Source: Escherichia phage ECML-10
Sequence record: OL631479.1
Reading direction: 5' to 3' (one strand)
DNA length: 64,000 nt
Each line of letters opens with the position of its first letter. Positions within the stretch are counted from its first letter, which is position 1. Below are positions 1 through 64,000 of the stretch, piece by piece. The notes beneath the pieces are model-generated. The model did not search any database, was not told the DNA's origin, and was given only the letters and a program-made list of their open reading frames with translations. The position numbers and the translations under genes are program-made.

Positions 1-15
1 CTAGGAGAACTAGAT

Positions 16-324
16 ATGCTTAAAATTTTTATTGTTGAAGATAAAGATATTGTCCAGTTGTATGCAAACGAGAATCATAAAGGTATGATTCTGAAGAAGG
101 CAAGCAACCTTCATGAAAACACAATTCAACCTGGCGATGTAATTAAGATCTGTGGTTATATGATACCAGACTCCTTGATGAAAATAACCCACCACTGGGG
201 GTCTAATCCGTTCCTTTTTGAAAAGTATTGGGATGTTGAGTCACTTATTGCAGAGAGTGATGATGCATTCCATTACAGCATCCAACCATCTTGCAGAATA
301 ACTAACAGGAGGGTCTTTGAGTAG
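16..324 (+). CDS. hypothetical protein
   Basis: ATG preceded by AGGAG RBS; 102 aa ORF, no recognisable motif. Confidence 0.45.
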   Translation: MLKIFIVEDKDIVQLYANENHKGMILKKASNLHENTIQPGDVIKICGYMIPDSLMKITHHWGSNPFLFEKYWDVESLIAESDDAFHYSIQPSCRITNRRVFE

Positions 325-1456
325 AGAATATCCACTTATTGAGTCCATAGATTGTCTGGCTGATCTTCTTGAACCTGACGCTATAGTTTATTATGACTTC
401 GATCAGGTTGCATATCAAGCTGCAGCAAGTTGTGAAAAAAGGACAATTGAGGTAACACACAAAGCCTCCGGACGTAAGAAGATGTTTAAAACACGAACAG
501 AGTTCTGGGGGCGGCAGAAGAACACAGTTGGTGGTTGGTTAAAAGCTGAGAATACCAACCGTGAAGCTGCATGTAAAAAGGCTGGCAAGGAGTTTATTCC
601 GTGGACACGAGAAGATTTCGATGTCTTGGATATCCAAACCCCTGATCCTGTAGAGAACTGCTTGCACACAATTAAGTGTAAAGCGAATGCAGTCCTTAAT
701 TATCTCGGTATTCCGGAAGATCGGTGCGTGGGGGTACTTGGAGGCACAGGTAATTTCAGACTAGATCTTCCCATGCCGGAAAGATATAAAGCCAACCGTA
801 ACAATACTCTTCGACCACTGCTGCTTGGAGATGCAAGACAGTATCTCCAAAAGCAGTATAATGCTCAAGTGATCAACGGTATCGAGGCTGACGACTGGTT
901 AGCTATCCAGCAATTTGAAGGTTGGAACCACTACCAAAAAACAGGTAAGTTCAACAAGTTTATTATCTCTATTGATAAGGACCAAAGAACACTGCCGGGG
1001 CTTGTGTTCGATCCCATGCGAAACGATAAGGGAGATTTTGTAAGGGAAACCCCTATGCTGATCGATAACGGTATGGGGAACATCTTCATGAAGCCTAATG
1101 GAGAGGTTGGTGGTTACGGAATGCTGTTCTTCGGATACCAAATGCTGTGTGGTGACTCTGCCGACAATATCAAGCCGTATCAAGGACTTATCGGTAAGGG
1201 TAAGTTCGGGGATGCCTCAGCATTCTACCTACTGTCTCAGTGCAGCACTCCAAAGGAGATGTGGGTGGCTATTATTGATCAGTACAAGAAGTGGTTCCCG
1301 AAAGGTGTTGTTAAGTATACTGACTTCAATGGTGTTGATCGTAGAATTTCCGTAGGTCAATGGATGAGTATAATTTTTGACTGTTTGTATATGAAGCGAA
1401 CATTCAATGATCAAACAAAACTTGTTAACGTTCTTAGAAATGTTGGAGCAATTTGA
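317..1456 (+). CDS. 5'-3' exonuclease / flap endonuclease (FEN, T4 RNase H / T5 D15-like)
   Basis: TTG start 5 nt after AGGAGG; motifs YKANR and GIEADDWLA typical of the 5'-3' exonuclease/FEN family. Confidence 0.75.
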   Translation: MSREYPLIESIDCLADLLEPDAIVYYDFDQVAYQAAASCEKRTIEVTHKASGRKKMFKTRTEFWGRQKNTVGGWLKAENTNREAACKKAGKEFIPWTREDFDVLDIQTPDPVENCLHTIKCKANAVLNYLGIPEDRCVGVLGGTGNFRLDLPMPERYKANRNNTLRPLLLGDARQYLQKQYNAQVINGIEADDWLAIQQFEGWNHYQKTGKFNKFIISIDKDQRTLPGLVFDPMRNDKGDFVRETPMLIDNGMGNIFMKPNGEVGGYGMLFFGYQMLCGDSADNIKPYQGLIGKGKFGDASAFYLLSQCSTPKEMWVAIIDQYKKWFPKGVVKYTDFNGVDRRISVGQWMSIIFDCLYMKRTFNDQTKLVNVLRNVGAI

Positions 1457-1788
1457 TGACTAAAAATTCTGTAGATAGTGCAATTATGGAAGCTGTTTTT
1501 GAGGATGATCATACAACAGGGACACTTAAAACAAAAAATACATTCGTTGTTGCCACAGGTATGTGGCGGTTGTATGAAGATGACACCATTTCATACATCC
1601 TGTACACTGATGATTACGCAGATGACCGTGTATGGTCTGCTGTTTTAAAAGAGGATTGTGAACTGATTGAGGGCGAGCGGTTATGCATGTTCCCCAGTGT
1701 GGAAACAGATGTTAAGCTTTGCTCTCTCGTCTTGTTCAAAGATAAGGCTTATGCTCCTGATGAAGGAGAGGAGGATGAGGAAGTATGA
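1456..1788 (+). CDS. hypothetical acidic protein
   Basis: ATG overlaps upstream stop (TGATG); acidic C-terminus EGEEDEEV. Confidence 0.45.
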   Translation: MTKNSVDSAIMEAVFEDDHTTGTLKTKNTFVVATGMWRLYEDDTISYILYTDDYADDRVWSAVLKEDCELIEGERLCMFPSVETDVKLCSLVLFKDKAYAPDEGEEDEEV

Positions 1789-2414
1789 GAGAGCGTCTAT
1801 TATCCATAGACCAGTCGTTGACACACACAGCTTGCGTTGTATGGGACGATGGAAAGCCTGTTCATAAGGTTGTGTTACGAACTCAAAGCTCATCTGCAAA
1901 AGAGAAGAAACCAGGGACGGTTTCTTTTGCAACAGCTGCTGAGCGTATTGACTGGATCTGCAAACAGGTCAGATATTATATCCACACGCACGGAGTTGAC
2001 ACCGTGGTTATGGAAGGACTTTCCTTCGGATCTCGCGGGGATGCCACACGTGAACTGGCTGGGTTGTTTTACGGTCTCGAAGTTATGCTTTGGGATGCTT
2101 TAGCTGATTGTGAAAATGACGGCCTGTTTAAGGTTCACACAGTGACACCAACAACTGCCAAAAAGTTTGCTCGTAGTCATCTTCCTGAAGAACTTGCTTT
2201 TGAGGAGAAGAAAAAGCTTGACAAAAAGACAGGTAAAGAGCATACTGTGAAGAAACCTGTTACGATGGATAAAAAGTTGATGGTTAAGGCCTGCGAAGTA
2301 TCTGAACCAGGGTTCCTAGATGGGATCAATTTGGTACAAGGTAAGGCCGATCTCGCAGATGCTTATTGGATAGGCAGGGCGCATCTGGAGGGGTTATCGC
2401 AAAGCGTAAAATAA
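1785..2414 (+). CDS. RuvC-like Holliday junction resolvase (putative)
   Basis: ATG overlaps upstream stop; N-terminal LLSIDQS, central VVMEG, C-terminal GKADLADAYWIG resemble the RuvC acidic catalytic residues. Confidence 0.5.
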   Translation: MRERLLSIDQSLTHTACVVWDDGKPVHKVVLRTQSSSAKEKKPGTVSFATAAERIDWICKQVRYYIHTHGVDTVVMEGLSFGSRGDATRELAGLFYGLEVMLWDALADCENDGLFKVHTVTPTTAKKFARSHLPEELAFEEKKKLDKKTGKEHTVKKPVTMDKKLMVKACEVSEPGFLDGINLVQGKADLADAYWIGRAHLEGLSQSVK

Positions 2415-2971
2415 GAAAGAAAGCTGTCAAAGCCCCCGTTCATAGCGGGTGGCTAAAAGATTCTAAGGACATAGCCAACTTTCGAAAAGAATTGTCAGAG
2501 GAGCAGGATGGTCTTGATCCGATCTTGTGCGAGCCACTTCGTAAGCCTTGTTTAGATCATGATCATCTGACTGGTCGTTGCAGGGGTGTTTTGTCTCAGT
2601 GCACTAATACCTTTGAGGGGTATGTGCTTAAATACTGGATGAAATACTGTAACGAGTATACAGATTGCAGTTTATCAGAGGCGTTGCGCCGGATGGCTGA
2701 CTATCTGGAGAAAGACTACAGCGACTTCCCGCTCCACAAAAACTACAGAGATGATATGACAAAGTTCTTGAGGAGATGCTCTAAAGCTACGATTATTGCA
2801 CGAGCAGAATCAGATCTCAATCTTGTCATTAATCCAGAGTGCACCAAGCATGAGGCTATTGAGTCCTACATGCAGGAGTTTATAAAGAAAACTGAGGAGA
2901 GAGATTTCTATGGGGATGAAAAAGGTATTCAATCCTTGCGACTCAGTCCTGATCAGGATGAAATACCGTAA
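2366..2971 (+). CDS. recombination endonuclease VII-like (T4 gp49 family)
   Basis: motif CLDHDHLTGRCRGVLSQCTN matches the EndoVII DHDH-TG-RG-C-N signature; start uncertain (TTG in track, overlaps upstream gene). Confidence 0.65.
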   Translation: MDRQGASGGVIAKRKIRKKAVKAPVHSGWLKDSKDIANFRKELSEEQDGLDPILCEPLRKPCLDHDHLTGRCRGVLSQCTNTFEGYVLKYWMKYCNEYTDCSLSEALRRMADYLEKDYSDFPLHKNYRDDMTKFLRRCSKATIIARAESDLNLVINPECTKHEAIESYMQEFIKKTEERDFYGDEKGIQSLRLSPDQDEIP

Positions 2972-3131
2972 CTGGAAAGGTGTTGTTGCAGATCGCTGCG
3001 TTACTGAGCCTAATTTATGGTTTGGCTCTACAGAGTATCATAAAGAAGAGCAGTGGTTGATGCATGCCTTTGATGTAGACAAGGGCGAATATCGTGACTT
3101 CGCTTTAAAAGACATTCTTCAGTTTTACTAA
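2910..3131 (+). CDS. hypothetical protein
   Basis: 73 aa ORF overlapping the 3' end of the endonuclease VII gene in another frame. Confidence 0.3.
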   Translation: MGMKKVFNPCDSVLIRMKYRNWKGVVADRCVTEPNLWFGSTEYHKEEQWLMHAFDVDKGEYRDFALKDILQFY

Positions 3132-3137
3132 GGAATT

Positions 3138-4127
3138 TTGACGATGATGGCAAAGTTAACTCTTGAGCAAATTTTAACACTAAAGCAGCAGGGATACACT
3201 AATAGACAAATTGCTCGTGAATTTTTAGGCCGTGAGTCACGTGAGAGTTGGATCCGACTACAGCTTAAACGTGCACAAGAGAATATGTCAGAGATTGTAG
3301 GAGAAGCAACGGAGCGCTTCCTTGAAGAACACAAAGGAGCTAAAGTTTGGGTGTATGATACAGAAACATCACCAACAAACGGCTGGTTCTTTGGGCACTA
3401 TAAGACCAACATTCAAACCTGCGGTATTGAAATTATGCCCTATATGCTAACTTTCGCAGGTAAGTGGTTAGACAGTCCTAGTGTGGTTGACTGCGCTCTT
3501 CCCGATTACAAAATGTGGGATGAGGATATTCACAATGACCTCGAATTGATTCAGGACTTGTGGTATTATCTGGATAAATGTGATGTCGCAGTAGCCCACA
3601 ATTCAGGTTTTGACTGTGGGTGGGCAAACCAACGATTTGCATTTCACGGGTTGCCTCCAACAAGCCCATACAAAGAGGTTGACACCCTTAAAATGATCAA
3701 GAAGGCATTCCGTTTGAATGCAAACACTTTGGAGTATGCATGCAAATACTTCCAACTTGCCAGACAGAAACTGATTGACCACACATTTGAAATGTGGATC
3801 AAGTGTGTTCATGGTGATCTTGAGGCGTTTAAACAGATGCGGGAGTACAATGTTGGTGATATCCTATCTCTGGAAGGCCTGTATTTGCTGGCACGCCCGT
3901 TTGCTAAGCAGCACCCCAACATGTCATTGTACTACCAGGATGAGGAGCCAAAAGTTCGTTGCCCACGCTGCGGTGGAGAACACCTTCACGAGGAAGAAGC
4001 TTTGGCGTATACTCAACTGAGTGCATTTAAAACATATCGCTGCGAAGGTTGTGGATCTGTTGTTCGTGACCGTAACAACATCCGTACCAGAGAAGAAATG
4101 AAAAACACCCTGATTCAGATAATCTAA
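3138..4127 (+). CDS. DnaQ-like 3'-5' exonuclease with N-terminal HTH-like segment and C-terminal CxxC zinc ribbon (putative)
   Basis: AAGGA RBS; exo-like motifs VYDTET, AVAHNSGFDCGW, YNVGD; C-terminal CPRCGG...CEGCG. Confidence 0.5.
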   Translation: MTMMAKLTLEQILTLKQQGYTNRQIAREFLGRESRESWIRLQLKRAQENMSEIVGEATERFLEEHKGAKVWVYDTETSPTNGWFFGHYKTNIQTCGIEIMPYMLTFAGKWLDSPSVVDCALPDYKMWDEDIHNDLELIQDLWYYLDKCDVAVAHNSGFDCGWANQRFAFHGLPPTSPYKEVDTLKMIKKAFRLNANTLEYACKYFQLARQKLIDHTFEMWIKCVHGDLEAFKQMREYNVGDILSLEGLYLLARPFAKQHPNMSLYYQDEEPKVRCPRCGGEHLHEEEALAYTQLSAFKTYRCEGCGSVVRDRNNIRTREEMKNTLIQII

Positions 4128-4136
4128 TCAAGTATA

Positions 4137-4165
4137 GGGAGGCTTGCGCCTCCCTTTTCCTTTTG
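4137..4165 (+). terminator. intrinsic terminator
   Basis: GGGAGGC-ttgc-GCCTCCC hairpin followed by TTTTCCTTTT. Confidence 0.6.
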
Positions 4166-4173
4166 GAGGCACT

Positions 4174-4992
4174 TTGAGCAAGAAAGAGTCCAACGACAAA
4201 TATTACACAAACCCTGAGTATGCAGAATATCTTGTTGGTAAAGTAAAAGATAAGTATGGAAATTGTGCATACGTTGAGCCTTCTGCTGGAAGGGGTTCTT
4301 TTTCAAAACTATTTTCAGAGATACTGTCTTACGATCTAGTACCAGATCCTGAATTTGAAGGACCAACACCGTGCATTCAGGCAAACTTCTTGGAGGTGCA
4401 TCCCAAGGCAGATGTCTTCATAGGTAACCCACCATTTGGCAAGAATTCATCTTTAGCTTGCAAATTCTTTAACCATTGTGCATCATTGCTAGAGCTTGGA
4501 GGGGCTATAGCCTTCATCTTGCCACGGACATTTGAAAAAATATTTTTTGCAAACAAACTGGACATGTCGATGCACCTTGTCTACAGTGAAAGGTGCCCTA
4601 AGAACTCGTTTCTACTTAATGGCAAACCTTATGACGTGCCGTGTGTTTTCCAAATTTGGGAGAAAAAGGCGTGCAACAGGGATCCTGTAGAGATTGGGGA
4701 GAATAAGTTATTTTCTTTTAGCACTCCAGATGACTACGACTTCTGTGTAAGACGTGTTGGGTATAATGCTGGAAAAGTATTGGGGGAGGATGACCCAAAA
4801 TCTGAAGAATCAACATATTTCATAAAATCTTTAGTTGACGGTGTTGACAGAGTGTTTGCTGAATGCTATTCTTCTTTTCAAGAAGAAGCAGGTAAGACTG
4901 CCGGAATGAAGAGTATAGGTAAGAAAGAACTACAATACATTTTGGAGACTAGGTATGATCAAAAGCATAGACTTGACCAAAGAACTTACTGA
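4174..4992 (+). CDS. DNA N6-adenine methyltransferase (putative)
   Basis: motifs DKYYTNP, EPSAGRGSF and NPPFG; start placed at in-frame TTG after the terminator, uncertain. Confidence 0.6.
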   Translation: MSKKESNDKYYTNPEYAEYLVGKVKDKYGNCAYVEPSAGRGSFSKLFSEILSYDLVPDPEFEGPTPCIQANFLEVHPKADVFIGNPPFGKNSSLACKFFNHCASLLELGGAIAFILPRTFEKIFFANKLDMSMHLVYSERCPKNSFLLNGKPYDVPCVFQIWEKKACNRDPVEIGENKLFSFSTPDDYDFCVRRVGYNAGKVLGEDDPKSEESTYFIKSLVDGVDRVFAECYSSFQEEAGKTAGMKSIGKKELQYILETRYDQKHRLDQRTY

Positions 4993-5413
4993 TGCAAAAG
5001 CTTTTGGTGAGACAGCGGTACAAAGGGGGCAGGCGATGGGACTGGCACTACCTTTCGTATTAAAAGAGCACTTTACAGATTTTCAACTTATCAAGGGTGA
5101 TAAGGGAATGCTTATCCTGGAGCATAAGTTGAGTAAGAAACGCTATAAAGTTGTTTTTAATTCTAAAGCTCCAACAAAACTGGGATTCAGAACTTACAAT
5201 CTTAACCCATCCTACACTAAGGGTGTTGGAAGGGTAGAACAACAGCATTTCAGTGCCAGAGCTTCTTTAGCCCCTTTGATGCTAAATTTCTCAGGGGTGG
5301 CTTTAGGATACCTTGATAAGAAAAGAGTTCTTCATGTCCGTTTCACAGACTTTGTAACGCTTCTAGCCAACAACGAGGTTGATGAAAAGGGACGTGTAAA
5401 AACAAACTTCTAA
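4955..5413 (+). CDS. hypothetical protein
   Basis: 152 aa ORF, GGAGA-like RBS. Confidence 0.45.
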   Translation: MIKSIDLTKELTDAKAFGETAVQRGQAMGLALPFVLKEHFTDFQLIKGDKGMLILEHKLSKKRYKVVFNSKAPTKLGFRTYNLNPSYTKGVGRVEQQHFSARASLAPLMLNFSGVALGYLDKKRVLHVRFTDFVTLLANNEVDEKGRVKTNF

Positions 5414-5440
5414 TAACGCATAGTATGATTGGAGAACGCA

Positions 5441-5632
5441 ATGACACTAAAGTTAACAATTCCAGACAGCTTTTCAGAAGACTTTATCCCAGAAATGATG
5501 GGTAAGATGCGATCATTGCTTGATCAGATCGAGGAAGCTGTTTGGGAAGACGATGCTGTAGTGGCTAACGAGCTGGTAGATAAGTGTAAAAGTATTATTG
5601 ATGCAGTTGAAGAATACCACGGAGGTTTTTGA
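5441..5632 (+). CDS. hypothetical small acidic protein
   Basis: ATG after TTGGAGA; 63 aa. Confidence 0.4.
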   Translation: MTLKLTIPDSFSEDFIPEMMGKMRSLLDQIEEAVWEDDAVVANELVDKCKSIIDAVEEYHGGF

Positions 5633-6246
5633 TGGATATTATTGTTCTTAACGCCCCACCCAGCAGTGGTAAGGATCACATTGCAGATCTCTTGTTGGAA
5701 GCTATTCCTAACTCACACCACCGTGAGGTTAAGGAGATGCTCTTCAGTGTGGCAATTAAGGCAGCTGGTGTAACTCCTCAACTCTGGAATGCACTTTATG
5801 ACCGCCACTACAAAGAAGAGCCTTGCCCTTTCTTAATGATAGACGGCAAGCATGTTTCTCCGCGAGAATGGATGATCCATTGTAGTGAAAATCTGATTAA
5901 ACCTATCTTTGGTGAAGATGCTTTCGGTAAAGCCGCAGTCGCATCTTTGAAGAAAGATTTCCCTAAAGGTAAAGGGGTTGTTGTTTACTCCGATGGTGGA
6001 TTCAAAGAGGAGCTGGCATGCCTTAGCGAGTACGCGTACAGCACAGGTGGAGATCTGTTGTTGTTCCGTATTCACCGTGTCGGATATGACTGGGGAAATG
6101 ATTCCAGAACCTATCTAAGTCTGGAAAAGAACGGAATAAAAGGAATTGAGTTCGATGTTGTAAACCCTGAAGGTGCACCTTGGGAATGTGCATCGGAGAT
6201 TGTGTGCAAGTATATTGATGCTAAAGAGGCCCAAGAAGAATGTTAA
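5632..6246 (+). CDS. deoxynucleoside monophosphate kinase (T4 gp1-like)
   Basis: N-terminal P-loop-like IVLNAPPSSGKDHIADLL resembling T4 dNMP kinase; GGAGG RBS. Confidence 0.6.
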   Translation: MDIIVLNAPPSSGKDHIADLLLEAIPNSHHREVKEMLFSVAIKAAGVTPQLWNALYDRHYKEEPCPFLMIDGKHVSPREWMIHCSENLIKPIFGEDAFGKAAVASLKKDFPKGKGVVVYSDGGFKEELACLSEYAYSTGGDLLLFRIHRVGYDWGNDSRTYLSLEKNGIKGIEFDVVNPEGAPWECASEIVCKYIDAKEAQEEC

Positions 6247-6833
6247 TCGGTATTGATGTAGATTTGACACTGGTAGATTCAGGAACAGCATGGTGGGAGT
6301 GGTTGGAGCGTTTATATGGTCCAGCCAGTAAGACAGTCACTAAACCTTCTAATGGGTTAATGTATTACGATCTGTCAAAGTATTGGCCTGATCGCCCCAA
6401 AGAAAACATCATAGGGCCTTTTGATTTCTGGAGTGACCCGTTCCTCTACGACTTTCTTAAGCCTGAAGAGGGGGCTATTGAGGTTATGAAAGATTTGGTG
6501 GCTCGTGGTCACAAGCTTGCATTTATCTCGGTATGCAAGAAAGGTCACCTTGCATCTAAATCAAGGTTCTTAAAGCGTTGGACTAGTGATTTTATGGATC
6601 TGGACGATCACACCCAGGGTCACGGCTTCTACGCCACGCATTTCAAGGGAAATGTGGCTGTAGATGTTATAATTGACGACAGGCATGAATACCTGAACCA
6701 ATTCGCTTCACGCCCTGAAGTTATTAAAATCCTAAAAGATACGCCTTATGAGCAATTTGAGGAGTTAAAGGTTAGTGTTGACTATACCGCTAATAGCTGG
6801 TATAAAATAGGAAAGTTTTTAGAAGGTATTTGA
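6240..6833 (+). CDS. HAD-superfamily phosphatase, putative 5'-deoxynucleotidase
   Basis: N-terminal HAD motif I GIDVDLTLVDSG; start overlaps upstream stop (ATGTTAA). Confidence 0.55.
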   Translation: MLIGIDVDLTLVDSGTAWWEWLERLYGPASKTVTKPSNGLMYYDLSKYWPDRPKENIIGPFDFWSDPFLYDFLKPEEGAIEVMKDLVARGHKLAFISVCKKGHLASKSRFLKRWTSDFMDLDDHTQGHGFYATHFKGNVAVDVIIDDRHEYLNQFASRPEVIKILKDTPYEQFEELKVSVDYTANSWYKIGKFLEGI

Positions 6834-6834
6834 A

Positions 6835-7035
6835 ATGGGCAGATGTTCTAAAGGTGGCGATCCTGTAGTCAGATACGGTGACTGGCTAGAGGTGTATGAT
6901 CTGGGAGGTAAGCTGGTGTATGCCTCCAGGATCACCCAAGACATGTGCTCCGATATGTTCAACAGATACCTTGCATTTAAGGCCAACATAAACCCAGACG
7001 AAATTTCCAAAATTAAAACAAGGAGAGCTAAATAA
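6835..7035 (+). CDS. hypothetical protein
   Basis: 66 aa ORF tightly packed between neighbours. Confidence 0.4.
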   Translation: MGRCSKGGDPVVRYGDWLEVYDLGGKLVYASRITQDMCSDMFNRYLAFKANINPDEISKIKTRRAK

Positions 7036-8018
7036 TGCTAAAACTGTGCACTGCAAAGATCATTGCTGACAGCATTTCCGAGAAAGGTAAGCGCATCACA
7101 ACTTTTGAGCTAGAGTATCCTCGAATTATTCACTCAGAGCTTATGACGCACCGAGTGTTCAGCCGAAACGCCATGTCTTCCCGTGCAGTGCCTGTCGGAA
7201 AGATGCTGCAACAGATTGTGGAGAATCCGGCAATGCCAGTTCGCTTCGGTGTAAATAAGCGAGGAATGGAAGATGGTGGGGAACACGATCAAAAGATCCG
7301 TGTAGAGTACACTGATATGGAGCTAACTCCGGAAGAGTTTTGGAAAGAAGCTGCAAAAAACGCCGCTTGGCATGCAGAGAAGTTTGCCCTTGCTGGTTAC
7401 CATAAGCAAGTATGTAACCGCTTAGTGGAGCCTTTTCAGCGCATGAAAACAGTTGTAACAAGCACCGAGTGGAATAATTTTTTCCACCTCCGTTGCTGGC
7501 ACGATGCGGATCCTACGATTCAGATGTTAGCTAATTGTATGTGGGAGGCTCTTGTGAATAGCACTCCTGAAATCCTTAAACCGGGTCAATGGCACACTCC
7601 ATATGTAGAGCACGTTTATTTGGACGGGGAGTTTAACTACGCTGTACGTGACACAGAAGGAAAGCTCTGCATTCTCGATACTAAAGAAGCTCTGTCTATC
7701 AGTGCTAGTTGCTGTGCACAAGTATCTTATCGAAATATTGACAGCACGTTTGAAAAGGCAGACAGTGTGGCTAAAAAATTGATTGGTGGGGATCGTATTC
7801 ATGCAAGCCCTTACGAGCACCAGGCAACACCTATGGATCACGATAACGCAATGGAACGTTTAAACTACTACCTGTCTTCATGTGAAATCACACAAGACAT
7901 CAGTACTTGGCAGGAAGGTGTAACCCATCAAGACCGTGATGGTAAATTCTGGTCTGCCAACTTTTGTGGGTGGGTTCAGCACAGACAACTGCTTAATAAC
8001 CACTTCGTGAAAGGTTAA
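7035..8018 (+). CDS. thyX: ThyX-like FAD-dependent thymidylate synthase (atypical)
   Basis: AAGGAGAG RBS; segment LMTHRVFSRNAMSSRAV resembles the ThyX RHR-x7-S signature but with T in place of the first R; 327 aa is longer than typical ThyX. Confidence 0.55.
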   Translation: MLKLCTAKIIADSISEKGKRITTFELEYPRIIHSELMTHRVFSRNAMSSRAVPVGKMLQQIVENPAMPVRFGVNKRGMEDGGEHDQKIRVEYTDMELTPEEFWKEAAKNAAWHAEKFALAGYHKQVCNRLVEPFQRMKTVVTSTEWNNFFHLRCWHDADPTIQMLANCMWEALVNSTPEILKPGQWHTPYVEHVYLDGEFNYAVRDTEGKLCILDTKEALSISASCCAQVSYRNIDSTFEKADSVAKKLIGGDRIHASPYEHQATPMDHDNAMERLNYYLSSCEITQDISTWQEGVTHQDRDGKFWSANFCGWVQHRQLLNNHFVKG

Positions 8019-8047
8019 TCCTATCACAGCGATAGGTAACTTTTGTG

Positions 8048-8076
8048 TTGACTAATAGTATTAGATAATCTATAAT
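8048..8076 (+). promoter_or_regulatory. sigma70-like promoter
   Basis: TTGACT-17 nt-TATAAT. Confidence 0.55.
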
Positions 8077-8103
8077 AATGGCTCACTTTGTTGGTGAGCC
8101 AGA

Positions 8104-8578
8104 AATGGAGACAGATATGAGTAATGTTATGATTCCTAAAAAGACATTTATTTCAGTTACTTTGGATTTCCTATCTACCGTTCCCGGGTTTAACGTTCGC
8201 ACACGAAACGGTCTCCGAGCTGCACTCTTTGCCGTAGGGTTTGATTTAAAAAGTATTGATGTTCTTCGTGGAAAAAACGTTCGATGCAAAAATAAGCCAA
8301 CACATTATCGAAAGGCAGATGTATTTGCTGGTGTCATGCGTGCAGACTTTAGATACCCGCAAATGTATAACGGTGTAGATATTTTAGATGTGGATAAAGC
8401 ACCTGGTGAGGCAATGCTTGTTCAAGATCTTCCGTATGATATTCCTGTAGAGGATCGTGTTAATGTAAGAAAGTATACAAAACAATCTGAAAAGGCTGAA
8501 GATATTCATATTGTTGATGAACCTTTCAATTTTGAAGATCTGCATCGCCTGGAAAAATTATTCGGTATTGAAAGCTAA
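8104..8578 (+). CDS. hypothetical protein
   Basis: ORF downstream of promoter; start uncertain (ATG at 8104 or 8116). Confidence 0.45.
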
Positions 8579-8588
8579 GGTGGTGAAG

Positions 8589-8819
8589 ATGAGTCATAAC
8601 TCCAAGTGGAAGGATCTTGGTTTTGCAAGTCGGTCAGAGTATGTTGGTTGGCTTTGGTTCAACGGCCTGACAAATGATATTAAAATGTATGATGATGTTT
8701 ATTATGACGAGTATACAGGCAAAATTATAAATATCTCTGTAGAAGAGGATACCTTTATCCAGCAAGATACTGATACCTGCCTTGATAAATACGTTGATGA
8801 AGTGGAGGAAGCAAATTGA
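8589..8819 (+). CDS. hypothetical acidic protein
   Basis: ATG after AAGGTGG RBS. Confidence 0.4.
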   Translation: MSHNSKWKDLGFASRSEYVGWLWFNGLTNDIKMYDDVYYDEYTGKIINISVEEDTFIQQDTDTCLDKYVDEVEEAN

Positions 8820-11131
8820 TCACCAAGGTAATTAAAAGCAACGGATGTGAAGTGGCATTCGATCCAGAACGTTTAAATAAGGCAGCTATTTTCGGTGACG
8901 ACGGTAACGGCAATTGGTCACATATTGCACTGGATGCATACAAACGACTGTATGATGGATGTACAACCAAAGAAGTTAACCAAGCTATCATAGACTCCTG
9001 TGTTAGCCGTAAAGACGAAGCACATTCCTGTATGGCTGGTCGTGTTCTTATTGGTCAGATTTATAAAGAGGCTTTTGGAGGGTTTACAAAGATCCCTTCC
9101 TTACCATCATTTTACAACGACATGGTTGAGAAAGGGTATTGGGAGGATATGGGATATAGCTTTACCGAGCTAAACACTTTAGACGCTGTTATTGACCACA
9201 GTAAAGATCTCGGTTATGGCTATGCAGTCCTTAAACAGTTTCGCGACAAATACGGGATCAAGGATACTCTTAAAGACACCTTGTTTGAATCTCCCCAGAT
9301 GATGTTTATGGGGATAGCAATGGCTGTCATGAAGAATATGCCGAAAGAACGTCGTATCAACGATGTTGTAAAATTATACACTTATCTGTCCGACTTAAAG
9401 ATCAATGCCCCGACACCGTACTTAAACGGGCTGCGCACAGGTAAGACAGGGTATGCATCTTGTTGTGTAATAAAAGCTGACGATACAGCAAAATCTATTG
9501 GTGTGGCACGTGAAGTTGCGTACACAATGACGGTTAACCAAGCAGGTATCGGCTACTATTTATCATCAAGATCTGCAGGTGATGGTGTTCGCGGTAACAC
9601 TATTAAACACATGGGTAAGATTCCATATTATCGAGGTATTGACGCTGGGGTTAAGGAGAACAGGCAACAATCACGTGGCGGTTCTGCAACAGTATCATTC
9701 CTTGCACTAGACCCGCAGATTGATGAGCTAATCCGCTTGAGAAACCCTATGACTGTTGCTTCAAAAAGAATCAACACCATGGACTACTCCATCGGTATTA
9801 ATAGGTCGTTTATCAACCGTGTGGCTAAGAATTTAGATTGGATGCTTGTTTCTTATAAGCACGCTCCTCAACTGCATGAGGGTATCTTCACCATGTCTAT
9901 GGAGGAGTTTGATGCAGAGGTTGATCGTATTGCTAAAGATGACAGTATCCCTAAAACATGGATCCGAGCCAGAGATCTTGCTGTTGAACTGATCACGCAG
10001 CGTACTGAGGTGGGAAGGCTGTATGTATACTGGACAGATGAGATGAATAGACATACACCTTTTAAAGATGTGATCTATTCAAGTAACCTGTGTGCAGAAA
10101 TAGCCCTCCCTACAAAAGGCTATTCAGATATGCGTAATATCTTCAAGTACGATGCTGATGATGGAGAGGTTGCATTGTGCTTCCTGTCATCTCTTGTAGC
10201 TGGAAGGGTTACTCCAGAGGAGTATGAGGATGTTGCATACTACACGGTGCTTATGATTGACAATGTTATGGAAATCATGACATATCCGTATGAAAATATG
10301 GAAAGCACAGTTAAAAAACGCAGATCCATCGGGGTTGGCCTTACCAATGTTGCACATTTTATTGCCAGCCACAAGGTTACTTACGGATCTCCTGAAAGTA
10401 AACAGCTTGTTCACGATCTTGCAGAACTTCACAGCTACAGCTTGCATAAGGCAAGTTTACGGTTGGCAAAAGAGCGTGGTGTCTGCGAGTGGATGCATAA
10501 AACAAAATATCCAGAAGGTTGGTTACCAATCGACACCTATAACAAAGAGGTCGATAGCGTGGTGAAAGATCCTTCTCTTAAACAGGATTGGGAAGGGTTA
10601 CGTAAAGAAATTATTGAAAATGGTGGGCTACGTAATAGCGTTCTTGAAGCATATATGCCTAATGAAAGCTCTTCGCTGGCAACAAACACCACTAACGGGG
10701 TTTATCCTGTCCGTGAGCACATTATCTTTAAAAAGTCGCCACAAGGGCAGGTGCTGTTTATCGTTCCTGACTATGATGAGTTGAAAGAGTATTACACCTC
10801 GGCTTGGGACGTTGATACTAACGACATGATCGATATGTATGCTGTGATTCAAAAATTTACAGGTCAGGCAATCAGCGCGGATTTATACATAGACTACACC
10901 AAGTTGAAAGATGGTAAAATTTCAATGAAGGAGCAGCTAGGGTACCTTATCCGTGCCACTAAATTCGGGATGAAGACATGGTATTATTTAAACTCCAGGG
11001 TTGGTGCTGGTGACTCATTGGCAGAGGAACTTCATGCCAAGAAACAGGCTGAAGATGAAACCAGAAAGAACTACCCTTTGATTGCAGATAGTTCGGTTGA
11101 AGATCCGTATTGCGAAAGTTGTGCACTATAA
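8816..11131 (+). CDS. nrdA: ribonucleotide reductase class Ia large subunit
   Basis: N-terminal ATP-cone (VIKSNGCEVAFDPERL), active-site NLCAEIALPT, 771 aa. Confidence 0.9.
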   Translation: MITKVIKSNGCEVAFDPERLNKAAIFGDDGNGNWSHIALDAYKRLYDGCTTKEVNQAIIDSCVSRKDEAHSCMAGRVLIGQIYKEAFGGFTKIPSLPSFYNDMVEKGYWEDMGYSFTELNTLDAVIDHSKDLGYGYAVLKQFRDKYGIKDTLKDTLFESPQMMFMGIAMAVMKNMPKERRINDVVKLYTYLSDLKINAPTPYLNGLRTGKTGYASCCVIKADDTAKSIGVAREVAYTMTVNQAGIGYYLSSRSAGDGVRGNTIKHMGKIPYYRGIDAGVKENRQQSRGGSATVSFLALDPQIDELIRLRNPMTVASKRINTMDYSIGINRSFINRVAKNLDWMLVSYKHAPQLHEGIFTMSMEEFDAEVDRIAKDDSIPKTWIRARDLAVELITQRTEVGRLYVYWTDEMNRHTPFKDVIYSSNLCAEIALPTKGYSDMRNIFKYDADDGEVALCFLSSLVAGRVTPEEYEDVAYYTVLMIDNVMEIMTYPYENMESTVKKRRSIGVGLTNVAHFIASHKVTYGSPESKQLVHDLAELHSYSLHKASLRLAKERGVCEWMHKTKYPEGWLPIDTYNKEVDSVVKDPSLKQDWEGLRKEIIENGGLRNSVLEAYMPNESSSLATNTTNGVYPVREHIIFKKSPQGQVLFIVPDYDELKEYYTSAWDVDTNDMIDMYAVIQKFTGQAISADLYIDYTKLKDGKISMKEQLGYLIRATKFGMKTWYYLNSRVGAGDSLAEELHAKKQAEDETRKNYPLIADSSVEDPYCESCAL

Positions 11132-11135
11132 TTTT

Positions 11136-11157
11136 AAAGGGGCTTCGGCCCCATTTT
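11136..11157 (+). terminator. intrinsic terminator
   Basis: GGGGC-ttcg-GCCCC hairpin followed by ATTTT. Confidence 0.55.
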
Positions 11158-11170
11158 AGAGGTTAGAATA

Positions 11171-12259
11171 ATGGCTGTATTTAATGCTGAGAACACCGCT
11201 CATAAAACTGGTGACTATCCGCTGTTTCTAGGACAGCAAATGGGTATGTATGACTCTATCAACAAAAAATATCCACAACTGTTTGAACTATACAAAAAAC
11301 AAAAAGAGCAAGATTGGGCAGAGGATGAAGTGGATTTGTCGCAATCTATTTCAGATTTTGTAACATGCTCCAAGTCAACTTATGACGTGATGGTGCAGAC
11401 CTTGATGTGGCAATGGGAGGCTGATAGCGTTGCGGCAAGATCGATCATCTGCCTCTTTTCACCATTCATCACTAATAGTGAGCTTTTCACTCTATTGATG
11501 AAACAGTCAGAGATTGAAGTTCTTCACGCACTAACTTACTCAGAGATTGTTAGACAATGCCTCCCCAATGCCCGTGAGATTATAGAAGAGATTCAGGAAA
11601 ACCAAAACGTTCTGAGCAGATCTGGCGTTATTGTCAAATACATGCAAGAGCTCGAGGTTATTGGTGCAAAATACCGACTGGATCCTTCTAGTGTTGAAGA
11701 AGATGTTGTGCGGAAATGCATTCTTAGAGCGCTTTTTGCACTTTTAGCCCTGGAAAGTATTGAGTTTATTGCAAGTTTTGCATGCACTTTCGCAGTAGCT
11801 GAACAGGGTATCTTTGTTCAGGTGGCGCAGCTTGTTCAAAAAATCATGCTTGACGAAATGCTACATTCGAAAGGTGATTTTGCCATCATTGATATCCTGC
11901 TTAATGATCCCACATGGGAGAAAAGCTTCCTTGAGATAAAGGGGGAGTTAAAAGAGATTCTTGATGAAGTACGAACCAAAGAGTACGGTTGGAGTGACTA
12001 TATTTTCAGCGAAGGAAGGGCGATTATAGGTCTTAACTCACCGTTGCTTAAAGAATGGGTTGACTATAACTGCTCACCGATTTATGATTACTACGACATC
12101 GACAAAGACTTTGTGCCGCCAACAAAGGACCCGCTACCGTTTATGCAGGTGTGGATGAAACCTTCATTGCAACAGACGGCGAACCAAGAAATGTCGAACA
12201 CTGACTACCGCGTCAACACAACTGTTAACGACGCTGAAGAAGAAATTTGGGAGTTTTAA
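11171..12259 (+). CDS. nrdB: ribonucleotide reductase class Ia small subunit
   Basis: 362 aa directly after nrdA; diiron-ligand-like E..H segments (LDEMLHSKGDF). Confidence 0.85.
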   Translation: MAVFNAENTAHKTGDYPLFLGQQMGMYDSINKKYPQLFELYKKQKEQDWAEDEVDLSQSISDFVTCSKSTYDVMVQTLMWQWEADSVAARSIICLFSPFITNSELFTLLMKQSEIEVLHALTYSEIVRQCLPNAREIIEEIQENQNVLSRSGVIVKYMQELEVIGAKYRLDPSSVEEDVVRKCILRALFALLALESIEFIASFACTFAVAEQGIFVQVAQLVQKIMLDEMLHSKGDFAIIDILLNDPTWEKSFLEIKGELKEILDEVRTKEYGWSDYIFSEGRAIIGLNSPLLKEWVDYNCSPIYDYYDIDKDFVPPTKDPLPFMQVWMKPSLQQTANQEMSNTDYRVNTTVNDAEEEIWEF

Positions 12260-12262
12260 TAT

Positions 12263-12541
12263 ATGAGCTGCGAAAAATCTTTTTTCATCATCATTTACGG
12301 TAAGGATAACTGCCCACATTGTGTCAGAGCAAAAGAATTTGCAATCAGCAAAGGTCTGCCTTTTGTATATAAGACACTTGGCGAGGGCTACACAAAAGAA
12401 GAGCTTATTGAGAAGTGTAGTCCAATCGTCCCCCGAACGTTGCCGCAGATCTTCTTAGAAAGCGATCTTGACAGTATCCATATAGGCGGTGCCGACGATT
12501 TCATCTCTTTTGTTAAGAATGGTTTTGGAGAGAAAAAGTGA
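12263..12541 (+). CDS. glutaredoxin/thioredoxin-like redoxin (NrdH/NrdC-like)
   Basis: CPHC active-site motif near N-terminus, 92 aa, between nrdB and nrdD. Confidence 0.6.
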   Translation: MSCEKSFFIIIYGKDNCPHCVRAKEFAISKGLPFVYKTLGEGYTKEELIEKCSPIVPRTLPQIFLESDLDSIHIGGADDFISFVKNGFGEKK

Positions 12542-13398
12542 AAGTTGTAAAACGGGACGGTAGAGAAGAGTTCTATAACGGAATTAAGGTGATCAAGGCG
12601 GCAGAGTCCGCCTTATTTGAGTCTGGACATACTGAAGAAGAAGCTTACCGGATCGCCTGCGAGGTTAATGAAGTTGTTGCTAACAATCTACCAACCGACC
12701 AGTGCACGATCTCTGTAAAAAATATCCATATCCTTGTTGAAGACGCTCTTATGGATATGGGTTTAAAATGTGCAGCCAGAGAATACATCCAGTATAGGCA
12801 GACAAGAGATAATAACAGAGAGGCAGGTGGAAAACTGCTCGCAGATATTAGTGGCTTCTTGGATCGCACTTGTGATGAATTTACAAAAGAAAACGCAAAT
12901 AAGCCTACCAATCATGTACACACTCATCGTGACCTGCTTGCAGGCATCCTTAGCAAACACCTTGCATCAACACAGATCCTGCCAGACCGTGTCTCAGAAG
13001 AGCACAATAAAGGCTTCATCCATGTGCATGATCTTGACTACTTGATCAGTCCGTTAACAAACTGTTGTTTGGTAAATTATCCAGATATGTTGGAAAACGG
13101 ATTCAACATTGGTAACGCCCATGTCAGTAAGCCGAAGTCAATAGGGGTTGCAACAACAATCCTTAGCCAAATCTCTAGTGCGGTAGCTAGTGCTCAATAT
13201 GGGGGTCAGACTATGAGCCATATTGATCATTATCTGGCACAGTATGCTGAAGCGACCTATGAGAAGAACCTTAAATTTTGCCAGGAACATTGGTTGCCAG
13301 ATGCTGAGACTGTTGCAATGCAAATGACAGATAAAGACGTATTTGACAGTATGCAGACATTACTTTATCAAATCAACACGTTAACCTCTGTCAACGGT
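12538..13398 (+). CDS. nrdD: anaerobic ribonucleotide reductase, exon 1
   Basis: GTG start overlapping upstream stop; ATP-cone N-terminus; ORF closes with a stop immediately after ...TSVNG, which continues in frame after the intron. Confidence 0.8.
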
Positions 13399-14195
13399 TA
13401 ACAAACTGGCCGTTGTAAAACTCTCCTAACCTCATAAGAGGGGTCGGTAAATCCGGCTAACGGGGAACGCTAAGGCGAAAGCTATGCCAATCCCGTGACT
13501 AGTTCTTACAGGAGTTGGAACGGTTGTAACGACTAACGAAAGGCAGAGATGCTTGACAAACATTTCTGAACCAAGTAGTGTAGGGGTTAGTTGAAATACT
13601 AACTTCGAAATGGAGAGGCTCTATGAAAAAGATCATTCTTAATGGTGAAGAATCAAACTATGTGATTGATGAGGTTGGAAACGTATACGGAAAACGTGGA
13701 ATGCTACACCCAATATTGTGGGGAGGTTATGGAAAAGGTAACAAGCATGTTAAACGCCGTTATATGTACTCTTTCAACCACAAAGGTAAAAAGATTCGAA
13801 TCCAAACCTCAAGGATTGTTGCCTTGTATTGTTTGCCGGATGTCCCAGAAGACCCTGAAAACTGGGAAGTGAATCATAAAGATGGCAATACATTGAATGA
13901 TCATCCGTCTAACCTAGAGTGGGTTTTGCCGGAAGATAATAAGAGACATGCTTTCCGAACAGGACTTTGTCCAGGTAAGTGCTATAGGAAAGTGCAGGCA
14001 TACAAAGGGAAAACCTTGGTGGGTGAATATCCTTCACTCTATGCCTGTGCAAAAGCCTTAAATTTGAACGTAGGTAACGTTCATAGGGCTATCGAAGGAA
14101 ATGCCGAAGGTAAGCATCTCACAATAAAGGGTTATTATCTTATTGAAGTAGAGTAAGAGATAGTCTGGCCCTGTGGAAACACAGGGAGGAGACAG
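13399..14195 (+). mobile_element. group I intron in nrdD carrying an HNH homing endonuclease ORF
   Basis: about 800 nt between nrdD halves; exon 1 ends in U, intron ends in G; fused junction reads TSVNG|QTPFITLSLG; structured non-coding flanks around the endonuclease ORF; boundaries approximate. Confidence 0.6.
13623..14156 (+). CDS. HNH homing endonuclease (intron-encoded)
   Basis: GGAGAGG RBS; motif WEVNHKDGNTLNDHPSNLEWVLPEDN typical of HNH family. Confidence 0.8.
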   Translation: MKKIILNGEESNYVIDEVGNVYGKRGMLHPILWGGYGKGNKHVKRRYMYSFNHKGKKIRIQTSRIVALYCLPDVPEDPENWEVNHKDGNTLNDHPSNLEWVLPEDNKRHAFRTGLCPGKCYRKVQAYKGKTLVGEYPSLYACAKALNLNVGNVHRAIEGNAEGKHLTIKGYYLIEVE

Positions 14196-15458
14196 CAGAC
14201 TCCATTCATCACATTAAGTTTAGGACTGGATACCTCGGTCTTTGGTAGAATGATTACCAAAAACTACTTGAAAGTCCACAAAATGGGTCTTGGTGAAGAA
14301 CGTATCACACCTGTGTTCCCTAAAGTGCTGTTCTTCCTAGAAGAGGGTGTCAACATGAACCCTGGAGATCCTAACTATGATTTGAAACGATTAGCTCTGG
14401 AATGCTCTGCAGAGCGGATTTATCCTGACTTTGTTTCTGTTCCACTAAATCGTAAAGTGACAGGCTCGACAGATGGTAAAGTAACGAGCATGGGTTGCCG
14501 GAGTTTTCTTAGCAAATACAATGACTTGGAAACAGGCGAGGAGAAATACCTTGGTAGATTTAACTTAGGCGTTGTTAGCCTTAACCTGCCAATGATTGCG
14601 GCAAAAGCTAAGACGGAAGGTGTTGATTTCTTTGCCGTTCTTGACGAGTATCTGGATTTGGCATATGAAGCTCACCTTGTAAGGGTTAACCGTCTGAAAG
14701 GCACCAAAGCAGGGCAGAACCCTATCATGTGGTGTGAAGGCGCTCTTGCTCGCCTGGATCCTGAAGAGAGTATTGATAAACTCTTCTATGACGGGTACGC
14801 TTCCATCAGTATTGGGTATATTGGTGTGTATGAAACCTGTCAGATTTTGGGCAGGGAGGGTGACAAGGCTTTAGCTCTTGGAATACTTCAGCACATGAGA
14901 GATGCTTGTGAGCGATACAAGAAGGAAAGTAGACTAGCGTTTAGCTTGTACGGCACCCCTTCTGAGAGTCTATGCTATAAAGCTGCAACCTGTCTGGATC
15001 GTGAATATCCTGAAGTGTTGAAGCACGAGCATGAATATCTCACCAACAGTTTCCATCAGCCAGTATGGATCAATAGCTCTCCTTTTGATAAGTGGGAGTA
15101 TGAGGAAGGTTTTGCTATGATCTCCTCTGGTGGCAACATCGGATACGTAGAGACACCAAATCTGAAAAACAACTTAGATGCTTTGGAAGCTCTTGTTGAT
15201 TTCGGATATAAACACATTATGTATTTTGGTATCAACCAGCCTGTGGATAAATGTCTCAAGTGTGGTTTCTCTGGTGAGTTCAGTGCAACAGCTAAAGGCT
15301 TTGTATGCCCAGAGTGCGGAAACCATGAAGAGGGAACGATCAGCGTAATTCGACGTGTGTCTGGATACCTTTCCAGTCCTAACTCTCGTCCTTACAATAA
15401 AGGTAAGCAAGCGGAAGTTATCGAGCGAGTTAAGCACTACGGAAGTTGTGGTTGCTGA
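14196..15458 (+). CDS. nrdD: anaerobic ribonucleotide reductase, exon 2
   Basis: C-terminal zinc ribbon CLKCG...CPECG and glycyl-radical motif RRVSGY; exon start inferred from reading-frame continuity. Confidence 0.8.
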   Translation, partial: QTPFITLSLGLDTSVFGRMITKNYLKVHKMGLGEERITPVFPKVLFFLEEGVNMNPGDPNYDLKRLALECSAERIYPDFVSVPLNRKVTGSTDGKVTSMGCRSFLSKYNDLETGEEKYLGRFNLGVVSLNLPMIAAKAKTEGVDFFAVLDEYLDLAYEAHLVRVNRLKGTKAGQNPIMWCEGALARLDPEESIDKLFYDGYASISIGYIGVYETCQILGREGDKALALGILQHMRDACERYKKESRLAFSLYGTPSESLCYKAATCLDREYPEVLKHEHEYLTNSFHQPVWINSSPFDKWEYEEGFAMISSGGNIGYVETPNLKNNLDALEALVDFGYKHIMYFGINQPVDKCLKCGFSGEFSATAKGFVCPECGNHEEGTISVIRRVSGYLSSPNSRPYNKGKQAEVIERVKHYGSCGC

Positions 15459-15524
15459 TACTTGACAAAAGCCACAAGGATGTGGCACACTTAGTTCAAA
15501 GATTAGAGCTAAGAAGGTTCAGCA

Positions 15525-16652
15525 GTGTCCAGAAAACTTACAACAGATGAGTTTATAAAGAGGGCAAAAGCAGTTCATGGAGATAAGTATGATTACTCTA
15601 AGGTTGAGTATGTAAATGCCTGCACCAAGGTTATAATTATCTGCCCATATCATGGAGAATTTGAACAAGCTACCCACCAACACCTTGCAGGACGAGGCTG
15701 CCGGGAATGTGGAAAGCTAAAAATGGCACAAAGCCACATTATACCACATAAGGAGTGGTTGAATGTTATCCAAGAGGTCAATCCTTATGTCGAAGTGATT
15801 GGAGAAATAATAAGCTGCAGAACAAAAGTGCCGTGCCGCTGCAAAATTTGCAGTCATGAATGGTCAGCAATGCCTTATCTTCTTAAACAAGGACATGGGT
15901 GCCCTAGATGCGGCAAGCTAAAATTCGCACAAAGCAGAGCTATAGCCCATACCGAGTGGGTCGAGGACATAACGAAGAAAAATACATATATTGAAATAGT
16001 AGAAAGGGTTAAAAATAGCGATACACCAGTATTGGCACGATGCAAAATTTGTAGTCATGAATGGTTAGCAAGACCATCCCATCTTAAACGAGGGCATGGG
16101 TGCCCTAGATGTAAAGGCAATGCAAAGAGATCCCATGTGGAATGGGTAGGGCATATAAAGGTTGTCAATCCAAGTATTAAAGTGCTTGGAAAAATTAAAA
16201 ACGGCAGTGCAAAAGTATTATGTAGGTGTAAGATTTGTGATTATGAATGGTCTCCTGCTCCTATTAGGCTCAAGCAAGGACATGGGTGCCCTAGATGTGC
16301 TAACTACGGCTTTTTATCGTACAATCACGGCAAACTTTACATTATGGTTGATGACTTAGAAGTACCAACACTTATGAAGATCGGTATTAGCGTCAGTGTC
16401 GAAGAGAGAAAAGATAGGATATTGAAAAGTGCCAAAAGGGCAGGGGTAGGTATTTATGATCTCTACCTGGCGAAAACGTGGGAAGGATCAACTCAAAACA
16501 TGGCAGATTTAGAAAAATCTGTGCATAAGGCCTTCAGCAAGTATAAAATAAACTTCCCTGTAAAATTTGATGGTAGCACAGAATTCTTCTACTACAGGCC
16601 TGAAGTGTTTGACACGGTGGAAGAAGTATACAGGAAGATTTGTGGTAAATGA
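15525..16652 (+). CDS. zinc-ribbon repeat protein with C-terminal T5orf172/GIY-YIG-like domain (putative freestanding homing endonuclease)
   Basis: GTG start; four repeats of C-x-I-C-x-H/Y-EW...GHGCPRC; C-terminus YIMVDD...KIGIS...TEFFY. Confidence 0.5.
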   Translation: MSRKLTTDEFIKRAKAVHGDKYDYSKVEYVNACTKVIIICPYHGEFEQATHQHLAGRGCRECGKLKMAQSHIIPHKEWLNVIQEVNPYVEVIGEIISCRTKVPCRCKICSHEWSAMPYLLKQGHGCPRCGKLKFAQSRAIAHTEWVEDITKKNTYIEIVERVKNSDTPVLARCKICSHEWLARPSHLKRGHGCPRCKGNAKRSHVEWVGHIKVVNPSIKVLGKIKNGSAKVLCRCKICDYEWSPAPIRLKQGHGCPRCANYGFLSYNHGKLYIMVDDLEVPTLMKIGISVSVEERKDRILKSAKRAGVGIYDLYLAKTWEGSTQNMADLEKSVHKAFSKYKINFPVKFDGSTEFFYYRPEVFDTVEEVYRKICGK

Positions 16653-16704
16653 TCGTAGAAAGATATGCATATCTTAAATATGCTATTAACTAAGGAGGTT
16701 CAGT

Positions 16705-16821
16705 ATGTCATCGGGTATCTATAAAATCTGCAAGTGCGGTTGTCATTGTAATCTTCGTTGGTGCAAGGCACTGGACGATTTTATTTGGCATTGCCCTAAA
16801 TGTGATGCGGAGTATCTATGA
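16705..16821 (+). CDS. small Cys-rich protein (38 aa)
   Basis: strong AAGGAGG RBS; CKCGCHCN...HCPKCD; stop overlaps nrdG start (ATGA). Confidence 0.4.
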   Translation: MSSGIYKICKCGCHCNLRWCKALDDFIWHCPKCDAEYL

Positions 16822-17291
16822 ACATTGCCGGATACACAGAAATATCTTACACCGAAGGGCCAGGTATTAGAACTGCCTTATGGGTATCTGGGTGCCCACA
16901 CGCCTGCCCTGGTTGCTTTAATCAGGCATTTTGGTCAAAAGATAAAGGAAGAGAGTTCACTGAAGAAGACTTGCAAAAAATCTTGTCAGATTTAGATAAC
17001 CCGTCTGTGTGCGGTATCTCTCTGCTGGGTGGAGAACCCTTAGCATACTATAATGAGCCAGATATTATTAACCTGATGGAGAAAATTAAGGAAAAATTTG
17101 GTGACAAGAAAACTATTCTTGTATATACTGGGTTCACATTTGACCATATCTCTAGCGATGTTCTTAAACTGGCTGATATCATCATTGACGGTAAGTATGT
17201 AAAAGATTTACCAACCAAGAAACCGTTCCGAGGTAGCGATAACCAAAGAATGTTTAAAAAAGTATCAGGCGGTTGGGTTCAGGTAGACTAG
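16818..17291 (+). CDS. nrdG: anaerobic ribonucleotide reductase activating protein
   Basis: radical-SAM cluster motif CPHACPGC near N-terminus, 157 aa, adjacent to nrdD. Confidence 0.8.
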   Translation: MNIAGYTEISYTEGPGIRTALWVSGCPHACPGCFNQAFWSKDKGREFTEEDLQKILSDLDNPSVCGISLLGGEPLAYYNEPDIINLMEKIKEKFGDKKTILVYTGFTFDHISSDVLKLADIIIDGKYVKDLPTKKPFRGSDNQRMFKKVSGGWVQVD

Positions 17292-17294
17292 TTG

Positions 17295-17324
17295 TTGACA
17301 AAGCTTTGTTTAGATAGGTATAAT
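17295..17324 (+). promoter_or_regulatory. sigma70-like promoter
   Basis: TTGACA-18 nt-TATAAT. Confidence 0.55.
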
Positions 17325-17355
17325 TATCGTAAAATGAAAGCAGAGGAGGTGCCAA

Positions 17356-17469
17356 ATGGCTAAAAAAGCCTTGAAGAAGGCGTACAAGAAAGAGATTGCG
17401 CTTGAGCTTAAGAAAAAACACAAGCGTGAAAAGAAACATCATGAGGATGAAGAGGGGGTGCAACAGTGA
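17356..17469 (+). CDS. small Lys-rich basic protein (37 aa)
   Basis: GAGGAGG RBS; MAKKALKKAYKKEIALELKKKHKREKK; stop overlaps next start. Confidence 0.35.
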   Translation: MAKKALKKAYKKEIALELKKKHKREKKHHEDEEGVQQ

Positions 17470-17816
17470 CACAAGAACGTATCGATTTGGCTAATAAGTT
17501 TGTAGATCTCATTTTGCCACGGTTAGTTACTCAACATGCAGACGCTATTTCTACTAATCTTGATGGCTTACGTCTAATGCTAAATCGCACAGATGACCCT
17601 CGTATTCGGGCTGATTTAGAAGCCTCTGCCAACAAACTGGAAAAGTTCTTGCAAGTAGATACGCAAGAAGCCTTACACAAGATTATGGTGGAAGGTTTCT
17701 CTAAAGAATTTACCATTAAAGAGCTTAAGGAGCTGATCCACCAAGAAGAGATGAATATCCGAGTTCAGGCTGTTGCAAGCAGCATGGAGGCGGCTATTGA
17801 AAAACTGTTGCAGTAA
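17466..17816 (+). CDS. hypothetical protein
   Basis: 116 aa ORF, GTG start. Confidence 0.4.
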   Translation: MTQERIDLANKFVDLILPRLVTQHADAISTNLDGLRLMLNRTDDPRIRADLEASANKLEKFLQVDTQEALHKIMVEGFSKEFTIKELKELIHQEEMNIRVQAVASSMEAAIEKLLQ

Positions 17817-17854
17817 AAGTACTTGGCACATCTCAATCTGAAAGGAGTCCCAAC

Positions 17855-18643
17855 ATGGGTCGAGCTAAAGAAACAAAACGCATGCGTGATGAAGCTAGAG
17901 AGGCTCGCAAATCTGATCGCCTGCGTAAGGCTGCTGAGAAATTTGCTGACGAACGAGAGCACACCGCTCCAGCTCTCCGACCAATGAATAAAAAGCAGCA
18001 AAAGTATCTTGATTATCTAGGGTCACGTAAGATTATTATTGTAAACGGTGTGTTTGGATCCGGTAAGACATTCATGGCATCTGCATATGCAGGTGATCTT
18101 CTGCGTAAGAATGAGATTGATAAGATCATTGTTGCACGTCCTTATGTACAGACCGGAAAATCAAGCGGATACAAACCGGGAACGTCAATGCAGAAGCTTT
18201 GGCCTTACCTTCGTAGTATGATGGACACGATTTGTCGTCGTGTTGGCAAAGGTGCTTTTGCCGCAATGCTGGGAGACGGTCAGAACAGCCGTATCGAGAT
18301 TTGTGAAGTTGAAAGCATTCGTGGTCGTAGTTTCGATGAGCGATGCTTTGTCCTGATTGACGAGGCACAGCAAACTAACCCTGAAGAAATGTTGTCAATT
18401 ATCACAAGGATCTCTGATCAGGCCACCCTTGTAATTATGGGCGATAATAGCCAACGTGACATCCCTGGTAAATCTGGCCTTGCATGGGTGACGGATTTCT
18501 TTACTCGTCATCCAGATCCTGAGGTTGGAATGATCAGCTTTGATAGTCCAGACGATGTCGTTCGTTCCGGGTTGGGTCGTCAGATTGCACTCAATCTTAT
18601 TGAGGATCGTGCAAATCATATTTGGACCCCTGTTTCCGAGTAA
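17855..18643 (+). CDS. phoH: PhoH-like ATPase
   Basis: Walker A GVFGSGKTFMAS and overall PhoH-like layout; GGAG RBS. Confidence 0.85.
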   Translation: MGRAKETKRMRDEAREARKSDRLRKAAEKFADEREHTAPALRPMNKKQQKYLDYLGSRKIIIVNGVFGSGKTFMASAYAGDLLRKNEIDKIIVARPYVQTGKSSGYKPGTSMQKLWPYLRSMMDTICRRVGKGAFAAMLGDGQNSRIEICEVESIRGRSFDERCFVLIDEAQQTNPEEMLSIITRISDQATLVIMGDNSQRDIPGKSGLAWVTDFFTRHPDPEVGMISFDSPDDVVRSGLGRQIALNLIEDRANHIWTPVSE

Positions 18644-18687
18644 TACAGAAGGGTGGTTATTCCACCCTTAAATATCTAAAACAGTTG

Positions 18688-18716
18688 TTGACAAATAGGC
18701 AAGCTTTAGATATTAT
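18688..18716 (+). promoter_or_regulatory. sigma70-like promoter
   Basis: TTGACA-17 nt-TATTAT; spacer resembles that of the promoter at 17295. Confidence 0.5.
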
Positions 18717-18742
18717 TATCGGACAAAACAAGGAGAAGGACA

Positions 18743-19056
18743 GTATGGCCACAATACAAGAGAAACTGAATAAAATATACTGCCTGTTTGTCTATAACGG
18801 CGAGACAATTTTGGCATATAAAGGATCCAAGAATGTATGGATCAAGGACAGTGGTGGTAATATAATCAATTTAGCGTTGCTACGTGAGCGCCGACACAGA
18901 TTCTTTATCGAGTCTAGAATTATTGAAAGTAGTACCTGCTACAGAACAGGCGATAAAGTAATTGTTGACAATGATACGTGGTATGTGGTAGACTGGCAAT
19001 CATTGAGCTGTGATGCTTCTGACAATCGTAAGTACTCTATAGTGATTGCTAAATAA
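18743..19056 (+). CDS. hypothetical protein
   Basis: ATG after AAGGAGAAGG RBS downstream of promoter. Confidence 0.45.
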
Positions 19057-19116
19057 AGGTAAATGTGAATCAGGTTTAAATAAATAGCTTTCAACTTCCA
19101 ATATTAAGGATTTCTC

Positions 19117-20166
19117 ATGAATTTAACACCTCGCAGCACCATGGTACACGGCATGAAAGAAAAACAGAACGGTTTCGAACCTATGAGTAATAAAATGTTC
19201 GGTATGCCGGGTGGTATTATGGAAACATACAGCTACCCAACACCAGTTGTTGACCACGTTCTTTATATCGACGATTTGGAAGACTTACAAGATCATATGT
19301 CTCGTCTGCAGACGATCCGTATGGCTCAGCCGGAAGAAAGCATTCGGGTGATCATCAATAGCCCTGGGGGTTGCGTGCACATTGCAATGGCTTATCTGCA
19401 GGCATTCCGCGAGTCTCAGGCAAGCGTTGTTGCACATGCTGAAGGGATGTGTTGCTCTGCTGGAACAATCTTATGGCTTGGTTGCAAAGAACGTACTGTG
19501 GCTCCGGACACAGAATTTATGTTCCACTACTATCAAGGTGGCACTTATGGTAACGGTGTGAACATGAATACTCAGGTCAGCTACTGGAAAAAACGTTTTG
19601 AACGCCTGATCGAAAAATACTACGGTGAGGTGCTGACAGAAGATGAGATCGCATCCATCACAGCTGGTGGCGAAGTGTGGTTGGACGGAGAAGAGCTGGC
19701 AGCACGCACTGGAGCTATTATTCTGGATGAAGGCAACATACAACGCATCCAGAACGGACAAAAACCGAAAAAGCTTCTGGCAAAAGGTGATGAGGAAGGC
19801 GTGTTAGGTGAAGCAGGTCTTCCGGAGATTCACCAGTGCACATCTTTAGATGAGTTAGTTCATGCTGTTGAATCTGCAAAAGAGGGTGGTTCGAAAGGTG
19901 ATGTTCACACTGTGTTCCTGAATCTGCAGATGGAAAGTGGCGAGACCGTCCGAATTGCCCTGGGTGAGATTACTTCAGAAGATCTGCAGAGATTCTCTGT
20001 CGTTGAACTTCAGGATATTCTGTCTCAATTGAAGACCACTCTGAACGGCGGTGAAGAGGTTAAGGTGAAAGATAAGACTCGCAAGCGTCTTGTGGACAAT
20101 ATTATTAAAACAGCAAAAGAGCTCAATGAAAAAATCCTGGGTGCAGGAATTGTCGAAGAAGCTTAA
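19117..20166 (+). CDS. ClpP-like serine protease
   Basis: segments INSPGGCVHIAMA and GMCCSAGT resemble the ClpP nucleophile region; 349 aa with C-terminal extension. Confidence 0.6.
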   Translation: MNLTPRSTMVHGMKEKQNGFEPMSNKMFGMPGGIMETYSYPTPVVDHVLYIDDLEDLQDHMSRLQTIRMAQPEESIRVIINSPGGCVHIAMAYLQAFRESQASVVAHAEGMCCSAGTILWLGCKERTVAPDTEFMFHYYQGGTYGNGVNMNTQVSYWKKRFERLIEKYYGEVLTEDEIASITAGGEVWLDGEELAARTGAIILDEGNIQRIQNGQKPKKLLAKGDEEGVLGEAGLPEIHQCTSLDELVHAVESAKEGGSKGDVHTVFLNLQMESGETVRIALGEITSEDLQRFSVVELQDILSQLKTTLNGGEEVKVKDKTRKRLVDNIIKTAKELNEKILGAGIVEEA

Positions 20167-20177
20167 ACATTAATTCT

Positions 20178-20200
20178 AAAGCCCTCTTCGGAGGGCTTTT
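20178..20200 (+). terminator. intrinsic terminator
   Basis: AAGCCCTC-ttcg-GAGGGCTTTT. Confidence 0.65.
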
Positions 20201-20217
20201 ATGATCTGGAGATTTGC

Positions 20218-20751
20218 ATGACTTGTGCTAGAAAACCTGATGAACAACGTAACGCATACGATGAGTATGTGACACCGGAGTGGTGTGCAGAAGGGCTGTA
20301 TGACCTCATTCCGTTCCCAGAAGATTGGACCTATTTGGAGCCTTGCAGAAATAGCGCCTCAGGCGTGTTCTACTCCCGTATGCCGTTAGGATCTGCATGG
20401 GGAGAAATCCAAGAAGGTGTTGACTATCTGAATACAGAATACAACCATGTTGACTGTATTATCACCAACCCACCGTACAGCTTGGCTCGTGAGTTTGTAG
20501 ACAAGGCGTTGAAAGATGCTGACGTAGTTATTATGCTTTTGCGTCTTAATTTTCTGGAAAGCAAAGCCAGATTTGAATGGTGGCTTGATAATGCACCTAC
20601 CACTGTGATCACAATATCTAAGCGTCCATCATTCCAATCGAATGGCAGAACTGACGGGCAAGCATATGCATATTTTGTATGGGACAAGAAAAACCGTCTA
20701 GACTTGCCGCCATTTATGTGGTTGGCACCACCAGAGGCAGATTTGAAATGA
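20218..20751 (+). CDS. small DNA methyltransferase (N6-adenine/N4-cytosine type, NPPY)
   Basis: motif DCIITNPPYS; 177 aa. Confidence 0.55.
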   Translation: MTCARKPDEQRNAYDEYVTPEWCAEGLYDLIPFPEDWTYLEPCRNSASGVFYSRMPLGSAWGEIQEGVDYLNTEYNHVDCIITNPPYSLAREFVDKALKDADVVIMLLRLNFLESKARFEWWLDNAPTTVITISKRPSFQSNGRTDGQAYAYFVWDKKNRLDLPPFMWLAPPEADLK

Positions 20752-20753
20752 AA

Positions 20754-21032
20754 ATGAGTGCTAAGGACAAGTTGCACCAGTTAGCGCTAAAACGTCCTGT
20801 AACGCTCCCTGACGAGCTTAACTCCATTTATGATGCGATTGTAGGGGAGATACAAAATAAAGCGTTAGCAGGCTTTCTGGGATGCGGATTTTCGATAAAT
20901 CTACCCTCACATCTCTCAGATTACTTCCCGCATATTGTTGGGGATTTGAGGGCAGGAGGTCTGCAGGTAGATGTTGTTGGCATCTCTCCAGAGAAAAATA
21001 ACACGGTTGCCTACTTGACAGTAACCTGGTAG
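20754..21032 (+). CDS. hypothetical protein
   Basis: ATG just after methyltransferase stop. Confidence 0.4.
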   Translation: MSAKDKLHQLALKRPVTLPDELNSIYDAIVGEIQNKALAGFLGCGFSINLPSHLSDYFPHIVGDLRAGGLQVDVVGISPEKNNTVAYLTVTW

Positions 21033-21066
21033 TTGTGTATTGTTGTTATCAACAAGGGGGTCATTT

Positions 21067-21306
21067 ATGTACAAGTCATTTTCAATTTACTCAAGACAGG
21101 CGAAACACTACACAGAGATCCTGATTACTCAGAAAAAATCTGTAGAGGGTGAGTGGGAGTATCACCATAAAATGTTGCGTCCAGCTTGGGTTTTTGATAG
21201 ACTTATTGCTATGATCCCTCTTGGAGAAGTATACCCTCTGACAGGTCATAGGGATGCTTGGGATTTAATTGATTACATAGATTCATTTAAGGAGCCCAGT
21301 GTATGA
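21067..21306 (+). CDS. hypothetical protein
   Basis: ATG after AAGGGGG RBS. Confidence 0.4.
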   Translation: MYKSFSIYSRQAKHYTEILITQKKSVEGEWEYHHKMLRPAWVFDRLIAMIPLGEVYPLTGHRDAWDLIDYIDSFKEPSV

Positions 21307-21701
21307 AGATTGAGATCACTAAAGAAGGTAAGAAAGTGTCTGGAGACTATGCAACAGTAATTCGAGATTTAATGTTTGAAACCACCAAGTTCGGCACATC
21401 TAAAGTTGGTCAAACGGTGAGTGTGCAAGGTAATATCACCTCAGGAGAGAAGATAATCATCGTGATCAAAGGACAAGATCCTGTGGAAGGAACAGTGGGC
21501 CGAGGAGGCTACCTGTGCATTTCTGAAGAACCGCGCATGCTGGTTGCTGATGACTCCACAGGTAAAAAGCGGGTATGTAACACTGACGAGGTGATGATTA
21601 TCTATCCAGTCAACCCAGATGATCCTGCAACATGGATTGTGGGGAATGAAATCTTCTCTTTAGAAGAGTTATCCTTCCCAGCTCCGCGCTCTGTTCAGTA
21701 A
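21303..21701 (+). CDS. hypothetical protein
   Basis: 132 aa ORF, overlaps upstream stop. Confidence 0.45.
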   Translation: MKIEITKEGKKVSGDYATVIRDLMFETTKFGTSKVGQTVSVQGNITSGEKIIIVIKGQDPVEGTVGRGGYLCISEEPRMLVADDSTGKKRVCNTDEVMIIYPVNPDDPATWIVGNEIFSLEELSFPAPRSVQ

Positions 21702-21740
21702 TAATTTATCTTACCAGGGACGGTAGAAGTAGGAGGTAGC

Positions 21741-21974
21741 ATGAAAGTTAAATTTCTTACAGATTTAGGGTACCCTTCCTTGGTTGACTGCGTTGGTAAA
21801 ATTGTGGAAGCAAAACGACTATCTGCAAACGATAATGTTGTCATGGTTAAGGGAAAAGATTTACTATCTGCAGGTGCAGAGTCTGGCAGGATCTCTCCTG
21901 ACTATACGTATTACCTGTCTTTAAGTAATCTACCAGAACGAGGCGGCAAAGGCCTTGAAGTTGTGGAGGAGTGA
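21741..21974 (+). CDS. small acidic protein, paralog family member
   Basis: MKVKFL... start, K-G-K-D-L-L-S-A-G-A core, C-terminal EVVEE; AGGAGG RBS. Confidence 0.5.
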   Translation: MKVKFLTDLGYPSLVDCVGKIVEAKRLSANDNVVMVKGKDLLSAGAESGRISPDYTYYLSLSNLPERGGKGLEVVEE

Positions 21975-22498
21975 CAGGTATGCTACTGGTTGATTGGAAA
22001 GATTTTTATGGCGATAAAGACCCGAAAGCATTTATATATAAGCCTTGGAGATACTCAGAGAGTCAAATTGCTGCAATAAACCTTACAGCAAAGCGCCGAA
22101 AAATTATTGAAAGTAAATATAGATACGCCCAGCTAGTGGCTGGTGTTTCTCCACAGGTAGAGGGTTTTGTACTTAAACTGTACGAAAAGTTTATGAATTA
22201 CGATTTGTCATTCGTGAAGGTGGGCGAGGATTTATCCCCTGGTAACAACGTAACCCGTTGGAAAGTTTCGTGTGACAAAAAACTCCCGATCAGTATTGAG
22301 GTGTGTCGATACTGGGGGTATCATGATTGTGGATTGTATGACTACCATGATGTGGAAATAAAGCCACGCAATCATCTAAGCGACCCAGAAAAAGATTACT
22401 TGAAGCATGTGATTCTTTCCATGTTTGGAGGGTATATCACAGAGAAAAATAGCGAAGACAGAGTATCCTTTCTTAACAGTTTGAACCAGGAGATGTAA
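21971..22498 (+). CDS. hypothetical protein
   Basis: 175 aa ORF, overlapping stop/start. Confidence 0.45.
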   Translation: MTGMLLVDWKDFYGDKDPKAFIYKPWRYSESQIAAINLTAKRRKIIESKYRYAQLVAGVSPQVEGFVLKLYEKFMNYDLSFVKVGEDLSPGNNVTRWKVSCDKKLPISIEVCRYWGYHDCGLYDYHDVEIKPRNHLSDPEKDYLKHVILSMFGGYITEKNSEDRVSFLNSLNQEM

Positions 22499-22499
22499 T

Positions 22500-22736
22500 A
22501 TGGCCATAGATACTGTGTTGGTTTGGTATTGCGCATTGACCTTTCTGACAATGGTTGTTTTAGCAACTCTTTGCATCATATCTTGTAGAAAAATTAAGTT
22601 TGACGACTTTATAACTATAATCACTGCCGCACCTTTTTGGCCTGTCGTTCTCTTCATTGTTGTTATGTGCTTGGTAGATCACTGTAAAACCGTCAGAAAA
22701 ATGAAGGAGGCAGATAAGAATGGTAACAGTGACTGA
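22500..22736 (+). CDS. small membrane protein
   Basis: two hydrophobic helices (VLVWYCALTFLTMVVLATLCII; FWPVVLFIVVMCLV). Confidence 0.4.
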   Translation: MAIDTVLVWYCALTFLTMVVLATLCIISCRKIKFDDFITIITAAPFWPVVLFIVVMCLVDHCKTVRKMKEADKNGNSD

Positions 22737-22956
22737 AACTGTTTATACTGTTCTTAGGGAGATTGCATTCTATACAGACCTTAGTTCAGTATCTTCATGG
22801 GAAAAGAGTGTGTATTTAAAATGGTGCGTGAAATTAGAGGTGACCTTCTAATGTTTCAAGCCATGTTTATTGAAATGCTCTCCGGAGTATTACTGCTGGT
22901 AGCCATTTTGGGTGGTGCGGCACTAATGTATAATTATCTTGAAAAAGGGGACAGTA

Positions 22957-23142
22957 ATGACAAAAAATAAATCCTTAGAACAGGCTGAAAACCTTCTCCA
23001 CGAGCTGGTAAAGGAGTGGAAAGTTGAATACTCAGATTTTAATGCAAGAGAGGGGGAAGATTATTGGCCTACGGAGCGCTCAGAGGGAGAGTGGTATCAA
23101 GATTTCATAGAATGGTTATATCAGACGTGTGATGAGGGGTGA
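22957..23142 (+). CDS. hypothetical acidic protein
   Basis: ATG after AAAAGGGGA. Confidence 0.4.
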   Translation: MTKNKSLEQAENLLHELVKEWKVEYSDFNAREGEDYWPTERSEGEWYQDFIEWLYQTCDEG

Positions 23143-23145
23143 CGA

Positions 23146-23600
23146 TGTTTGTTAAATATGTAAAAACGTGCCTCAACAACCTTGGTAGAGAGCATTGGTA
23201 CACCTTGCTTGAAAAAGGAGAAATTTTAACAAAATCTGGAAAGATAACTTTGATACCCTTGGATGATAAAGACCCGTCACTACTTGTCATAGATGATTAC
23301 GTTACAGGTGTGTCGTACGAGGTCTCTGTGGAGAGGTTAATACGCAGATCTGGAGGGCCTTATGACCGAAGAGAGTATGTTTTCGATTCTGTTACAGAGA
23401 AGGAGGATCCGTCTCTAATGTTTAGGATGGTAATCAGGGATATGAAATCATCTATAAATAGGATCGTAAAGGACATTAAAGAGCCTTTTAGGGTAAAAGT
23501 TAAGAAGTTTTTTGATTCTAAGATTAACATACTCGCCGTTGTGCTAGGCGTAATTCAACTTCTGTTAATTTTGCACTATCTTGAACTGTTGTTCAAGTAG
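23146..23600 (+). CDS. hypothetical protein with C-terminal TM helix
   Basis: ATG overlapping upstream stop; C-terminal ILAVVLGVIQLLLILHYL. Confidence 0.4.
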
Positions 23601-23660
23601 TGTGCAACAAGGCACAAAGGATGTGCCATGATTAAATAAACTAAGAAAGAGGTAGAGAGA

Positions 23661-24008
23661 ATGCCAAAGATTAAGTCGGTATTAATGTGGGCAGCTGTTG
23701 TAGCTTTTGTAGGATACTGGACTTGGGAAACTGAATTAAAAGATATCGGATATACCAGTCTTGAGAGCAAGGCATGCATTGGCATAACCGATGCATTCAG
23801 GCAAAATGCTATGGATCACGAATGTGTTGATGCAGATATAGATGAGAAACTGTCTAAGGACAAGGATTTTTACCATGGTCATGCCTTGCTTGATAGTGGT
23901 GACACTGTGGAATTCTGGTCGTGGTTCCGTGAAGATGGAACAATAAAGACAGCAGTAAAGATTTCCAACAAAGAGTTAATGCTGTTGCAGCAGAAGGAGG
24001 TGCAATGA
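23661..24008 (+). CDS. hypothetical protein with N-terminal signal/anchor
   Basis: GAGGTAGAGAGA RBS; N-terminal VLMWAAVVAFVGYWTW. Confidence 0.45.
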   Translation: MPKIKSVLMWAAVVAFVGYWTWETELKDIGYTSLESKACIGITDAFRQNAMDHECVDADIDEKLSKDKDFYHGHALLDSGDTVEFWSWFREDGTIKTAVKISNKELMLLQQKEVQ

Positions 24009-24292
24009 TTTGGATATCCTACACTGATGGCACCATGCTGTATACCGCAGGTACTAGGTATGAAGTTCAGGAGGACGATAAAAAATTTATCGTAAAAACA
24101 TTTGACAAGGACGACAACCTTTTGCTAGAATTGACTTACAAGGTTGGAGAGGTATCCGATATCCAATTGGATTGTGGTCATAAAGATAATCCACTCAAAA
24201 AACCTGGAATAGGCAAGGCTTCAGAAGAACGTTTGTCTCGTATTGCAGAAAGCGTTTCTCCCCAAAAATCTAAGAAGAGGAGTAGAAAATGA
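24005..24292 (+). CDS. hypothetical protein
   Basis: 95 aa ORF overlapping upstream stop. Confidence 0.4.
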   Translation: MIWISYTDGTMLYTAGTRYEVQEDDKKFIVKTFDKDDNLLLELTYKVGEVSDIQLDCGHKDNPLKKPGIGKASEERLSRIAESVSPQKSKKRSRK

Positions 24293-24489
24293 GTGACAAA
24301 ATTCTTAAATTTAATACCTACTATGAGAATGATTTGAACGATCTGTATTATATAGTGCGTAGCGAAAACCCGAATGTAGTACTGTTTTGCCGAGAACCTT
24401 TCAAAGGAGAGGAGATTGAATCTACCATGAATGTGGATCAGATTTCACACCTGCTGCTCCTTGGATCATTAAAAGAGGCAGTATTCTAA
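24289..24489 (+). CDS. hypothetical protein
   Basis: 66 aa ORF. Confidence 0.35.
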   Translation: MSDKILKFNTYYENDLNDLYYIVRSENPNVVLFCREPFKGEEIESTMNVDQISHLLLLGSLKEAVF

Positions 24490-24508
24490 ACCAGGATGGA
24501 GGGTTTTT

Positions 24509-24694
24509 ATGAAGCACTATTGTCTGTCTGGCAGAATGGGTGCAGATTGTGATTGGGTTTTCTTAAAACTTGTCAGTATTCGAGAGTTCATTCCAGAGGA
24601 AGAGCAAGAAAGTGAGCTGATGTCATGGATCAACCATTACGGTAACACTTTTCGGCATGTTAAGGTGGAAGAGTTGCCAAGCGAGGCTGATTGA
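24509..24694 (+). CDS. hypothetical protein
   Basis: 61 aa ORF after GGATGGAGGG. Confidence 0.35.
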   Translation: MKHYCLSGRMGADCDWVFLKLVSIREFIPEEEQESELMSWINHYGNTFRHVKVEELPSEAD

Positions 24695-24789
24695 CTATGA
24701 TTGCATCAATATTAACGTTTATGGGTGGCGTGGCATTCGGATTCATTGTTTGCCTGTTTATAGTGATTATGTCTATGCGAGGCTGAATT

Positions 24790-25083
24790 ATGAAACTTTT
24801 TGAGTGGTTTAAAAAGTTTAAATATAAAGCTGTAGCCATCGTGCCGTGGTCCATTCAGTGGGTGGACGATGAGGGATTACCAATTCCAGGTGATAAAGAC
24901 ACGGGATACTGGATCATGCTTGAGAACGGGTTCGGTAAACGGAAATATTCCTGCACGGATACCTCAGGAGCATCTTTTAGGAGAATTCCTGGGTATAAAT
25001 GTATGATTGTGTGGAAGATGTCTGGTGTACCTCCGGCCAATGCACAATATCTTACTACCAATCCAACCACAGAAGAGGACTAG
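24790..25083 (+). CDS. hypothetical protein
   Basis: 97 aa ORF. Confidence 0.4.
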   Translation: MKLFEWFKKFKYKAVAIVPWSIQWVDDEGLPIPGDKDTGYWIMLENGFGKRKYSCTDTSGASFRRIPGYKCMIVWKMSGVPPANAQYLTTNPTTEED

Positions 25084-25085
25084 TA

Positions 25086-25367
25086 ATGAAAAAGATTTGC
25101 GATACAGATGTGGAGTTCAAGGTGTGTAGTAAGGAGACCTATTGGGAAGTGAGACAAAAGGTATATTTGTTTGGACTTATCCCATATTGGTCCAAATTCT
25201 ACTGGGGAGCAGATGAATTAGGGAGATATGCCACCAAAGCTATGGCGCTTATAGGTATAGCTGAATATATTGCTGCTAGGGACAGGGCTGGAAAAACCTG
25301 CTACTACACTGCTGACGAGATTCGTAACAGTGTTTACGTCCCCCAACCACCTGAAGGAGACCGTTGA
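25086..25367 (+). CDS. hypothetical protein
   Basis: ATG at 25086; 93 aa. Confidence 0.4.
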   Translation: MKKICDTDVEFKVCSKETYWEVRQKVYLFGLIPYWSKFYWGADELGRYATKAMALIGIAEYIAARDRAGKTCYYTADEIRNSVYVPQPPEGDR

Positions 25368-25591
25368 TGAAAGTTAAAGTTTTAGATTCAAGCTTCTATA
25401 TTGGTCAGGAGCCTTTAGTGGGTAAAGTGTTTACCGCTGTCCATAACGAAGATTATCCTGACCTTTTAAAAATAAAGGGTGCAGATCTTATTGCCGCTGG
25501 TGCATCTCAGGAATGCTTTGACAGTCAGTGGACCTACAACTTTGCCCTAGGTGAGGATGTAGAGATAGTGGAGGACGATCATGAAGGTTAA
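25364..25591 (+). CDS. small acidic protein, paralog family member
   Basis: MKVKVLDSSFYIGQ..., IKGADLIAAGA, C-terminal EIVEDDHEG. Confidence 0.5.
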   Translation: MMKVKVLDSSFYIGQEPLVGKVFTAVHNEDYPDLLKIKGADLIAAGASQECFDSQWTYNFALGEDVEIVEDDHEG

Positions 25592-25835
25592 AATTCTTGA
25601 TTCTAACGTCTACTTGGGGCAATCCTTCCTGAAAGGAAAGGTCGTACCTGCGGTATACTTTGAAGGGTTGCCGTGGGATGATCCTGTGCGGCAACATCAC
25701 AGTTATGTAGGCCACAACGTGGTGTTTATCTTGGGATCAGACCTGATCACCGCTGGTGCACCTGAATATTATTTCGGGGAAGAGTCCTATTATGCCTTTG
25801 GGGTAGGGTCAGATGCAGATATTGTAGAGCTGTGA
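25581..25835 (+). CDS. small acidic protein, paralog family member
   Basis: MKVKILDSNVYLGQ..., GSDLITAGA; close paralog of 25364-25591. Confidence 0.5.
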   Translation: MKVKILDSNVYLGQSFLKGKVVPAVYFEGLPWDDPVRQHHSYVGHNVVFILGSDLITAGAPEYYFGEESYYAFGVGSDADIVEL

Positions 25836-25847
25836 TGGGTAACCGTT

Positions 25848-26246
25848 GTGAAAAATAAACTGTTCAAAGTTACAATGAAAATTCGCGGAGCTTGGAGCGT
25901 AAAGCAAGGGCGTATCCCAGAATTTGAGAAAGATTTCTACGTAGTCTCCACCTCGGAGGAGGCTGCATGCTGGCAGGCTGGCTATGCCTATGCAAGAACC
26001 TGGTACGAAGGATACCAGACTGGGGGCTATGACGGAGAAATTGTCAGCAAGGGTGTAGAAGAAATTAATGTGTTGACAAGTGAAAAAGTTTTTGTTATAG
26101 TGCATCCAGATTCCAGAGTGAAGCATTACTGGAATGCCAGAACAAAAACTTGGACACCGTTTGCAGACTCTGCTACACCACTTTTAAACCAAAAAGCTCT
26201 TGACTCTGCCCCGAGCTATGGGGTTGTTGAAGAAAAGCTAAACTGA
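25848..26246 (+). CDS. hypothetical protein, paralog of 28057-28452
   Basis: shared segments VIVHPDS..HYWNARTKTWTP versus VMRHPHS..YYWDVLNNEWTP. Confidence 0.5.
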   Translation: MKNKLFKVTMKIRGAWSVKQGRIPEFEKDFYVVSTSEEAACWQAGYAYARTWYEGYQTGGYDGEIVSKGVEEINVLTSEKVFVIVHPDSRVKHYWNARTKTWTPFADSATPLLNQKALDSAPSYGVVEEKLN

Positions 26247-26263
26247 AACAGTGAGGTGTCACT

Positions 26264-26554
26264 ATGATGGATTTAATTCTAAATATTGATAACGCAGAAG
26301 AATTTAAAGACGATGGTGTAACAAGCATGGACAAACCCTGCTCTGCTAAGGTTGACTCAAAATGGACCTACAAGTTTGACGGAGAGATCTTTGCAAATGA
26401 TGAGAAGGTTGTAGATGCTGCAGCCATTTTAAACGCTCTAGGGTACGACCCTGTGAATTCTTTGATCAAGGATCCTGTTGAGTTTGCAGAGTATGTTCGA
26501 AAAATGGCAGATCTTGCTGCGGATATTTTAAAAACTATAGACAACAAGCTGTAA
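26264..26554 (+). CDS. hypothetical acidic protein
   Basis: 96 aa ORF. Confidence 0.4.
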   Translation: MMDLILNIDNAEEFKDDGVTSMDKPCSAKVDSKWTYKFDGEIFANDEKVVDAAAILNALGYDPVNSLIKDPVEFAEYVRKMADLAADILKTIDNKL

Positions 26555-26560
26555 AAACTG

Positions 26561-26589
26561 TTGACACAACGCTTCAGATTTAGTATCAT
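26561..26589 (+). promoter_or_regulatory. sigma70-like promoter followed by leader hairpin
   Basis: TTGACA-17 nt-TATCAT; hairpin AGAGGGTTTGGTTCCCTCT at about 26598-26620 before the RBS. Confidence 0.45.
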
Positions 26590-26636
26590 TGTTTTCAAAG
26601 AGGGTTTGGTTCCCTCTTCTTTAAAAGGAACACGTT

Positions 26637-26954
26637 ATGCAAATTGAAATCACTGGCAACGTAGAAATCACTGAAGGTATGGTGTCTTTCATTTCCCACA
26701 AAATGTCTAAGCTGGAGCGTTTGCACCCCTCTGCCAACTATACACGTGTGAGTGTAAAAGTTGAAAATGATCACCAGGAAGTCATGGCGTTCATTTTTGA
26801 CACTTCCGGAAAAGAAGTTATTGCCAAAGCTAAAGGCAGTGACGCTTACGAGGCAACTGACCGTATGGTAGATGTTGCAGCACGTCAGTTGGCTAAATGC
26901 GGTGGAAAGAAAGGTAAAGGGAAGGGCAAAGTAAAGATTGACTTTGGAGAATGA
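26637..26954 (+). CDS. hypothetical protein with Gly/Lys-rich C-terminus
   Basis: 105 aa; C-terminal GGKKGKGKGKVK. Confidence 0.45.
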   Translation: MQIEITGNVEITEGMVSFISHKMSKLERLHPSANYTRVSVKVENDHQEVMAFIFDTSGKEVIAKAKGSDAYEATDRMVDVAARQLAKCGGKKGKGKGKVKIDFGE

Positions 26955-27091
26955 GGTGCTACAATGGGCGTGATTAAGAAATTAGTACCAAATGTAGAGA
27001 TTGCATGCTTTGAAATTATGTTTGCAATCGCAGTTGTAGTTAATGTGTTAGGTTACGGCTATTAATATCAAATAATTGAGGAGACCTCTAA

Positions 27092-27361
27092 ATGAAAATT
27101 AAATTATTCAAAACTGAGCTGGCAGACAAAAACTGTGGACTGGTTGAAGGCATGATCGTTGAAGCACAACCAGTGGACTACATGAAGGTAGTTCGTGATG
27201 CCTTGGGTGAAGGCTTTGATCTGATGGAGCCAGCTCTGCGAGAAGATGTTATCGAGATGGCTAAAAAGCACACACCTGAAGGCTTGGTGGTGTTTGTTGC
27301 ACCGGGTAACGGAGAAGAGTTGATTGTAACTCCTGATGTGTATGAGATTGTAGAAGAGTAA
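27092..27361 (+). CDS. small acidic protein, paralog family member
   Basis: MKIKLFK..., C-terminal YEIVEE; GAGGAGA RBS. Confidence 0.5.
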   Translation: MKIKLFKTELADKNCGLVEGMIVEAQPVDYMKVVRDALGEGFDLMEPALREDVIEMAKKHTPEGLVVFVAPGNGEELIVTPDVYEIVEE

Positions 27362-27456
27362 TCCTGCTTGGATTAGCATACTTCTCTCAATAAAAAGAAA
27401 AGTTTGTAATTATTTGTGGGAAAGGAATCCCCATCTCTTGCCAGAGGTGATACTAT

Positions 27457-27720
27457 ATGATTGTTTATTTTAAAACTTCAGGTGGATACCCTGATTCTCA
27501 AAGCTTGATCGGAAAAACGTGCACAGCATACTCACCTCTTGATGAGGAGGTAAGCGATATTCTACGAGATATGTATCGGATTGATCCCCAAGAAGCTTTT
27601 GATCAAAACCTTGTATTTGTCAAGGGCTCAGACATGAAGTCTTTGGGAGCATTCCCTGAAGCAGATGATGATGCCGTTTATTCGTTCATGACTCCTTTTG
27701 AAGCTATGGTTGTTGGGTGA
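27457..27720 (+). CDS. small acidic protein, paralog family member
   Basis: VFVKGSDMKSLGA core. Confidence 0.45.
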   Translation: MIVYFKTSGGYPDSQSLIGKTCTAYSPLDEEVSDILRDMYRIDPQEAFDQNLVFVKGSDMKSLGAFPEADDDAVYSFMTPFEAMVVG

Positions 27721-27724
27721 GAAT

Positions 27725-28057
27725 ATGAAAGTACGATTTATTGGTGAAACAATTCCTGTGCATCTCCGGTCGCCTGAAGATTCTGCAGATCTTGCATCTC
27801 AGAAGGCGAGAGGTTATGATAAGAAAGTAATCTCAAACGATGTAGAACTTGAGGCTACTAGTTTACCTGACCCTGCTGCATTCTTTAATCATTATGGATA
27901 CTATTTCAGCAATCTGATGAATATCGGTGAGCTTGTGTTTATTAGTGGTGGAGAAATTGTTAGCAAGCTTGGCGGCGATCCGGATGTCTTTCATGAAACC
28001 TGTCCTTTTGCATTTGTGGTAGGTTCAGATGTGGAAGTTATTGAGGAGGTGCGGTAA
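27725..28057 (+). CDS. small acidic protein, paralog family member
   Basis: MKVRFIGE..., VFISGGEIVSKLGG, C-terminal VEVIEEVR. Confidence 0.5.
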   Translation: MKVRFIGETIPVHLRSPEDSADLASQKARGYDKKVISNDVELEATSLPDPAAFFNHYGYYFSNLMNIGELVFISGGEIVSKLGGDPDVFHETCPFAFVVGSDVEVIEEVR

Positions 28058-28452
28058 TGGTAAGACTATACCGTGTTGAGTATAGCTCAGATACTGTATA
28101 CAACGTAAGAAGCAAAGATCGCAGCGACAGAGTGCAAGAAATGTATGTTCTTGCCGACAGTCCGCTATCTGCAGCGTTCAAGGCAGGGGCTCTTGCATCT
28201 CGTTGGAAATTTGAAGGTGGATCTTTCTATGAAGAAACCCTTGAAGATTCTGTTGTTATTTCTTCTGTAGAGGTTTCAGATGACTACGAAGGGAAAAAGT
28301 TCGTAATGCGGCACCCACACAGCAACATTGCGTACTACTGGGATGTTCTGAACAACGAGTGGACCCCAGATCTTCAGAAGGCTACTGTGCTAACACCGTT
28401 TTTGGCAGATAAGTTTCCACCAGAAGGTAATTTATCCGCACTGTTTCAGTAA
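28057..28452 (+). CDS. hypothetical protein, paralog of 25848-26246
   Basis: see 25848-26246. Confidence 0.5.
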   Translation: MVRLYRVEYSSDTVYNVRSKDRSDRVQEMYVLADSPLSAAFKAGALASRWKFEGGSFYEETLEDSVVISSVEVSDDYEGKKFVMRHPHSNIAYYWDVLNNEWTPDLQKATVLTPFLADKFPPEGNLSALFQ

Positions 28453-28470
28453 TTTTCTTGCACACAGGTG

Positions 28471-28499
28471 TTGACAACGCCAACCCTGTGTGAAATAAT
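28471..28499 (+). promoter_or_regulatory. sigma70-like promoter with flanking 8-bp inverted repeat
   Basis: TTGACA-17 nt-AATAAT; CACACAGG ... CCTGTGTG brackets the -35 box. Confidence 0.45.
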
Positions 28500-28531
28500 A
28501 CCTTCATCTTAACAAGACAGGAGACCGATTG

Positions 28532-28789
28532 ATGAAGATTAAATTGAAAAACCTTGAAACGGCAGAGATTCAGGACGGTGTAGATTTCCGTTCTAAAGAT
28601 GGTGACATCTTAGAGGTAAATCTTCCAACCTACACGCTGATTAAAGGTTTTGGCAACGTTCCGGAAGAGGATATTCCAGAAATTCTTATGATGTTGATTC
28701 TTGACGGAACTGTGTTTGTAGGTGAAGGTGAGAACGCTATTGCAATCCCAAGCCATTTTTATGAAGTAGTCGACGAAGAGGTGCTGTAA
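28532..28789 (+). CDS. small acidic protein, paralog family member
   Basis: MKIKLKNLE..., C-terminal YEVVDEEVL. Confidence 0.5.
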   Translation: MKIKLKNLETAEIQDGVDFRSKDGDILEVNLPTYTLIKGFGNVPEEDIPEILMMLILDGTVFVGEGENAIAIPSHFYEVVDEEVL

Positions 28790-29140
28790 ATGAAAGTAGA
28801 AATTACCGGTTTTGATGTGAATGCGGTTCCGGAAGATATTTTATCTAAATTGCCGGAAGGTTTTGGTAACGGTGTTGTGGTGGATGCTGTTCCTCCTACC
28901 AAAGACATTCTGCTGCAGTATGGTGTAGCAGAGGAAGATGTTGATAAAGTTCTTACAATGATGGCAATCGATCGTGTTGTCGTTGTTAAAGGTCTCGATA
29001 ATTTTGAGAGTGATCCTCTGATTATTCGTGGAGATGACTACAAAATCATCGATAATGAAGGCCAAGAGTTCTATGAGCCTTGTGCAGAAGATATTCTTAA
29101 CTTATTACTGGAAGCAGGCACCGAAGAGGAGGACGAATAA
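28790..29140 (+). CDS. small acidic protein, paralog family member
   Basis: MKVEITGF..., VVVVKGLD, C-terminal TEEEDE; strongly acidic. Confidence 0.5.
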   Translation: MKVEITGFDVNAVPEDILSKLPEGFGNGVVVDAVPPTKDILLQYGVAEEDVDKVLTMMAIDRVVVVKGLDNFESDPLIIRGDDYKIIDNEGQEFYEPCAEDILNLLLEAGTEEEDE

Positions 29141-29469
29141 TGAAGATTGACCCGTTACTGAAGGCTCGTGCAGAAAAAGCGTACACCATTAAGCTGACCA
29201 ACCTGGTTCCTACTTGTCATCCAGATGTAGGTTGGCCCGAAGGTTTGGTGGAGGGAACTGTAACAGCTGCATACCTTCCTAACATCAAATACCTCATGGA
29301 GATCTTAGAGATGGATGAGGAAACTGCAGAACAGTTCCAGTTGGATATGAAACAGAGTGGGACTCTGGTTATTCACGGGTGGTATAATACTAAAGATGCA
29401 GAAGACCCTCTGGTAACTTCTAATCTGGCATATGAAATCTTAGGGCCTTTGAACCTGGAGGAAGACTAA
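29140..29469 (+). CDS. small acidic protein, paralog family member
   Basis: MKIDPLL..., C-terminal LNLEED. Confidence 0.45.
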   Translation: MKIDPLLKARAEKAYTIKLTNLVPTCHPDVGWPEGLVEGTVTAAYLPNIKYLMEILEMDEETAEQFQLDMKQSGTLVIHGWYNTKDAEDPLVTSNLAYEILGPLNLEED

Positions 29470-29756
29470 TGAAAGATCTGGTTAAGATTAAGATTAAAGA
29501 TACCAATGGGGAGCTCAGCCATTTTGGAATTAATGATGGTGACGAGCTGATCGCACACCTGCCTACCAAGGAGGTTGTAAGCAAAGCAGTTGCCGGAGAA
29601 GAAGCTGCAATGCAGGCTGCAGGTGTGGATGAAAACTATGTAGCTATGTGCATGTGCCGAGATCAGGTTGTTCTGTATAAAGCGTATCGACCAAACGGAG
29701 CCACGGAGTGGCTTGTATTCCGACCCGAAGGATATGAAATCTTAGAGGCACTATGA
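29469..29756 (+). CDS. small acidic protein
   Basis: MKDLVKIKIKD..., C-terminal YEILEAL. Confidence 0.45.
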   Translation: MKDLVKIKIKDTNGELSHFGINDGDELIAHLPTKEVVSKAVAGEEAAMQAAGVDENYVAMCMCRDQVVLYKAYRPNGATEWLVFRPEGYEILEAL

Positions 29757-29845
29757 TAAATCTTGCCAAGGTTGCAACGGCACTGTTAATTATTTGCTGG
29801 TCAGTAACCTTAACACTGTGTCTTGTATTTCAGTGAGGTGCTTGT

Positions 29846-30109
29846 ATGAACATCCTGATGTGGGTTATAGCAGTGGCGTTTGTTGCATGTTTTTGCTGCT
29901 GGGTTGCGGTGAGGATTTCTGTAGCTACCCTTCGGAAGTTGGGGTTCTCAGAATGGGATATTAATATCCTTTCTTTTCGCAATGAGACAATATCAGCCGC
30001 CCTGCTTTGTAAGAAATTCAAGTGGGAACCTTGTGAGGTCATGAACTATCTAAGAACGGGAGATATCCCTGAAAGATTTAAAAAAGTTCTTGACGGTAAG
30101 GATAAATGA
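29846..30109 (+). CDS. small membrane protein
   Basis: N-terminal TM helix WVIAVAFVACFCCWVAV. Confidence 0.4.
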   Translation: MNILMWVIAVAFVACFCCWVAVRISVATLRKLGFSEWDINILSFRNETISAALLCKKFKWEPCEVMNYLRTGDIPERFKKVLDGKDK

Positions 30110-30264
30110 TAGTATAGTGACTAACAAGAGGTGAGGAATGACAGATTTTACTGAAGCTTTAATGATGGCCTTGTCTGTTTTAGCGCTATCGGTGTGTTTT
30201 GGGGCGTTATTCACATCTCTGGTTAAAGTTTTACATACAGTATTATTACCCAAGGAGCGCAGTA

Positions 30265-30516
30265 ATGACGAAGATTGACTTGAATGCTGGCGACCATGTT
30301 GTTGTCAAATGCATCGGAGATTATCTTGGATTCACAATCGGCAATACTTACGAGGCGGTAGTGGCGAAGGTTTATCATGATAAAGTCCTCAGTCTTGTAT
30401 TTGACTGCGATGATGATGGGGATGACCGATACGTCTGTGAGGTGCTGGCACGAGACGATAGTGAAGACCAGAAATTCCTGGTTATTGAACTGAACGGTAT
30501 TTTTGTAGAACGTTAA
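30265..30516 (+). CDS. hypothetical acidic protein
   Basis: ATG at 30265; 83 aa. Confidence 0.4.
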   Translation: MTKIDLNAGDHVVVKCIGDYLGFTIGNTYEAVVAKVYHDKVLSLVFDCDDDGDDRYVCEVLARDDSEDQKFLVIELNGIFVER

Positions 30517-30544
30517 TTTAAAACAACATAAGGAGACTCTTACT

Positions 30545-30850
30545 ATGGCTAAATCTAAAGTTGAACTGTTCACCTCTCTTCCTTCTGACACTGCAGAGCG
30601 TGATCGCCTTCGCAAAACAATCGAAGAACTGGTGGAACTCCAACTTCAGATTAAAGATCTGAAAGATGCCATCAAGGATATCATTCTTGTTGAGAAGCAG
30701 GATCATCTGTATTCTCCTAAATTCATCAAATCTCTGGTGGCTACCGAGTTCGATATTCGATATGAGGCTGAAAAACGTCGAGCTAAAATCGAAGAAGAGG
30801 TTGAGCACATGTCCGAGGCAGACATTCTGTTCAAACGCTCTGTAGAATAA
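30545..30850 (+). CDS. hypothetical coiled-coil protein
   Basis: AAGGAGA RBS; heptad-like charged sequence. Confidence 0.45.
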   Translation: MAKSKVELFTSLPSDTAERDRLRKTIEELVELQLQIKDLKDAIKDIILVEKQDHLYSPKFIKSLVATEFDIRYEAEKRRAKIEEEVEHMSEADILFKRSVE

Positions 30851-30856
30851 TGACAA

Positions 30857-30882
30857 AGAGAGGGGCTTGGGCCCCTCTTTTT
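30857..30882 (+). terminator. intrinsic terminator
   Basis: AGAGGGGC-ttgg-GCCCCTCT followed by TTTTT. Confidence 0.7.
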
Positions 30883-30905
30883 ACTATCTATGAAGGAGAT
30901 TTGAG

Positions 30906-31232
30906 ATGGGTATACCGATCACTGTAAAAGAATTGAATGAACGTGATGCAGGTGGTCTATGGCCTGCACGAAAAATACGCTGCGTCTACATGAAAGAGAA
31001 CCTTGAACATCTTGATCAACAGATCAAGGTCGGTGATATTTTCGAGGTCTTCTATTCCAATCGTCGCAACTGGGAAACCATTCAGCCTTCTGGTTTTGTT
31101 CTTGCCAAACTTGACACTGGAGAAGTGATTATCCCAGGGTTGGATATTGTCTTCGAAATTATCCAGGAGTGGGATCCGGATAAGATTAGATATGAAGAGT
31201 TATTCGGTGAAGGTATTATCAAACCTGTGTGA
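30906..31232 (+). CDS. hypothetical protein
   Basis: 108 aa ORF after GAAGGAGA RBS. Confidence 0.45.
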   Translation: MGIPITVKELNERDAGGLWPARKIRCVYMKENLEHLDQQIKVGDIFEVFYSNRRNWETIQPSGFVLAKLDTGEVIIPGLDIVFEIIQEWDPDKIRYEELFGEGIIKPV

Positions 31233-31240
31233 GGTGGATT

Positions 31241-31540
31241 ATGTCTACAAAGACGGCTAAATACTCCTACATGCCATCAACCTCTGCAGAGGTAGATTTT
31301 AGTTTCGATGTGTTTCCACTGTTTGAGGTGGTTCTGGCATACCCAACAATACTATCTACTCCGGAATCACTTGTGCCTGTTAAGTTGCAGAACGCCATGC
31401 ATTCTATGCACTACAACAATAAATGCAGGCACAGATGGTGTCAGGACGAGGAAAAAGATCTGGATAGTTTGAGAGATTTTGACAGTCACCTTTTGACACC
31501 TTTCAGCTACTCCAACCTTGATAAGCCATCATGGGTATAG
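31241..31540 (+). CDS. hypothetical protein
   Basis: ATG after GAGGTGG. Confidence 0.4.
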   Translation: MSTKTAKYSYMPSTSAEVDFSFDVFPLFEVVLAYPTILSTPESLVPVKLQNAMHSMHYNNKCRHRWCQDEEKDLDSLRDFDSHLLTPFSYSNLDKPSWV

Positions 31541-31565
31541 CAAAATATCAAATTTAAGACACCTA

Positions 31566-31592
31566 GGACGCTCTGTGGCGTCCTTTTCTTTA
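31566..31592 (+). terminator. intrinsic terminator
   Basis: GGACGC-tctgtg-GCGTCC followed by TTTTCTTT. Confidence 0.7.
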
Positions 31593-31753
31593 TCTGGTGC
31601 ACGATTGCATACCTTGGACAGATAATCTCCTTACAGAGCGTTTAAGAGCTTCCTACAAACAACTCTCTTTTTCGAGCGTAGCGAGAACGCACGTCCGTTT
31701 TGACCCAAATCCCCATACGCTCGGATTTTAACCAAACCCTCGCGGCGTTTCTA

Positions 31754-31782
31754 TTGACACATTACCGCTCCAGTGATAGTAT
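31754..31782 (+). promoter_or_regulatory. sigma70-like promoter
   Basis: TTGACA-17 nt-TAGTAT. Confidence 0.5.
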
Positions 31783-31900
31783 CCACACATAGTTTGTAGA
31801 ATATGGAATACACAATGAGAACATTGTCCGAAGTTTTAGTAGTGATCCTGATGATCATTACGTCCATAGCGGCTGTTGCCGGAATACTCACGGGTGGAAC

Positions 31901-32113
31901 ATGATCAACACGCATGCACCTGAAGAGACATCCGAAGGAGTGACCATATGTCCATTGTCTGAGCCAGTGAAAGAGGAAAACTTCGATTCTGAAGATTCTC
32001 CATCTTCGCTCCAGGTAGATCCTGAGGCTGATGACCTAACGTGGGAAGACATCGTAGACATCTGGTTCTCCATTATGCCTGAGCACGAAGAGTTCAGAGG
32101 TGGTAGACTATGA
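31901..32113 (+). CDS. hypothetical acidic protein
   Basis: 70 aa ORF; a possible 29-aa hydrophobic peptide ORF lies just upstream (about 31816-31905). Confidence 0.35.
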   Translation: MINTHAPEETSEGVTICPLSEPVKEENFDSEDSPSSLQVDPEADDLTWEDIVDIWFSIMPEHEEFRGGRL

Positions 32114-32234
32114 AGCACCGAGCCCACACAGGTTCCTCATGCTAAAGCATGGCCTGAAGAGGCAAACGTGTATAATTCCAGTGCATTGGAACGTATAAAA
32201 CCCTGTTCACACTCTCATTTCCAGAGGAGATTTC

Positions 32235-32450
32235 ATGAAGATAGAAATATTTGGTGGAGCTGACAACACTCGTGGCCTGATTTACCTTGAATTCGATGAA
32301 ACATACCTGCCAGAGGTGTTAAATATAGACTCTGTTGCTGAGGCTTTGGGAGTAAACCCTAAAGAACTCCACTCTTGTGCTGAGATCGATGGTTGGGAAG
32401 AGACCATGAACATTGATTTCAGTGAAGTAGAGGATGAACCGCTGGACTGA
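32235..32450 (+). CDS. small acidic protein, paralog family member
   Basis: MKIEIFGG..., C-terminal EVEDEPLD; last plus-strand gene. Confidence 0.45.
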   Translation: MKIEIFGGADNTRGLIYLEFDETYLPEVLNIDSVAEALGVNPKELHSCAEIDGWEETMNIDFSEVEDEPLD

Positions 32451-32577
32451 CACACAATTAGCTGCCCGGCTAAAGTGCTGGAAGCACCTATAACACATCT
32501 TTCAACTAAATTTCCCACCACCACAATCACTTACCTCCCACACATGACTGTTTGCTTGTTTAGTGAGCAGTCATGCC

Positions 32578-32605
32578 TTGACATTCTTGCCTATCCTGAT
32601 AAAAT
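32578..32605 (+). promoter_or_regulatory. sigma70-like promoter facing into ORF-poor region
   Basis: TTGACA-16 nt-TAAAAT; no credible ORF downstream. Confidence 0.4.
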
Positions 32606-34030
32606 TAAGTTCTTCTCTTTTCTTTTACCGAGTAATTCGGGTTTTCTGTTCTCTTCGGTTTGAAGGGGTATGGAGATACACCTGAGTGAACAGGGTGAAC
32701 AACCGAACATTTGGCTATGGCATTAGCATGGCGAAGCGGACGGGTGACGAAAGAGGGGCCGGAGGACACCAGTCACTGCCATATGATATATGGGTGATAA
32801 CCTGAAGAGTCTGAATAAGTGTTTAAGTACCAGTCAGAGGAAAAGGTGAATGGTAGCCGAAGGGGGAGGGGGTTTCTTGTATCTTTAATTTGTATATTAT
32901 GTATACATTCGTAAACCAATCTCATCTGAATCTGTTTACCACACAAAGTGGATAGAGACAAATATTACCTATTAAACTTGAATTATTTATAGAAAATACT
33001 ACAACACTACTTAAGTATTTGATTTTACACACAAATCCTGCAGATATTCACCCCCCATATTTAACATACTTGTAACATATTCCATACTCTACCTGACCGA
33101 TCAACTCACCCAACTACATCCTCCATATTTCCCCTGTCTGTACTACCCCTGCCCAGCCGGGAGTCCCGTCATATCTGGCTTTCCAGCAAATATCACACCC
33201 ACAAATATCATTGCCTGAAGAGGGTTTCATCCCATAATACATGCCTTACCTGAAGAGCGCTTCATATACCCCGTAAATTTTTTAATTGACACCCTCCCCG
33301 CCGCCGGAGGGGGTTGGCTTTTCCCACACAGACCCGAAGAGCCAGCCAGAAATATCTGAACAGGTCCAGCTATGCCACGATTTTGACCTGACCTACAGGA
33401 GTGCTTCCCTGTCAGGAGCCGGTAGCGACTGGAGTGCTGCCAGGCGGACGAAATGGGAATACTTCTCATTCTTATAATAATTCTCAAATATCGAGGCAGT
33501 GAGGCAAATTAATAGGTGAGGCCGTTCACACAGTGGCACAACATTTGCAACCTATCTTGTGTGGGGGAATGAGAATACCTATCATTGTGAGAATAGTTAT
33601 CATTACGGGCAATTTAACATAATACCCATTATGCGCACCACTGGCGATCCATACAGGGATTGATAACATGAGTTACTGTTTATGCATATAACAATTATAT
33701 TTCTTACTATTTGTGTGGGATATAGTTAGCAGCCAATAGATTAGATATTGACCTGTAGACTTCTGACCGTCCAGACGTCTAAACGCCCACACAACAAGGC
33801 TTATACATACATCGCTGAATGTAAACAGGGCCGCAAAAATGCTACCATACCAGATTGTAAATTTTTCATACAGCACTTGACAAAGAGGAGAAAAACTTGT
33901 CTGACACTTTAGACACAATAGTGACATAATGGTGACACACTGGGCATACTCAACACACTGGATACAATAACAGTTGTTACTATTGCATGCTTCACTGTTC
34001 ACGTATAGATTGTTTACACAGAGATGATAA

Positions 34031-34311
34031 GCCATGCCATTCGTTTGCATGACAATAATTAACTTGTTTACAATCTTTCACTGGCTATGCCAGGTGACCT
34101 TTGGTCACCCCTTCGGGTGTTTCTATGACATAATATAAAAGCAGGGCAACTATTAGAAGATCTATAGTTGCCTTGCTTGTTATGTCACGATTAACTAAAT
34201 ACAAGGCAACTATGATCTGATTAATAGTTTGCAGACAAACTATCACGGGGGTGATGGTTACTGCTTTTATATTATGTCGCGACTCCGTCGCGCCATGCCA
34301 TTCGTTTGCAT
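34031..34311. repeat. composite palindrome/iteron locus bounded by 20-bp direct repeats
   Basis: direct repeats GCCATGCCATTCGTTTGCAT at 34031 and 34292; perfect 18-bp inverted repeat GACATAATATAAAAGCAG (34127) / CTGCTTTTATATTATGTC (34261); GGCAACTAT / ATAGTTGCC palindrome at 34145-34172 with more copies at 34205 and 34310; GGTGACC..GGTCACC at 34093. Confidence 0.7.
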
Positions 34312-34924
34312 AGTTGCCTTATTGTTACGAATAAAACAATTGCATTGTTAATGATTTCTTATCTTTCTCTTAGTCATCTAATGATTCCAGTCAGTATAGT
34401 AATGTACAGTAAACATTAGACGACTAAAGATTTCTCTGTTTATTATAACTCACCGTTATAATTTCGAGCTGTTTACGAAAAATGTTGACATCCTAGCCGA
34501 TTTATGTTATGCAGTTTACACGAATAATTATTTTATGCAGGTATTGACTATTCCGTTATTCTATGGTTGGAATAAATACTTAGCAGGCTATAGACTGGTG
34601 AGCGTACGTAAATTCTGAGATCTGGCGGCTATAGTTATACTCGATTTTTCACGTAGAACACGCTTTTGTGGTTATGTAAGTGCATGAATTATAAGAATTT
34701 TTATTTGTTGACAAGATATTGAAGATATGCATCAGGTTAAAATTTATGCAATAGCGGCATTACGTGCAATTTTGGAAGGAAAAGCGTGTAAAAATGGCCC
34801 TGCTACCACACAATGAAAGGTTATGCAATAGCTATTTTACATGTATATTTGTACAGTGTGTGGGATTGATGGCTCGTCAATTATTCCACTTGCCAGGTAG
34901 GGCCGTTTGTGGTAGGAAAAGAGA

Positions 34925-34951
34925 AGACAAAAAGAAAGGGGCTTTAAGCCC
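34925..34951 (-). terminator. intrinsic terminator for the leftward gene block
   Basis: minus-strand GGGGC-uuaaa-GCCCC followed by UUUCUUUUU. Confidence 0.65.
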
Positions 34952-34972
34952 CTGACCGTTCATCTTGTTGTA

Positions 34973-35236
34973 TTATTTGTTGCTCATCCAGTTTTCCCAA
35001 GCTGCCTGATAATCTGCCTCACTACGGCGGATCTCTTCTTGTTCTTCAAGTCGGATCTCTTCTTCCAGGTACCCCAAGATGTCAGCCTTTTTGGTCTGGC
35101 GTAGCATCCAGTCATCTTTTTTGCGGGTAAAGATCTTATAAGCTTTCTCGCAAACCTCTTTTTTGCTACCTTTCTGGACTTCCAGAACACGATAAGCCAT
35201 ATATTGAACTAGTTTGAGCTGGTCAAGACGTTTCAT
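34973..35236 (-). CDS. hypothetical protein
   Basis: AAAGAGGAAAAA RBS; 87 aa. Confidence 0.5.
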   Translation of the reverse strand: MKRLDQLKLVQYMAYRVLEVQKGSKKEVCEKAYKIFTRKKDDWMLRQTKKADILGYLEEEIRLEEQEEIRRSEADYQAAWENWMSNK

Positions 35237-35298
35237 GATGTTTTTCCTCTTTATGTGGTTTTTGTTCAGTGGGCCTTTTGGCCCGTGTCATTATCTTA

Positions 35299-35571
35299 TT
35301 ACTTACGGCGGCAGAATTCAAGCGTTTTTAATTGATAATCTTCCTCAGCCTGGAGTACAACCGCCTCGATCATTTCGTTGGCATTGTTGAAGCCATACCC
35401 TTTAGCGAACTCATCCGCACCACCTTCGTGATCATGTTCTGCGTTCATCGCTTCCACGAAATGGAATTCAAGATTATTGAGATAAGGGCTTGATGTTCCG
35501 TCCTCTTTTTCGATGAGATCCCAAATAGCATTAAAACGTGATTCGACTTCTTGATTAATCCAGCTTGACAT
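35299..35571 (-). CDS. hypothetical acidic protein
   Basis: AGAGAGGAAAA RBS; 90 aa. Confidence 0.5.
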   Translation of the reverse strand: MSSWINQEVESRFNAIWDLIEKEDGTSSPYLNNLEFHFVEAMNAEHDHEGGADEFAKGYGFNNANEMIEAVVLQAEEDYQLKTLEFCRRK

Positions 35572-35782
35572 AATGTTTTCCTCTCTTCTGGTTGTTGTGT
35601 GGGCACTTTTGCCCCTTCAAGATAAATGTTACCCCACCACCTGGCAGATGTCAACGGTTTTTATAGTTCTTATATGACAGGCAGGCCCGGTGATTGTCTC
35701 CCCCCGTCGCCAGGTGCCTGCCGTGTAATAAGTATAACAAAAAACAGGACCATTGCAAGCCCTGTTTTCTAGTTAATAAGGA

Positions 35783-35974
35783 TTATATTTTTTCGCCTAT
35801 GTAGTCCGGTCGGTTTTTCTCTGTCATGCGCTTTAGCAATTCTTGCATGTTACTTATGGCTTGTAGTGTATCCTCTTCCAGACTTGAATCAACATAATCA
35901 GGATCGTCTATGACCTTTCTATGATTATGATAACGCAGTACCGCCAATACCTTTCTAACTTGTTCAACATTCAT
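35783..35974 (-). CDS. hypothetical protein
   Basis: 63 aa ORF; weak RBS. Confidence 0.35.
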   Translation of the reverse strand: MNVEQVRKVLAVLRYHNHRKVIDDPDYVDSSLEEDTLQAISNMQELLKRMTEKNRPDYIGEKI

Positions 35975-36123
35975 TTTTATCGCTCTTTAAAACAAGGTGC
36001 CAACCGTTTCTAGTAGATCACTGACCACCAGGACAATACTGATCAGCACATATCTAACCATAAGGGGAAAGAGCGCCAGCGATCCCGCCACAATCCCCAA
36101 GGTAATGATTATCTTTTTCACGG

Positions 36124-36408
36124 TTAACGGTTAACGTAAGCTTTACCGTTCACGGTTATGGGTAGATCCTCCAGGTCTGGATCTTCCTTAAGGTCGCGAG
36201 CAAGCTCACCGCACCGGATACCCTCGAATCCGTAGTACTCTGTTGTACCGTCATTAAAAGTTTTAGCGGCAAGGCATAAGCGATAAGTAACCCCGATTTG
36301 ATTGACGGCATGGATATCCGTTAGATCAACCTCTTTTGCCAGCTCTTTAGCCATTACAGGCGCATTAAGTCCAACAACCAGGGCAACTACTGCGATCATC
36401 TTTTTCAT
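36124..36408 (-). CDS. secreted/periplasmic small protein
   Basis: AAAGAGGATAG RBS; N-terminal signal-peptide-like MKKMIAVVALVVGLNAPVMA. Confidence 0.5.
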   Translation of the reverse strand: MKKMIAVVALVVGLNAPVMAKELAKEVDLTDIHAVNQIGVTYRLCLAAKTFNDGTTEYYGFEGIRCGELARDLKEDPDLEDLPITVNGKAYVNR

Positions 36409-36499
36409 TGTGTCTATCCTCTTTCTGCTACGTTTAAGGCGGCGGTAACCGCCTGTTTATGTTTTGTTGGTTAATTTTCGGGTATCGGTATAAATTAAA

Positions 36500-36715
36500 C
36501 TATGCTGTACGCTCAACTATAACAACGGCTTGAGGGATCTCACCTTCAACCACTATCAAGGCTTTTTTCTGCGTGATAGATATCTTTACCCGCTTCAGTG
36601 TGGCGGTAAAATCTTTCATTTCGTCACGTGGTGTTTTAGTGCAATGCCAGATCTCGGGCTTGCCGATCTGTAAGCTGCGCAAGAATTCCGTTTTACCTGT
36701 TTTATTCGTGATCAT
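36500..36715 (-). CDS. hypothetical protein
   Basis: ATG after AAGGTGA; 71 aa. Confidence 0.4.
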   Translation of the reverse strand: MITNKTGKTEFLRSLQIGKPEIWHCTKTPRDEMKDFTATLKRVKISITQKKALIVVEGEIPQAVVIVERTA

Positions 36716-36917
36716 TTGATTCACCTTATCCAATACCGTGGGAAGATAGGATCATGTTAGCCATAGTTGCAACCACTCCAACCGATAATGCCAGGCCAAC
36801 TACTACAACCGTGAAAATTTTATCTAACATGATTCTACCCTCATTAATGGGCGTTGCCTTATTGCCCCGCCCTACGAAATACATTCTACCTGATTTACAA
36901 TTGTTGTCAAACTATTT

Positions 36918-37096
36918 TAACGATAATCATCATATGCTTTATTGACCTGGCGAATATAACATTCAAAAGCTAGATCAATAGATTTATATTCACGGATATA
37001 TTCACCATAGGAAACCACATACATTTCTATAGCTTCCTCATATGCGAGGAGAATAGAATCTAAGCCTACGATCTCAGTCTTTGCAATAATAGCCAT
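36918..37096 (-). CDS. hypothetical small protein (59 aa)
   Basis: ATG after AAAGAGGATAAAAA preceded by GC hairpin; not in the 60-aa ORF track. Confidence 0.4.
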
Positions 37097-37172
37097 GATT
37101 TTTATCCTCTTTGTGGTTGGTGGGGCTTGTTGCCCCCATTTGATTTATATATTACAGTCTTATATGGTCATG

Positions 37173-37406
37173 TCAACTATTTTCAAAAAATTTTTCTGCT
37201 GTGATATTTTTCCCGGTAGGGTTCGCTACTTTTAAAATTCTATCATGCACCGGACGCCCGAAAGAATAAGATCCGTATACAGTAAACCAATAATTGCCGT
37301 CAGGCTGTACTATTACCGTCGCATATGGTACGCCTTTTTCGTTTTTGCTGACAAAATAGATCACATTGCCATTAATAGCCTCGGCGCGTTTAATTTGTTC
37401 CATCAT
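37173..37406 (-). CDS. hypothetical protein
   Basis: AGGTGA RBS; 77 aa. Confidence 0.45.
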   Translation of the reverse strand: MMEQIKRAEAINGNVIYFVSKNEKGVPYATVIVQPDGNYWFTVYGSYSFGRPVHDRILKVANPTGKNITAEKFFENS

Positions 37407-37469
37407 GATGATTCACCTATCTTTATTTTTTCATAGTTTCAGGAGGGGGCCTTTTCGGCCCCGCCAGGT

Positions 37470-37754
37470 TTATTTATTGATAGCGTGCAGCGGGAAAGGT
37501 ACGCCAGGTTGATAGATAACCTTTACAACCTCATCAGGACAAAAGAAATTGCAGAACTCACCGCAATAGGCCTCATCCTCTTTCAACTCTTCATCAACAT
37601 ACTCAAAAAAGTAGTCGATGCTTGGATAATCTTGACCAGGGTTATAATCAACCATAGTGAGGACCAGTTCAAGATCATTGCGGATGATATGCATACCAGC
37701 TTTTAAATACTTCGCTTCCATTTTTACTACATCGCCAGCGGTAACAATAGCCAT
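37470..37754 (-). CDS. hypothetical acidic protein
   Basis: start placed at internal ATG (MAIVTAGDVV) with RBS. Confidence 0.45.
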   Translation of the reverse strand: MAIVTAGDVVKMEAKYLKAGMHIIRNDLELVLTMVDYNPGQDYPSIDYFFEYVDEELKEDEAYCGEFCNFFCPDEVVKVIYQPGVPFPLHAINK

Positions 37755-37979
37755 GGTTTTAACTCCTGTTTCTGTTAATGATTGGAGGCATAACCCCCCT
37801 CGACAACTCTTATTATCCATATTGTAGGGCTTGATGCAAGTACTTCTTTAAAAAATTTTTAAGTGCCTTGGAGGCCGCTGTAACGCCAAAATAATAAAGG
37901 CCATGCAACCGCATAGCCTTTATGTGATTATATCGCTGCAGGCCCTGCTAGGGGCCTTATTTTGCATCATTTGCCGGAA

Positions 37980-38279
37980 CTATACAGAGAAAACATCGTT
38001 CACAATAGCGATCACAATGCCGCCCACCTTGTCACGGTCAACAATGCACAAATCACCATAGATCATGTGGTAGTCTGGATGATCTTTCACGGAATAGTCA
38101 ATGAGCGTTTTCTTGTCGTCCAGCTTTGTAACTTCCATTCTCATAACGATATGAGAATCATCAAAGGCATTATTCCGAAAAGTCATAGCCTGACCACCAT
38201 GGCACCCAGTGATCTCCACTTCCACACCGTCTACGATCTGACCATTAAAGAAATAAAGATTATTAGCCAGGATAAACAT
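37980..38279 (-). CDS. hypothetical protein
   Basis: ATG after AAGGAGTG RBS. Confidence 0.45.
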   Translation of the reverse strand: MFILANNLYFFNGQIVDGVEVEITGCHGGQAMTFRNNAFDDSHIVMRMEVTKLDDKKTLIDYSVKDHPDYHMIYGDLCIVDRDKVGGIVIAIVNDVFSV

Positions 38280-38324
38280 GTTTATCACTCCTTGTTAACT
38301 GCGTGTTATTTTTACCACGATTAA

Positions 38325-38376
38325 AATTTACTTTACTGATGGCCCTGGCGTCAAGGCCATCTAAAAATAAATTTAC
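38325..38376. repeat. conserved ~50-bp intergenic stem-loop element, copy 1
   Basis: TTTACTTTACTGATGGCCCTGGCGTCAAGGCCATCTAAAAATAAATTTAC; 7-bp stem GATGGCC/GGCCATC. Confidence 0.7.
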
Positions 38377-38573
38377 AGGCCTACAATCTCTTTGATTCGT
38401 TTAACTGCTGCCTCAGCGCCTTGGGGGTAGAAATTATGGTAACCGATCACGCGAGTGATACTAATTGCAGTTTGATGATCTTCATAATAGCCCTTGAAGA
38501 TTTCTTGACCGTCAATCAGCACGGCAATTTTTTCTTCTTTTTTGAAGTTAATAACGCGGATATTGTTGCTCAT
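38373..38573 (-). CDS. hypothetical protein
   Basis: AAAGGAGAAACAAA RBS; 66 aa. Confidence 0.5.
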   Translation of the reverse strand: MSNNIRVINFKKEEKIAVLIDGQEIFKGYYEDHQTAISITRVIGYHNFYPQGAEAAVKRIKEIVGL

Positions 38574-38830
38574 TTTGTTTCTCCTTTCTGGTTTTTGTGT
38601 TGGTGGGGATTAGCTCCCCGTTGATTATTATTATCCATATTTCGGACCGGATTGCAACACCCCGGAAGAAAAATTTTTTGAAAAAGTTAGGCCCCCAGGG
38701 ATCGGGGGCCGTTATCAGTTACTTACAGCGATAAAATACATCCCTACGCCTAACAATATTTCAAGGGCGATGATCTCAAGCCATACCATAACCCGGCGCA
38801 CCTTATCGGTGCGGGGCTTATCCTTGGTTG

Positions 38831-39078
38831 TCATCGTCTCCCCCTTTCATCCTGGTAGTAGTGACGTGGTTTACAATGGCCCCCAGGAGTACCATCACCA
38901 CGCACATCACAAGAAAAATTATCTCTGTCGTTGTTCGATCCATTGTTATAAAATTCCTTAAGATCAGGCCTGAAAATAAAGCGTTCGTTATTGAATCCAT
39001 CACGCCAGGCGGCTGGCTTCAAATCTTCATCAAAGGGATTAATTAACGTGGTATTATTTAAACGGCTGGCCCACATAT
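38831..39078 (-). CDS. hypothetical protein (frame choice uncertain)
   Basis: two overlapping minus-strand ORFs here (38831-39094 and 38818-39003); neither can be preferred with confidence. Confidence 0.3.
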
Positions 39079-39425
39079 TTTCTATTCCTCTCAAATAGGC
39101 GATCCGCCTCAGTTAAACAAATCTCATGGGCGTGATCTCTGGTTTTAGCTTCATCGAAAACCTGTTGTGCAAGGCTGCAGCGTAGGGAGACTGGAAGATC
39201 ACTATAATAGGCGTTGACAAATGTTTGCGCGTCATACAGGTCGGAAAATACTTTACCCTTTCTATTATCGCCTTTGTCAACAATTGCAAGGATAACAAGT
39301 ACAATAGTTGCAACCACCCCCAGGAAAATAGATATAATAAACCATAAAAAGGCGGATCTACCCATCTTGCCAGCGATCCAGGCGTTAAACAAGGCAACTA
39401 ATACGGCCAAAATAATAAATTCCAT
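39054..39425 (-). CDS. membrane protein (two predicted TM helices)
   Basis: start at MEFIILAV after AAAGAGG; hydrophobic helices FIILAVLVALFNAWIAG and FLWFIISIFLGVVATIVLVILAIV. Confidence 0.5.
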   Translation of the reverse strand: MEFIILAVLVALFNAWIAGKMGRSAFLWFIISIFLGVVATIVLVILAIVDKGDNRKGKVFSDLYDAQTFVNAYYSDLPVSLRCSLAQQVFDEAKTRDHAHEICLTEADRLFERNRKYVGQPFK

Positions 39426-39489
39426 TCTATGTACCTCTTTTGCAGTTCTGTTTAACAATAAGGCGGCAAATATGCCGCCTGTTACCTGA

Positions 39490-39870
39490 TTAAAAATTAT
39501 CGCCGTAAATCTTTCCGCTTTCTGCCCACACCACCACGCGGGGCATACTATCCCACACGTCTTGTTTTAGATTGAGCGCGTGCAATTCTTCGGTGGTGCC
39601 CATACCAGGCACGGGCTGATTGTATACTGCAAAACGACCACCTGCATAATCATAGGCCAGGGTTAAATCACACTGAATCATCTTTTTGATCATGGCGTTG
39701 AGCATAGCGTTAGCCGCATACTGGTCACGTTTTAAAGGCAACTCTTTGATTAGTTTGCGATAGTTTTCAATGTGATCGCACACTGTTTCACGTGGAAGAT
39801 CTTTCATATCCTCGCGAAAGGTAACCAGGTTAAACATAACGGTGTCAATAGCTTTAGTAGTGTTTTTCAT
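39490..39870 (-). CDS. hypothetical protein
   Basis: AAAGAGGAAAACATT RBS; 126 aa. Confidence 0.5.
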   Translation of the reverse strand: MKNTTKAIDTVMFNLVTFREDMKDLPRETVCDHIENYRKLIKELPLKRDQYAANAMLNAMIKKMIQCDLTLAYDYAGGRFAVYNQPVPGMGTTEELHALNLKQDVWDSMPRVVVWAESGKIYGDNF

Positions 39871-39960
39871 AATGTTTTCCTCTTTGTTTTGTGTGGGGCA
39901 AACGTCTTGCCCCCCTTGAGTTTTAATATAGCAAGTTTTTAGATTATTGCAACACTTTAT

Positions 39961-40137
39961 TTATGAAAAACTCATCTCTCCATATTCATCCACATCAAAC
40001 CGCCAATCATTGGCCTCAATAAGGCCGATCAGGTTTTCGGTAGTGAACTGTTCTAGATAGGCCTCCTCCAGGTCTACGTAAACCTTGCGGGATAGCTCCC
40101 GTACCGTCTCGGTGATCAGCTCTTCCAGGTCTTCCAC
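39961..40137 (-). CDS. hypothetical small acidic protein (58 aa, GTG start)
   Basis: first ORF downstream of the minus-strand promoter at 40185-40212; weak RBS. Confidence 0.3.
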   Translation of the reverse strand: MEDLEELITETVRELSRKVYVDLEEAYLEQFTTENLIGLIEANDWRFDVDEYGEMSFS

Positions 40138-40158
40138 TTTGTTTTCTTTGTTAGTGGC

Positions 40159-40212
40159 GGGAAGTTTTCCCGTTTACATGCTTAAGTATACTTATCGAGA
40201 TTTACTTGTCAA
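40159..40212 (-). promoter_or_regulatory. sigma70-like promoter with palindromic operator-like leader
   Basis: minus strand TTGACA-16 nt-TATACT followed by GTAAACGGGAAAACTTCCC (palindrome GGGAA-aac-TTCCC). Confidence 0.55.
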
Positions 40213-40462
40213 CACTATTTTTTAAATTATTGTGGCGCAAAATGTTTAAAATCTCTTCAACGTCATCAACACGGCGGCAATTTTTAAACGCTACCAATTG
40301 CCCCAAGATTTTGATCACTGGGCGGCCTTGCCAGTGCCCCTGGAGAAAGCGCGCTTTAACTTTATCGGTGGAACTATCACGCCACCAAACTGCTTTATTA
40401 TTGCAGTAGTAAAAATTATTCAGGACAACATCAACTTTATCAAAATTTTTTAATTTACGCAT
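40202..40462 (-). CDS. hypothetical protein
   Basis: GAAGGAAGGAG RBS; 86 aa. Confidence 0.5.
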   Translation of the reverse strand: MRKLKNFDKVDVVLNNFYYCNNKAVWWRDSSTDKVKARFLQGHWQGRPVIKILGQLVAFKNCRRVDDVEEILNILRHNNLKNSVDK

Positions 40463-40707
40463 GGCGTTTACTCCTTCCTTCTTGCTTTGATGTGGTTAGT
40501 ATATCCGGACTGTTCCAAGGTGTCAATCTTTAAATAAAATCACTGTTAATGATATTTTTAACACCATAAAACGGCCCTAGGTGATGTTTTCAGGTCAATA
40601 AAGGGGATTGCATAGGTAGGGGCTTTTGTGGCGTTTGTGGGGCCAACCAGGGGCGCTATTCGTAGGATAGAAATAAAAAGCCCCGCACAATGGCGGGGCG
40701 TTGGTTG

Positions 40708-40905
40708 CTATTTGTCTTTATGGCGGTACCGTTCCGCCTGTCGTTCACGTTCCAAAAGCAGGCCCGGCAGTTTACGATCATAATGATTCCGCCAGATCTT
40801 CCCAAATCTTTTTGGCTTATTTAGTTTATTGTTACGCTGGCGGCGTTCCGGCAGCTCTTCGGAATCATGAGATCGCTTTACAATCTTTTCAAAATTAATC
40901 TTCAT
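40708..40905 (-). CDS. small highly basic protein
   Basis: ATG after AAGGGGGG; Arg/Lys-rich (RRQRNNKLNKPKRFGKIWRNHYDRK). Confidence 0.45.
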   Translation of the reverse strand: MKINFEKIVKRSHDSEELPERRQRNNKLNKPKRFGKIWRNHYDRKLPGLLLERERQAERYRHKDK

Positions 40906-41243
40906 ATATTCCCCCCTTGCTAACTTCAATATTGGCCTGAATAGCCCGGATACGGCGCTTTATAACTTCCTGATCTGTGTGATCGTATCCCCAAAAGTCT
41001 ACAATTTTTGCGCCCCCCGCTTCCAGGCGGTACAGTGTTTCCTGCATTTTGTAAGCCGGGATCGGTCGCGGTGTTACTTGGTCACCTTCTTTATTTTTAT
41101 ACTTTATAATATAATCTTCATTATCGTTGAATGTCCAAAATGGATATTCTGCAAGGGCGGTACTTTCCTTTTTATCCTGGATCTTGTTTACAATTAAAGC
41201 CGTAGCAATAGCGCCAATAATAAAACTAGCCCCGCTGATCATG
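40895..41243 (-). CDS. membrane-anchored protein
   Basis: ATG after AAAGGAGAAAG; N-terminal TM helix ISGASFIIGAIATALIV. Confidence 0.5.
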
Positions 41244-41317
41244 TACTTTCTCCTTTCATTGTGTTGATAAACTATCTTTATAGATGGCCCTGCTACCAGG
41301 ACCACCGAAAAACCAGC

Positions 41318-41563
41318 TTATTTGACGATACCGACAAAACAGATCCCGCCTTCCCCTATATAGGCAATATCGGTAATTTGATAATTTGTCAAGATCCGCG
41401 TGTTCAGATCATTAATAAAATCGGTCATCGCGTTGGTGTAGTTGTCTTCCGTGTCTAAGGCATAATCCCAGGTGTAAACCTTTTTACGTCCGAAGCCTTT
41501 TACCATGATACGGGCGCTTTTGGTGTTGGTAGGGGCATAATATTTGGTGATTAGTGCTGCCAT
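41318..41563 (-). CDS. hypothetical protein
   Basis: ATAGGAG RBS; 81 aa. Confidence 0.45.
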   Translation of the reverse strand: MAALITKYYAPTNTKSARIMVKGFGRKKVYTWDYALDTEDNYTNAMTDFINDLNTRILTNYQITDIAYIGEGGICFVGIVK

Positions 41564-41604
41564 GGTTTTAACTCCTATGCATTAGTTCAGTGTTAACAGT
41601 ATAA

Positions 41605-41656
41605 CGTTTACTTTATTGATGGCCCTGGAGTCAAGGCCATCTAAAAATAAATTTAC
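41605..41656. repeat. conserved ~50-bp intergenic stem-loop element, copy 2
   Basis: TTTACTTTATTGATGGCCCTGGAGTCAAGGCCATCTAAAAATAAATTTAC. Confidence 0.7.
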
Positions 41657-41994
41657 TCGTTTTCTTCCAGTTCTGCAAGCTCTTCTTTCACTTCTTCAAG
41701 CTCTGTATGCAATTCCTGGTATTCTTCATCGTCCTCAATATCCAGGCTGTCGATGTAGTCGCTAAATCCGCAGCGGTAAGCGATAGGATCTAGCTCCTTG
41801 AGGATACGCGACGGAAGAAAAGAAATGTTTCCGATCATAATTTCGCCGTAGATCTCGTCTAACCATTCATCATAGTTTTCGTCGTACTTGTCCTCGTCGA
41901 TTTCAAAGTTATCGATCTTGTTCTCAAGGTCTGCGATCTGTTTTTTCAGCGCGGCGATCTGCATAGCTTTTTCTGCGGCGGTCATAGTAGTCAT
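41653..41994 (-). CDS. hypothetical acidic coiled-coil protein
   Basis: AAAGGAGAAAACACT RBS; 113 aa, Glu/Asp-rich. Confidence 0.5.
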   Translation of the reverse strand: MTTMTAAEKAMQIAALKKQIADLENKIDNFEIDEDKYDENYDEWLDEIYGEIMIGNISFLPSRILKELDPIAYRCGFSDYIDSLDIEDDEEYQELHTELEEVKEELAELEENE

Positions 41995-42019
41995 AGTGTT
42001 TTCTCCTTTTGTGTGCTCT

Positions 42020-42073
42020 GGGAAGTTTTCCCGTTTACGTGTTTAAGTATATCGATCTAAGTTAGTTTGTCAA
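42020..42073 (-). promoter_or_regulatory. sigma70-like promoter with palindromic operator-like leader (paralog of 40159-40212)
   Basis: minus strand TTGACA-16 nt-TATACT followed by GTAAACGGGAAAACTTCCC. Confidence 0.55.
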
Positions 42074-42193
42074 TTAAAAATTTAAGAAAAATTTTGCAAA
42101 ACTGTTAGCGCTACTCATTAACATTTGCGCCAGGATGTAACCGACAACGCAAACGATAATAGTTATCTTTGTGTATTGGCGTGTAGTGCTCAT
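42074..42193 (-). CDS. small hydrophobic peptide (39 aa)
   Basis: ATG after AAAAAGGGGG; TM-like ITIIVCVVGYILAQMLM; not in the 60-aa ORF track. Confidence 0.35.
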   Translation of the reverse strand: MSTTRQYTKITIIVCVVGYILAQMLMSSANSFAKFFLNF

Positions 42194-42225
42194 CTTAAAG
42201 CCCCCTTTTTCGCTTAGTTGAGATT

Positions 42226-42276
42226 AGTTTACTTTATTGAAGGCCCTGGAGTCAAGGCCATCTAAAAATAAACTTA
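42226..42276. repeat. conserved ~50-bp intergenic stem-loop element, copy 3
   Basis: TTTACTTTATTGAAGGCCCTGGAGTCAAGGCCATCTAAAAATAAACTTAG. Confidence 0.7.
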
Positions 42277-42678
42277 GTAAGTTTTCAGTACTTTACCGTC
42301 CAACCTGTCAAGCTGGATCTCGATAGCTGCAGAAAACCTATTGTAAACCACATCGCCCATAGAATCCAACCAGTCTATGACATTATACACTTGCTCTTTG
42401 TTCTTGCAGGTCCGGATCCGTTTCATGATGTAAGCCGGATCAATATTGGTACTCTCGTTGGTGTTCCCCTGTACCTGGTTTGCCGTATTAGTTACATCTT
42501 TAATGGCCTTTACCACCACCTGGAATGGCTTTAAGGTGCCTTTTGCGTTCATCTCACGCGCTTTTGCGGCGCGGTTGTTATATGTTACACAACGGCGGCA
42601 AATGTTGACCAAATGCATGTCAATAATTTTTTCATCGTTTGCCAGTTCGTTCATGATGCGGCGTACGTTCTTATTCAT
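42274..42678 (-). CDS. hypothetical protein
   Basis: CAGAGGAAAAGCT RBS; 134 aa. Confidence 0.5.
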   Translation of the reverse strand: MNKNVRRIMNELANDEKIIDMHLVNICRRCVTYNNRAAKAREMNAKGTLKPFQVVVKAIKDVTNTANQVQGNTNESTNIDPAYIMKRIRTCKNKEQVYNVIDWLDSMGDVVYNRFSAAIEIQLDRLDGKVLKTY

Positions 42679-42757
42679 AGCTTTTCCTCTGTGTTGGCGG
42701 GATGTTCCCCGCCTTTTGTGTCTAGTTTACTTAAATTTTGCAGCGTGTCAATGATTT

Positions 42758-43156
42758 TTATTCGTGGGCGCATGTTACAATGTGCTTTTTATAGCCTAGG
42801 TGGTCAGCAAGTGCCGACAAAAACTCTTCTTCGTAGATCCAGCCGTCGGCAGTGATCCCCATAGCATTTAATGCGCTCTCAAGTGCTGCGTTAGCTTTAT
42901 CATAACCGTGACCGCCCGCCTTGCCGCCAGTATAGCCGTACTTATTGTTCTTGTTGTCGTGTATCCAAAAAACGCAGTAGTGAGTGTTCCCGCTGGCGGC
43001 GGCATAATACCGGATCTCAGCTACTTCGTGCAAATTATTGTCATCGTCCAGGCCCACCAGATTATAAGCCTTGTAAAATCCACGATCACGGCGGCAGTTC
43101 TTGACATCAGAAAAAGAAAAGTCCGCATTATCAAAATTAAAGGTAGTGGTTTTCAT
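42758..43156 (-). CDS. hypothetical protein
   Basis: AAGAGGATAAAATC RBS; 132 aa. Confidence 0.5.
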   Translation of the reverse strand: MKTTTFNFDNADFSFSDVKNCRRDRGFYKAYNLVGLDDDNNLHEVAEIRYYAAASGNTHYCVFWIHDNKNNKYGYTGGKAGGHGYDKANAALESALNAMGITADGWIYEEEFLSALADHLGYKKHIVTCAHE

Positions 43157-43220
43157 GATTTTATCCTCTTAGTGTCTTTTGTGCTTTTAGTGTATTTTGT
43201 GTCAGGCCATATGTCAATAC

Positions 43221-43418
43221 TTATTTTTTATTAAACCAGTGGTTGATCTGGCCTTTTGTCAGGGCGCAACGATTAAGTTGGTGCCGGGTATAGCTCTGAC
43301 CGCGACGGAATTTATAAAGGCCTTGCCCGTTGTTGATGGTTACGTCCACCTGGCAAACCATTTGATCGGTGACCACCTGGCGAGTGCTGCGACGTACTTT
43401 GATTCCGTAGGCGTTCAT
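43221..43418 (-). CDS. small basic protein
   Basis: ATG after AGAGAGGATAAAAAAATC; 65 aa. Confidence 0.45.
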   Translation of the reverse strand: MNAYGIKVRRSTRQVVTDQMVCQVDVTINNGQGLYKFRRGQSYTRHQLNRCALTKGQINHWFNKK

Positions 43419-43497
43419 GATTTTTTTATCCTCTCTGTTAATTAGTGTGGTGTTGTTCACCTTGCGAGGATAAGAATAACAAGAACTGTCCGAGCTG

Positions 43498-43657
43498 TCA
43501 ACCATTAGTTAAAATTATTTTTGCCCCTGCCAGGTTAACCATCATTTTTTCGTACTCTTCTTTATGTTCCAACGCTCCCGCCATAGCCTTTTCAACCAGG
43601 GCGATAGCCTCAGCGTCATTAATAGCTACATTTTCCAGGGGGATTATATTACCTTTC
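43498..43657 (-). CDS. hypothetical small protein (53 aa)
   Basis: ATG after GGAGGTACAAAA; not in the 60-aa ORF track. Confidence 0.4.
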
Positions 43658-43818
43658 ATTTTTGTACCTCCCCTTCAATTGTTACCTATCCTATAGCATA
43701 GGCCCACCAGGTTTACAAGCCTTCATTCTCTCCTGCCTGGTCAGTTAGGTCCTGCCAGGCTGGCCCCGCCAGGTTGCAGCGGTTAGCGCATCAGGTTAGA
43801 AAAATTTTTTGAAAAGTG

Positions 43819-43950
43819 TTGACAGCGGCCCCGCCAGGTGGCACAATATACCTATCGAAAGGACGGCAGGCACCGGTGACGGGGGAGACAACCACCGGGG
43901 ATGGGCGCTGCATAAAATGAGAACGGTTATCATTATCATTTAAAAATTTA
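43819..43950 (+). ncRNA. candidate small RNA unit 1 (promoter plus ~90-nt structured transcript)
   Basis: AT-rich UP-like tract, TTGACA-17 nt-CACAAT, then CCGGUG stem with loop containing GGGAGACAAC, ending GAGAACGGTTATCATTATCATTT; no ORF. Confidence 0.35.
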
Positions 43951-43961
43951 TGCAAAAAATC

Positions 43962-44075
43962 CTTGCTTTCTTTGTCCTGTGTGATACTATAATAACAAGC
44001 CGGGGCAACAGGGGCCGGGAGACAATCACCGGGCCTGCCCGTTATTCTGCAAACGAGAATGATTATCATTCAAAA
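43962..44075 (+). ncRNA. candidate small RNA unit 2 (paralog of unit 1)
   Basis: TATAAT at 43988, then GGGAGACAATCACCGGG and GAGAATGATTATCATT, homologous to unit 1. Confidence 0.35.
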
Positions 44076-44179
44076 TTCTAAATGAGAACTCCTCGCATTT
44101 AATAAATTTAATTAGCATGCTAATTACCCTCCGTAACAATTTCCTATAAAACAGTATCCCATAAAATATTCCCATATAG

Positions 44180-44640
44180 AAATTTTAAAAATCCATTTCT
44201 GAAAACGAAAAATCGATTTCGTCCCCAAAAATTTCAGGTCGAGATCCGGAACGATTTCCAGAAAATCCGATTCAGAAAACGAAAAACAGATCGAGTACTG
44301 AGAAATTTATCGAGAAAAATTTTCAGAAAATCCAAGCCATGAAATGAAAAGTAGATCGAGTACTTGGAAAGCTGCACCGCAACTTCAAGATAGTGGTTAG
44401 ATTGTTACCATAGAAGGTTAAGGGCAAGTGGAGGAAGTTCTAGTAGAGGGAGGTTAGCATGTGTGGGAAATCTATAATGGTGGCCTGGAATATGGTGCAA
44501 ACGATAGGATGAGTTATTCAGCTTGTCGCGCCTACTCTGAAAAATCCATTTTAGTTTTCGATCCATTTTCTGATTTTCTAAGAATTTTAAAATATCCAGC
44601 CCGGTGAAATATCAAAAGGAGGAAATCCATTTTAGAAATC
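44180..44640. repeat. iteron-like degenerate direct-repeat region
   Basis: repeated CAGAAAATCC(R)ATT, GAAAACGAAAAA and AGATCGAGTACT motifs in an AT-rich ORF-free stretch. Confidence 0.6.
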
Positions 44641-44675
44641 CCCCTTACACTTGATATGCCAGGAATTTTCAAGTA

Positions 44676-45005
44676 TCAGCTGTCTTTGTTTTTAGGTTTG
44701 TACATGCGTAAAGGTATGGTCTTTGTAACATTCCATTTCCTCAATCCTTCCCAGCTCCAGTTGTGGGCGTGGTATCCGGTTATGCATGCACTACTGGAGT
44801 GATCGTAAGCATAAGAGAACGCTAAGCGCACCAGGTGGGGCCAGTCCTTCCATGGTTGTGGACCGTAAGCTTTTCTCCAACACCGACACAAACTAAATGT
44901 CTCAAGGATAGGAAGGATAACAAACCCATACACTGTCACCAAAATAGTCAGTGCAATGATTGTCAGGAACACATACCCTGCAGTTGAAATGATGATCTCT
45001 GTCAT
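44676..45005 (-). CDS. membrane protein
   Basis: AAAGGGGA RBS; N-terminal TM helices. Confidence 0.5.
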   Translation of the reverse strand: MTEIIISTAGYVFLTIIALTILVTVYGFVILPILETFSLCRCWRKAYGPQPWKDWPHLVRLAFSYAYDHSSSACITGYHAHNWSWEGLRKWNVTKTIPLRMYKPKNKDS

Positions 45006-45199
45006 TTGTCGTCCCCTTTCTTACGGATATAAATGTGAGAACCTGCCTGTATATAAATTTCTCGACCATCTTCTGCGAAGATGTGGAATACACGGTCACC
45101 TTCGTACTCAATACGAGATATCTTCATAATGGTCTTTCCACCTGGGATACGGATCTCGTCCCCCACAGCGATGTTCCATGCAGATTTAAGCTTAAACAT
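45002..45199 (-). CDS. hypothetical protein
   Basis: ATG after GGAGGGTGCAG; 65 aa. Confidence 0.45.
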   Translation of the reverse strand: MFKLKSAWNIAVGDEIRIPGGKTIMKISRIEYEGDRVFHIFAEDGREIYIQAGSHIYIRKKGDDK

Positions 45200-45437
45200 C
45201 TGCACCCTCCTTTGGGAACTTGAACTCTGGCATAGCCATATACGCTACAACAGGGTTGTGATCAAAGTAGAACTGACCGTTAATTATCCCGGTTTTACTC
45301 ACATAGTTACCAGATCCTGCAAGAACAACCTCGCAAGCTCCGAAATCTACATTGCCATCCTCATCAGCCATGGCTACGATATACTTTCCTAGAGGCATGT
45401 TTTTAACGCCGTCTACAAATGTCCACCCTTTGTTCAT
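45192..45437 (-). CDS. hypothetical protein
   Basis: CAGGAGATAAAGT RBS; 81 aa. Confidence 0.45.
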   Translation of the reverse strand: MNKGWTFVDGVKNMPLGKYIVAMADEDGNVDFGACEVVLAGSGNYVSKTGIINGQFYFDHNPVVAYMAMPEFKFPKEGADV

Positions 45438-45457
45438 ACTTTATCTCCTGCACTTTC

Positions 45458-45790
45458 TTAAGGTAACCAGTAAACAATCTCGCCTTTCAGCTTCATGTCG
45501 TTTCCAACATAAATTTCCCAGCCATCCATCTTAGCAACTGTAGGCCCAAAGTCATCCGCACCCCTTACCTCTTTCCAGGCTCCGTAGTCAGGTTGCCAGA
45601 TATAGAATCCACCTTCTTTGTCCCATGCTCCGTACACTACGTTTAACAGGTTTCCCATTGCAACAATGGTGGGCCGTGGGAATAATACATCTACAGATGC
45701 GCCACAATTTCGGGTATCTTTTAAGTTGCAATCCCAAAAGATGTCTGCCAGTGTGGCGGCGATAGCTTTACGTCTTTCTAATGTTACCAT
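45458..45790 (-). CDS. hypothetical protein
   Basis: 110 aa ORF. Confidence 0.45.
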   Translation of the reverse strand: MVTLERRKAIAATLADIFWDCNLKDTRNCGASVDVLFPRPTIVAMGNLLNVVYGAWDKEGGFYIWQPDYGAWKEVRGADDFGPTVAKMDGWEIYVGNDMKLKGEIVYWLP

Positions 45791-45799
45791 GTATCATAC

Positions 45800-45991
45800 T
45801 CACTTGTTGTTAATAAGTTCTAAAACTTTCTGTCTTACTTTGTCAAGGTCTGTTGATTCAAAAACTGTGCGATATCCCCAACTTTGCCCATAGGAGTGAC
45901 TGCAATCTCCGTAGCACCATTGCTCAATTTGATAGTATTCAAGGAAGGGGTGCTGTCTAACTATGATGCCATCCCGGTTAAAAATTACCAT
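45800..45991 (-). CDS. hypothetical protein
   Basis: 63 aa ORF. Confidence 0.4.
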   Translation of the reverse strand: MVIFNRDGIIVRQHPFLEYYQIEQWCYGDCSHSYGQSWGYRTVFESTDLDKVRQKVLELINNK

Positions 45992-46054
45992 AATACGTCG
46001 CTCTCTGTTAGTCTGTGCGTATATTATACACTGTAGTTTTCAGATGTCAATCTT

Positions 46055-46306
46055 TTACAGGTTACTCCAGTATGCTCGGCATTTACATTTCGGGCAATGA
46101 GGCTCTTTTATGTAATAACCATCAGTCTTTGGAACACTTTTTGGTGCAGTTTTAAGATTGTACCGAGTAAAACACCGGAAGCAGGTTACCTCTCCAACCT
46201 GTTGATCGTTTATCCACTCGCCAGAGTAAAGCTCTCTCTTGTTTCTCATAATTCTCTCCCAAATCCTCTGCAATCTTATACCAAAATCTCCAGCCAGAAA
46301 GCACAC
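46055..46306 (-). CDS. small Cys-rich (zinc-ribbon-like) protein
   Basis: CFRCF...CPKCKC; start uncertain. Confidence 0.4.
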   Translation of the reverse strand: MCFLAGDFGIRLQRIWERIMRNKRELYSGEWINDQQVGEVTCFRCFTRYNLKTAPKSVPKTDGYYIKEPHCPKCKCRAYWSNL

Positions 46307-46499
46307 GGGAACACTTTGATGATTGAATCTTTACCTGGTTCAGCAGTTCTTTTTCCGTAGGGTAGGTAGAAATACCCTCCTGCAGATTCGAACACAGCCC
46401 CTTCGGTTGTATCTATCACAGCCAGAATTAAGATTTTAGTCTCCATAGTGCTCCCTCTCTCAATCGTTGTGGTGACTATACCATCTCAAAAACCAGCTG

Positions 46500-46958
46500 T
46501 CAACACTTTTTGTACTCCACCACGATAATATTCATATCAAAAGTGGCAAGGTTAATAACGTCCTCTACGTGCTCCCACTTCAAACCGCCTATGCCGCACC
46601 CGATCTTAGGGATGTAGAATGGTAAAGTCGATCCACTGAATACCTCATTGACTAGCTCAAAGCCTTTCAGGATTGAGAAATATTCAGCATTAGGCCCTGG
46701 GTAGAACTGAGTATACAGATTGATTCCGTAGACAATACCTCTCGGAGATAAGTGCTCCCATCGGGAGAACGCACCCAGTTTACTTAGGCAACCATATCTA
46801 GTCTCTTTGTCAGCTGCCAATGCTTGAGGGAACTCACGGGAAATCTGTTTTGCTATCCCCTTGCCCATTGTGTGGAAGCAGTTACAACCGTGGATCAGGT
46901 GACCAGCACCGCTCTTAAAAAGGGAGATTAAATCTCCCTCTACAGTATCAATAATCAC
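46500..46958 (-). CDS. macrodomain protein, DarG/TARG1-type (putative ADP-ribosyl hydrolase)
   Basis: GTG start overlapping upstream stop gives MIIDTVEGDL...; motifs HGCNCFHTMGKGIAKQISREFP and PKIGCGIGGLKWEHVED closely match recalled DarG macrodomain segments. Confidence 0.7.
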   Translation of the reverse strand: MIIDTVEGDLISLFKSGAGHLIHGCNCFHTMGKGIAKQISREFPQALAADKETRYGCLSKLGAFSRWEHLSPRGIVYGINLYTQFYPGPNAEYFSILKGFELVNEVFSGSTLPFYIPKIGCGIGGLKWEHVEDVINLATFDMNIIVVEYKKC

Positions 46959-47373
46959 GGTATGCCAGCTCCTCTTCCGCAATTTCAAAAAACTCAGTCC
47001 AGCACTGTGGCATATTGGAGTTACCGAAGTGGCTTTCATAGTAAAGGTTCTCACCACTTGGAAGATAGAAATCTGTTACCTCATAGAATCCACAATCGTC
47101 GCACTCGCCTTCTTCAAACTTAGCCTCAACCTTAATACCGAGGAAGGTGAAAAGTTTATGGATATCTTCAGTTTCGAACTCCCAGTGAATGTTGTTTTCC
47201 GCATCGGTGTAGAACTGGATCAGCAGACCATTGTCCAGTTTACCAAAATACTCTGTGAAGTAACTTCCTTCCCAGAAATCTTTATGACAAATAATATCCA
47301 TGCGTTTGCCCATAATAATGGTGTGAGCGTTTTGGGCATCGTCACGAATCAGTTTTGGCATTTCATAGATCAT
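46948..47373 (-). CDS. hypothetical acidic protein
   Basis: CCGGAGAACTAAG RBS; 141 aa. Confidence 0.45.
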   Translation of the reverse strand: MIYEMPKLIRDDAQNAHTIIMGKRMDIICHKDFWEGSYFTEYFGKLDNGLLIQFYTDAENNIHWEFETEDIHKLFTFLGIKVEAKFEEGECDDCGFYEVTDFYLPSGENLYYESHFGNSNMPQCWTEFFEIAEEELAYRDY

Positions 47374-47441
47374 CTTAGTTCTCCGGGTTCAACAGGTGGT
47401 GGTGCTACAGGAAGATCATAAAACATGGCTATCACAGTCTC

Positions 47442-47639
47442 TTACACAGGAATTGCTTCAAATAGACCGTTATCTATACCGTCCTTCAGATAGAGATTAT
47501 ATTCTATGTCGGTATCTGTATAAAGGGCAGCATCCAGCATTCTATCCGTGAGTCCATCCATCGGGTGGAGAAACCACCACCCACGCCAGTCAAAGTAACA
47601 GCCTGGTGCATCTTCTCTTACACGGATTCGATAAATCAT
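47442..47639 (-). CDS. hypothetical protein
   Basis: ACAGGAGG RBS; 65 aa. Confidence 0.45.
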   Translation of the reverse strand: MIYRIRVREDAPGCYFDWRGWWFLHPMDGLTDRMLDAALYTDTDIEYNLYLKDGIDNGLFEAIPV

Positions 47640-47735
47640 GGGCAGTGGCCTCCTGTTAGCTATACATCCCAGTTTTCTTCGTTCATCACGTCCTCCCGTT
47701 CTATGAAGTTATAATTGCACACCTTTCAACCTGTG

Positions 47736-48152
47736 TCAACAGAAAACTTCAACAAATTCTTCCACAGTTTTAATGTCGTGGGAAAAAGGTTTACGGCTAT
47801 AGCGGGCAATAGCACTATCAACCACCGCCCGGTACTCCAAATCTTCAGAATATTTCATGAAGCATTGCAGCGTCTCTGGGCAGATAGCTAAATAGCTCCA
47901 CCACCCCTCTTCAGATTGGTAGTCGAATCCCATACTCTCCAACCATGAAGCATATACTCCTGCACCCTCTAGCCAGTGGGTATTTTCATCAAGAAATTTA
48001 TTCACCGACATGTGTGCTTCCAGGCACTCGTCAAGCTCTTTTCCGTTAACCAGCCATGCACTGACTGTGGCGCATCCGAGGTCTACAGATTGAGTTGGCA
48101 GGTTGTATTGGTCATAGTTCTCAGGTTTAACAATGATATCTTCTAATGTCAT
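47736..48152 (-). CDS. hypothetical acidic protein
   Basis: GGAGATCTGAAAA RBS; 138 aa. Confidence 0.45.
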   Translation of the reverse strand: MTLEDIIVKPENYDQYNLPTQSVDLGCATVSAWLVNGKELDECLEAHMSVNKFLDENTHWLEGAGVYASWLESMGFDYQSEEGWWSYLAICPETLQCFMKYSEDLEYRAVVDSAIARYSRKPFSHDIKTVEEFVEVFC

Positions 48153-48214
48153 TTTTCAGATCTCCTTATACAAAAATGCCCCACCCTTTCGGGCAGGGCT
48201 ATGTTAGTTAGGTG

Positions 48215-48838
48215 CTAAAAGTATTCATAGAGGTATCCATCTGGGGCTGGAATTTTTTCATGAATGTAGTAATCAACACATATTCCGGTTTCTCTTCTGC
48301 AAGAATTGTGGGATACCCATTCTTTGAGAACGTTGCCATTCATGTCCAGCCTCCTTACATTTTTACACCGTCTACCGCTGGTGCTTCTATGCAACAGAAT
48401 ATCCTCTGTCTGCTTGTCTTTATTTTCTCCCCAAGTCGTTAAACGGATATTATCAAAAGAGTACCCTTTGAAATCATCTATCCTGTCACAAGAAGGCTTT
48501 TTCCTTTTGTCGTATCCGCTGGCTACCCACTGGTCATACAACTCTTTGTAACCGTTTAGGTATAGCCACTCCTTAAACTCTTTTTTGGTGTAAGTCGGAG
48601 GTGGGTGACCTCTCTTCTTACTGTTGCACTTTTGAGTCTTGTACAACACGCGGATCACACCTTTTTCTGAAGAGTCGTGGGAAAATTGGTCAGCCTCCCT
48701 GCTGGCCTTCTTGCAACACTCTTTGCACTTATTAAGATGACCGTCAGACATCTTTGGGTGTTTGTAGAACTCGGAGAGGTTTTTCACCTCTCCGCACTTG
48801 ATGCACCTCTTACAATGCGTGGATTCTACTTTTGCCAT
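48215..48838 (-). CDS. zinc-finger protein, possible nuclease or DNA-binding protein
   Basis: start at [16 protein letters not shown] after GGTGGG; CxxC...CxxCC cluster; function not recognisable. Confidence 0.4.
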
Positions 48839-50081
48839 ATTGCAAACCCACCGGAGCGAAAGGTATGTCATCACAGAAGTCGTACTGTGCTGGATTCTGA
48901 TCCATCGGGTCATCTTCCTCATCATTTACAGGAGGGGCGTCTACAGTGTTTTGCTGTGGAGCTGCTTCCTGTTTGGCAGCCTGAGGTTCTTGATGGTCAG
49001 TTGACCCAGCACCGTTCTTGATCCAATCGTACAACGGCTCAGCCAGATTAGTCAAGACATCTTTTGCTTCTACAGTAATTGCCGCTGCAAAATCATCAAC
49101 TTTCGTTTTCTTGTCAATACGGCGACAAGCGTTCAACACTGCATTACCGACACTGGCACCTACTTCATCTTCAGTTCGGTTGGTGGCTTGAGCATACTCT
49201 TTCTTAAGCTCAATGGTGACTACGTGCAGTGTTTTAGCCACGCCCAGTGGGTCGTCTACCTTAAACCCGCGATCCAGGATGATCTGCAACGCATTGATGC
49301 TATGCCCCGTTTCCACACCGATAGGGTCGTAAGAGGATTTACGCTTGCCACCGGAGCCTTGAGTGCCGTTCTCTGCCTTAGGAGGATAGGCCTTGAAACC
49401 ACTGATAATGTTTCCAGTGTCTTTGTCAACAATGGCTGCAACACGACCACCTACCACCAGGTCTTTAAGCTGCTCATCAGTGACAACCATAGCACCTTCG
49501 CCAATCTTGTGGTCATTAACAGTAACCACGTTGCCAACAATCTGAGTCACATCACCATAGATGCGTAAAACGTCCTGATTGGCATTCTGCTGAGGTTTCT
49601 GCTTCTGGCCTTGTGATTGTGCACCTTGTTGCTGTTTTTGCTGCTGAGTCGCTGCTGGAGCCTCTCCTGCACCCAGCTTGACCATCTTAGCCAGTGAGCC
49701 TTTGTAATAGGTCTTACCGTTATGCTCGTTTGCCTTCAAAGGGATATTTACGATCCATCCTGGCGTTACGGTTTCCCACTTGTCATCAATCTTAACAGAG
49801 ACAGAGTCTTGATGCCCCGGTTTAAGCAGCTTATCACCCATGCTGATCCAGACTTCTTCACCGCCTTGAAGCAGGTTATCAGAGGAATCCAGTTCAGAAA
49901 TCAGTAAAGAGATAGTGTGGCTGGATTCAATTTTCTTACCTTGCCACACGGTGGTTTTAATACCTGTTGCAGGATCAGCCCCTTTAATAGGTTTAATGCT
50001 AACACGCTTGATCATGCCGTGAGCCAGTAAAACAGTTTCACGCGGATTCATCGGGTTAGCGAATTGTTGAATAACGCTCAT
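48810..50081 (-). CDS. putative ssDNA-binding protein (SSB-like acidic tail)
   Basis: AAGGAGA RBS; Gln-rich linker; acidic C-terminal region ...[23 protein letters not shown] resembling the bacterial SSB DDDIPF tip, followed by a 15-aa extension. Confidence 0.45.
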
Positions 50082-50446
50082 TATTTGTCTCCTTGTTCTT
50101 CGTTAGTGTTTGCCGTGTGTGCAAACCCTGCTTGAATTAATTTGTCCTGAACTTGAGCCAACAGGCCCATTGCAAAACTTGTGGTCCCAGAGAGGGCCAT
50201 CAACATATCTCGTTGTTGAGCTACCCAACCTAAGGCATAGTCCAAACGACGATATTTTTCTTCTTCACGCAGAGCCTGAAATAATTGTTCAGCCTCCGGT
50301 TGTTGTGTGAGCTCCTGAAGTCTTCCCATGAAAGAAGAAAGCACTAGCAAAAGAGACACTTGATCTTTACTTAACCCTAAGAAAAATTCTTGAGGTTGTT
50401 CTTGCTCGTTCATCGCAACCGACTCTTGATCGTTCATTTGTTCCAT
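50081..50446 (-). CDS. hypothetical protein
   Basis: GGAGATTCCATA RBS; 121 aa. Confidence 0.45.
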   Translation of the reverse strand: MEQMNDQESVAMNEQEQPQEFFLGLSKDQVSLLLVLSSFMGRLQELTQQPEAEQLFQALREEEKYRRLDYALGWVAQQRDMLMALSGTTSFAMGLLAQVQDKLIQAGFAHTANTNEEQGDK

Positions 50447-50529
50447 TATGGAATCTCCGATTTTATTTGAACAACATAGAAGGAGACACTATTTTAGCAT
50501 CCCCTTCTGTAAATTACAATAGGTATTTG

Positions 50530-50775
50530 TTAGCCAATCACTTCGAAAGTTCCCCAATTCCCGTCCAGCAGGCAGGTGATCGGATCCCCATCGTCGTCAA
50601 AGATTTCAAAGTTTTCAGCATCCAGGATGTGGCCCTCGAACACAATACTTTCGTCGCCACCACCAGAGATAACAGCGTATTCCTTACCTTGTGTCAAGTT
50701 TTGACACCCTTTGCCACCAAAACCTACTTCAACACAACGTACTTTCTGTCCTGCGCGAGCAACTACTTCAGCCAT
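50530..50775 (-). CDS. hypothetical protein
   Basis: CAGGAGACC RBS; 81 aa. Confidence 0.45.
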   Translation of the reverse strand: MAEVVARAGQKVRCVEVGFGGKGCQNLTQGKEYAVISGGGDESIVFEGHILDAENFEIFDDDGDPITCLLDGNWGTFEVIG

Positions 50776-50792
50776 CTTAAGGTCTCCTGATA

Positions 50793-51095
50793 TTAATCGT
50801 CAAGTTCAAAATAGATTTTAACAGCTTCATCAAAGATTGGAATCCCGATGTTGTTGATAAGCTGCCAAACTACCATATCTTTACCGGGGTCTGGGAGAAT
50901 GTCAACCTTTCTCCATGCGCTGTATATCCAGTTCGGACCACCTTCTGCACTAACTGGCAGATTTTCACCAGCCTCCTGCAGATACTTATACAGCAAAAGA
51001 TATTCTGGATACTCTAGAACACTGTCCTCTGTAGTGTATAGCAGTTCACGGTATACTTTTAAGAACCCTGCGGGGGTGATGTTTTCAGTCTTCAT
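50793..51095 (-). CDS. hypothetical protein
   Basis: start at MKTENITP after AGGAGAGG. Confidence 0.45.
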   Translation of the reverse strand: MKTENITPAGFLKVYRELLYTTEDSVLEYPEYLLLYKYLQEAGENLPVSAEGGPNWIYSAWRKVDILPDPGKDMVVWQLINNIGIPIFDEAVKIYFELDD

Positions 51096-51477
51096 TTGCT
51101 GCCTCTCCTGCATTCATCAGATCTGCCATAGCGTCACCAACGAAGAGAACAACCACATCGTTGACAGCGTCAGTATCATCTTTGTTGACGTTGCTGAATT
51201 TAGGACACACAGCAATGATCATATAGACACCGTTACCCACCTGAACTGTCCGTGTGGTGCACATCATGGCGGTATTTGTGCCTTCTTTGAAGGCGAAGCC
51301 TTGAAGACGCTCCTCTAAAGTGTTACCGGTAGATTTCAGAAGCGCCAGCTCGTCCAAGGCATAGATGATATCTCCGGAAGTTAGTGTTGCCTTGCCATCA
51401 GACACCATAATCACTCCATCAGCACCGTCAAGCTTAGAGGCTTCAAAGATATCAATATCCCAAATATTTTTCATCAC
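51085..51477 (-). CDS. hypothetical protein
   Basis: GAGGAAG RBS; 130 aa. Confidence 0.45.
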   Translation of the reverse strand: MMKNIWDIDIFEASKLDGADGVIMVSDGKATLTSGDIIYALDELALLKSTGNTLEERLQGFAFKEGTNTAMMCTTRTVQVGNGVYMIIAVCPKFSNVNKDDTDAVNDVVVLFVGDAMADLMNAGEAANED

Positions 51478-51734
51478 GCTTCCTCGTCGTCTAAGGAGTT
51501 GAAGATTTCACCGAAGTATTCTAAGACTTCTAGCTCCCGTGTGGTGCAGAAAACACAGTCACCGTTGTCATCCTCGATAACGGCCTCTTTACCCAGCACA
51601 TCTACTTCAAGTTTATCGTTCAACAGGACAGCCCCTGTGTAAACTTTGTCGGCTGTGCAGTCCCGAAAAGCAGAGTCCTTCTCCAGATAGTCTGGCTTAA
51701 CCTTGGCTTTAATTCGTTGATATTGTTTGGTCAT
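51474..51734 (-). CDS. small Cys-containing protein, paralog of 51798-52052
   Basis: start at MTKQYQ after AAAGGGGA; KPDYLEKDSAFRDCTADKVY / DDNGDCVFCTTRELEV mirrors the neighbour. Confidence 0.45.
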   Translation of the reverse strand: MTKQYQRIKAKVKPDYLEKDSAFRDCTADKVYTGAVLLNDKLEVDVLGKEAVIEDDNGDCVFCTTRELEVLEYFGEIFNSLDDEEA

Positions 51735-51797
51735 TACTGTGGTCCCCTTTCGTTTGGATAGGGCCATTATAATAGGTCCTATCACTGTTGTCAAGTA

Positions 51798-52052
51798 TTA
51801 ATGTTCAGGTTTTACAAAAACTACCTCGTTAACAGTGCACCAGACAGAGTCCCCTTCATCATCTTTAAAGGTAAGGCACTGTGCTGAGTTTTCCAGCTCA
51901 TCAATCTCTTCTTGTGATAAAGGAGCCCCTTCTTCCAGAAGGGCTTTTACCAAAGGGTTCTCACAAAACTCTGCTTCATAAATTGCACCGACTGTGCAAT
52001 CTTTAAAAGCTCGGTCATTTGCAACGCATTCTGGCTTCAAAGTAATTTTCAT
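51798..52052 (-). CDS. small Cys-containing protein, paralog of 51474-51734
   Basis: GAGGAGA RBS; KPECVANDRAFKDCTVGAIY / DDEGDSVWCTVNEVV. Confidence 0.45.
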   Translation of the reverse strand: MKITLKPECVANDRAFKDCTVGAIYEAEFCENPLVKALLEEGAPLSQEEIDELENSAQCLTFKDDEGDSVWCTVNEVVFVKPEH

Positions 52053-52128
52053 CTTGGCAGTCTCCTCAGTTATTTAAAAATCAACGCTCTGTTTGTGTGA
52101 AGCATCTTATATCTAATCTTACTTCTTG

Positions 52129-52500
52129 TCAATGGCTATTTTCAATCAGCCACGCAGGGTCGAGGTAAATTTGTTGGCGTGTTGCCCAATGACAAACTTC
52201 ATTGTACATCTGAATCTCTTTGTCTGTCAATTCACGAATAGGCTCATCTATACCCTCATTTTTGTGGTAATCCCAGTCGGCATCGATTTCCCACAGCCAT
52301 GACTTGTTGTCACCACGCTTACGCACACAAAAGTCACCCGGACGGCCTGCCAATGCATTTAAGAACTCGTTCTCCGCTCGCTCTTGGAGAATACTAAGGA
52401 GCAAAACGTTAGAACATGACCGTAGAATATGCTTCAGCTCACAATCATCAATCTCAACTTCAATACGTTGTTTGACTGTGTGGGTACCTTTTACTAACAT
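52129..52500 (-). CDS. hypothetical protein
   Basis: start at MLVKGTH after AGAGGAGG. Confidence 0.45.
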   Translation of the reverse strand: MLVKGTHTVKQRIEVEIDDCELKHILRSCSNVLLLSILQERAENEFLNALAGRPGDFCVRKRGDNKSWLWEIDADWDYHKNEGIDEPIRELTDKEIQMYNEVCHWATRQQIYLDPAWLIENSH

Positions 52501-52510
52501 CCTACCTCCT

Positions 52511-52705
52511 CTAAACGAACTCTGCAAGGGTTGTGTTGTTCACTGCACCGCAGTAAATGGAGTATCCCAGCCCATTAGAGTGCAGAAACCACGGCGTTCC
52601 GAAATTATCTTTCACGTAGACATCGCCGTTGCTTGTAAAGGGCCAATATTCTTCGCCAAGGGTAAAATACCTACTCATACCTTCAGCAAGATACTTTACT
52701 TTCAT
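52511..52705 (-). CDS. small protein, W-F/Y-L paralog family
   Basis: GAAGAGGACC RBS; GTPWFLHSNGLGYSIY. Confidence 0.45.
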   Translation of the reverse strand: MKVKYLAEGMSRYFTLGEEYWPFTSNGDVYVKDNFGTPWFLHSNGLGYSIYCGAVNNTTLAEFV

Positions 52706-52929
52706 AGGTCCTCTTCTACAGCTACAAACTTGGCAAGCAGGGTGGTTCCGTAGATATGATACTCACCGTTTGCCAGATGGGAGATAAACCAGGCAATCCC
52801 TTCCTCGTCTTTAATCATCTTGTTTGCACGATTTTTATCGTAATAAACCTCGTAGGTCTTTCCTTCTTTAAAGAATGACAGGTCTGTCATCTTTTCTTCT
52901 ACAAAAGTAGCTTTAACCAAAGTTGTCAT
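52702..52929 (-). CDS. small protein, W-F/Y-L paralog family
   Basis: AAGGAGA RBS; EGIAWFISHLANGEYHIY. Confidence 0.45.
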   Translation of the reverse strand: MTTLVKATFVEEKMTDLSFFKEGKTYEVYYDKNRANKMIKDEEGIAWFISHLANGEYHIYGTTLLAKFVAVEEDL

Positions 52930-53210
52930 TGATCGGTCTCCTTCTTGTTAAGTCTGAATACTGCAATAATAACATTCCCAAGGTGCAGTGTCAAATCATT
53001 TCCAAGATACCACAACATTCCACGGTCATCTTTGATGAAAGGGTAACAATCTGGTGCCTTCCAGACATTGTACACTTTCCCAACCTGAAAGAAATCAGGC
53101 CCTGTTGGGATTTTGGTACCAGGCCACACTTGAGATACCTGAACACACTCCACCTGCATAATAACAGGGATAGTCATAGATGTAAATGTTTTTGTTGGTT
53201 CTACTACCAT
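52926..53210 (-). CDS. small protein, W-F/Y-L paralog family
   Basis: start at MVVEPTK after AAGAGGAG; RGMLWYLGNDLTLHLGNV. Confidence 0.45.
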   Translation of the reverse strand: MVVEPTKTFTSMTIPVIMQVECVQVSQVWPGTKIPTGPDFFQVGKVYNVWKAPDCYPFIKDDRGMLWYLGNDLTLHLGNVIIAVFRLNKKETDQ

Positions 53211-53259
53211 AAAAGTCTCCTCTTTGCTCAACAACACTTCCATGTGTTGATAGTTTACA

Positions 53260-53613
53260 TTAGTGACAATCACCCCAATTACGACCACACAAGTATTCAC
53301 CTGTGATCTGGAACGGGACTCCCATCATTTTAGAAGCTTGCCAGAAGCAATGTACCACCATTTCGCCCACAGGACTCCAGATAAGTTCAAGCTTTCCGTC
53401 ATCGTTCAGGATAGGATCGTACACCGTGTTTCCGTCTCTGTCAACCACTTCGTTTCCGTTTTCATCCTTGCGTGCCTTTTTGTACTTATGACCGTCAAAC
53501 ACATGAAGTTTGGCCTCCTGCTCTGCCTTAAATGCTTCCAATTCTTCAATTGTGTCGAAGGTGTACACAGTCTTATACTTAGGCGTGTCAGGAACCTGAA
53601 GTTGGTACTCATC
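53260..53613 (-). CDS. family A DNA polymerase, exon 2 (C-terminal segment)
   Basis: begins DEYQLQV and ends GRNWGDCH, matching the recalled T7 gp5 C-terminus after the HDE motif (HDEIQV ... ends in CH). Confidence 0.7.
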   Translation of the reverse strand, partial: DEYQLQVPDTPKYKTVYTFDTIEELEAFKAEQEAKLHVFDGHKYKKARKDENGNEVVDRDGNTVYDPILNDDGKLELIWSPVGEMVVHCFWQASKMMGVPFQITGEYLCGRNWGDCH

Positions 53614-54456
53614 CATCTGTTCAGGTAGGTCGTTAAGCTACCCCGCACCATTACGTGCATAGCCATACAGTTTCCTGTATGGATCGGACTACCTCACTGC
53701 CTTGGTAACAAGGCACCTCCCATTTCGACCGCACTTGCTGGCCTACTCTACTCGCTTCTTCACACCAACCTGTGTTGGAGCTATGCTTTCGATAGTCTCT
53801 GAACGTTACTACCAGGTGTAGTTTTTAGAGATATGTTTCCACTGTCTTCTTTGCTTTATAGCCCTGACGGTCTCATAAGGATATCCAAGATCCCTAATCT
53901 CGCATTGTCGTAGACCACTCTGCAACAGTTCGCAAATCTCTATTACCTCATCTTCTGTCAGCACAGCGTTGGCATTATACTCACCAACTGGCCTTACTCT
54001 GAGGTCATTATCATAGGCGTGCTTGATATTTCCACCAGGGGTGGTCCATTCCAGGTTCCAGTATGCATTGTTGTACTTATTCCCATCCTTATGGTTCACC
54101 CATGTGAGCCTTTCAGGATCTGGGTTTGATACAAAGCATTCAGCAACCAGGTGGTGGACACCTTTTGTGCACTGCTTCCCCTCGATTAGCATGGTTACGC
54201 AAAGGTAACCTCTACCATTATCAAAACAAAACATTGTTGTATGATCACGTTTCGATAAAGGTATTGTTCCATCATCAAACACGGTATACCCGTGATAATC
54301 AGCTGTTCTAGCCATTTTAACTACACCCCTTTAGTCTTCGCTGCGGATTAGCATATTGAGCTTTTACCATACTCAGGTGTAAAAGTCAACTTAGCTTTCC
54401 CGTCAATTAAAGAGGTTATTCGACATAGATCACTCTATGAAGCCACAATGTTATTT
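53614..54456 (-). mobile_element. group I intron in the DNA polymerase gene carrying an HNH homing endonuclease ORF
   Basis: exon 1 ends ...IIYYH then K-stop, exon 2 starts DE: the insertion sits inside the HDE motif; exon 1 ends in U and intron ends in G on the coding strand; about 840 nt. Confidence 0.65.
53809..54315 (-). CDS. HNH homing endonuclease (intron-encoded)
   Basis: motifs GVHHLVAECF and WVNHKDGNKYNNAYWNLEW typical of the HNH family. Confidence 0.8.
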   Translation of the reverse strand: MARTADYHGYTVFDDGTIPLSKRDHTTMFCFDNGRGYLCVTMLIEGKQCTKGVHHLVAECFVSNPDPERLTWVNHKDGNKYNNAYWNLEWTTPGGNIKHAYDNDLRVRPVGEYNANAVLTEDEVIEICELLQSGLRQCEIRDLGYPYETVRAIKQRRQWKHISKNYTW

Positions 54457-56880
54457 ATGGTAATAGATAATACGACGAACACCTTCATCGTACCACCCAC
54501 GCTTCACCATTTGGTGGTGCATAAGTATCCCAACCAAGTCACACAGCGATGCACCACCATTCTGTTGGTATGCATTAAGTAAAGAGTGTTTAGATCGGGT
54601 CCAGATGGCATGACCATCAAAAGAGTAGATAAACTTCTTACCCGTTGCTTCCCAGAATTTCTCCAGATCCTCTTTACGGCCCTTAAGACCAGGGTTGGCA
54701 TCCCAAAGCGCATCGATTACCCTTTGTCCCAACTCTGGAGAGATGTCCAGCATATCTGCAACTTTATCTTTTTGTGCCCCGTACATAACCCCATACGTGA
54801 TAGGTTTACCGTCGTTACGGGACACCTCTCTGCCTGCTACTTTTGTATATGCCTCAGCATTGTTTTGGTGTGCGTCTCCGTTACTTACAACATCGTAATA
54901 CAGGCCGTTGTCGAACTCAAAGGCACCCCAAGCCCCGATAAGCTGCTCTAAGTTGGACCCGTCGATACCGATCTCAAAGTATCCTGGAGGAACACCCCAC
55001 AAGCTACGCATCTCTTTACCCATAACCACTTTAGGAGAGGGTTTAGGCATGTTTGCACAAATACTGTGTTTCTGTCTGGAAGTGTTTGTTAATCCAGAGC
55101 TTTTAGCAGGAAGCTTATGGTCAATCTTCAAACGTGGGTGATTAAGAAGACCAGTGTCAACCTTATCCTCCTTGATTGGATCAAGTACCGATCTGCGGTT
55201 TCGCAATGATAACCATAAGACGATATCTTTAGCCATCTCTCCGTTCAATTTTTCAAGATTCGGACACAGGTGTCCAAACGTATCTTTCAGTTGCGGAGAA
55301 GTAATAAGTGCCCTAGCTTTTCTACGTATTTTCCCGAATACTTCCTTTTTAATCCTTTCGGAGTTAGGAAAGCTTCGGAACTTGTGCACGGTTGTCTGGA
55401 ACTTAGCATCAGTTTTGTTCCAGAAGTTGATAATTAGGTCACAATACTCTGACTCCAAAAGCTCGTCCATATATGCATATACTCGTGCATCAACATCTGC
55501 ATCAGGTAAAGCTTTCTTCTTGCTGTCTTTAGTTACATCCTTAGTTCTCCACATTGTCGGAAGCCAACCAGCACTGATCAGGTATCGCTTAATGTCGTCC
55601 TGATTGCTGATTTTCATAGGTATCTTGCAGTCCGGCATTCGCTTCTGCTGTAGATCACTTATTGCCTGATCCATTAGCTCTTTAGGTAAAGGTTGTGGTG
55701 TGGAGGTGCCCTTAATATAGCCTCTCAAGAAATCAGCCATCTTATCGTGGTCTTTGCAGCCCATCTCTTCACACCATTTTATCCCCATCTTACTGACATC
55801 TCCTGTAGAGGTAAATGCTCGCTTAGGTGGGGCTTTGAACTCTAAAGCACTCATGTCCACAGGATAGCCAAGCTTATCTTTTAACCATTTCCAACCATTA
55901 TTAGAGATTGTCCCATCTTGGTTAAACGGCTTTTCAGGGAACTTGGGCCGCTGAGACATTGACAGCTCTTTTAAAGGCAGTTGTGGTTCAACACGATCAG
56001 CGATTTCTTTCATCCACGCATCGCAACGGTCACGTAAAGCAATAGCTCCATCTATGTCGAAGTATACACCCTGACGGGCCTGCAGCTCCATCAGGAAGTG
56101 CTGCAACATGCCTCGACGTAATGCGTTCTTCCAGGTGATCTTCTTGAACCCTTTCGGCTTCTCTTTGGCAGGATCGTACATAAAGTTCTGCATGTCAGAT
56201 TTGCCGTAGAATACACCTTTTGATTCCGCTACCAGCTCTTTCCAGAGCAGCTCCTGGATGATAACGTCCTCAAATACACGATCCACATACTTCCATAACG
56301 GAAGATCGCGCCAGTCATCAATTTGAACTTTCTGGTTACCAAGGGCGTAGCCCCATGCCATAAGGCCGTGAGGACCAACAGGCTGCATTTTCTTAGTAAC
56401 CGGGTTGAATACAGAGTCCGGACAACCTTTTGGTAAAGGGCGATCAGGCCACAAGATTCGGCTCATCGCCAACGTATCAAACAGGTTAACCTGGTGATCG
56501 TTGATAGTCCCCATACATTTAGGATCACGGAACATATCAAAATGAATACCAGATAATCTTTCCATCAGCATAAAGTCATAACTGTAGCAGTTATGGCAGT
56601 TCAAAGCTGTTGGTGACCAGTCAGAATTTCCTGTAAGCCAACCTTCCAACTCTGAAAAATCTGCTATGCGAACTTCAAAATCTTTATAAAGAGTTTTCTT
56701 TGCCAGAATGAAGTTCTTAGCCTTTTCTATATCCTCCTCGGAGTAGTGTGTGCGGTCATTTAGAGGAAGGAACAGCATAAAACGGTTCTTATTCAGCTCT
56801 TTAAACAGGCCGCAGTGATAATAAAGATCTAGGTCTTCTAGTAAACCAGAGGCCTCAAGGTCGAAAGACCACATACTCAT
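54457..56880 (-). CDS. family A DNA polymerase, exon 1 (3'-5' exonuclease and most of the polymerase domain)
   Basis: AAGGAGAAC RBS; N-terminal exo motif FDLEASGL; motif-B-like RNDGKPITYGVMYGAQ; reading frame stops one codon after the H of HDE. Confidence 0.8.
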
Positions 56881-56938
56881 ATACAGTTCTCCTTAAAGGG
56901 GAGGCGGTTGTACTACCCCTCCCACTCTTGGTTAAACA

Positions 56939-59017
56939 TTAAAAAGGTGTTTCATCGTCTTCAAAACCGGGAACAGGGTCAGAGGACGGATCATCATACG
57001 GAAGGTCTTCTTGTGTGTCAACAGGGTTAACAGTAGGAGTTACAACCTTATCGGCCACAACCCTACCTACAGGTGTTTCTACAACTGCGTGCTCTTGATC
57101 CTCAAACATAGCTTGAGGTCTCCAAACAACCTCCCCACCTTCGCCGTCTGTGAACATCTGCATTTCTTTGTCCCAGTACCAGTTGCTGGCATCATGGAAC
57201 TTACCTGTGTGGGGATCCATAACTAAGGTATCCGCAATGCCTAACGTTTTTGCTGGGCGGTTTTTAAGACCTACCAGTCGGACACGTCCACGGGAACGAT
57301 CCACCATCTCTTCTGCCTCCACCCCAACAACTACCCAGCTAAGCTGCTCCAATCCGGCACTACCCCGAAGGTTCTCTTTTCGTACAGGGTACCAGAAAGG
57401 TAACGGATTCCCATCCTTGTCCTTTGGAGGCACAATCTCTGTGCGTTTCAGGTGAGCGATCACCAAGATAAATACATTAAACTGCTTACAGAACGCGGCT
57501 AGTTGCGTCATAGCCATGTCAAGTTCTTTGCGCTCATCCTTAACATTAAGCCCTGAAATTACCATGGACAGGTGATCCAGTACAATGTAACGGCAGTGAT
57601 ACAGACACACCATTTGTTTAAGCTTAGTGATCAACTCATCTACAGGAATAGACCCAAAATGCTTGAACACTTTGATTTTTCCAGCCTTGGCCCAAGATTG
57701 GTGAATCTCAGCATGCTCCTGATCAGTCAGGAACTGACTAGGGTCTTCAACAAACTCTTTAACATCAAACCCCAACTGGTTGGCGTATAGAGAGTTAATT
57801 GCTTCCTCAGGGTCCTCTTCAAGGTGAATCAGACACAGGCGATCATCCTCTTCATAATCATCGGCTTTAGGGCATGTCGGATCCATCAAGTATTTTGCAA
57901 TGCAGTGCTCTAGTTTCTTGGCTACAGTTGTTTTACCACCGCCAGATGGGCCTGTCAGCATCATCAAGGTGCCTTTGTGGAGTCCTTTCAGCATCTTCTG
58001 CAATTTAGGGAACTCCGCGCTGATATCTACGCCATTAGAAGTCTTCTTACGAAGAGATTCAATGGAGAAGTCTTCTAAATCAGATACAGCATCGGGCACA
58101 TATTTGACTGGGTGACGGAACATGTTGACAATATCTTCCAGCTTTTTAGCCTTCAGCATGTCACGGATATCTTTTACACCGTCAGGGTCGTTTACCTCGC
58201 TAGGGTATTCCACGTGGTAAACGTTATCAGCCATCAAAAATGCCGCGATATTATGTGTGGCTTCAACACCTTTGATAACGTGTTTTTGCTTCTCTACCTC
58301 GTTAGCTGCATCGTTGTCCATTGCAAGGACCACTGTTCCGTAGCTACGGATAAATTTCTCATTGTTTGCAAAAGTATCTACTGCGTTTGCACATCCACAG
58401 TTAATTCCAACAAAAGGCAGGCAGGGTTTTCCTGCCAGATCACCCCCGTTGATAACTGCATCGATCCCGTCCTGGACCTCTTTAGCCCACTGTTTCACCT
58501 TTGCCGGGGCTTTAGCGTTGGTGAGAATCCCTTTTACTTGTATCTGATATGCAGCCTGCCACGCTGCAATAACATCACCTTCCCCCTCACAAACGTTAAT
58601 TTGCTTACGGTTGTTGGAAGATGCACACAGCTTTTGCCCAAACATCTGGGAGTTAGCCTTTACTATGCCAACAACGGAGAAATGGCCCCTTTGCTCTTTA
58701 GGAATCGTCCAGTCACGCTTTTTGAAACCTGACAGATTTCCGTAGCGGTCGTAATATGGGAAATATGTTGCAGTGACTGTCACACCGTCTTCTTGGGACA
58801 ATGCTGATCGCACACCAAAATATTGTGCAGCCATCAGACCGATATTTTGTTGTGGGACAGGGACAATTTTAGTATTTTCTAAAACAGTCTCTACAGTTTC
58901 AACTTCTTTTTCATCACGATAGTCTCGTTTCACACTTCCCCCACTTTTATACTTAGTTGCTTTCGGGTTTGGCTCACCGAAACGGTTGTATGCAGATGCC
59001 ATAAATTTACTTCCCAT
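56939..59017 (-). CDS. bifunctional primase-helicase (T7 gp4-like)
   Basis: TOPRIM-like NVCEGEGDVIAAW in N-terminal half; Walker A MMLTGPSGGGKTT in C-terminal half; 692 aa. Confidence 0.75.
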   Translation of the reverse strand: MGSKFMASAYNRFGEPNPKATKYKSGGSVKRDYRDEKEVETVETVLENTKIVPVPQQNIGLMAAQYFGVRSALSQEDGVTVTATYFPYYDRYGNLSGFKKRDWTIPKEQRGHFSVVGIVKANSQMFGQKLCASSNNRKQINVCEGEGDVIAAWQAAYQIQVKGILTNAKAPAKVKQWAKEVQDGIDAVINGGDLAGKPCLPFVGINCGCANAVDTFANNEKFIRSYGTVVLAMDNDAANEVEKQKHVIKGVEATHNIAAFLMADNVYHVEYPSEVNDPDGVKDIRDMLKAKKLEDIVNMFRHPVKYVPDAVSDLEDFSIESLRKKTSNGVDISAEFPKLQKMLKGLHKGTLMMLTGPSGGGKTTVAKKLEHCIAKYLMDPTCPKADDYEEDDRLCLIHLEEDPEEAINSLYANQLGFDVKEFVEDPSQFLTDQEHAEIHQSWAKAGKIKVFKHFGSIPVDELITKLKQMVCLYHCRYIVLDHLSMVISGLNVKDERKELDMAMTQLAAFCKQFNVFILVIAHLKRTEIVPPKDKDGNPLPFWYPVRKENLRGSAGLEQLSWVVVGVEAEEMVDRSRGRVRLVGLKNRPAKTLGIADTLVMDPHTGKFHDASNWYWDKEMQMFTDGEGGEVVWRPQAMFEDQEHAVVETPVGRVVADKVVTPTVNPVDTQEDLPYDDPSSDPVPGFEDDETPF

Positions 59018-59801
59018 TAATTCTGCTCCTTACTGCAGGCTCGTTTGCTAAGAATACGGCTTTTGCCCAGCCACGTGGTGTGAGGCTTCGGATCATCTTC
59101 GTTCTTGCACTCTTTCCACCCAGCTTAGCGTGTTGCATGGAGTACCCACTAACCGCGTCAACTATTTGCGGGACAGGTTTTGTGTCCGGGATTATAAATC
59201 CATTACCTATCCAGCCGCAAGTTATTTTTGGATAGGCATCACGTGGAGCTATAAATTCAGGAAACCAGGGGTTTACATCATCCTCCGGTAAATACCCGCC
59301 ATAGTCAGAAGGGTGAAAACGGTAATCAGGTTTGCGCCACAGTGTGGACATAACACCCACAGGATTCTCTACATGCCACGGGCAATCGTAAATCTCTCCT
59401 AGCTCTTCCGCAACCCGAGCATCCTTTACAGCATTAATTTGGATCAAAGGATCCTTAGCCAGCTTTTTCTTAAAATGTGCAGCACCTGATACCGCTAAAT
59501 GCGTGCACGGAGGAAATGCAAGAATAAAGTCTGGAGCTGGATACATGCAAAAAGTTTCCTGAGGGAACCATGGGTCAATCCAATAATCCACATAGTGAAT
59601 GTTAGGATGATCGGTTATCACCTCTGCATAACTGCCGTGGTCAGCACCTTCTGCATTAAAGCACAGGTACAGGTACCCAGCTTTTGCCCAGTCAATAACT
59701 GCACCACCAGACCCGTCAAATAGACTCCACACAACACCTTTGTGGTAGTGTTCTTTGTAGATGAATTTCAATTTGCTGTCTCCTAATGCAAAAAGCCCCA
59801 C
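59007..59801 (-). CDS. compact DNA (cytosine-5)-methyltransferase-like protein
   Basis: motif I WSLFDGSGG, motif IV FPPCTH (catalytic Cys), motif VI ENPVG; only 264 aa. Confidence 0.5.
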   Translation of the reverse strand: MGLFALGDSKLKFIYKEHYHKGVVWSLFDGSGGAVIDWAKAGYLYLCFNAEGADHGSYAEVITDHPNIHYVDYWIDPWFPQETFCMYPAPDFILAFPPCTHLAVSGAAHFKKKLAKDPLIQINAVKDARVAEELGEIYDCPWHVENPVGVMSTLWRKPDYRFHPSDYGGYLPEDDVNPWFPEFIAPRDAYPKITCGWIGNGFIIPDTKPVPQIVDAVSGYSMQHAKLGGKSARTKMIRSLTPRGWAKAVFLANEPAVRSRINGK

Positions 59802-59822
59802 CCTTTCGGGCAGGGCCTAGTG

Positions 59823-60305
59823 TTAAACCCGGATACCTATTGTATACTCGGTGGATACCAATGTCAAATCTAAATTTAAAATTTCTTGCATCTCATAATA
59901 TGCGTCCAGGGTTAGATACATTTCCCCATCCTTTTCTACATACTTGTCCAAGTGCTTGAGGCATTTCGGATAACTATCAAGTGCAGCTTTCAGGCACTCA
60001 AACTCTGTGCTGTTGATGAATCCTTCCATCTTGGCTACCCGTTCTGGGGTAATGATAGCACTGTAGTGAGATTTAGCCTCCTGAATGCAATGGGTCCAAG
60101 CATCAACCTTCTCTTCGAAAAGTCCAAAGAACTTCTTTTTGGTAAGCTTCAGATTCTTTAAGTGCTTAAGCACTCGGTTGCCGATTACAGCCACATCACG
60201 AAACTTAAGAATCACTTTGTCGATATCTTCGCGACCTATTTTCACAAAACAGGCCTTACACATTTCAGGGGAGGAATAACCAACTTTCCACATAAAATCT
60301 GACAT
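59823..60305 (-). CDS. hypothetical protein
   Basis: 160 aa ORF. Confidence 0.45.
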   Translation of the reverse strand: MSDFMWKVGYSSPEMCKACFVKIGREDIDKVILKFRDVAVIGNRVLKHLKNLKLTKKKFFGLFEEKVDAWTHCIQEAKSHYSAIITPERVAKMEGFINSTEFECLKAALDSYPKCLKHLDKYVEKDGEMYLTLDAYYEMQEILNLDLTLVSTEYTIGIRV

Positions 60306-60317
60306 ACCACCTTCTCC

Positions 60318-60713
60318 TTATTCCTGAAAAGCAACGATATCATATGAACTTGCAGACGATCCTAGTGAAGAATGACTCCAGTCTAGGTTATCAGAGTAGT
60401 CAGCGTACTGTGCACCACTGCGTAGTTTATATTTTACCCACTTACCTGGTGCAGGGTTTTCACCACCTTCCCATACTTCCCAGTCTTCTGGCAGGCCGTC
60501 CTGAGGGTAGTCATCCACCTCACTAATAATCTTAGGGTTTGGCTCCAAGATCCATGCAGGCTCTTCCTTCCGGGTAAGTGTCCACACAGCGTAGGTATCT
60601 GAGCAGGCGCATGATAGCAAAGTATATCCACTATTCAGAACTTCTGCAAGCTCTTTTTCAGCATCTTCTAATTTGGTTAAGTGGTATTGGATAATCTTCA
60701 CACCTGTAATCAT
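60318..60713 (-). CDS. hypothetical protein
   Basis: 131 aa ORF. Confidence 0.45.
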   Translation of the reverse strand: MITGVKIIQYHLTKLEDAEKELAEVLNSGYTLLSCACSDTYAVWTLTRKEEPAWILEPNPKIISEVDDYPQDGLPEDWEVWEGGENPAPGKWVKYKLRSGAQYADYSDNLDWSHSSLGSSASSYDIVAFQE

Positions 60714-61015
60714 CAGAAACCTCCAACTTCTTCAGCAAATGCAGCTGCTGTCGTCGCTGCATCCAGATAGGACTCTAGTTCACGGGCTGCACGTTTGTAA
60801 ATTGAGTGGCGCATATCGTTTGGCAGTTGGTGGAAGTCCACCTCTTCACCGTTGTGGTAAACACGCACATCGGTAATTTGTCTAAATCCGTAATAGTCAA
60901 CATCAGAGTCACGGCACTCCGAGTCTGGCAACTGGACAACTGCTTGAGCTTCCACAGTAAACATATCGTCAAGTTCGAAATCGATTTCAAAAGTGTATGG
61001 TTTATAACGTTTCAT
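60713..61015 (-). CDS. hypothetical protein
   Basis: AAGGAAG RBS downstream of GGGGAGG hairpin; 100 aa. Confidence 0.45.
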   Translation of the reverse strand: MKRYKPYTFEIDFELDDMFTVEAQAVVQLPDSECRDSDVDYYGFRQITDVRVYHNGEEVDFHQLPNDMRHSIYKRAARELESYLDAATTAAAFAEEVGGF

Positions 61016-61075
61016 CGTTTAGTGCTTCCTTAGTTTTTGTGGGGAGGAGTGCCTCCCCTTTATACTTACATCTTA

Positions 61076-61417
61076 CTACTGGAGGTCTTCAGAGTCAAGC
61101 TCAAAAAGAATCAAACTGTGCATACCTGCAGAGAGATCAACACACCCTGCAACGATAAGGGTCTGATAGTAAGGTTCAGCACCCTCGATGTCTTCGTTAA
61201 AATCCACAACAAGATAGTCACCTTTGTTAAAGGTGTATTTGTCCGATGTAAACGCAAAACCTGCCCAGTCCCCTACTGCAGGATCTTTATCAGTCACCTT
61301 TGTTAGCAGTAGATCTTTTTCACGAGATCTTTTAGTAAAATCGTGAATCACAACATCCTTCTCTTCAGGAGTTGGATTGCCACACACGTAGTTAACGATA
61401 TTTCTCCACAAACTCAT
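61076..61417 (-). CDS. hypothetical protein
   Basis: 113 aa ORF overlapping helicase stop. Confidence 0.45.
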   Translation of the reverse strand: MSLWRNIVNYVCGNPTPEEKDVVIHDFTKRSREKDLLLTKVTDKDPAVGDWAGFAFTSDKYTFNKGDYLVVDFNEDIEGAEPYYQTLIVAGCVDLSAGMHSLILFELDSEDLQ

Positions 61418-62784
61418 ACGTCCCCCTCTTCTGCTCTGGTTTCAAAATCTTTCCTGACAATTTTGTCTAAGTCAGGGAATGTTGTATTGTAAAACTCTAC
61501 AACTCGCGGGTCAACAATAATGTCAACTTCTCTTAGTGGACGCAACAAGTTTATTCCTTGTATTGTCTTAACTCGACTCAAAGCAACATACGTCATCCCC
61601 GGAGAGAAAGCTCCGTTCTTTCCAAGGTCTAGGTTGTAACAATCTAGCGTAAGTCCTTGACTTTTATGAGATGTTACGGCGTACCCAGATTTCAGAGGAA
61701 GTTGCTTGTATGACCCAATCACTACCCTCTCTATAAACTTCTCCATCTTCCTTTCTGCAATGTTGTATCTCTGAGAGGGCTTATACTCGTTATTCTCCCA
61801 CAACCTCTGCTCTATGTCAACCTGTGTTCCATCTTCAAGCTCTACCACCACCGCCTTGTTCTTAAATTTAACAATTGTGGCACGTGTTCCGTTAACATAA
61901 TAAGGTACTTTGTGCGTCGGGTCAACATCGTTGGCGGTTATCATAACTTTCATGCCAATTTTCAACTTCATCTCCTGCTCAACCGGCAGGGTGGAGGGAA
62001 ACTTACCCTTCATTTCACCAGTGTATACCTTCTCTGGGGCGTTGATGGCATCATAGAACCTTCTGTTTACTTCCTCTGCTTGTTTGTTGGTGGCGCAAAT
62101 TGTGAGAGCATCTGTTGGTACACCACCTTTGTAACAGCGAGCATTAAGTTCTGCTACAACCTCTTTTATGCGACGACCCTCACGAACACAGTTGAGCATT
62201 GTGGCAAATCGAATAGACTCCTGTCGGAACTGATCTATTAGGGCTATGTTGTGGAGGTCAAGCTCTTTCCAAGATTCGGTATAGCAACATAGGTCCGTAT
62301 GGTAGAAGTTGAAGTAGGCTTCCTTCTCCATAGAAGAGACAACAGGGAGTGCCTGGTAAAAATCGCCAAACAATATGACCTGTATGCCTCCGAAAGGTTT
62401 GTCATTTTTTCGAAGGAAGCGAAGTTTCCTATCCATCTCTATAAACTTATCAGCACGGATCATAGAGATTTCATCGATAATTAGGATGGTAAATGCCTTG
62501 CTTTTCAAAGGCTTTGCTGTTTTTGCCCTTATTGCGGTCCAGTCTGACTCCATGCTCACACCTGCTGCAAGATCGAAGGTTCGGTGTGCTGTTGCTCCAT
62601 TAACGTTTAAAGCGGCTACCCCTGTCGGGGCAACCGTTATGCAAGAGTCTCCATACATTGACTGGATCATGTTGATGAGATACGTCTTCCCACAACCTGC
62701 AGGTCCTGAAACGAAGACATTCTCACCGCTCATGATTGCAACGAGGGCAGCATCTGTGCCTACATCATACTGCCCTTTTTCCAT
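61414..62784 (-). CDS. SF1B DNA helicase (Dda/RecD/Pif1-like)
   Basis: Walker A FVSGPAGCGKTY, Walker B IIDEISM, and TSHKSQGLT motif. Confidence 0.75.
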   Translation of the reverse strand: MEKGQYDVGTDAALVAIMSGENVFVSGPAGCGKTYLINMIQSMYGDSCITVAPTGVAALNVNGATAHRTFDLAAGVSMESDWTAIRAKTAKPLKSKAFTILIIDEISMIRADKFIEMDRKLRFLRKNDKPFGGIQVILFGDFYQALPVVSSMEKEAYFNFYHTDLCCYTESWKELDLHNIALIDQFRQESIRFATMLNCVREGRRIKEVVAELNARCYKGGVPTDALTICATNKQAEEVNRRFYDAINAPEKVYTGEMKGKFPSTLPVEQEMKLKIGMKVMITANDVDPTHKVPYYVNGTRATIVKFKNKAVVVELEDGTQVDIEQRLWENNEYKPSQRYNIAERKMEKFIERVVIGSYKQLPLKSGYAVTSHKSQGLTLDCYNLDLGKNGAFSPGMTYVALSRVKTIQGINLLRPLREVDIIVDPRVVEFYNTTFPDLDKIVRKDFETRAEEGDV

Positions 62785-63989
62785 TACGCCTCCTCGTAAA
62801 GAATGTCGATAGTGTTACCGTCACGATCAACTACATATTCAATAGGGTCTCCATCTTTGCGTGCTTCCGGAGCTACCACAATCTCATAGCGGCATGCACG
62901 GCACTTAGCGCTATTGTGTTGATATGGCACACTAACTACATCTGCAGGGTCAACCATGACAGTCATTACAGTGCCGTAGCTCTTTGCATACTCTTTGCTG
63001 GCGCAGTGTAAGCCATAGGAGCACGCAGCTTCAGGATCATCCTCTACAAAGTTACGAGGCATGGATACAAAAGCACCTTGGTATTGTGGGACTTTACCAC
63101 TGTGCCAATCCACCCACTTGCTGCCGTTAAACTGAACCCCTTTGTAGCAAATGATTCGACCATCTTCTGCAATCTGAATATCATTGGCCTGCATAAAATC
63201 GTAGAGCATGTTTACAGATTTTGCAGAAGGATTGCGTAGCAGGCGAACGAGGAATTTCACATAGCGGTCATCCAGCGTTCCGTCTGCATAATCTTTCTCA
63301 ATTTTCTTTGCAATGGTGGATCGCATCTCTACACCGTAGTAGTAGAGCTTACCATCTTTCATGATCAGGTTGTCTGCAAGTGTGGTGAACTCATTCTTGC
63401 GTTCCAGCCAGACAAGGATTTCACCAATTGCCTCATCATATTCCTGAACAGAGATATGGTCGAAGACTTTCTGGTAAATTTCCTCACTTTCGCTGCGGCG
63501 AATTTCAAAAATTCCTTCGTTGCAGGTGATCTGGAGGAGTTCCCCGCAAATAACTACCAAAGGCTCGATGCTTCGAGTCTGTTGCTGAGACACACTGCTC
63601 ACCACTTCCAGCACCGGATCTTTGACTTCTACTAAAGGTTCTTCTGACTTGATTGCTACCCCAGTAAACCCCACACCGTGAACAACACACAGTGGGTATA
63701 CCACGACCCAACGTTTAACGGAACCTTCGCCTAAGTCTAAGATCATGGCGTACTTACCGTTATCTTCCAGCCCATATCTAAATAAACGGGCCTCTTCACG
63801 GGTTTCAAAATCCTCACGGGTGTAGCAGACGCTGTCACGGTCAGGATCGAACAACTCTGGGGCACCAACTGCCAGTGTCCAGGTTGTGTCGCCTTTCTCA
63901 ATGGCACATGTGAAACCCTTCTTCTCAAGTTCTGCACGGCGGTCACGTGCTTCTTTACGAGTTTTGAAATGTTCGTAGATGAAAATCAT
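62784..63989 (-). CDS. hypothetical protein with tandem N-terminal repeats
   Basis: 401 aa; two similar ~45-aa N-terminal units (FKTRKEARDRRAELEKKGF... / FETREEARLFRYGLEDNGK...). Confidence 0.45.
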   Translation of the reverse strand: MIFIYEHFKTRKEARDRRAELEKKGFTCAIEKGDTTWTLAVGAPELFDPDRDSVCYTREDFETREEARLFRYGLEDNGKYAMILDLGEGSVKRWVVVYPLCVVHGVGFTGVAIKSEEPLVEVKDPVLEVVSSVSQQQTRSIEPLVVICGELLQITCNEGIFEIRRSESEEIYQKVFDHISVQEYDEAIGEILVWLERKNEFTTLADNLIMKDGKLYYYGVEMRSTIAKKIEKDYADGTLDDRYVKFLVRLLRNPSAKSVNMLYDFMQANDIQIAEDGRIICYKGVQFNGSKWVDWHSGKVPQYQGAFVSMPRNFVEDDPEAACSYGLHCASKEYAKSYGTVMTVMVDPADVVSVPYQHNSAKCRACRYEIVVAPEARKDGDPIEYVVDRDGNTIDILYEEA

Positions 63990-64000
63990 CTTGGTCTCCC

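Follow-up and report, generated by a model that had tools for sequence, protein, structure and literature searches.

Does a phage module that joins a deoxynucleoside monophosphate (dNMP) kinase, a phosphatase and an atypical ThyX-like protein make plain dTMP, or does it serve a non-canonical pyrimidine? The question is raised by a locus in the window, a stretch of 64,000 nucleotides of Escherichia phage ECML-10 (OL631479.1). A preliminary description had noted the opposing activities of kinase and HAD phosphatase and the THR signature of the 327-aa ThyX-like protein, and had suggested, with the nearby methyltransferases in mind, a non-canonical pyrimidine or modification pathway. Sequence comparison revealed that the window derives from an rV5-like Vequintavirus, which matches phages EdH4 and JLBYU08 at 100% identity across the region, and that Vequintavirinae carry a 99.9% identical module. 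The gene block is ordinary for an rV5-like E. coli phage and serves DNA-precursor supply.

From the 67-aa ORF to the class Ia reductase genes all features lie on the plus strand, and the genes of the run are translationally coupled. A 67-aa ORF (5429..5632, PHROG7393) comes first, its stop overlapping by 1 nt (TGATG) the ATG at 5632 that starts the gene for the dNMP kinase-like P-loop protein (204 aa, 5632..6246). The gene for the NT5C-family HAD phosphatase, a putative 5'(3')-deoxyribonucleotidase (197 aa, 6240..6833), shares 7 nt (ATGTTAA) with the end of the kinase gene, making translational coupling of the two plausible. The ThyX-like gene (327 aa, 7035..8018) completes the run; the three ORFs thus lie where the preliminary description had placed them, and its nucleotide-pool module, with kinase and NT5C-type phosphatase adjacent and coupled, stands as an operon. 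Between the HAD and ThyX genes lies a 66-aa ORF that the description did not mention (6835..7035, PHROG4903), conserved among close relatives only, whose stop overlaps the ThyX start (TAATG). On the 3' side, a conserved ORF (8117..8578; 153 aa from an internal Met, 166 aa from 8078) is followed by class Ia and class III ribonucleotide reductases (RNRs). The class Ia alpha (8816-11131) and beta (11171-12259) genes, assigned from their ORFs and the annotation of the identical JLBYU08 genes, continue the nucleotide operon (8816..12259). At least one GenBank record labels the unrelated ORF downstream of ThyX as 'thymidylate synthase'.

The kinase-like protein was matched by PHROG139 ('deoxynucleoside monophosphate kinase') at E 9e-45, and Pfam and NCBIfam profile searches of it returned no match. 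Its family comprises 1,522 phage records. Across 11 sequences, a P-loop of the G-K-D type (S-S-G13-K14-D15), S-D-G-G-F-x-E-E and D157-S158-R159 are invariant. Using hhalign, we aligned it with T4 gp1 (1DEK) at 81% probability and E 1e-5 over 59 N-terminal columns, covering the N-terminal third only, and an HMM search of the kinase family profile against the PDB did not recover 1DEK. A global alignment with T4 gp1 was dropped, being uninformative past the P-loop region, outside which a relation between the two proteins is at best weakly suggested. The HAD protein matched Pfam NT5C (PF06941) at 27.3 bits (gathering score 24.8), and its family profile aligned over the full length with 3bwv (E 7e-10), human mitochondrial deoxyribonucleotidase mdN (1mh9, E 2.4e-9) and cdN (E about 1e-5). 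HAD motifs I-IV (DxD, S/T, K, DD) are present as D6-x-D8, S97, K136 and D146-D147; in 21 HAD sequences that are 30-58% identical to the phage protein, D6, D8, K136 and D147 are invariant, and S97 and D146 are conserved in at least 90%. It is thus a putative NT5C-type enzyme, and its family, along with synteny with kinases and ThyX, suggests a preference for deoxyribonucleoside monophosphates.

The ThyX-like protein is predicted to have the ThyX fold. Pfam Thy1 (PF02511) matched at E 3e-9 and 37.4 bits (gathering score 24.8), and PHROG85 ('thymidylate synthase') at E 1.6e-112. The Pfam match covers only residues 23-178, equivalent to profile positions 60-190 of 191, and the score of the native protein against the NCBIfam equivalog TIGR02170, 40.0 bits, lies below the cut-off of 87.9. 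A direct PDB sequence search with the protein gave no match at E <=1. Its elements occur in an unusual order, in that the core comes first (beta3, a helix, the THR...SSR loop, a helical region, and beta4 with the R174 helix) and is followed by a block of three beta strands and helices (residues 187-262, 7593..7820) that is N-terminal in canonical ThyX, whose R-H-R core comes after the strands and helices bearing the His53 loop. This relocated block carries A-Q-V-S231-Y-R, equivalent to A-R-V-S30-F of Thermotoga maritima ThyX (Tm), and H256-A-S-P-Y-E-H262, equivalent to H53-E-T-P-F-E-H59.

Several comparisons agree with this order. HMMER placed the family profile on 5chp in three pieces in permuted order, the PDB matches being marginal and piecewise, and when a profile of 128 family sequences was aligned by hhalign to a doubled T. 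maritima ThyX, one collinear alignment of 272 columns resulted (probability 94%, E 1.3e-7). When the sequence was un-permuted by placing residues 187-262 before 20-186, Pfam Thy1 scored it at 54.3 bits instead of 37.4 and covered profile positions 15-190 instead of 60-190, a gain repeated in four other distant family members; controls with the core alone, the C-terminal extension, a shuffled block or a reversed block remained at 36.7-37.9 bits. The TIGR02170 score rose from 40.2 to 57.3 bits, still below the cut-off of 87.9. The order of secondary structure in the predicted model is likewise permuted. These comparisons show at the sequence level that the 327-aa protein is a circular permutant of ThyX with a 65-aa C-terminal extension. 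It is longer than typical ThyX, as had been stated, because of the permutation and the extension. The permutation itself is absent from the preliminary description, and no account of a permuted ThyX was found in the searchable literature.

The family-specific C-terminal extension (residues 263-327, 7821..8015) contains N309 and Q315 as well as the invariant R317, and no segment of ThyX matched it significantly. We considered it as a degenerate second beta3/RHR copy (GWVQHRQ vs QWFRHR), for which hhalign gave E 0.18-0.38, not significant and a hint only; the N-terminal strand (residues 6-15), taken as a duplicate of the relocated strands, gave E 0.58. Long family members of 520-680 aa, considered as tandem ThyX duplications or permutation intermediates, instead carry inteins with HNH or LAGLIDADG domains, inserted exactly at active-site motifs.

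The active-site signature reads T38-H-R-V-F-S-R-N-A-M-S-S-R50. Residues 38-51, including A51 (7146..7187), align without gaps with T. maritima R78-H79-R80...S88-G89-R90-Y91, and the ThyX signature R-H-R-x7-S (extended S-x-R-Y) therefore keeps its H, second R, S and R, with R78 changed to T and Y91 to A. We examined conservation in 128 family representatives with 37-52% identity to the query: 124 have THR in place of RHR, T38 is conserved in 97% and A51 in 100%, showing that the reported signature is real and a conserved trait. Along with the TIGR02170 score, it bears out the protein's description as atypical. The Arg80 equivalent, R40, is conserved in only 82%. A second segment, residues 129-153 (7419..7493), holds R129, N148 and R153. 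Overall, Tm S30/H53/H79/N85/S88/R90/R147/N169/R174 correspond to S231/H256/H39/N45/S48/R50/R129/N148/R153, and the contact residues are 95-100% conserved (H39, R50, R153, S231 and H256 at 100%; S48, N45, R129 and N148 at 95% or more). The loop following R50 is unlike that of canonical ThyX, with a family-specific invariant G77-M78 insertion.

In ThyX structures, Arg90 and Arg174 contact the uracil ring. The roles of contact residues were taken for T. maritima ThyX in part from PMC11940539; there Arg78, which stabilises the reduced flavin at N1/C2=O, and Tyr91, on whose mutation flavin oxidation slows 1000-fold, are described as conserved and mechanistically important (PMC11940539). The proposed comparison with ThyX contact residues accordingly gave a divided result, with dUMP, flavin and folate residues retained and Arg78 and Tyr91 replaced by Thr and Ala. 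A C5-methylase with UMP or CMP as substrate, as in PolB, or with dCMP, or a catalytically dead remnant with another role, would fit the missed TIGR02170 cut-off and the non-canonical loop with its insertion, and we consider either very improbable. Against these readings, the equivalents of Arg90, Arg174 and Arg147 are invariant or nearly so, and the neighbouring genes belong to deoxynucleotide metabolism (RNR, dCTP/dCMP deaminases, dNMP or thymidine kinases); strong motif conservation across approximately 3,400 representatives and inteins that target these motifs argue against a remnant. The protein is also the phage's sole thymidylate synthase candidate.

The clade is a large, phage-specific ThyX branch. 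Its 1,035 phage records include N4 gp30, ICP1, Pakpunavirus and roseophages, and the approximately 3,400 representatives were counted at 50% identity with E <1e-30. N4 gp30 is 42% identical to the query over the full length and shares THR...SSRA, HASPxEH and the C-terminal GWIQxR. Family members are adjoined by RNR genes in ICP1 and Pakpunavirus, by dCTP deaminase in N4 and G7C-like phages, and by dCMP deaminase in roseophages. Distant lineages keep the gene order of a kinase (for dNMPs or thymidine), HAD, ThyX and RNR, and in phi92-like phages a TK1-type thymidine kinase, HAD and ThyX stand in succession. Across 80 phylogenetically related ThyX-family loci surveyed 10 kb to either side, HAD was absent from 62 and the kinase from 69.

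We consider it likely that the 327-aa protein, a member of the permuted N4 gp30 clade, acts as a flavin-dependent thymidylate synthase with dTMP as its product, and that the region is, jointly with this, the deoxynucleotide-supply operon of an rV5-like myovirus. A search of a complete related rV5-like genome detected neither ThyA nor canonical ThyX, nor motifs of Dut, FolA or a deaminase, a result read with the limited sensitivity of tblastn here, as a T. maritima ThyX query also misses the permuted ThyX. The 327-aa protein was the sole thymidylate-synthase-like gene found. In the N4 genome, the kinase, HAD, Tdk and ThyA were not found, which leaves phosphorylation of the N4 gp30 product to a host kinase. 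The lack of a cognate kinase and phosphatase in N4, together with the restriction sensitivity of Vequintavirinae, makes plain dTMP synthesis the best reading.

The protein would most likely convert host-derived dUMP to dTMP with CH2-THF, FAD and NAD(P)H, which would free the phage's dTTP supply from host ThyA and DHFR; dUMP itself would have to come from the host, the phage lacking a dUMP-generating enzyme. Family-specific invariant residues such as R317 may take over from Arg78 and Tyr91. A true dTMP synthase whose flavin and carbinolamine steps are re-wired through C-terminal-extension residues of this kind is a possibility that we put forward tentatively. No biochemical or genetic test of any permuted-clade member was found in the searchable literature. 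The upstream T4-gp1-like kinase would convert dNMPs, including new dTMP, to dNDPs, and the NT5C-type HAD would dephosphorylate (deoxy)pyrimidine monophosphates; together the two would balance the pool or act in salvage and would not run as a futile cycle.

A more specific role for the HAD protein is feeding ThyX by salvage, in which dCMP from host-DNA breakdown would yield deoxycytidine, then deoxyuridine through host cytidine deaminase, and finally dUMP through host or phage thymidine kinase, a bypass that would stand in for the dCMP/dCTP deaminase missing from rV5-like phages. The absence of a deaminase motif in rV5-like genomes and the thymidine kinase-HAD-ThyX row of phi92-like phages are consistent with such a route, as are the presence of HAD at 5 of 5 thymidine-kinase loci and at 0 of 6 cytidine-deaminase-motif loci of the 80-locus survey and its absence from deaminase-bearing N4-like phages and roseophages. 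The complementary distribution of HAD and deaminase near ThyX is a trend, however, that did not reach statistical significance on these 80 related loci: the HAD-by-deaminase/Dut table read 17 / 8 / 1 / 54, with about 2 co-occurrences expected by chance, and neither gene was nearby at the last 54. Moreover, known NT5C enzymes prefer dUMP and dTMP, which would drain the substrate or product of ThyX. We regard the salvage route, including the bypass, as unlikely.

A further reading, near to that of the preliminary description, is thymidine replacement, in which the altered ThyX would release a C5-modified dUMP (e.g., 5-hydroxymethyl-dUMP, formed when the exocyclic methylene intermediate is hydrated), the HAD protein would deplete the canonical nucleotide as a dTMP/dUMP phosphatase, and the phage kinase would take the modified dNMP as its substrate. 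The equivalents of Arg78 and Tyr91, both acting in the flavin and carbinolamine steps, are invariantly changed, and enzymes of the thymidylate-synthase superfamily can switch chemistry by few substitutions, as in 5-hydroxy-dCMP synthases (PMC13326640). A kinase, an NT5C-type nucleotidase and an atypical C5-methylase homologue, adjacent and coupled, also mirror the enzyme set of Bacillus phages containing 5-hydroxymethyluracil (hmU), and no nucleoside or base analysis of rV5-like virion DNA was found in the searchable literature. Against this, the T38/A51 state is family-wide and includes gp30 of N4, which replicates with ordinary dTTP and without the cognate kinase and phosphatase. Most lineages lack HAD or the kinase, as counted above, and the family accompanies dCTP/dCMP deaminases and RNR, as in a normal dTMP route. 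We found no dUTPase/dTTPase or ThyA-family dUMP hydroxymethylase in the complete related genome, no annotated host-ThyA inhibitor and no DNA-level transferase in the module, and the restriction-refractory DNA of an hmU-type pathway does not fit the restriction sensitivity of Vequintavirinae. Taken jointly, these enzyme roles appear highly improbable.

Vequintavirinae have been described as 'exceptionally susceptible' to restriction-modification systems. This sensitivity rules out bulky hypermodification and is still compatible with a small change such as 5-hydroxymethyluracil. That the loss of Arg78 and Tyr91 marks a changed chemistry, by which the trio would make a C5-modified deoxyuridylate such as 5-hydroxymethyl-dUMP that partly or fully replaces virion thymidine without blocking common restriction enzymes, seems to us most improbable, and less likely than the re-wired dTMP synthase considered above. 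The nearby methyltransferase (4144-4992) has the NPPF motif usual in amino-methyltransferases and was matched by PHROG799 ('DNA methyltransferase') at E 2.6e-13; it therefore most likely acts on DNA rather than nucleotides. Taken as DNA methyltransferases, the nearby enzymes lend no support to the suggested pathway. Overall, the suggestion of a non-canonical pyrimidine or modification pathway found no support: the T. maritima dUMP, flavin and folate residues (His79, Ser88, Arg90, Arg147, Arg174, Ser30 and His53) are nearly invariant, and the same family provides the thymidylate synthase candidate of N4 and lies beside RNR and dCTP/dCMP deaminases in many phages.

The module would thus represent an ordinary dTTP supply for the phage and is not evidence of DNA hypermodification. 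ThyX is of interest as a target for antibacterial drugs and as a model for the mechanism by which flavin mediates methylene transfer. If active, the permuted clade, spanning over 1,000 sequenced phages including N4, ICP1, rV5, phi92-like and PAK_P-like phages, would reveal which ThyX residues are truly indispensable and offer a natural test of topology versus function. For annotation, equivalog models miss the clade, and Pfam matches are partial.

Among known systems, the thymidine-hypermodifying phages use a ThyA-family hydroxymethylase (PMC8989533). The trio of the hmU phages SPO1, phi-e and SP8 (dUMP hydroxymethylase, dTMP/dTTP hydrolases and modified-dNMP kinase) is superficially similar to the kinase/nucleotidase/C5-transferase set described here, but the rV5-like genome has no ThyA homologue or dUTPase/dTTPase that we could find, and permuted ThyX also occurs in phages without kinase or HAD. 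T4 gp1 (1DEK/1DEL) resembles the phage kinase in its P-loop S-G-K-D and the region that follows, in agreement with the PHROG139 label, the similarity being limited to the N-terminal third. Mammalian mdN and cdN (NT5C) align with the phage HAD family over the full length with all HAD catalytic motifs kept, and their kinase/nucleotidase substrate cycles with thymidine kinases set dTTP pools in mammals, recalling the adjacency of the phage HAD gene to a dNMP kinase or thymidine kinase gene; identity is approximately 20-25% at best, and the phage HAD is phage-encoded and co-transcribed with the kinase.

Canonical ThyX proteins (T. maritima TM0449, M. tuberculosis ThyX and PBCV-1 A674R) differ from the phage family, which places the block equivalent to residues 20-59 after the core, carries the 65-aa C-terminal extension with R317 and the G77-M78 loop insertion, replaces Arg78 with Thr and Tyr91 with Ala, and scores below the TIGR02170 cut-off. 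PolB of Streptomyces cacaoi, a ThyX-fold UMP/dUMP C5-methylase (4p5a), is collinear with T. maritima ThyX over nearly its whole length and hence lacks the permutation; its place is in an antibiotic pathway, not in a phage deoxynucleotide operon. The same family, with its permuted architecture, includes N4 gp30 and the products of auxiliary metabolic genes that N4-like roseophages carry as 'thyX', annotated as thymidylate synthase. The partners differ, with a dCTP or dCMP deaminase and neither HAD nor dNMP kinase in N4-like phages, and kinase, HAD and RNR without a deaminase in rV5-like phages.

Only residues 22-180 of the 327-aa ThyX-like protein (7035-8018, plus strand) are covered by Pfam Thy1 and TIGR02170; this stretch corresponds to the C-terminal two-thirds of both profiles, and the last 150 residues were initially without a profile match. 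By eye, two motifs in these 150 residues, A-Q-V-S-Y-R and H-A-S-P-Y-E-H, recall A-R-V-S-F and H-E-T-P-F-E-H in the N-terminal part of T. maritima ThyX. A PDB search with the family profile matched 5chp in three pieces whose order is permuted: query 222-265 to chain residues 34-75, 21-50 to 75-104, and 129-174 to 169-214. When the 128-sequence family alignment was compared by hhalign with a doubled T. maritima sequence (checked against 1kq4), a single collinear alignment of 272 columns was obtained, placing query 9-323 on template 48-360 (probability 94%, E 1.3e-7). In-silico un-permutation, in which residues 187-262 were moved ahead of residues 20-186, raised the Pfam Thy1 score from 37.4 to 54.3 bits and extended profile coverage from 60-190 to 15-190; controls consisting of the core alone, or of the core preceded by the C-terminal extension, a shuffled block or a reversed block, scored 36.7-37.9 bits. 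Four further members, 37-38% identical to the query, likewise gained 14-21 bits in the Pfam score. With TIGR02170, the rearranged query scored 57.3 bits instead of 40.2 and aligned to 19-207 of the 211 profile positions. The PDB pieces, the doubled-template alignment and the un-permutation gains thus support the assignment of this protein as a circular permutant of ThyX. The relocated block is followed by an additional extension (residues 263-327), which resembles neither ThyX nor the remainder of the protein to a detectable degree. The PDB search returned no solved structure of the permuted clade.

Active-site conservation was scored in 128 representatives, 37-52% identical to the query, whose family comprises 3,392 clusters at 50% identity (E 1e-30 or better). 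Most active-site residues are kept: the equivalents of T. maritima His79, Arg90, Arg174, Ser30 and His53 (H39, R50, R153, S231 and H256) are present in 100% of the representatives, and those of Ser88, Asn85, Arg147, Asn169 and His59 (S48, N45, R129, N148 and H262) in at least 95%. Arg78 and Tyr91, by contrast, are replaced family-wide, by T38 (Thr in 97%) and A51 (Ala in 100%), and the position of Arg80 (R40) holds Arg in only 82%. In T. maritima ThyX, Arg78 faces N1/C2=O of the reduced flavin, and Tyr91 forms hydrogen bonds to His53 and Arg90, its mutation lowering the rate of flavin oxidation about 1000-fold (PMC11940539). The preliminary description had quoted the signature T-H-R-V-F-S-R-N-A-M-S-S-R exactly and was right to call this ThyX atypical. 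At the position of T-H-R (7146-7154), the most divergent members (P0241, P0234 and P0266) carry T-H-K, T-H-S or T-H-A; of the classical R-H-R motif, the permuted clade keeps the His alone without exception. Family-specific invariants comprise G77-M78 in an inserted loop, H187, P189 and K124, together with N309, Q315 and R317 in the C-terminal extension, of which R317 is an obvious candidate for a stand-in for Arg78.

Inteins with HNH or LAGLIDADG domains interrupt the family members of 520-680 aa (P0127, P0135, P0136, P0140, P0152, P0164, P0165, P0172, P0179, P0182, P0194, P0202, P0212 and P0240). Tandem ThyX copies were ruled out as the source of the extra length, which consists of inteins. 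The insertion sites number at least four, following H33, F42 or S48, and H256 and lying near R153 (query numbering), and these coincide with the catalytic motifs, which are typical intein locations. No description was found in the searchable literature of a circular permutation of ThyX, of the loss of Arg78 and Tyr91 across the family, of the invariant C-terminal extension or of these intein sites.

The ThyX-like gene lies in a plus-strand block of replication and nucleotide-metabolism genes, and the open reading frames of the kinase, the HAD phosphatase and the ThyX-like protein are present as previously described. The kinase gene (5632-6246) starts at an ATG overlapping the stop of a 67-aa ORF directly upstream (TGATG), and its own stop overlaps the HAD gene (6240-6833) by 7 nt (ATGTTAA). 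One base after the HAD stop begins a 66-aa ORF (6835-7035), missing from the preliminary description, whose stop in turn overlaps the ThyX start (TAATG). These overlaps and the one-base gap make the five genes a tightly coupled run. Directly 3' of ThyX, on the same strand, lies a conserved ORF of no assigned function (8078/8117-8578), then a small ORF, followed by NrdA, NrdB, glutaredoxin and NrdD/NrdG. JLBYU08 annotates the conserved ORF as "putative thymidylate synthase"; comparison with families, the PDB and folds gave no match for it, and it was rejected as a hidden dUMP-generating enzyme. Further upstream, positions 3138-4127 encode a DNA polymerase exonuclease subunit (PHROG403) that stands alone and carries a zinc ribbon at its C terminus; after it, at 4144-4992, comes a DNA methyltransferase-like gene with an NPPF motif. 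The DNA polymerase itself lies on the opposite strand about 50 kb from the exonuclease subunit. GC skew turns from positive to negative at about 31000-34000, coinciding with the plus- to minus-strand gene switch in an annotated relative.

Across region 5400-8600, identity is 100% to the Escherichia phages EdH4 and JLBYU08 and 99.8-99.9% to the BASEL isolates CarlMeissner, MaxTheCat and HeinrichReichert. It does not drop below 98.6% among the 25 best-matching rV5-like (Vequintavirus) records listed, nor below 90% in any of the 120 records that match. GenBank labels the products "FAD-dependent thymidylate synthase", "deoxynucleotide monophosphate kinase" and "5'(3')-deoxyribonucleotidase", and the nucleotide module as such is already known and ordinary. 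Up to 39 unannotated "Campylobacter phage" records (stated host Campylobacter jejuni) also match module genes; those listed (e.g., MG065635, MG065653, MG065661) are 98.6-100% identical to the rV5-like module, and their host label looks doubtful, suggesting contaminating coliphage or mislabeling.

The kinase matches PHROG139 "deoxynucleoside monophosphate kinase" (E 9e-45), with no match in Pfam or NCBIfam, and the P-loop G-K-D, S-D-G-G-F-x-E-E and D-S-R are invariant in an alignment of 11 homologs. Its family profile did not recover T4 gp1 from the PDB; hhalign against T4 gp1 (sequence confirmed as 1DEK) gave 81% probability and E 1e-5, restricted to the N-terminal 59 columns. By these similarities it is a probable T4-gp1-like dNMP kinase. 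The HAD protein clears the Pfam NT5C threshold, and all four HAD motifs are conserved in its family. The top PDB matches of its 21-sequence profile are exclusively 5'(3')-deoxyribonucleotidases, with full-length alignments to 3bwv (7e-10) and human mdN (2e-9) and a partial one to cdN (about 1e-5).

Synteny was surveyed in 80 IMG/VR loci, 10 kb to each side of ThyX relatives 43-88% identical to the query. A HAD gene was found in 18 loci, usually 0-3 genes upstream of ThyX, and a dNMP kinase in 11; a TK1-type thymidine kinase occurred in 5 (HAD present in 5/5), a cytidine-deaminase-motif protein in 6 (HAD in 0/6) and a Dut-family protein in 3. The order [kinase]-HAD-(small ORF)-ThyX-(conserved ORF)-(small ORF)-NrdA-NrdB recurs widely. 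In the phi92-like phage PHB05 (L009, 1954-4072), the dNMP kinase slot is occupied by a TK1-type thymidine kinase that shares no homology with the rV5 kinase (Tdk-HAD-ThyX); this thymidine kinase has a P-loop and pairs of Cys residues at its C terminus. In Vibrio phage F90 and ICP1 an rV5 kinase homolog immediately precedes HAD. This recurrent order indicates that the nucleotidase consistently travels with a (deoxy)nucleotide kinase and ThyX. Kinase and phosphatase had been described as opposing activities, which is accurate as far as it goes; a pool-balancing or salvage pair would fit this arrangement better than a futile cycle. Mammalian NT5C/thymidine-kinase cycles offer a comparable pairing. 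In ICP1 (L008, MW794187; 2480-2520), the kinase homolog gp170 and the HAD ORF share one frame with a single TGA between them; no ATG, GTG or TTG precedes the DxD motif, and the annotated HAD CDS begins downstream, without the catalytic aspartates. This may reflect stop-codon readthrough that fuses kinase and phosphatase, initiation at an unusual start codon, or a pseudogene. One locus (L035, IMGVR_UViG_3300028615_000018) encodes, besides permuted ThyX with kinase and HAD upstream, the only ThyA-like protein of the survey (15681-16310), with the P-C-H catalytic motif and Gly at the E. coli Asp169 position; one of the two synthases may serve a different role there.

In the complete genome of the related phage JLBYU08, neither annotation nor searching revealed a ThyA, canonical ThyX, dUTPase, DHFR or zinc-deaminase motif, leaving the permuted ThyX as the sole thymidylate synthase candidate of the phage. 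An attractive salvage bypass would substitute for the missing deaminase, with HAD converting dCMP to dC, host Cdd dC to dU, Tdk dU to dUMP and ThyX dUMP to dTMP, but it finds no statistical support in the 80-locus survey. The permuted family spans 1,035 phage records, from Vequintavirinae, phi92-like phages, Phapecoctavirus, ICP1 and Pakpunavirus to N4-like phages of several hosts, roseophages, phiCbK-like phages and others. It adjoins RNR genes in ICP1 and Pakpunavirus, a dCTP deaminase gene in N4 and G7C-like phages, and a dCMP deaminase gene in roseophages, where it is already named thyX.

On balance, we consider it likely that the ThyX-like protein is a functional dTMP synthase whose active site has been re-wired. 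The preliminary description had instead raised a non-canonical pyrimidine pathway or DNA modification, which our analysis does not support: the exceptional sensitivity of Vequintavirinae to restriction-modification systems argues against hypermodified bases, although to our knowledge a small base change such as hmU is compatible with it, and the searchable literature yielded no nucleoside analysis of rV5-like DNA. The kinase-free N4 system also speaks against modification, and we regard a thymidine-replacement pathway as very improbable. The N4 genome has no homolog of HAD, kinase, Tdk or ThyA, so the gp30 product must be accepted by a host kinase; given what E. coli Tmk is known to phosphorylate, that product is probably dTMP. 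N4 gp30 is 42% identical to the query over its full length and shares an identical architecture.

Follow-up and report, generated by a model that had tools for sequence, protein, structure and literature searches.

A probable T4-type group I intron with an I-HmuI-like HNH endonuclease in the nrdD gene of Escherichia phage ECML-10

The nrdD gene of Escherichia phage ECML-10, a Vequintavirus (rV5-like coliphage), codes for the anaerobic ribonucleotide reductase and raises the question of whether a coding sequence that is broken by 797 nt can still yield a single protein. In the window, by which we mean the whole 64,000-nt stretch of OL631479.1 analyzed here, the nrdD frame has a GTG start at 12538, reads through to ...TSVNG, and meets an in-frame TAA (13399-13401) right after GGT; coding for the NrdD family restarts at 14196 with CAG ACT CCA TTC (QTPF). 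Exon 1 (12538-13398, on the plus strand, as are all features below unless stated otherwise) has 287 codons, the last of them GGT (Gly), and encodes the ATP-cone and the N-terminal part of NRDD. Exon 2 (14196-15458) has 420 codons plus the stop and encodes NRDD 156-562, with the glycyl-radical domain. The reading frames and the 2 halves of the Pfam NRDD profile (positions 1-154 in exon 1, 156-562 in exon 2) agree with the original prediction that nrdD stops after ...TSVNG and resumes about 800 nt later, and the fused 707-aa NrdD gives a single unbroken NRDD match (1-562, E 4.7e-161). We conclude that the intervening bases (13399-14195), which open with the in-frame UAA and close with a terminal G (omega G) at 14195, are very probably a T4-type self-splicing group I intron with an I-HmuI-like HNH homing endonuclease, splicing being predicted from sequence.

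The boundaries of the insertion can be read from relatives that lack it. Exon 1 is collinear with intronless alleles, and with a 600-nt fused-exon query the intronless Vequintavirus alleles align in one piece, reading AACGGG/CAAACT where ECML-10 has AACGGT/797 nt/CAGACT. The codons at the junction are GGG/CAA in 6 of 6 empty alleles, GGT and CAG in all 9 HNH-intron copies (the window and 8 relatives), and GGT and CAA in both of the 2 ORF-less intron alleles; base -1 is U in every intron-bearing allele and G in every empty one. Since the empty alleles have G there, placement at 13398-14194 fits the DNA comparison too, and we chose 13399-14195 because group I rules need a U before the 5' splice site and a G as the last intron base. 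All other intron lineages at this site also end in G, and the NrdD protein is identical under either placement. Splicing after U13398 and G14195, as originally predicted, is thus indicated by the intronless alleles together with the U·G pair of P1 described below. The intronless target around the insertion site reads AACGGGCAAACT. The fused-exon junction in ECML-10 would read ...GUCAACGGU followed by CAGACUCCA.

At the protein level, the junction had been expected to lie in a conserved NrdD segment, and the fused product indeed aligns with T4 NrdD (1H78) without a gap over residues 159-324, with the junction at Gly190/Gln191, where T4 NrdD reads ...SSNG/QTPFVT. A distant NrdD in the PDB, 8P23, has ...GGNQVVFSS at this position. 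The exons of EI-SP-GF differ from those of the window at 163 nucleotides, with only 16 amino-acid differences and 0 stop codons; we consider that the exons remain under purifying selection in intron-bearing genomes.

The RNA of the insert can be drawn with 75 pairs in a group I architecture consisting of P1, P3 to P9, the P3/P7 pseudoknot, P7.1/P7.2, and the terminal G14195. Covariation was assessed in 10 sequences from about 7 lineages, all at the same nrdD site, and the count was also run in a 7-sequence version. With the 10 sequences, the paired fraction of cells is 95.8% (34-50% with partners slid), and both-side changes occur at 31 pairs (2-10 with partners slid); 0 of 500 shuffles reached any of the 5 covariation measures. 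When whole introns minus their ORFs were aligned with MAFFT, the ORF-less forms were misplaced between P7.1 and P8, and P7.1 and P8 interior sequence was taken out of the alignment before pair counting. The long P1 loop of lineage L031 and the P9 of L025 and L031 remain misaligned in the final set, which slightly lowers the paired percentages. The intron folds with z = -5.9 (0/200 shuffles fold equally well), and unconstrained folds recover the same P1, long-range P3, P4-P6, P7.2, P8, and P9 in 6 of the 7 copies folded, the AlexBoehm copy being the one that folds differently.

P1 (13392-13415) pairs the exon end and first intron bases (13392-13400) with an internal guide (13407-13415). Within this 9-bp helix, U13398·G13409 marks the 5' splice site and is invariant in 10/10 sequences, and the pair between exon position -7 and the guide varies by lineage (C-G, A-U, U-A, or U·G). 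The P3 5' strand, CUCUCC (13421-13426), pairs with GGAGAG (13612-13617) and is 100% paired, 3 of its 6 pairs changing on both sides. Rfam places P3 of CM1, which has an ORF-less intron, on the strand beside J3/4; this version is mismatched in CM1 and is unable to form in the window, and CUCUCC/GGAGAG was preferred. Between the P3 5' strand and J3/4 (UAA, 13458-60) lie 2 small hairpins (13430-33/13438-41 and 13443-47/13453-57, together 13430-13457), which are present in 10/10 sequences and both show compensatory changes. P3 adjoins J3/4 with no hairpins in between in the T4 td, nrdD, and nrdB introns, and T4, Twort, and Azoarcus introns are not known to carry a peripheral element there. The IA2 pattern of a P3 5' strand directly before J3/4 and P4 does not occur in the ECML-10 nrdD intron.

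P4 (13460-65/13491-96, with J4/5 = AA) leads into P5 (13469-76/13481-87), which has a GAAA loop and an internal loop, GCUAAG/UAUGC, that we take to resemble the 11-nt tetraloop receptor. The P4/P5 motif UAACGGGGAAC...CAAUCCCGUG is common to T4 td and Listeria/Bacillus phage introns. In P6 (13498-13506 with 13517-13524), 4 pairs change on both sides. The P7 5' strand, A-C(bulge)-GACUA (13529-13535), pairs with 14161-14166. It is invariant in 10/10 sequences, with AACGACUA identical in T4 td and nrdD, and P7 is without covariation support because it never varies. Its G13531-C14165 pair stands at the position of the guanosine-binding site.

The P7.1 hairpin (13542-13572) and the 9-bp P7.2 hairpin (13583-13606; 100% paired, 7/9 pairs changing on both sides) are followed by CGAAAU and then the P3 3' strand, which doubles as the Shine-Dalgarno of the HNH ORF. 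The P8 5' strand, CUCUAU (13619-13624), contains the AU of the start codon and pairs with 14148-14153; 6/7 P8 pairs change on both sides, even though one strand contains the start codon and the other the last ORF codons. From 14148 to 14166 run the P8 3' strand (14148-53), J8/7 (UAAGAGA, 14154-60), whose UAA is the stop codon of the HNH ORF, and the P7 3' strand (14161-66). This segment aligns to the Rfam consensus AAGAUAUAGUC, and AAGAGAUAGUCU is invariant across lineages. P9 (14169-14186) has a GAAA loop and 5/7 pairs that change on both sides. The 3' splice site is spanned by a 4-bp hairpin (14188-14203) that pairs GGAG (14188-91) with exon CUCC (14200-03) and whose covariation tracks the exon codons (ACU CCA, ACC CCU, UGC CCA, and ACG CCA). 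For P10, the window sequence allows 3 bp (CAG/CUG), but other lineages have 2 bp or none, and we do not claim this helix.

The core, comprising the P3-P8 and P4-P6 domains, the P3/P7 pseudoknot, J4/5, J8/7, and the P7 G-C by the bulge, is therefore present. In the classification of Michel and Westhof, subgroup IA2 is defined by P7.1 and P7.2 between P7 and the P3 3' strand. The P7.1/P7.2 order and the linker motifs match those of T4 td and nrdD, which indicates that the architecture is td/nrdD-like (IA2). Structure, covariation, and core-motif homology to T4 td and nrdD together uphold the earlier call of a group I intron.

The group I intron model search that had been suggested as a check does not confirm the intron by itself. 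At the gathering threshold, Rfam returned no match in the whole 64-kb window, and both of its introns appear only in permissive mode. Intron_gpI (RF00028) aligned to the full length of the window intron with 27.7 bits (E 7e-5) against a gathering score of 50, and to the full length of the ORF-less CM1 intron with 29.3 bits (E 9e-6), also below 50. It is the only Rfam family at E<0.05 in the 64 kb, matching the nrdD intron and the other window intron. Among controls run with the same tool, T4 nrdD scored 105.3 bits and T4 td 40.3 (below threshold), and the T4 nrdB intron was not detected by Intron_gpI at E<=1. Since td and nrdB also fail, the threshold misses proven phage introns of the type seen in ECML-10 nrdD. 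Searches by blastn (word 7) and nhmmer with the ORF-deleted intron and CM1 against the T4 td/nrdB and nrdD regions gave nothing at E<=1, so the link to T4 introns is through short motifs and shared architecture. The core motifs that recur in td and nrdD in unchanged order are UAA-CGGGGAA, CAAUCCCGU, AACGACUA, GUA-GGG, CGAAAC with P3', AAGAGAUAGUCUG, and P9. A pattern scan of IMG/VR for the core of this intron family matched 2 contigs only, so the family looks rare in that collection.

The P8 loop is filled by an HNH homing-endonuclease ORF of 177 aa (13623-14156). It scores 29.3 bits against Pfam HNH_3 (cut-off 24.8) and matches phrog_59 with E 1.5e-26. Searched as a profile against the PDB, it has 1U3E (I-HmuI) as the sole match (E 5.1e-11, query 8-161 to target 8-159 of 174). 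The Pfam I-HmuI NUMOD-like domain taken singly gives 18.4, below its cut-off of 27. The intron-borne HNH endonuclease of the original prediction is thus recovered by HNH_3 and by a full-length profile match to I-HmuI, which makes it I-HmuI-like. N84, H85, N97, N106, and H109 are invariant in the alignment of the endonuclease family, H109 lying outside the I-HmuI residue match, and the counterpart of I-HmuI Asp74 is Asn84 in every family member. Compared with FV3, the ORF shows 15 synonymous and 2 non-synonymous differences; we conclude from sequence comparison that it is intact and under purifying selection.

Among relatives, the nrdD site occurs in 3 states: empty, with an ORF-less 257-nt intron, and with the HNH intron. 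The ORF-less introns, of 257 nt and 277 nt, keep the whole core with a short P8 hairpin, and their lineages are flanked by clustered synonymous exon changes. Intron identity is 99.0-100% versus 93-99.7% in the flanking 300 nt of exon; in FV3, the intron is 97.2% and the flanks 94% identical. One intron is found in at least 3 exon haplotypes that also occur empty (EI-SP-GF/ECP26, FV3/SYGMH1, and phita32/O157tp5). This near-identity of the intron across exon backgrounds 2-7% apart indicates recent homing, and the presence or absence of the intron at one exact site, together with its being more uniform than its flanks, marks it as a mobile intron. Heavy homing-element traffic in the window, also originally predicted, is borne out by a second intron, group-I-like and bearing an HNH ORF, in the DNA polymerase gene (about 53617-54456, minus strand) and by a T5orf172 ORF between nrdD and nrdG that is a polymorphic insertion.

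The same evidence bears on whether the insert is spliced out at all. A free-standing HNH gene could have split nrdD into 2 polypeptides that assemble with no splicing, as in the NrdA/mobE precedent of Aeromonas phage Aeh1 (PMC2988022, PMC7344957), and many GenBank records do list 2 separate NrdD CDSs and an HNH gene; the Rfam intron model being under threshold also fits. We consider this very unlikely, because the ORF is surrounded by about 260 nt of conserved non-coding RNA, whose 31 both-side pair changes take in a helix that exon 1 forms with the insert, and because ORF-less versions retain all of the conserved RNA. The division of alleles by the -1 base, U with the intron and G without, also speaks against a split gene. 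The exon-2 frame, moreover, is without ATG, GTG, or TTG from the stop at 14154 to 14250, and a separate second NrdD polypeptide would lose the conserved QTPFITLSLGLDTSVFGR for want of a start codon before 14250.

There is likewise little chance that a decayed, non-splicing intron has left nrdD a pseudogene. NrdD might be dispensable given the aerobic class Ia NrdAB, whose NrdA and NrdB are encoded intact immediately upstream, and the related phage CB7 has an HNH-containing insertion that is unspliced in RT-PCR (PMC7344957). Decay is hard to reconcile, however, with a U·G pair, J4/5, P7 G-C and bulge, J8/7, and terminal G that are intact and invariant across lineages, with stop-free exons that change almost only at synonymous sites, or with an intact endonuclease ORF under purifying selection. 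Phage ribonucleotide reductase genes often harbor inteins or are split (PMC3653736), but the insert cannot be an intein because it has an in-frame stop at its start and its ORF is preceded by 224 nt of non-coding RNA. For a group II intron, reverse transcriptase is lacking and Rfam gives no group II match at E<=10. The ORF encodes an HNH nuclease such as group I introns carry, and the sequence refutes both of these other intervening elements.

With self-splicing by a group I intron as the preferred reading, the last exon bases would pair with the internal guide in P1 and set U13398 opposite G13409. Free guanosine bound at the P7 site would attack after U13398, and the freed exon end would then attack after the terminal G14195. 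Joining of the exons would give ...TSVNG-QTPFITLSLG... in a normal 707-aa NrdD. By analogy with I-HmuI, we expect that the 177-aa HNH protein would nick or cut the intronless nrdD of co-infecting relatives near the insertion site and that recombinational repair would copy the intron into the cut allele. ORF-less intron lineages may be endonuclease-resistant occupants of the site.

An additional question is how the endonuclease would be expressed. Its Shine-Dalgarno context, GGAGAGGCUCUAUG, has 6 nt between GGAG and AUG, and since the Shine-Dalgarno is the P3 3' strand, the ribosome-binding site would be buried in the folded pre-mRNA. TTGACA (13553-13558), followed after 17 nt by TAGTGT (13576-13581), is a candidate for an internal promoter that would drive the endonuclease gene. 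Every ORF-bearing lineage has TTGACA in the P7.1 loop, though the stem differs, and ORF-less introns lack it; this correlation with ORF presence is the sole basis of the promoter idea. A promoter scan did not report TTGACA-N17-TAGTGT, because the TAGTGT -10 matches at only 3/6 positions. Read as a sigma-70-like promoter, it would place the -35 element within the P7.1 loop and the -10 element within the conserved J7.1/7.2, and the transcript would start inside P7.2. This may yield a shorter transcript with a free Shine-Dalgarno, as in T4 introns, which is the weakest step of the proposal; such a transcript would be translatable because it is without the P3 partner strand. Endonuclease expression would then be switched by transcript length, the Shine-Dalgarno being locked in P3 in the full pre-mRNA. 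T4 introns have ribosome-binding sites buried in long transcripts and use internal promoters (PMC2988022). We suggest only tentatively that the ECML-10 intron is a structural and regulatory variant of the T4 type, with P3-J3/4 hairpins, a length-switched endonuclease, and immune ORF-less lineages.

The nrdD intron is an ordinary mobile element that is already annotated in public phage records. BASEL GenBank records give nrdD as a joined CDS. WalterGehring (Bas51, MZ501111) has a 100% identical intron, and its record joins the nrdD CDS from two pieces that flank a 'putative homing endonuclease'; FV3 (NC_019517) and other GenBank records carry the element. According to the BASEL paper, comparative annotation was used to place intron boundaries (PMC8594841). 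Existing joined-CDS records are silent on RNA structure, subgroup, splice evidence, and site comparison, and most other GenBank records have 2 NrdD fragments with the intron unmentioned. Apart from one sentence in the BASEL methods, we found no description of the nrdD intron in the literature on rV5, FV3, Vequintavirus, and nrdD; the only introns that the rV5 paper describes are in the terminase gene. For annotation, the analysis means that NrdD in ECML-10 and about 40 related GenBank records would be one 707-aa protein and not 2 fragments and a stray HNH gene, and that the Rfam group I model is unreliable for phage introns with an ORF-interrupted core. It also points to a second, separate nrdD intron site, 32 nt from the classical T4 site and used in several phage groups, and to a homing-cycle series of empty, ORF-less, and ORF-bearing sites in near-identical genomes infecting E. 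coli K-12. The known workings of such elements are left unchanged.

The T4 nrdD (sunY) intron with I-TevII is likewise in nrdD, in the same conserved N-terminal barrel part, and begins with an in-frame UAA. It shares the 5' plan of P1, UAAAA, and the P3 5' strand with no P2, as well as the core motifs and the order P7, P7.1, P7.2, P3', P8, P7', P9. Its insertion site, after the first base of Tyr180, corresponds to window position 13366, and the ECML-10 site is 32 nt downstream. Its ORF is of the GIY-YIG type and lies after the core, whereas the ECML-10 ORF is HNH and lies in the P8 loop. The Rfam scores of the 2 introns (105 versus 27.7 bits) differ, and similarity is undetectable by blastn/nhmmer. 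The closest core strings are those of T4 td (I-TevI), namely UAAACGGGGAAC, CAAUCCCGUG, AACGACUA, GUAGGG, CGAAAC with P3', and GAGAUAUAGUCUG with P9, and td at 40.3 bits falls below the Rfam threshold because an ORF interrupts its core, as in ECML-10. The td intron differs in lying in the thymidylate synthase gene, in having a GIY-YIG ORF in the P6 loop and a P2, and in internal promoters of T4 middle/late types, whereas the ECML-10 candidate is sigma-70-like.

HNH endonucleases in group I introns of ribonucleotide reductase genes are also known from the T4/RB3 nrdB intron (I-TevIII) and the nrdE introns of Staphylococcus phage Twort (PMC2988022, PMC3653736), in reductase subunits and at sites other than those of ECML-10. 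I-TevIII is described as having a zinc finger and acting as a dimer (PMC1865063). The T4 nrdB intron has an ordinary P2 and P3-J3/4 arrangement, unlike the ECML-10 intron. I-HmuI (1U3E), from the DNA-polymerase group I intron of Bacillus phage SPO1, is the same kind of protein (174 versus 177 aa), and its His75, Asn87, and Asn96 correspond to His85, Asn97, and Asn106 in the ECML-10 protein. It is a nicking enzyme that cuts intron-bearing DNA as well (PMC2988022). I-HmuI differs from the ECML-10 endonuclease in its host gene and phage group, in sequence (about 25% identity), and in having Asp74 in place of Asn84.

The ECML-10 segment at 8800-17300 matches about 150 phage records at 93-99% identity, nearly all of them from Vequintavirus (rV5-like coliphages). 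It carries nrdA (8816-11131), nrdB (11171-12259), a glutaredoxin gene (12263-12541), nrdD exon 1 (12538-13398), an insert (13399-14195), nrdD exon 2 (14196-15458), a T5orf172/zinc-ribbon ORF (15525-16652), and nrdG (16818-17291). That ORF, of 375 aa and annotated through phrog_559/681 as "endonuclease," is a polymorphic free-standing insertion, since the relative FV3 has only 158 nt at its position and about 1.2 kb is missing there from most relatives. Several matching GenBank records (MG0656xx, e.g., MG065655) are labeled "Campylobacter phage" with Campylobacter jejuni as host, and are 96-99% identical here to Escherichia coli Vequintavirus; one contains the nrdD intron, 99.5% identical. The host assignment looks questionable.

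As originally predicted, the nrdD frame breaks after ...TSVNG, with a TAA directly 3' of GGT (13396-13398), and similarity to the NrdD family restarts at CAG 14196. Exon 1 covers positions 1-154 of the Pfam NRDD profile and exon 2 covers 156-562, while the fused protein gives a single-piece match over 1-562 (E 4.7e-161). The fused product also aligns without gaps across the junction to T4 NrdD (PDB 1H78) and two more solved NrdDs; T4 NrdD reads ...YEVNTLFSSNG/QTPFVTITFG here (slash, junction), placing the junction at Gly190/Gln191 in T4 numbering. Searching Vequintavirus genomes with 300 nt of each exon joined into a 600-nt query returned three kinds of allele: empty sites, matched over all 600 nt without a break, and two kinds of occupied site, at which 797 nt or 257 nt separate the halves of the match. 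The junction reads AACGGG/CAAACT in all 6 empty alleles examined, AACGGT/.../CAGACT in all 9 alleles carrying the 797-nt form (those of the window and of eight relatives), and AACGGT/.../CAAACC in both copies of the 257-nt form. A group I intron requires U before its 5' splice site and has G as its last base, and these junctions show the required T (U) in every occupied allele and a G in every empty one. Boundaries one base further left are also compatible with the DNA comparison alone and yield an identical protein; 13399-14195 was chosen because of the U-before and G-last rules. The predicted splicing after U13398 and G14195 thus agrees with both the intronless alleles and the group I end rules.

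The proposal of structured RNA around the ORF is borne out by folding, as the sequence with the ORF interior deleted folds with z = -5.9, a stability that none of 200 shuffles equals. Unconstrained minimum-free-energy folds of seven sequences (the window, FV3, three metagenomic relatives, and two ORF-less copies) share one architecture in six cases, the ORF-less copy of phage AlexBoehm giving a different fold. P1 pairs 13392-13400 with 13407-13415 and includes U13398·G13409. P3 (13421-26 with 13612-17) is followed by two small hairpins (13430-41 and 13443-57), J3/4 (UAA), P4 (13460-65 with 13491-96), P5 (13469-87, with a GAAA loop and a tetraloop-receptor-like GCUAAG/UAUGC internal loop), and P6 (13498-13524). 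P7 (13529-35 with 14161-66) forms a pseudoknot with P3, and its G13531-C14165 pair adjoins a bulged C13530. P7.1 (13542-72), P7.2 (13583-13606), P8 (13619-24 with 14148-53), J8/7 (UAAGAGA), and P9 (14169-86, GAAA loop) lead to the terminal G at 14195.

Relatives of the endonuclease at 52-87% identity pointed to metagenomic contigs with related introns (loci L020, L021/L022, L025, L029, L031, and the 3' part in L023), which lie at exactly the same NG/Q codon boundary in more distant NrdD genes. A pattern scan found two further ORF-less copies (L027, L028). Across 10 core sequences, standard pairs fill 95.8% of cells, falling to 34-50% once partners are slid by 1-3 columns; both sides change in 31 of 75 pairs, versus 2-10 in the slid controls; and none of 500 shuffles reached any of five measures. 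A count was also made on seven sequences. Given that the sequences share ancestry and that one of them supplied the structure, the fairer measures are the slid controls and pair-type counts, both of which are also clearly exceeded. The P1 exon-guide pair covaries (CG, AU, UA, UG), P3 is 100% paired, and both-side changes occur in three of its pairs, 7 of 9 pairs of P7.2, 6 of 7 of P8, and 5 of 7 of P9. P7 is invariant in the sequences compared, so covariation speaks neither for nor against it. Architecture, covariation, and a T4 td/nrdD-like helix order together argue for the predicted group I intron.

The group I model search suggested with the prediction gave full model alignments but missed the gathering score (27.7 versus 50 bits), and Rfam at gathering thresholds had no match in the 64-kb window. 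In permissive mode, the only matches below E 0.05 in the window were two to Intron_gpI, with no other family: the nrdD intron and a minus-strand segment, 53664-54466 (29.1 bits). The ORF-less intron of phage CM1 aligned over the full length of the model (29.3 bits, E 9e-6). Among T4 controls, the nrdD intron scored 105.3 bits and td 40.3, below the 50-bit threshold, while nrdB was undetected at E<=1. Since td and nrdB fail, the model fails on proven phage introns of this type, and the missed threshold weakens formal Rfam membership while leaving the structural case unaffected.

The predicted HNH endonuclease was recovered as an ORF at 13623-14156 (177 aa; Pfam HNH_3, phrog_59). The single sequence matches I-HmuI (PDB 1U3E, 174 aa) at E 2.7e-4, and a profile of eight family members does so at E 5.1e-11 (residues 8-161 versus 8-159), with no other PDB match. 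His75, Asn87, and Asn96 of I-HmuI, which together with Asp74 reportedly have assigned roles in its structure, correspond to invariant His85, Asn97, and Asn106 of the family; the Asp74 position is Asn84 in every member. Fifteen synonymous versus 2 non-synonymous differences from FV3 indicate that the ORF is under purifying selection. It exactly fills the P8 loop: the AU of its AUG lies within the P8 5' strand, its last two codons are the P8 3' strand, and its UAA stop opens J8/7. Its Shine-Dalgarno, GGAGAG, is the P3 3' strand.

A second group-I-like intron (insert ~53617-54456) splits the family-A DNA polymerase gene (53260-56880, minus strand), with splice sites read by eye only, after U54457 and G53617. 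The product of its 168-aa HNH ORF (53809-54315, phrog_59) and the nrdD-intron enzyme share 42% identity across the HNH motif. In two phages of Gram-positive hosts, Listeria phage LP-114 (L007, 1480-2200) and Bacillus phage S4-2 (L006, 1440-1600), DNA-polymerase introns share the P4-P5 block (ACGGGGAA-GCUAAG...UAYGCCAAUCCCGUG) with the nrdD intron at 85-88% identity, but carry their HNH ORFs in another loop, P6.

Of the intron copies compared, those in six phages match the copy in the window at 99.0-100% identity and that of FV3 matches it at 97.2%; the flanking exons (300 nt each side) are 93-99.7% identical. According to a variable-site table, at least three exon haplotypes occur both empty and with the same intron, the filled and empty members being EI-SP-GF and ECP26, FV3 and SYGMH1, and phita32 and O157 typing phage 5. 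Near the junction, members of a pair differ only at -1, +3, and once also +6, as expected if homing has been repeated and recent, with very short co-conversion tracts. Exons of intron-bearing genomes show 163 nucleotide versus 16 amino-acid differences and no stop codons; this almost exclusively synonymous change argues for a still-functional nrdD and, by extension, for removal of the intron. Across the shared core, the ORF-less 257-nt lineage has diverged by 14%; synonymous exon changes cluster around its intron (TCG GTA AAC GGT / CAA ACC CCT TTT), and its guide sequence has changed to match.

The nrdD intron has already been recognized at the level of annotation. WalterGehring (MZ501111) has an identical intron, and its record already gives the surrounding nrdD CDS as a join of two pieces, with a "putative homing endonuclease"; nrdD of AlexBoehm is likewise a join; the BASEL paper set intron boundaries by comparative annotation (PMC8594841). 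Most other records list two NrdD fragments plus an HNH or hypothetical gene. Our literature search found no paper describing the ECML-10-type nrdD intron: the rV5 genome paper reports introns in the terminase gene only (PMC3606486), and a survey of split phage reductase genes did not include this phage group (PMC3653736). Judged from sequence, the insert is an ordinary mobile group I intron of a familiar phage type, with splicing and endonuclease activity predicted, and the original prediction was correct in both observation and interpretation.

Sequence-only searches of the intron against T4 introns gave no match, and the likeness lies in organization. As read in the T4 genome, its td and nrdD introns have the same order of P7, P7.1, P7.2, P3', P8, and P7' and share the linker strings AACGACUA, GUA-GGG, CGAAAC, and AAGAGAUAGUCUG; the T4 nrdD intron likewise passes from P1 through UAAAA directly into the P3 5' strand, without P2. 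It is inserted after the first base of the Tyr180 codon, corresponding to window 13366, so the ECML-10 intron lies 32 nt downstream of the T4 site. Other Vequintavirus genomes (L011 from JEP1, 2407-3156; L010, L016, L017) have a further HNH-containing insertion ~310 nt into exon 2, adjoining the MGCRSF (active-site cysteine) codons and equivalent to ~14500 of the window, which lacks it, and L021/L022 have another after residue ~171. Phages therefore have at least four separate occupied sites in nrdD.

We infer three departures from the T4 pattern: a hairpin pair, a possible promoter with TTGACA, and a splice-site hairpin. T4 td, nrdD, and nrdB have nothing between the P3 5' strand and J3/4, whereas the ECML-10 intron has two covarying hairpins there (13430-13457). 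The 3' splice site lies within a 4-bp hairpin (14188-14203) whose exon strand varies with the codons; in four lineages the intron strand changes accordingly. Finally, the P7.1 loop contains TTGACA (13553-58), with TAGTGT (13576-81) after a 17-nt spacer, a pair that may serve the endonuclease gene as an internal promoter. A promoter scan did not call this pair; TTGACA is retained in every ORF-bearing lineage despite changes in the stem and is absent from ORF-less lineages. A transcript started there would lack the P3 5' strand, which would leave the Shine-Dalgarno free. In T4 intron endonucleases, ribosome-binding sites are buried and promoters are internal (PMC2988022), an arrangement that the proposed transcript would mirror.

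Follow-up and report, generated by a model that had tools for sequence, protein, structure and literature searches.

What kind of gene separates nrdD from nrdG in Escherichia phage ECML-10, and how it came to be there, is the question raised by an open reading frame (ORF) at positions 15525-16652 (plus strand) of the 64,000-nucleotide stretch of record OL631479.1 that was analysed here, hereafter the window. The window derives from a Vequintavirus (an rV5-like coliphage), and its interval 12000-18000 is 93-98% identical to MaxBurger, FFH2, slur16 and JEP1; most rV5-like relatives align over only 80% of this interval because the gene is absent from them. The ORF is uninterrupted: it starts with GTG, with a GAAGG ribosome-binding site 7-8 nt 5' of the start codon, encodes 375 aa and ends with TGA at 16650-16652. 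Its location between nrdD and nrdG, as given in the original prediction, was borne out. On the left flank lies exon 2 of nrdD (14196..15458, plus strand; Pfam NRDD and Gly_radical), delimited by alignment to the uninterrupted nrdD of rV5, and on the right flank lies nrdG, which encodes the anaerobic ribonucleotide reductase (RNR) activase (16818..17291, plus strand; Pfam Fer4_12, E 8.6e-43, and Radical_SAM). Between the ORF and nrdG is a conserved Cys-rich ORF of 38 aa (16706..16822, plus strand), which directly follows the insertion site on the right; its stop codon overlaps the nrdG start (ATGA). The 38-aa ORF was called in loci L003-L005 and is annotated in MaxBurger, JEP1, navn and I29, and family profile searches with it, including Pfam, returned zero matches. 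No paralogue of the larger ORF was found elsewhere within the 64-kb window.

The ORF is probably a free-standing homing endonuclease gene (HEG) of the T5orf172 branch of the GIY-YIG superfamily, carried in a 1.2-kb cassette in the Vequintavirus nrdD-nrdG intergenic region. This reading is favoured because of the domain profile matches, the invariant catalytic and Zn-binding residues, the precise and patchy insertion, the greater sequence identity of the cassette than of its flanks, the occurrence of the same allele in contigs with different nrdD introns, and a position next to RNR genes that is typical of such elements. The original prediction of a putative freestanding homing endonuclease is thereby supported at the level of sequence.

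The N-terminal ~261 aa of the HEG protein consist of four repeats, as originally proposed; the unit is 61-68 aa in length and not the ~55 aa first estimated, with the second knuckles (C59, C126, C193 and C255) spaced by 67, 67 and 62 residues. Module 1 (aa 1-66; 15525..15722, plus strand) is of type A, with the signature HGDKYDYS ... CPYH ... GCRECG and the predicted ligands C40, H43, C59 and C62. The remaining three are of type B: module 2 (aa 67-133; 15723..15923, plus strand) reads NPYVEVIG ... CRCKICSHEW ... GHGCPRCG, is matched by Pfam DUF4379 and CapR and has the predicted ligands C106, C109, C126 and C129; module 3 (aa 134-198; 15924..16118, plus strand; predicted ligands C173, C176, C193 and C196) contains the top DUF4379 and CapR stretches (151-198 and 150-197, respectively); and module 4 (aa 199-261; 16119..16307, plus strand) has the predicted ligands C235, C238, C255 and C258. 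The motif C(R)CKIC-x-H/Y-EW...GHGCPRC, initially assigned to every repeat, is present in modules 2-4 only, module 1 being the other subtype (HGDKYDYS...CPYHGEF...GRGCRECG) and just 23-27% identical to modules 2-4. The repeats go beyond chance resemblance, as judged from the identity among modules 2-4 both in protein (47-52% pairwise) and in DNA (modules 2 and 3, 85% over 74 nt, E 5e-20; modules 2 and 4, 70% over 134 nt, E 2e-13) and from the conservation of the ligands. Each module contains a CxxC/H ... CxxC set, that is, two paired Cys/His knuckles predicted to be able to hold one Zn, and across 35 homologues all ligands except H43 and C109 are either invariant, as are C40, C59 and C62 of module 1, or at least 90% conserved.

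Profile searches, which had been suggested as a check on both halves of the protein, gave matches above the Pfam cut-offs in each. For the N-terminal half these were DUF4379 ('probable treble clef zinc finger'; 59.7 bits against a cut-off of 24.5, E 3.3e-16, in three stretches) and the CapR homology domain (47.3 bits against 24.2, E 2.3e-12, in two stretches); the Pfam scan of the HEG protein itself did not return DUF723, which is listed solely in precomputed homologue annotations. The resemblance of the C-terminus to T5orf172/GIY-YIG-like domains was confirmed by the match to Pfam T5orf172 (PF10544; 43.6 bits against a cut-off of 20, E 4.5e-11), which spans residues 272-372 and profile positions 4-100 of 101; the isolated C-terminal domain alone scores 31.4 bits. 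The related family MUG113 also matches (31.4 bits against 22.3, E 3e-7), as do two endonuclease families of PHROGs (phrog_559 and phrog_681, E 2.7e-75 and 9.2e-68), whilst searches with the NCBIfam and PADLOC profiles yielded no meaningful family, the PADLOC match being marginal at most. An exact-sequence lookup of the window HEG protein gave zero matches, and a 99%-identical protein (P0001) stood in for it. A PDB sequence search found no close relative with a solved structure, returning only weak DUF4379 matches to trypanosome mitoribosome assembly factors (E 9e-4 and 8e-3).

The nuclease domain occupies aa 262-375 and, with the stop codon, positions 16308..16652 (plus strand). Its motifs are LYIM (Y272), KIGIS (K285 and G287), R295, E330/H334 and TEFF (E353), and in a 35-sequence alignment Y272, K285, G287, R295, E330, H334 and E353-F354-F355 are invariant. 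An AlphaFold2 model built from 35 homologues had a mean pLDDT of 89.9 and a pTM of 0.49, a low value that is expected if the modules are independent beads. In this model each repeat consists of a helix and then short beta-hairpins (in module 1, helix 7-18 and beta-hairpin 35-49, with pLDDT >90), and the C-terminus is a beta-beta-alpha-beta-alpha unit. The model matches the GIY-YIG nucleases SLX1, I-TevI, Eco29kI and UvrC, and the C-terminal domain is accordingly predicted to adopt the GIY-YIG alpha/beta fold. The canonical GIY ... YIG motifs are replaced by LYI(M) and KIG(I/V)S, and helix 292-306 contains neither of the His/Tyr residues that mark the first helix, a departure known for T5orf172 domains and shared by Odn; these degenerate motifs place the domain in the T5orf172 branch and not among the classical GIY-YIG enzymes.

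The assignment of the active site draws on Odn (gp88) of phage ICP1, the sequence of which was fetched from the ICP1 genome and is 24% identical to the HEG domain over 70 aa. Odn carrying E180A is inactive both in vitro and in vivo, and E180 was equated by the authors with E75 of I-TevI (PMC8263062). E330, in DLEKSVH, aligns with Odn E180 and, since this residue is catalytically required there, is the predicted equivalent of the catalytic glutamate. The original prediction had highlighted the glutamate of STEFFY instead; STEFFY corresponds to a C-terminal motif, E-[WF]-F, that belongs to the T5orf172 domain. Counterparts of the catalytic Arg and Glu of I-TevI (R27 and E75) and of the first-strand Tyr can likewise be assigned by alignment, the mapping to I-TevI being indirect, through Odn; a direct hhalign profile comparison with the I-TevI sequence did not reach significance.

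The HEG ORF is the central part of a cassette of 1205 bp (15488..16692, plus strand), comprising a leader, the ORF and a trailer, which in the alignment with MaxBurger replaces ~22 nt of the empty site. Homology to MaxBurger stops at window position 15487 (...CCACAAGGATGTGGCA|) and restarts at ~16693, immediately 5' of AAGGAGGT, which serves the 38-aa ORF as ribosome-binding site. The 5' leader (15488..15524, plus strand), which includes the ribosome-binding site, has the sequence GAGCTAAGAAGGTTCAGCAGTG and is common to the alleles of O157 typing phage 14 and JEP1, the proteins of which are just 39-53% identical to that of the window. The 3' trailer (16653..16692, plus strand) is also common to divergent alleles: it is nearly identical in the window, phiWec189, JEP1, navn and I29, with a sliding identity of 86-96% for Mangalyan, phiWec189, JEP1, navn and I29, 78% for nom and 66% for O157 typing phage 14. 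Both the left junction ...CCACAAGGATGTGGCA| and the trailer recur in other alleles, and the occupied records join at one junction, after ...GGATGTGGCA. The ribosome-binding site and start of the cassette (CTAAGAAGGTTCAGCAGTG) resemble those of the 38-aa ORF (CTAAGGAGGTTCAGTATG). At the empty site, two promoter-like matches, TTGACA-18-CATATT and TTGACA-17-TACAGT, straddle the junction; disruption of a promoter by the insertion was considered on this ground, but these are matches to a consensus and no proof of function.

The distribution of the cassette was surveyed in 121 Vequintavirus records, using both flanks joined as the query, and 11 loci were fetched. The site is empty in MaxBurger and in most of the 121 records, a T5orf172 gene is found at exactly the same junction in at least 26 of them, and some records (the rV5 type) contain unrelated small ORFs and a divergent nrdG instead; about 80% of close relatives have no gene at the site. 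Close relatives that are otherwise collinear thus differ in whether such a gene occupies this single position, as would be expected of a free-standing HEG. It should be noted that ordinary recombination and deletion could also give rise to such a presence/absence pattern, which counts against the homing reading. The window allele itself, at 99% aa identity, is also found at this site in six contigs (~135-139 kb; from public runs) with differing nrdD intron content, and the ORF is intact and free of frameshifts in other carrier genomes. The wider family is large, with 1032 phage records and 2784 database proteins matching.

At least seven alleles occur at this junction; they are 39-54% identical to the window allele in amino-acid sequence, and the closest other pairs reach up to 86%. 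The alleles vary in their array of modules, which is ABBB in the window, AABA in Mangalyan, AAAA in O157 typing phage 14, ABA in JEP1, AAB in navn/naam/I29 and in nom, and AAA in phiWec189. DNA identity between alleles is 78-95% in the leader, in the trailer and towards the 3' end of the nuclease domain, against 10-76% in the module region. Searches at the DNA level with the binding-domain region of the window allele gave no match, either among the deposited phages or in 5,426 complete E. coli genomes; the latter result gives no sign of recent prophage or satellite exchange. That the DNA-binding arrays at a single locus differ so strongly from one another (39-54% aa identity to the window allele) would be unexpected if the alleles had one common target, and this too sits uneasily with homing.

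Signs of mobility come from a comparison of the cassette with its surroundings. Between the window and L003 the cassette differs by 8 mismatches in 1205 nt (99.3% identical), compared with ~57 in 1293 nt on the left flank (95.6%) and ~36 in 1408 nt on the right (97.4%), which suggests that the cassette is of more recent origin than its backgrounds or has been transferred between them. At its 3' end nrdD contains a block of polymorphism (15299..15356, plus strand) that covers the second Zn knuckle just 5' of the glycyl-radical motif and exists in two forms, which differ by ~20 substitutions and six amino-acid changes. The window has type 1 (GFVCPECGNHEEGTISV), which is typical of empty-site genomes, whilst most HEG carriers have type 2 (GFCCPACGCHDEQYISV). 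Type 2 was found in 36 records, namely ~22 of ~26 occupied against ~14 of ~95 unoccupied ones, counts that are taken from BLAST tables and are phylogenetically non-independent. A scan of IMG/VR with NrdG for more sites produced just two loci, and the occupancy and linkage figures consequently remain approximations from BLAST tables. The window breaks the linkage, as it combines the gene with a type-1 block where other carriers of the same allele have type 2, which points to recombination within ~150 bp of the cassette. The block may represent a co-conversion tract or a target-immunity variant. It was also considered as the cleavage target of this allele; the type-1 form is unlikely to be so, given that the window holds both the gene and the type-1 block.

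A mechanism can be proposed in which the four zinc-ribbon modules (one of type A and three of type B) would fold independently, each holding one Zn through its CxxC/H...CxxC ligands, and would lie along the DNA as beads on a string, jointly recognising a site that is long and asymmetric. Cleavage near the bound site would then fall to the C-terminal GIY-YIG-like domain (Y272, R295 and E330). During a mixed infection, the enzyme would be expected to target relatives without the cassette or with a different allele, cutting them at the nrdD-nrdG junction or close to it, and recombinational repair from the cassette-bearing genome would copy the gene, together with some flanking sequence, into the cut genome.

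The same features can be read in other ways. The nuclease may have been domesticated or neofunctionalised at a fixed locus, where it would serve the phage by cutting competitors, satellites or host DNA in the manner of Odn, with the module array under diversifying selection. The existence of at least seven reshuffled-array alleles at one locus, with a conserved nuclease domain, leader and trailer, would fit this explanation, as would the retention by the window of an nrdD block of the empty-site type without apparent self-harm, and there is precedent for it in the T5orf172 domains of Odn, Gp5 and coliphage Odn-like genes (PMC8263062; Barth, Dunham and Seed 2023, PMC10448857). It is nevertheless unlikely: the absence of the gene from ~80% of close relatives implies that it is dispensable, the Pfam scan of the HEG protein did not find a RepA_N-type domain such as that of Odn, the PADLOC match to a defence family is only marginal, and nothing points to a satellite or prophage target, with zero DNA-level matches in the 5,426 complete E. 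coli genomes. Even more doubtful is that the product is a CapR-like DNA-binding regulator that does not cut, or a decaying homing endonuclease which persists through its linkage to the nrd operon. CapR does provide an example of Zn modules acting as a transcriptional repressor, and T5orf172 was originally proposed to be a DNA-binding domain (PMC8096241); the insertion point also falls within the promoter-like sequence of the empty site (the TTGACA-18-CATATT and TTGACA-17-TACAGT matches). CapR, however, has no nuclease domain, whereas here that domain is complete, with Y272, R295, E330, H334 and E353 invariant across the 35 homologues. Decay is contradicted by an ORF that is intact and 99% identical in other carriers with zero frameshifts, and a cassette that is more conserved than its flanks is the opposite of what decay would produce.

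A further, rather speculative view is that the Vequintavirus nrdD-nrdG junction is a cassette-exchange locus, in which a constant leader, trailer and nuclease domain surround a reshuffled Zn-module array. The alleles would then compete, each cutting genomes with a rival allele or with particular nrdD variants, or they would act as anti-competitor or anti-satellite nucleases. If this holds, and the chance appears to be small, the locus would amount to a naturally occurring set of modular, programmable arrays for DNA recognition, the code of which could be read from allele/target pairs.

To return to the homing endonuclease interpretation, the HEG protein can be set beside systems that are better known. 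In I-TevI and the T4 Seg proteins the nuclease domain is N-terminal, the reverse of the domain order seen here, and the protein further differs from them in its degenerate GIY and YIG motifs (LYI...KIG) and in having other DNA-binding modules. T4 also has a gene, mobD, between nrdG and nrdD, which encodes an HNH enzyme.

The original prediction regarded the architecture as unusual, a view that did not hold, as two families of PHROGs exist for it and CapR/DUF723/DUF4379-type zinc fingers have been found in 200 of 229 (87%) phage T5orf172 HEGs, many of which contain several (PMC10448857). These arrays were described as 'beads on a string', the modularity of which would let target recognition diversify, and both DNA-level repeats and recombination between modules were demonstrated in T5orf172 HEGs (PMC10448857). 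Proximity to conserved RNR genes is a typical feature of phage HEGs, with 33% of 468 T5orf172 neighbourhoods adjoining ribonucleotide reductase genes, and the authors state that homing of the ICP1 T5orf172 genes is without experimental demonstration (PMC10448857). The HEG protein resembles gp174, gp165, gp121, gp130 and gp53 of ICP1 and proteins of Vibrio phage Helene and others, in which repeated N-terminal Zn modules are followed by a C-terminal T5orf172 domain, and it shares with the HEGs of that study the repeats visible in DNA, the free-standing and RNR-adjacent position, the variable presence and the shuffling of modules between alleles. The gene type and its architecture have thus already been described for phages; what is added here is the Vequintavirus lineage, which is not named among the enriched clades of the study ('rV5' occurs zero times in it), the exact junction and the series of at least seven alleles documented there.

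Odn (Gp88) of ICP1 is similar in its T5orf172 domain, in the conserved catalytic Arg and Glu (E330 aligning with E180) and in that both proteins lack the classical first-helix His/Tyr of GIY-YIG enzymes (PMC8263062). It differs in that its DNA-binding domain is of the RepA_N type (Pfam DUF6945) and that it is an anti-satellite weapon, whilst the HEG protein has four Zn modules and a homing-type distribution. Odn was the only T5orf172 nuclease found for which biochemical data exist (PMC8263062). With CapR of PLE, four conserved Cys of which are required for DNA binding (PMC8096241), the likeness lies in the zinc-finger module with paired Cys motifs (47.3 bits in Pfam); CapR is encoded by a satellite and is a repressor with one module and no nuclease domain, compared with the four modules and nuclease of the HEG protein.

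With its naturally empty sites and a junction that is host to at least seven alleles, this locus is a convenient system in which to study homing, map targets and examine DNA recognition module by module. Vequintaviruses grow on E. coli K-12, and the gene would offer a tractable E. coli system for what would, to our knowledge, be a first biochemical test of a zinc-finger T5orf172 endonuclease, covering its target, cleavage pattern and homing. There is also a gain for annotation, as relatives have been deposited as 'hypothetical protein', 'zinc-ribbon domain-containing protein' or, by way of PHROG labels, 'HNH endonuclease', where the proper label would be T5orf172 (GIY-YIG-type) homing endonuclease gene. 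Other names in the databases are 'GIY-YIG nuclease family protein' and 'DUF723 domain-containing protein'.

The nrdD gene of the window is interrupted by an insertion of 797 bp (13399-14195), as defined by comparison with the uninterrupted nrdD of rV5, which separates two exons at about 12538-13398 and 14196-15458. The flanks of the insertion share 98.4-98.7% identity with rV5 nrdD, its length is no multiple of 3, and joining the exons yields a 707-aa NrdD whose junction region is identical to that of rV5 NrdD. In the MaxBurger record the nrdD coding sequence is annotated as joined. Within the insertion lies an ORF for a 177-aa HNH_3 endonuclease (13623-14156). At the boundaries, T is the last exon base and G the last base of the insert, and GGCCGTTG, just within the insert, can pair with the exon sequence CAACGGT to give a P1-like helix. 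The Rfam group I intron match in the insert is weak (27.7 bits, E 4e-4) and falls under the gathering score of 50. These features identify the insertion as a group I intron that encodes a homing endonuclease, like the intron in T4 nrdD.

Interruption of nrdD varies across the Vequintaviruses. Among the fetched loci there are at least two alternative intron positions (L005, 1-2934; JEP1, 134-2071; navn, 101-2086; L004, 554-2934; also L006 and L009). The second site is located downstream of the first and holds a different ORF of 169 aa, annotated in JEP1 as an HNH homing endonuclease, and JEP1 appears to contain both introns. In L004 the first position is occupied by an ORF-less interruption of about 340 bp, and nrdD is uninterrupted in O157 typing phage 14, phiWec189 and rV5. 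Mobile elements thus have a hot spot in the nrdD gene of this group.

Further variation is found towards nrdG. The 3′ end of nrdD carries a dense two-state polymorphism (15299-15356), in which GFVCPECGNHEEGTISV (type 1, the form in the window) alternates with GFCCPACGCHDEQYISV (type 2). Over a stretch of about 45 nt the two forms differ by about 20 substitutions, which alter C-terminal zinc knuckle residues beside the glycyl-radical motif. Of the Vequintavirus records, 36 have type 2, and this form is enriched in genomes with the downstream T5orf172 gene. In genomes lacking that gene, the empty site, as seen in MaxBurger (locus positions 3963-4022; corresponding part of the window, 15462-15487), contains the sequence GCCACAAGGATGTGGC, a short hairpin, together with two matches that resemble promoters: TTGACA-18-CATATT, with TG upstream, and TTGACA-17-TACAGT. 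The junction of the 1205-bp T5orf172 cassette lies in the -10 element of the first match, and the -35 element of the second is lost through the insertion. A conserved Cys-rich ORF of 38 aa (MSSGIYKICKCGCHCNLRWCKALDDFIWHCPKCDAEYL; 16706-16822), the stop of which overlaps the nrdG start, is retained in empty and occupied genomes alike; it has no family match in Pfam and NCBIfam scans, and is wrongly annotated as an anaerobic reductase in some records.

Two forms of nrdG with only about 45% protein identity exist within Vequintaviruses that are otherwise about 95% identical (rV5 locus, 1306-2345; Mangalyan; naam), and the rV5-type form is accompanied by extra small ORFs between nrdD and nrdG (ORF114-116), one of which is labelled ‘putative minor capsid protein’. 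The entire nrdD-nrdG interval is thus mosaic.

Matches to the T5orf172 protein of the window were also observed elsewhere. Enterobacteria phage mEp021, a coliphage of 54.7 kb (MH706966.1), matches it at nine separate places (7752-8837 and eight others), the best with 49% identity over 99% of the length, which suggests that the zinc-finger/T5orf172 family has undergone a large expansion in this much smaller genome. Some Vequintaviruses, namely C2 (MG065655.1, 26598-27410) and phiWec191 (LC739540.1, 31241-32053), have a homologue that is more distant, at about 30% identity. The C2 homologue lies outside the surveyed stretch, about 0.8 kb past its phoH end, so a second site for the family may exist in this part of the genome; no such paralogue is found within the 64-kb window. 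About 20 GenBank records named ‘Campylobacter phage’ (MG0656xx; for example MG065646, MG065655 and MG065672) give Campylobacter jejuni as host. Across the surveyed region these records share 95-97% identity with rV5-like Vequintaviruses of E. coli, and the host assignment looks doubtful.
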